Made by a program: the position numbers and the translations under genes. A stretch of DNA of 10,573 nucleotides from Nitrososphaeraceae archaeon (GTDB lineage Archaea; Thermoproteota; Nitrososphaeria; Nitrososphaerales; Nitrososphaeraceae). Location of the stretch: contig DATGZA010000096.1 in NCBI GenBank assembly GCA_035297365.1, positions 1-10,573 of the forward strand, written 5' to 3'. The notes under the pieces are model-generated. The model saw only the letters and a list, made by a program, of their open reading frames with translations, was not told where the DNA came from and made no database searches. Positions 1 to 10,573 of the stretch are shown here, one piece after another; position 1 is the stretch's first letter, and every line of letters begins with the position of its first letter.

Positions 1-111
1 ATCTATTGGAATACTTCTGCAAATGAATATTTTGAAGTTCTAACACAAAAAAACATATCTGTACTAACAAGCCATGTACTACCAGTACCAGACAATCAGC
101 AACAAGTATGA
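1..111 (+). CDS. 3' end of a hypothetical protein (partial)
   Basis: Frame 1 is open from the window edge: IYWNTSANEYFEVLTQKNISVLTSHVLPVPDNQQQV*, with TGA at 109-111. Confidence 0.4.
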   Translation: MYWNTSANEYFEVLTQKNISVLTSHVLPVPDNQQQV

Positions 112-167
112 CGACTACTAATACTTAACCAACTTTTTACATTAAAAAACTGAGTATTAAACCGAAA

Positions 168-399
168 ATGTCTAATTCCTTTGAGTTATTGCAAGGCTCA
201 ATAAATGAAGTTCAGAGACTGTATGAAGTATTATCTGATATTATAATAGACACAGGAGGAAAGGTACACGGTTCACAGAGGGATAAAGACGGGCTTTCTT
301 GACTTGATTGTTTACTATGAGGTTGCCGAATGTAAGAGGGAAGAAGTAAAAAGGAAGTTTGAGTTCATCAAAAATAGACCTTCTACTTTCACAGCATAA
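168..399 (+). pseudogene. Frameshifted small hypothetical protein
   Basis: ATG at 168 gives MSNSFELLQGSINEVQRLYEVLSDIIIDTGGKVHGSQRDKDGLS*. Protein-like sequence continues in another frame near 298: LDLIVYYEVAECKREEVKRKFEFIKNRPSTFTA* (TAA 397-399). Confidence 0.45.
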
Positions 400-482
400 T
401 CGTATGTAACTTTCAACTTCAATGTAATATATAGTACACTTTCAATGTTAAATACGAGAATCGTATATTACATATCATAAAA

Positions 483-665
483 ATGTACTTAGAACAAAAA
501 AATAAAATCAAAAGTTATGGTACGTTAATCATCATAGCATTGATTTTAGTGTTTGTATCGGCATTAGCAATAATATCAGTATACGATTACGTAGTTCATG
601 ATATTACAAATAATTTGAGTGAACTATGTGCAAAATATGGCTTCCTTGTTTCTCCAGGGTGTTAA
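483..665 (+). CDS. Small single-pass membrane protein
   Basis: 60 aa, basic N-terminus followed by the hydrophobic helix LIIIALILVFVSALAIISVY, with two C-terminal Cys. Confidence 0.55.
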   Translation: MYLEQKNKIKSYGTLIIIALILVFVSALAIISVYDYVVHDITNNLSELCAKYGFLVSPGC

Positions 666-749
666 CACTAGAAAAATATAATAACTAAAAATATTTATTT
701 CAAAAATGAAAAATTTATTTTCTTATCTTAACATATATCAATAACAGAA

Positions 750-926
750 TTACAATTTTAATTGATTTAGTAAATTTGATTTATAATTAATAGACTCCAC
801 GAGTTGAGCGCCGGGAGTGGGACTCGAATACCGAAAGAATACAACGAGATTTGTAAGGAATATCACTAAAATAGTAATGTTTATCGTTGTTGTGATTATC
901 GTTCTTAATCTTGTACCTCTTTTCAT
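750..926 (-). CDS. Possible signal-peptide/TM ORF running into repeat copy 1
   Basis: Hand translation, 58 aa: MKRGTRLRTIITTTINITILVIFLTNLVVFFRYSSPTPGAQLVESINYKSNLLNQLKL*. The residues YSSPTPGAQLVES are encoded by the repeat. Confidence 0.3.
   Translation of the reverse strand: MKRGTRLRTIITTTINITILVIFLTNLVVFFRYSSPTPGAQLVESINYKSNLLNQLKL
793..828 (-). repeat. tRNA-3'-end-derived att-like repeat, copy 1 (left arm plus core, ends at the T-loop)
   Basis: gactccacgagttgagcgccgggagtgggactcgaa. Minus strand TTCGAGT-CCCAC-TCCCGGC-G matches T-loop, T-stem 3' strand, acceptor 3' strand and discriminator. 33/36 identical to 7819-7854. Confidence 0.85.
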
Positions 927-1039
927 TGTGAGGGAACCAATATAGTAGAACGGAGGGTTATGTCTAATGAGCGTCCATCATCACGATGTGACATCTCATT
1001 AATCGGACATAACAACCTCAATATATTATGCATATTATC

Positions 1040-1071
1040 GCTTAATACGATTTTAGCTTAATACGATTTTA
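1040..1071. repeat. Perfect 16-bp tandem duplication
   Basis: gcttaatacgatttta at 1040-1055 and 1056-1071. Confidence 0.9.
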
Positions 1072-1202
1072 TAGGAAGGATCAAATCAATCAAGAGAAAA
1101 TATCTTCTGCTGCTCAGGTTATTGCTGGTAATAGTACTAATATCGCTATAATGATAAATTAGTTATTTGATTTAGATCGGTAAAAAAAAGGAGATTTTTG
1201 TC

Positions 1203-1460
1203 TTATCCTCCACAATCTGGGTCTTGTAAATCTATCAATGTGTCACGGTCATTGTCTATTCCATCCTGAGAGAAAAAACCAGATTCAATGATTGGAGGGT
1301 CAATTACTCCCGAATCTATTAGAAATTCTAATATTGCACCGACTTGTTGTAGGGTTATGTCTGGTATATTTTCGATAACCTTTATTACCTGAGTAGTTTC
1401 TTGTTCACTGTTTGGTGTATCAATTACAGTAGCAATATTGTTAGAGTAATTATAGGTTAA
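1203..1460 (-). pseudogene. 5'-truncated remnant of a protein ending in a DGIDND-type acidic metal/Ca-binding motif
   Basis: Open frame with no ATG: ...NIPDITLQQVGAILEFLIDSGVIDPPIIESGFFSQDGIDNDRDTLIDLQDPDCGG*. Resembles C-x-DGxDNDxDGLIDxxDPDC with the first Cys replaced by Ser. A T-tract follows on the minus strand (about 1182-1189). Confidence 0.6.
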
Positions 1461-1500
1461 TTAAACATTGATTAAAATAAAAAATAAAAAAGTTTGAATT

Positions 1501-1944
1501 TTAGAACATTACAATATGACCTGACTCATTACTTAATGTTATTCCTGGATAGTCTATTACGGATCCATTTGGTACAGGAGTAAGAAATTCGTCTGAGGCA
1601 TCAAATACCTCTACATTTGCAGTAGTAATTGTCCATCGTGAATCTGTAGTTGATTCCCTGCGAAGATATATTTTGTGCCTATTTACTTTCTCGATTGGGC
1701 CACCTCCGGACATATGTTGTCCACTTCTTGGGTCATTTAATTCCGGATCTTCAACATTGCTATTACTTCCAAATCTTAACTCTTGTTTTTTATTTTTTTC
1801 ATGAAAAGGATTTTCAGCATGATCACCTTGTCTTCTACACCTAAATTCCCGACCTCCAATGCCAAGAAATACGCGCTCATTACTATCTATCTCTTCATCT
1901 CCTGTTGTTACGGTAAGAATTATGTGATCTACTAATGCTACCAT
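1501..1944 (-). CDS. Hypothetical protein, PLAT/LH2-like beta-sandwich
   Basis: 147 aa. The pattern 'LTVTTGD...VFLGIGGREF...IYLR...W.I..ANVEV' recalls PLAT-like domains. AT-rich TATA-like region upstream and minus-strand T-tracts downstream. Confidence 0.65.
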   Translation of the reverse strand: MVALVDHIILTVTTGDEEIDSNERVFLGIGGREFRCRRQGDHAENPFHEKNKKQELRFGSNSNVEDPELNDPRSGQHMSGGGPIEKVNRHKIYLRRESTTDSRWTITTANVEVFDASDEFLTPVPNGSVIDYPGITLSNESGHIVMF

Positions 1945-2328
1945 TATTATTATATATTATTATAAGGTTTTTAAATATGATCTTTTAGATCTAGACTAAA
2001 CTTTTAAACTATATAACATGAAATTTTTTAACCCAGAAGATAAAAAACAACTGGATAATAGTAAAAATAATAATTCCAATTCTAATTTTAATTCTTTAGA
2101 TTAAAATGCTATCTTGAATCTACTAGAATATGATTCTGTTATATCTTTTGATGATCTAATTCGAAGTTAAATATAAACAAGCCACAGATTATAATTGATA
2201 CTCTTACAAAATTAATTGAAGATGAAATTATACTAGTAAAACAGAAGACGATAGGTTGTATTTTAGTCTTAAATATAAATAGAAAAATTCTATTTTAGAG
2301 ATACATTGAACATAAAATACTATTTTTC

Positions 2329-2497
2329 TCATTTAATTATTTTGAATTCATCAAACACTTCGCCGTTATTGGAATAGTATTTACCTATTAACGTATTTCC
2401 GTTATCATCTACATCGACATTTAAAAATCTAACTAGAATCTTGCTGGTATGCAACATAAGGTTCTTGATTGGTAAAAGGATCAAAATCAACCAGAGA
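2329..2497 (-). pseudogene. Frameshifted C-terminal remnant, probably of a calcineurin-like metallophosphoesterase
   Basis: SLVDFDPFTNQEPYVAYQQDSS, then a frame change to FLNVDVDDNGNTLIGKYYSNNGEVFDEFKIIK* (TGA 2329-2331). Resembles the 'GFL.VDV...L.G.FY..DG...D.F.I.K' C-terminus of purple-acid-phosphatase-like enzymes. Assigned by recall, not by search. Confidence 0.5.
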
Positions 2498-2735
2498 CCC
2501 CATATGGTAGTATTTTGATTTTAAAGTTTTTATTAATTTTTGTTGTGAAAGAAAGTATACTCATGTTATCTAGATTTGTCTATAAATACTCTATATAAAA
2601 TTTTTAATATTTAATAATCTCATATAATAATAGTATATTTTTTAGTATATTGTTAGATAAAAATATTCTATTTATAAAATTTATTTTAGTAGCATTTAGA
2701 CTTATTTTGTGAAACTTTAATATGTTCTTAAATAA

Positions 2736-2815
2736 TCCACAAATTGAGCACCGGGAGTGGCACTCGAACCTTCGTTCATCAGATGTGGATTCTACTTTCG
2801 AATATTAAAATATTC
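2736..2815 (-). repeat. tRNA-3'-end-derived att-like repeat, copy 2 (both arms, two core substitutions)
   Basis: tccacaaattgagcaccgggagtggcactcgaaccttcgttcatcagatgtggattctactttcgaatattaaaatattc. Confidence 0.85.
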
Positions 2816-3171
2816 GTTTAATTAAAAGATTATAGTTAGATATACCCAATCATACACCTTTTCATTAGTATAATTTTTTATTTTATCCGAGTCTTTTATC
2901 GAAGAGTTACATCATTTTTGCAATCTCGATAGTATTCATAATGTTATATTTTAGTTATTAGTCTTTAGTCCCCGAAATAACGATAAAAATACGTATTATT
3001 ATTTAATAATATTAATTATTCTTGTTAGTAAAAGTAGTCATCTATATATCATCTTATTATTAACATTATTAATAATTGATTCCTACAAAATATATCAGAA
3101 TTTATGTAAAATCATCTAAATAAACTATAATAAGATTAAATAATGTATGTATAAAAGTCATTATTATCACT

Positions 3172-4401
3172 TTGTCTCCAATAACTCAAATTCAAGACAA
3201 AAGTCATATTTTAGGAATCTATTCTTCACCACAGAGAAAAATAGAAGATGGTTTAGAATATCTTAGAATTGGATTTGAGGAAAATAATGAAGCAATATTA
3301 ATGATTACTAATGAACTAACTAAAAATGAAGTTAGAAATGAAATAATGAAAAGTTGGAAGATCTCTCCCAATAAATTGGTAGACCTAGAAAAAAATTCCA
3401 TTATAAATATCAAAAGTTCTACAGAAGTCTATTTTTCCACTAATAGAATAGATCGTGACAAGATTGGCAAACAGTTTTCTGATCTAGCAAATAAAGCAAT
3501 AGAGAAACGAAAAAGAGGTCTAAGGGCATTTGGAGATGTAAAAATCTTTTTTGAAAGAGGATATGAAAAATATATTATTGAATTTGAAAAATCATTTCCA
3601 CCTTCATTTGATTTTCCAATGACATCTATTTGTGCTTATGATTTAGATGATTTTGAAAAATTAGATCATCGATCTAGAAAAATACTTTTTGAACATCACA
3701 ACCTACATCTTACAAATAATCTATTTCGAAATATATTTGATGATTCATTTTCTCTTAGTCTGACTGAACATATTTGTATGTATTATGAGAACGAATTACA
3801 ATCTTCTTCTTTTTCTGATTCTTTTGTAACTAGTCTATCACGATATCTTGGTGAAGGATTACTACATAATCAATTATGTATTTATCTTTCTATGCATAAT
3901 ACGAAAAAAGATCATCCAAAAACAATACTATCACAACTTACTAATCTAAAAAAGTCTCCAATAAAAAAAAAGTTTATGGTAATTAAAAATAGTGATGATT
4001 ATTACATCAATGCAGTACGTAACAATCTAAAATCATTTGAAGATTTAAAAAAAGAAATTTTTGAGAAAGCAATACTAGGCAATAAAAAAGATATTAGAAT
4101 AGTATGTGATATTCCAAATTTTCTCTTTAGATATAAACATTTTGATCAGTGTATTGCTCTAGAAGAATGGTGGGATCAAACAATAGAAGAATTGAATAAA
4201 AATTATGGATTAAATGTATCGTTATTATGTCTATATGATAGTAATAATTTTAAAAATATTCCTTTTAAATATCATAGATATAGAATAAATGATATTCATA
4301 GTATTGTTTGTGATTCGGAGGGAATGGTACACTCAAAATATTCAAAATTTGATTCACTAACAGATAAGAGGAAAAGTGAGAAAGAAGGAGAAGGAAGATA
4401 A
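3172..4401 (+). CDS. Tandem MEDS-domain protein (2 x MEDS)
   Basis: 409 aa, TTG start. Domain 1: HILGIYSS...YLRIGFEENNE...GLRAFGD...EFE...SICAYD...LFEHH. Domain 2: EHICMYYE...YLGEGL...IRIVCD...LEEWW...LLCLYD...IHSIV. Confidence 0.85.
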   Translation: MSPITQIQDKSHILGIYSSPQRKIEDGLEYLRIGFEENNEAILMITNELTKNEVRNEIMKSWKISPNKLVDLEKNSIINIKSSTEVYFSTNRIDRDKIGKQFSDLANKAIEKRKRGLRAFGDVKIFFERGYEKYIIEFEKSFPPSFDFPMTSICAYDLDDFEKLDHRSRKILFEHHNLHLTNNLFRNIFDDSFSLSLTEHICMYYENELQSSSFSDSFVTSLSRYLGEGLLHNQLCIYLSMHNTKKDHPKTILSQLTNLKKSPIKKKFMVIKNSDDYYINAVRNNLKSFEDLKKEIFEKAILGNKKDIRIVCDIPNFLFRYKHFDQCIALEEWWDQTIEELNKNYGLNVSLLCLYDSNNFKNIPFKYHRYRINDIHSIVCDSEGMVHSKYSKFDSLTDKRKSEKEGEGR

Positions 4402-5409
4402 ATGTTAGAGGATATCGGAAATCATAATAATAATTATATTTCAAATAATAATAAGAAAAAAACAGTACTACTTGTTACGGGTAATATTCAATATTATCAA
4501 CAACAATTTAATAATTACAATATCAATAAGTACAAAATAACATTCCTCAATTGGAATGACATTTTGTCTTTTATTACAAATTTTGATGATACTAAACGTA
4601 AAAACCTTGAATTAATTATTTTAGATATTTCTACAGAAGCAAAAAATGCAAAGACCAATCAAATATCTACGAGCACTATCGGAGAAATCAAAAAAATATT
4701 TTATGATACAAGAATATTTTTTATATTACCATTTGAATCTATGATAGACAATTTACTATCTATAGGAATATGTAAACAAGAAGATATTCGTCTTCAACCA
4801 TTTTCAGTGTTTGATATAATAGATTTAATTTCCATCACAAAGAAAAATGAAAGGCTTGATCGACTACAATTAAAAGATCATTGTATGTATATATATTCTT
4901 CTGTTGACGATAAGGTCAAGGATGCAATTAAATTTCTAAAAATAGGAATAGAAAATAATGAAATGACTCTACTACTATTAAGCAAAGAGATTGAACCTTC
5001 TTATCTACTATGTCAAATTGCATTGCATGATATTGATATCAGTAAATTACAGAATAATGGATTATTGAAGATTGCCAATACTGAAGAATATTATTTATCC
5101 TTTAATCAAAAATACAATAAAATTAACACAGTAACAGTAGATAATAAAAAAGTACATAGCAACTTCTTAAATTTAGCAGATCAAGTTAACAAGAGAGAAG
5201 GAATTAATGGATTGCGAATATTTGCTATGCTTGATTGTTTCTTTGAACATGGTTTAGTTGATGAATTAGTTGATTATGAATGTGAAACTCCATTTAAATT
5301 TAGTAAACCAATTCTTGGAATATGTGCTTATAATGATAAGCATATAGCACAATTATCAGAAGATCAAATCAGAAAACTAGTATTAACTCATAGTAGTGTT
5401 TGGATATAA
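4402..5409 (+). CDS. Degenerate receiver-like domain plus MEDS domain protein
   Basis: 335 aa. N-terminal VLLV...LIILDI...IFFI...QPFS follows the REC pattern but lacks the acidic pair and the Lys. C-terminal DHCMYIYS...FLKIGIENNE...GLRIFA...LVDYE...GICAY...LVLTHSSV is MEDS. Purine-rich AAGGAGAAGG just upstream. Confidence 0.8.
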   Translation: MLEDIGNHNNNYISNNNKKKTVLLVTGNIQYYQQQFNNYNINKYKITFLNWNDILSFITNFDDTKRKNLELIILDISTEAKNAKTNQISTSTIGEIKKIFYDTRIFFILPFESMIDNLLSIGICKQEDIRLQPFSVFDIIDLISITKKNERLDRLQLKDHCMYIYSSVDDKVKDAIKFLKIGIENNEMTLLLLSKEIEPSYLLCQIALHDIDISKLQNNGLLKIANTEEYYLSFNQKYNKINTVTVDNKKVHSNFLNLADQVNKREGINGLRIFAMLDCFFEHGLVDELVDYECETPFKFSKPILGICAYNDKHIAQLSEDQIRKLVLTHSSVWI

Positions 5410-5455
5410 ATTTATTATTTCCTTCAATTTTTTATAATTATATTCTATTTATTAA

Positions 5456-5878
5456 TCACAATACCATCAATCGTTCTTTTTTATCATCTTGTTGTTGGTA
5501 GTTGGATAAAAGTGAATGAACGTTACTTCGTAATTCGTTTAACCAGATTGGTTTGTATATAACAATCTTTTCTATGTCTGGATTGTTTTTCTTTAGATGT
5601 TCTATGTACTCTTTATTTGCAGCAGTAATGAATCTAAATAATAGAGCGGGATCTATATTTTTCAATTTTTTAGATAATTTCATTCCATTCATTTTAGGCA
5701 TTTTCAAATCGAGTAAAGCAAGATTATATACATTTTTTCTAAAACAGTACAAAGCATCAATAGGATCGGTAAAAGCATCAACTTTATATCCATCATATTC
5801 TAAAAATGTTTTAAATAGATTAGTGAGATCTTCATCATCATCTACTATTAATATATTTTTACCTTTTGGAATAGGCAT
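5456..5878 (-). CDS. Stand-alone response regulator receiver (CheY-like)
   Basis: ILIVDDD, phosphoacceptor in LLDLKMPKMNG, FITA and YKP all present; no output domain. Confidence 0.93.
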   Translation of the reverse strand: MPIPKGKNILIVDDDEDLTNLFKTFLEYDGYKVDAFTDPIDALYCFRKNVYNLALLDLKMPKMNGMKLSKKLKNIDPALLFRFITAANKEYIEHLKKNNPDIEKIVIYKPIWLNELRSNVHSLLSNYQQQDDKKERLMVL

Positions 5879-5888
5879 TTTTACATGC

Positions 5889-5920
5889 TCACCTTGTTAA
5901 ACAACAATGTTCTTTATAAA
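5889..5920 (-). promoter_or_regulatory. Putative TATA box and Shine-Dalgarno for the receiver gene
   Basis: TTTATAAA at 5913-5920, and minus-strand GGTGA (5889-5893) 10 nt before the ATG at 5878. Confidence 0.45.
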
Positions 5921-6136
5921 GATGAGAGGAAATTATTAACAATTTAATTTAACAGATTAACATTTGTCTCGATAGATGTAAGATTATAATATTTTCGAGA
6001 ATAATTTTGAATATTCCAGATATATTGACATTCTTCACAATTCAGAAGTTTTTCTATTTCCTAATAATGGAATGCAATTATCCATATTTTGCTGTTAGAA
6101 GGAGTCATTATAAAAAAACGTGTACAACGTCTTTTT

Positions 6137-6766
6137 TCAATACTCTTTGTATCTAAAGCACTTTATCTCATGATCGTTTACCCTGCCGACTGCCTGCATA
6201 AAGGTATAGCAGATGGTGAAGCCGACAAAATTGAAACCGTGTTTAAGCAAGTCTTTGCTCATTGAATCAGACTTCTTAGTGTTGGTTGGAATATCTTTAA
6301 TTGTTTTGATTTTGTGATTGATCGGCATGCCGTCTACAAACTGCCAGATATAGACATCGAAAGTACCGCATTCTTTTTGAATTTTCAAAAATGCTTTGGG
6401 ATTCTAGATGGTAGATGCAATCTTCCAGCGATTACGAATAATCCCTGGATCACTAAGGAGTCGATTTACGTCTTCCTTCCCATAACAAACAATTTTGTCC
6501 GCATGGAAGCCATCAAATGCCCTACGGTAGTTTTCACGTTTGTTTAAAACGGTTTGCCATGTAAGACCTGCCTGGGTACCATCAAGAATTAGGAATTCAA
6601 AGAGCGTGCGATCGTCATGCACTGGTATACCCCACTCCTTGTCATGATACTCAATCGTGAGAGGATTATTAAATCCTGTCCAACTACACCGTCTTTTGTT
6701 GTACATTACATTTTCATTGGAGAAGATATAGTTACTTCTAGATATGGCATTCGACGATTTATCCAT
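6137..6766 (-). pseudogene. tag: DNA-3-methyladenine glycosylase I with an in-frame TAG
   Basis: ORFs 6404-6766 and 6137-6388 share one frame (630 nt), split by TAG at 6404-6406. Motifs: RCSW, YHDKEWGIPVHDDRTLFEFL, QAGLTW, IIRNR, GFNFVG, FMQAVGxVNDHxxxCF. Confidence 0.92.
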
Positions 6767-7191
6767 CTGCTTTAAAATAATATATCAATGATATTAAATA
6801 TTATGTAACCCACAGATGTTACATTAAAGCTAACCTTCTTGAAATGTTTCAACTGATGAAGATGGGAAGTTTTGATAGGAACAAGAATAAGCATATTTAT
6901 CCTCATTCTACGTTTTAGTAAAAACTATATTCAGGGTACCCGACACTTACCAGGAGTAATTGAAATAGATGCATTAGACTCTTTTAAAATGCTAAGTAGA
7001 CGTATTGGGAGAATAGAGAAATCTAATATTTCATTTCCTACATAGAAGTAAATGCATTGCTTTATAAAATGTATTTATTCTTCGGTAAAGTTTCTTTTTG
7101 GAAATAAATAAGTTATTCATACTTATAGTATTTTTTGATCTTTCTTAAATCTTGTTACTATGTAGATATTCCAAATGATAAATTATTAAAA

Positions 7192-7608
7192 TCAAATTTG
7201 TACAAGTGGCGGTGGAAAATAATTTGATAGAGATGAGCCATGATGATGAATTATTAACCATCTTTTCTGACTCCTATTATATTCAAATATATTAGTCGCA
7301 ACTACACCTGATTGAATTTTCACTTCATTTCGAAACATTTCTATATTCTCTAAGCACGTTATTACAGCAATACCCTCCTGATATATTCTGGTCTTTGAGT
7401 TATTAATTGTAAATTTAATATTTTCTGTATTGGCAAATATTGTCACCCAACTTTCACGAATTGCCATCCAGCCAACAAACATCTCCCAACCAGGATGTAT
7501 ACATACACAATTATCATTATGATTCCATATACTTTCCATCATAGTGATTGAGAGATTCTCGAATGCCTCGTAAAATTTGGTATTGGCATTTTCTATATCC
7601 TTTCGCAT
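7192..7608 (-). CDS. SnoaL-like / NTF2-fold protein
   Basis: ANTKFYEAFE...MESIW...CIHPGW...GWMAIRESW...ATNIFE...WLIIHHHGS is typical of SnoaL_3-type proteins. Confidence 0.9.
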   Translation of the reverse strand: MRKDIENANTKFYEAFENLSITMMESIWNHNDNCVCIHPGWEMFVGWMAIRESWVTIFANTENIKFTINNSKTRIYQEGIAVITCLENIEMFRNEVKIQSGVVATNIFEYNRSQKRWLIIHHHGSSLSNYFPPPLVQI

Positions 7609-7818
7609 ACTAATGACTAAATTTACATTTCCACTATCATATTAATATATTAAAAAAAGTTTCTTTTACTATATTATCATTTTTTTGTTGAGGACATATG
7701 ACTATATAAATAATTCAATGATGTTAAGATTAATATTTTTGACTATATGCTCTTCATGTCATTATATAGAAAATTGGTTTCGCCTATAGAAACAAATCTT
7801 GAATATTAGCAAAAATAT

Positions 7819-7900
7819 GACTCCACTAGTGAAGCGCCGGGAGTGGGACTCGAACCCTTATTCATCAAATGTGGGTTCTAACATTAGCTATTAAAATATT
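7819..7900 (-). repeat. tRNA-3'-end-derived att-like repeat, copy 3 (best preserved)
   Basis: gactccactagtgaagcgccgggagtgggactcgaacccttattcatcaaatgtgggttctaacattagctattaaaatatt. Minus-strand core GGGTTCGAGTCCCACTCCCGGCG at 7835-7857. Confidence 0.88.
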
Positions 7901-7903
7901 TAG

Positions 7904-7926
7904 TTAAATTAAATTAAATTAAATTA
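7904..7926. repeat. (TTAAA)n microsatellite beside repeat copy 3
   Basis: ttaaa x4 plus tta. Confidence 0.7.
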
Positions 7927-8410
7927 TTAGTTATGACGTATTTTGTGTTTTGACTCTTCATATGATCCTCTTATTGTGATCTATGTTTTATTATTTATAA
8001 AAACAATCTTATATTACAAAAAATAATTTAAACTTTCAAAACGAGTGGTTTAGAAACTTATTTCTGATGAAGTGAATTTATATACTCATTTCTAAATGTA
8101 ATTTTTAACCTAAAAATGAATAACATTTTTAAACACTTAAGTAACATGATTTGGAAAAATAAGAGAGAAAATGAAGAATTAAAAGACAAGGGAAAAAGAC
8201 CGAGATTTATGATGATCAAACCTTGGAAAATATTAAAAAATATTATAATATAGAAGATCATGAAGATTATTAAAATTTATCAAGTTAAATCGGTTAGTTA
8301 TTAACCTTGATGATTATTATGATGAAGATAATGATATTATTATAAATGAATCAATCTAAACAATAATGTTAACTTTATTTTTCAGTTGCTAATAACAGAT
8401 AATATTTTAT

Positions 8411-8776
8411 TTAACCAAGAAGACTTAGTTTTGCACATATAGCAAAACCTGTATGCGCGCAATCATCTGTGTGGCATAAAGTACAGAATGGGATACCATC
8501 AGTAAAAACAACATCAATATCTAAATTGTTGAGGTTATCATGAAGTAATATTTTGTTTTTTTCTCCTCCAATTGTGGTCAGAGTTAAGTGTATATTTCTT
8601 CTGTTATCTTCACCATAATTTCCGTCTCTAATTGATAGCCAGTGAGTAAAACATTCTATACCCTCCTCCACGTTGTTATTTTTAATTTCTGATATTGCAA
8701 ATTCATCATTGAGACTATTGTTCGTTTCAGGTAATACTGACATTAATTTATTGTTCCTCTGTGCCTCTTCCTTCAA
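8411..8776 (-). CDS. Hypothetical protein with a C-terminal CxxC-x4-CxH zinc-finger-like motif
   Basis: 121 aa, start uncertain (TTG). ILLHDN...DVVF..GIPFCTLCHTDDCAHTGFA. Confidence 0.65.
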   Translation of the reverse strand: MKEEAQRNNKLMSVLPETNNSLNDEFAISEIKNNNVEEGIECFTHWLSIRDGNYGEDNRRNIHLTLTTIGGEKNKILLHDNLNNLDIDVVFTDGIPFCTLCHTDDCAHTGFAICAKLSLLG

Positions 8777-9032
8777 TTAGAAAGAATTGATATCTATCCG
8801 ACAAATTTTATTGTGTTATACGTATAGTAAATGCCATATTTGAAGATATCTTTTGTAACAGTAATAACTATTGAATAGAACAAAAATTGTACAAACTCAT
8901 TGGTAATGGTAAAATAGTAATGTATTTGAATATTAGAGGATATTCCTCCGTTCTAGGAGCAACCACGAATATGAATGTAGAAGCATAGACTATGAATATA
9001 TCAGTCTTCAAATTCGCAAGATTTGAGAGAGA

Positions 9033-9088
9033 TGGGACTCGACCCTTATCCATCAAATGTGGGTTCCAATATGCGATATTAAAATATT
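9033..9088 (-). repeat. tRNA-derived att-like repeat, copy 4 (eroded core, right arm retained)
   Basis: tgggactcga-cccttatccatcaaatgtgggttccaatatgcgatattaaaatatt aligns with 7844-7900. The acceptor-strand part and left arm are absent. Confidence 0.8.
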
Positions 9089-9383
9089 ATCATGATATTA
9101 TCAATTTCATTCCTCAAATAGATTTGAAATACCCAACATAGATTCTTTCTATTCCAAATTCTGCGCTCTAATATTATTTGTTTTTCTATTCTAGAATAAT
9201 AAATTAATCTATTTGATATCTTAATTATATAATATTGTCCAAATTGATGATAATATACCAGTATTACTTAAATTATTACTACCTATTTTAACTTAAGAAA
9301 GTTTACTATAATAAATTGTATTAAATTGACTTCTAAATTTCTTTCAAAATGTCAATATACAGATATTTTCTAATACTCTATAA

Positions 9384-10573
9384 ATGGATAACTATAGGAA
9401 TAGTAAATATCATAAAATCCAAATATTATTCTTGACAACAATTTTATCTCTTAGTACAATTACAAATATAGTTTCAGTATCATCGTCTCCATCTTTTCCT
9501 ACATCTACATTTTTGAATGATGCCTTTGCATTTCAAGACAACGACAATAAAAATAAAGGTTATAATTATAATGATTATTATTCTACCAGTACTATTCCAA
9601 CTGCAGGAAATAGTAAACATCAACAAGTTATTGACTGTAGCAATGATAACGTGAATGTAAATGGAGTAGAATCTAACATAGATACTTTCTTTGAGGATGC
9701 CAACAATAATAATTTACATAACCAGATGCAGGATTTTACCCAAGATGAAAATACATATAATGATAACAACAATAATCGTAATGATAATTCTATCTTTGAG
9801 AACAAAAATCTTCTAAATATTTGCGCAAATTTGAATTTGAACAATCAACGCATTACCGTAGAACAACAACCAGAAGATGATAATGTATATGTTATCTGGA
9901 GAGATAACAGTAACGGCGGCGACATAGATGTCTTCTTTAGAGTTAGTAACAACAACGGACAGACATTCAATCCTGTTATTGATCTAAGTAATAATGATGG
10001 AGTCTCCGGCGGTGATCTGCAGATGCTTGTCTCCGGAAACAATGTATATGTTGTTTGGACAGATGAAAGCAATGGTGGAGATACCGATGTCTTTTTTAGG
10101 ACAAGTAACAACAACGGACAGACATTCAACCCTTTTATTGATTTGAGTGATAATGATGGAGACTCACACGATGATCTGCAGATGCTTGTCTCCGGTAACA
10201 ATGTATATGTTATCTGGTATGACCGGACTAACGGCGGCGACAGAGATGTCTTCTTCAGAGCAAGTAACAACAACGGACAGACATTCAACCCTTTTATTGA
10301 TTTGAGTGACAATAATGGAGACTTGGAAATCTTTCCTCAGATGCTTGTCTCCGGTAACAATGTCTACGTTGTGTGGGAAGATAATAGTAACGGCGGCGAC
10401 TTTGATATCTTCTTTAGAGTTAGTAACAACAACGGACAGACATTCAACCCTTTTATTGATTTAAGCAGCAATAATGGAGAGTCCCTTATACCTCAGATGC
10501 TTGTCTCCGGTAACAATGTATATGTTATCTGGGATGACCGGACTAACGGCGGCGACAGAGATGTCTTCTTCAG
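9384..10573 (+). CDS. Secreted Asp-box/BNR-repeat beta-propeller (sialidase-like fold) protein, partial
   Basis: Absent from the ORF track because it has no stop in the window. ATG at 9384: MDNYRNSKYHKIQILFLTTILSLSTITNIV...DAFA (signal peptide-like), then an Asn/Asp-rich region, then repeats of NVYV(I/V)WxDxxNGGDxD(V/I)FFRxSNNNGQTFNPxIDLSxNxGxxxxxQMLVSGN. Confidence 0.9.
   Translation, partial: MDNYRNSKYHKIQILFLTTILSLSTITNIVSVSSSPSFPTSTFLNDAFAFQDNDNKNKGYNYNDYYSTSTIPTAGNSKHQQVIDCSNDNVNVNGVESNIDTFFEDANNNNLHNQMQDFTQDENTYNDNNNNRNDNSIFENKNLLNICANLNLNNQRITVEQQPEDDNVYVIWRDNSNGGDIDVFFRVSNNNGQTFNPVIDLSNNDGVSGGDLQMLVSGNNVYVVWTDESNGGDTDVFFRTSNNNGQTFNPFIDLSDNDGDSHDDLQMLVSGNNVYVIWYDRTNGGDRDVFFRASNNNGQTFNPFIDLSDNNGDLEIFPQMLVSGNNVYVVWEDNSNGGDFDIFFRVSNNNGQTFNPFIDLSSNNGESLIPQMLVSGNNVYVIWDDRTNGGDRDVFF
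9882..10573 (+). repeat. Intragenic 159-bp (53-aa) tandem repeats, 4 full plus 1 partial
   Basis: Units start at 9882, 10041, 10200, 10359 and 10515 (periods 159, 159, 159, 156). Confidence 0.95.

Follow-up and report, generated by a model that had tools for sequence, protein, structure and literature searches.

Repeats and Genes of the Window

The window, the whole stretch of 10,573 nt of archaeal DNA considered here (from contig DATGZA010000096.1, hereafter C96, of the Nitrososphaeraceae assembly GCA_035297365.1), contains four copies of a composite repeat, at 793-828, 2733-2814, 7819-7900, and 9009-9088. A repeat search of the window placed all four on one strand, the minus strand, and reproduced the offsets of 1940, 5086, and 1189 bp given in an earlier note made from the sequence alone. 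The search resolved two families: one of 36 nt at 793-828, 2733-2768 (83%), and 7819-7854 (92%), with spacings of 1940 and 5086, and one of 47 nt at 2768-2814 (74%), 7854-7900, and 9042-9088 (87%), with spacings of 5086 and 1188, the last being 1189 minus a 1-nt deletion in copy 4. A right-arm profile based on 21 sites, namely window copy 3 and 20 sister-genome sites, recovered copies 2 and 4 from the whole 2.52-Mb genome with E values of 4e-12 and 9e-14, and a profile search found no additional decayed copy within the 5.1-kb block.

Copy 3 (7819-7900, minus strand) is a complete junction, composed of a left arm (7819-7834), a tRNA 3' end (7835-7857), and a right arm (7858-7900) that includes the repeat ATGTGGGTTCTAA at 7869-7881 and TATTAAAATATT at 7889-7900. 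Copy 2 (2733-2814, minus strand) is built of a left arm (2733-2748), a tRNA-derived part (2749-2771) with three mismatches to copy 3, and a right arm (2772-2814) with the repeat as ATGTGGATTCTAC at 2783-2795 and TATTAAAATATT at 2803-2814. Copy 4 (9009-9088, minus strand) has a right arm with the repeat at 9057-9069 and TATTAAAATATT at 9077-9088; its T-loop survives as a remnant at 9032-9045 that bears the 1-nt deletion, and its acceptor and left arm (9009-9031) are degenerate, a condition that accompanies the adjoining 1.19-kb unit in the sister genomes G014 and G017 too. Copy 1 (793-828, minus strand; E = 2e-5 in the window with a core profile) keeps the 16-nt left arm (793-808) and a core of 20 nt of tRNA-Ser 3' end, from T-loop to discriminator (809-828), and differs in its right flank. 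Distally it bears a second arm type, type B, at 829-898 (minus strand), unlike the 45-nt right arm; homologues of this arm occur at two G017 junctions and at C9:52466, where the arm adjoins a 3' end belonging to a different tRNA as well as an integrase pseudogene. Proximally the arm of copy 1 extends through 747-792 (minus strand), an extension of the form TATTAATTATAAAT... that recurs after three G017 cores and at a G014 junction.

The units between these copies differ in size and content. Unit 1 (829-2732) includes a 147-amino-acid ORF (1501-1944, minus strand) with no Pfam or PHROG family. The 5.1-kb unit holds five genes on both strands: two adjacent MEDS-domain genes on the plus strand (3172-5409, divided into 3172-4401 and 4402-5409; PF14417, E = 1e-23 and 4.5e-14) and, on the minus strand, a response-regulator receiver gene (5456-5878; PF00072, E = 4e-18), a 3-methyladenine glycosylase (Tag) gene (6137-6766; PF03352, E = 8e-75 with the stop read through as X), and a SnoaL-like gene (7192-7608; PF13474, E = 3e-24) that is the first after copy 3. 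The Tag gene is interrupted by an in-frame TAG at 6404-6406, and its homologue in G010 is intact, at 205 amino acids. The sole gene of the 1.19-kb unit is a 121-amino-acid ORF (8411-8776, minus strand), again with no Pfam or PHROG family; a chromosomal paralogue lies at C54:5764-6123. The 5' part of a BNR/Asp-box repeat gene (9384-10573, plus strand), built of 159-nt repeats, runs off the contig and probably represents the tRNA-proximal unit. The cargo genes had been called mutually unrelated, which is correct in general but not for the two adjacent MEDS genes, paralogues according to Pfam.

The Cognate tRNA Gene

Copy 3 is identical over 25 of 25 nt to C54:1264-1288, the 3' end of a tRNA gene that ARAGORN identifies, once a 17-nt insert is removed, as tRNA-Ser(CGA) with a 20-nt intron; the gene carries two inserts. 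Serine was one of two isotypes proposed earlier, and the match decides for it. The gene adjoins the same helicase gene in all five relatives examined. Copies of its 3' end in this genome are found only on C96 and C54. A weaker match, to the T-loop only, is present at C11:130776.

The earlier note had also predicted an intact tRNA beyond the right edge of the window on the minus strand, and this probably holds, on one inference, the resumption of the BNR gene at the start of C54. The BNR gene is 3'-open at the right end of the window, and C54:3-893 is the only 5'-open BNR partner in the genome; because the two halves are the sole such pair, C54, with the intact tRNA, most likely abuts the right end of the window, which would place the tRNA beyond that edge on the minus strand. 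The join is based on the split repeat gene rather than on sequence overlap, and the roughly 60 nt of GC-rich, foreign-looking sequence with which C54 opens count against it.

A Family of Attachment Sites

The right arm of the window copies is the distal arm conserved in a genus-wide (Nitrosocosmicus) family of integrative elements. A 36-nt motif of arm plus T-loop, searched with up to three mismatches, was found in 18 of 24 sister genomes versus none of 16 genomes of other families, and the reversed control gave 0 matches; on the contigs with two matches, both lie on the same strand in five cases of five. The attP site of the family runs in the order distal arm, 11-nt spacer, tRNA segment (T-loop to discriminator), 6-nt spacer, and inverted repeat copy. 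The distal arm contains a TATA-like box together with the 13-nt repeat GTAGAACCCACAT, an inverted copy of which lies just past the tRNA end in integrase-bearing relatives, with the integrase gene 60-130 nt further on. The window left arm occupies the inverted-repeat position and matches the repeat at 8 of 13 positions only. The distal repeat (at most one mismatch) is present in 19 of 21 arms, the TATA-like box (at most one mismatch) in 18 of 21, and the proximal repeat (at most two mismatches) in 10 of 18 integrase-proximal arms, versus 0.00035 per random 36-nt window. The identity to the tRNA 3' end and the shared strand of the copies uphold the original reading of the repeats as tRNA-derived att sites in direct orientation.

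Two other origins for such repeats can be weighed here. The conserved ATG about 26 nt downstream of the TATA-like box would suit small expressed genes, in which a promoter is joined to a tRNA 3' half (a split tRNA) or drives a short leaderless peptide from the arm ATG. We find this scarcely credible: at 21 sites the ORFs from that ATG run for 9-48 amino acids and are unconserved past the core, the tRNA part of the repeat begins only at the T-stem, a complete tRNA-Ser(CGA) gene exists, and no Rfam family matches at the repeats. Also very improbable is a dispersed tRNA-derived repeat of MITE or SINE type, spread by transposition or retroposition and unrelated to site-specific integration. Degenerate right arms do occur elsewhere in the genome (C60:52482-52540, C11:107816-107874, C11:120505-120565, and C7:47792-47849), and G017 has tRNA-Ser 3' fragments at several loci on both strands. 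The genome-wide scatter in random orientation that the earlier note had associated with such elements is, however, not what was observed, given the restriction of the tRNA-Ser(CGA) 3' end to two contigs and the direct orientation of all window copies and all five same-contig pairs; in addition, terminal inverted repeats or target duplications around a unit of fixed size are absent, and three related loci (L042, L046, and L048) show the arm in physical linkage with an integrase element.

The Integrase of the Family

In relatives, a tyrosine integrase of 430-516 amino acids directly follows the tRNA. The 516-amino-acid product of L038:2809-4359, for example, matches PF00589 (E = 6e-9) and phrog_1 (E = 4e-22). 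At 12 of 23 related loci the integrase match is closely preceded by a complete tRNA-Ser gene; seven of these genes were found by BLAST to the CGA gene and five were called GCT or GGA by ARAGORN. The cognate integrase is linked to the same att arms at L038, L042, L046, and L048: in L042 and L046 the tRNA is followed by the integrase and, 6-11 kb farther downstream, by the distal arm and core, and in L048 distal arm, core, and integrase come one after another, forming a tandem junction.

The absence of a recognizable recombinase between the window sites, remarked on earlier, was confirmed: Pfam (nine window ORFs) and PHROGs (four) gave no integrase match, and tblastn with nine family integrases gave none in the window at E < 0.1. 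Nor is there an integrase on C54. The further view that the system is integrase-free by nature fails, as the sites belong to an ordinary integrase-encoding family. A nearby XerC/D-like integrase had been anticipated; the family integrase does stand beside the tRNA in relatives, but in this genome it was found only as broken copies, on C9, C14, and C47. As the assembly is a 110-contig metagenome bin, an intact copy could be unassembled or unbinned.

The units between consecutive att sites numbered 20 in 13 loci chosen via att or integrase matches; 16 have no integrase homologue, two have a fragment, and two have a full gene. None of the three window units has an integrase homologue, though all are flanked by att sites, and none retains a trace of the integrase or of its upstream region. 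Decay traces of the integrase remain in G014 and G010 and on C14 and C47.

Comparison with Sister Genomes

The strain comparison proposed earlier reveals blocks gained, lost, and reordered, the breakpoints lying in the tRNA-derived core. In G014, the right arm and core of copy 3 are followed by the left flank of copy 1, as they would be in the window if the 7,026 bp separating copies 1 and 3 were removed. The 1.19-kb unit recurs at 91-93% identity in G017 and G014 and has three different sets of neighbors in the three genomes. In G017, the 121-amino-acid and SnoaL units (91% identity) have other neighbors and another arm type, the switch of arm type falling inside the T-loop. These G017 units sit at a different chromosomal island, within a 1.8-Mb contig that lacks the full tRNA-Ser(CGA) gene, so that arrays are not always at the tRNA. 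G018 has the block of two MEDS genes and response regulator between two right arms, and in G012 homologous units lie 120 kb away from the tRNA and on the other strand. Contigs of public runs yielded no circle, empty-site joint, or excision product; the sole joint that goes back 1189 has just 36 nt on its short side and is repeat mapping.

Origin of the Array

We consider it likely that, in this archaeon resembling Nitrosocosmicus, the four repeats are junctions left where tyrosine-integrase elements inserted at the tRNA-Ser(CGA) 3' end, by serial, site-specific accretion at one tRNA that left integrase-less units resembling cis-mobilizable elements (CIMEs). Integration at the T-loop would rebuild the tRNA, leaving its former 3' end displaced behind the element. 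Reuse of the site would stack units, every internal junction again being a full attP-like site, and recombination between cores would remove, add, or move units. By analogy with bacterial CIMEs and accretion, an integrase encoded elsewhere or on an incoming element would act on them. In this genome the array is probably frozen. Two observations do not fit easily. Copy 4 is nearest the tRNA and should therefore be the youngest junction, yet it is the most degenerate; and simple decay by random deletion should leave integrase traces, which are seen elsewhere but in no window unit. Homologous recombination between the 36-nt repeats could equally account for the loss of the 7-kb interval.

A possible but less probable account holds that the units never bore an integrase and lie between complete tRNA-Ser-derived sites, at which the family integrase captures, excises, and shuffles them in trans, with a function like that of an integron and with the TATA-like box transcribing the next unit. 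The 16 of 20 inter-site units without an integrase trace and the occurrence of single-gene units as small as 0.64-1.5 kb are consistent with this account, as are the sharp stop of site conservation after the left arm in copies 1-3, where the integrase upstream region is absent, the changing neighbors of the 1.19-kb unit, and the different island of the G017 units. Transcription of the next unit would accord with the frequency of the TATA-like box and with the first ORF past the distal arm, co-oriented with the arm at 17 of 23 non-duplicate sites, counts that come from interrelated, motif-selected sites. In the window, however, the box lies some 260-840 nt from the first ORF (ORFs begin 235-813 nt past the site), and the 5.1-kb unit has genes on both strands. 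Integrase fragments beside att sites indicate that decay does happen, and the account also has to contend with the missing circles and empty-site joints and with an intact cognate integrase not found in this genome. If it were true, the array would be an archaeal counterpart of a cassette platform, in which the integrases of autonomous sister elements would shuffle units between islands and delete them.

Comparison with Known Systems

Integrons comprise IntI, attI, and attC cassettes, a tyrosine recombinase acting on ordered, same-orientation sites that separate unrelated cargo lacking a recombinase. The window shares with them ordered, same-orientation sites dividing unrelated, recombinase-less cargo, but has no integrase/attI platform beside the array, and its sites are tRNA-derived, double-strand att sites rather than folded attC. 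Assignment to the integron class was rejected: neither an intI-type integrase nor an attI or cassette promoter lies beside the array, and the family integrase follows and targets the tRNA. In place of attC with mostly single, co-oriented, promoterless ORFs there are tRNA-derived sites with a 45-nt arm and a five-gene unit.

A further class is that of SSV-type 'suicidal' integrases, considered together with the gene capture in archaeal chromosomes that She and colleagues reportedly described in 2001. This type was likewise rejected, the att site lying not inside the integrase ORF, which starts 60-130 nt past it; frames through the core run for only 9-48 amino acids at 21 sites, versus the Int(N) and Int(C) halves at SSV-type borders. 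A likeness does exist to the account in PMC7253208, in which loss of the integrase leaves DNA integrated at archaeal tRNA genes fixed in the chromosome. For Thermococcales, PMC5495485 describes chromosomal rearrangements that an integrase drives between att-like sites, with a different integrase family from that here; by analogy, such rearrangement could explain why units occur at a separate island in G017 and, in G012, on the opposite strand.

Nearer in lineage, tyrosine-recombinase elements flanked by direct repeats are described in tRNA genes of Thaumarchaeota, some of them intron-bearing, with re-use of sites leading to arrays and with integrase loss after integration (Krupovic et al. 2019, PMC6563490; PMC8371274). 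Those elements are defined in PMC6563490 by their integrase and are at least 2.6 kb long, whereas the window units are integrase-less; the window repeat of about 36-44 nt plus a conserved 45-nt arm is longer than most att sites reported there, and 'Nitrosocosmicus' has 0 occurrences in its main text.

In streptococci, according to the account in PMC5704250, integrative elements and CIMEs accrete in tandem at tRNA or gene 3' ends, CIMEs arise by decay that keeps attL and attR and loses the integrase, and new elements enter a resident att site to form tandem arrays with chimeric internal att sites. The window array shares with the systems described there integration at a gene 3' end, integrase-less att-flanked units, and tandem junctions; it differs in that its host is an archaeon and conjugation genes are not apparent, and in that arrays of this family hold many short units (0.6-5 kb), most without an integrase trace, for which mobilization is a candidate process. 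The integron analogy drawn in the earlier note is functional at most, and tandem accretion and integrase-less CIMEs are the closest models. The kind is already known; what is new is the genus-wide occurrence of arrays of short, integrase-free units.

Repeat Copies and the Cognate tRNA

The window corresponds to the entire contig C96 of a genome of 2.52 Mb (110 contigs, 30.5% G+C). An independent repeat search of the window recovered two overlapping families, each confined to one strand, of 36 nt (793–828, 2733–2768, and 7819–7854) and 47 nt (2768–2814, 7854–7900, and 9042–9088), with copies spaced by 1940, 5086, and 1188/1189 bp; the overlapping same-strand repeats described in the earlier note are confirmed as an observation. 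Read on the minus strand, copies 2 (2733–2814) and 3 (7819–7900) comprise a 45-nt distal arm (AATATTTTAATA, about 10 variable nt, and GAACCCACATTTGATGAATAA), then GGGTTCGAGTCCCACTCCCGGCG, then about 16 nt of the form CT(C/T)(A/C)A(C/T)T..GTGGA(G/T)T(C/A). Copy 1 (793–828) has the second and third parts with a different upstream flank, and copy 4 (9009–9088) keeps the arm and T-loop with a 1-nt deletion, the rest being degenerate. ARAGORN and Rfam detected no RNA genes at the copies and no tRNA in the window, and no further decayed att site was found among the genes of the 5.1-kb unit.

The source of the core was found on another contig of the same genome, where C54:1264–1288 matches copy 3 at 25/25 nt. 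This match lies within 124 nt that run, on the minus strand, from GCCGGGG to TCCCGGCG. With a 17-nt insert in the D-loop region taken out, ARAGORN reports the locus (C54:1264–1390, minus strand) as a tRNA-Ser(CGA) whose canonical intron is 20 nt long; taking out both inserts gives an 86-nt tRNA-Ser(CGA). The unedited gene was missed by both ARAGORN and the Rfam tRNA model, which has 33 matches genome-wide and none on C54 or C96; the only Rfam match at the gene is an 18-nt tmRNA-like T-arm. Because both tools miss it, tRNA counts for this genome are underestimates. A full-length tRNA-Ser(CGA) is present in one copy in each of the five relatives searched (5/5), always adjoining the same helicase gene of 740–754 aa.

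The window's right end falls within a plus-strand BNR-repeat gene, and C54 starts with about 60 GC-rich nt followed by the interior of a plus-strand BNR-repeat gene with its stop at 893. The sole other BNR locus in the genome is complete and internal to contig C11; since the split gene has no other open partner, the simplest join is of the window's right end to C54. Through this join the tRNA-Ser(CGA) gene is quite probably placed about 1.3 kb beyond the end of the BNR gene, on the minus strand, which fits the earlier prediction of an intact minus-strand tRNA past the right edge. No BNR gene was found near the tRNA in the loci of relatives. The GC-rich positions 1–60 of C54 are unlike the remaining genome and are probably a chimeric contig end. 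Five tandem repeats of 159 nt (53 aa; 68%–99% identity) in the BNR gene (window 9861–10573) are the likely reason for the assembly break. At the left end, an exact 140-nt repeat shared by four contig ends (window 1–140, C47:1–140, C9:53224–53363, and C51:3006–3145) creates a two-by-two assembly ambiguity; synteny with the sister genome G014 favours C51 as the left neighbour. Were the left end joined to C9 through this repeat, an integrase pseudogene and an att core would follow.

Integrase and Attachment-Site Architecture

In the sister genome G017, a 516-aa open reading frame (ORF) begins 76 nt past the tRNA. It matches Phage_integrase (E = 6e-9) and the phrog_1 integrase (E = 4e-22) and, as a tyrosine recombinase should, contains the stretches RHSALT and VYIHL. 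Its relatives occupy 23 loci, at 12 of which a complete tRNA-Ser gene lies directly upstream (7 identified by BLAST to the CGA gene, 5 as GCT or GGA by ARAGORN); several of the other loci have a tRNA 3′ fragment in that position. Two loci (L042 and L046) are whole elements, with tRNA, integrase, 6–11 kb of cargo, and the 45-nt arm with a repeated core, and at a third (L048) arm, core, and integrase follow consecutively, the pattern expected where two tandem elements join. The 516-aa protein is the likely integrase of this att family.

Of 24 other genomes of the genus, 18 contain a motif joining the conserved part of the arm to the T-loop (up to 3 mismatches), as against none of 16 genomes from other families of the order; a reversed control gave no matches. 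These genomes appear in public records under the names Nitrososphaeraceae or Candidatus Nitrosocosmicus. At integrase-bearing loci the tRNA is immediately followed by CTTCGGATGTGGGTTCTAC, which ends in 13 nt that form the inverted complement of GTAGAACCCACAT, a sequence of the distal arm. The distal 13-nt repeat (up to 1 mismatch) is found in 19 of 21 arms and the proximal inverted repeat (up to 2 mismatches) in 10 of 18 integrase-proximal arms, with a chance expectation of 0.00035 per 36-nt window. In the window, the left arm takes the place of the proximal repeat, to which its similarity is partial (8/13 in copies 1 and 2); that of copy 3 is closest to the arm of an integrase-bearing locus, L050. 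Copy 1 is flanked by an arm of a second type, which recurs at two G017 junctions and on C9, where it adjoins an integrase pseudogene and the displaced 3′ end of the C47 tRNA. We dropped the idea that this flank is a longer tRNA fragment, given its occurrence on C9 beside the 3′ end of another tRNA. The right arm was also considered as the start of an SSV-like split integrase or peptide gene and rejected, as ORFs from its ATG are 9–48 aa long and unconserved.

We are confident that the repeats are att junctions of a tRNA-Ser-specific tyrosine-integrase family and that crossover occurs in or adjoining the T-loop. Serial integration at one tRNA would yield such an array; its units now lack an integrase.

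Cargo of the Window

Pfam searches identified two MEDS proteins, a receiver-domain protein, a 3-methyladenine glycosylase (Tag), a SnoaL-like protein, and, at the right end on the plus strand, the BNR protein. An in-frame TAG (6404–6406) breaks the well-conserved Tag gene, the homologue of which in the sister genome G010 is intact (205 aa). Small proteins of 147 and 121 aa have no Pfam or PHROG family, and a 60-aa ORF, likewise outside Pfam, matches PHROG once and weakly (E = 0.005). The 121-aa gene (8411–8776) has an 85%-identical paralogue at C54:5764–6123, on conserved chromosome about 4.4 kb across the tRNA. Of 24 sister genomes, 21 carry its family in several copies, and the family shows a CxxC...CxH pattern; an Atlas search returned only unnamed Nitrososphaerota clusters and a weak SWIM lead (score 0.83).

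Searches of the window with nine integrases of the family (tblastn) gave no match at E < 0.1. In the whole genome these queries match at four places only: a pseudogene with stops (C9:51029–52281), two N-terminal fragments (C14:125305–125811 and C47:1965–2330), and a 417-aa ORF beside a tRNA (C12:33265–34717), 26% identical to the tRNA-Ser family. The genome yielded no other intact integrase next to a tRNA. The C12 integrase follows a tRNA with the anticodon loop TTCGTAA and a second T-loop-like piece.

Variation among Relatives and in Soil

The genome of G017, 92%–96% identical to that of the window over syntenic core DNA, has both the 121-aa unit and the SnoaL block at 91% identity. There, however, the neighbours differ and the arm is of the other type; in the junction alignment the sequence switch falls inside GGGTTCGAGTCCCA. 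In G014, copy 4 and the 121-aa unit (93%) lead into a junction that pairs an arm of the copy 3 type with the core and, beyond it, the left arm and flank seen at copy 1. This arrangement equals the window with the 7,026-bp interval from copy 1 to copy 3 taken out. Immediately proximal to copy 4, G014 also retains the start of an integrase gene (~50 codons) together with a core and the inverted repeat. In G018 the two MEDS genes and the receiver gene lie between two arms, with Tag and SnoaL absent. On present data, integrase action and homologous recombination between the repeats are indistinguishable.

The G017 units form an island within a 1.8-Mb contig, its flank syntenic with C11:41–85 kb and the full tRNA on another contig, and fragments in G012 lie 120 kb from the tRNA on the opposite strand; units therefore also move, or travel by rearrangement, between islands. 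A second variable island in the window's genome (C11, ~86–145 kb) has degenerate right arms at 107816–107874 and 120505–120565, a T-loop fragment (130778), and the complete BNR gene, and shares shuffled segments with the G017 island carrying window-like units.

Contigs from four soil metagenomes of four studies, aligned to the window, span copies 1, 2, and 3 at 95%–99% identity, demonstrating a stable array in related populations. None of these contigs contained a circle junction. A joint going back 1189 between copies 4 and 3, with just 36 nt on its short side, was put down to repeat mapping and rejected as a circle. A low-depth joint that skips 2749–2841 has depth 3 and 26 nt on its short side. 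Positions 9179–9884 have zero coverage in the four runs, and one X5 contig departs from the window at 9066; this lack of cover carries no evidential weight. At 2433–2490, in unit 1 (829–2732), contigs from all four runs pile up and diverge on both sides; this stretch resembles a piece of some widely conserved sequence.

Loss or Absence of the Integrase

Among 20 units between consecutive sites at 13 loci, 16 have no integrase homologue, 2 have fragments, and 2 have the full gene, in a non-random sample of loci picked by att or integrase matches (L006, a duplicate of L046, is left out, and L060, with core, integrase fragment, and arm, is not counted, its core being under the profile threshold). 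Decay alone does not fully explain this large share of traceless units, nor the sharp ends of the conserved sites. Both features keep alive a bolder reading, in which the units would be cassettes served in trans by an integrase. So does the orientation of the first ORF, which agrees with that of the arm at 17 of the 23 sites left once duplicates (L046 = L006 and L033 = L009) are removed, and at 20 of 26 with them included. Against such service in trans stand the integrase fragments found elsewhere, a multi-gene unit with genes on two strands, the long stretch separating the TATA-like box from the first ORF, and the fact that the data examined contain no excision product.

Discussion

Nitrosocosmicus are ammonia-oxidising archaea abundant in soils, and to our knowledge little is known of how they acquire accessory genes. 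For an element family spread across the genus, the locus defines the att architecture, made up of arm, inverted repeats, and core at the T-loop, and points to the likely integrase; most blocks in the arrays lack a recombinase, yet they exchange exactly at the sites. If the units are served in trans, this would be an archaeal gene-capture platform. If they are not, it offers a clear illustration of how elements accrete and decay at a tRNA hotspot, and the att motif would still be useful for finding islands overlooked by integrase-based searches. A limited literature search yielded no account of this att architecture, nor any of tRNA-Ser arrays in Nitrosocosmicus.

The earlier note had read the window as a candidate archaeal cassette-capture system; this interpretation is supported in part, for the tRNA-derived att sites and the absence of an integrase between them. 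The kind of system is already known. The array fits both the streptococcal scheme of accretion and cis-mobilizable elements (PMC5704250), which it resembles in serial integration and in units without an integrase, and the tandem integration and integrase loss reported in archaea (PMC6563490, PMC8371274). What is new relative to these systems is the genus-wide architecture and the dominance of short units lacking an integrase.
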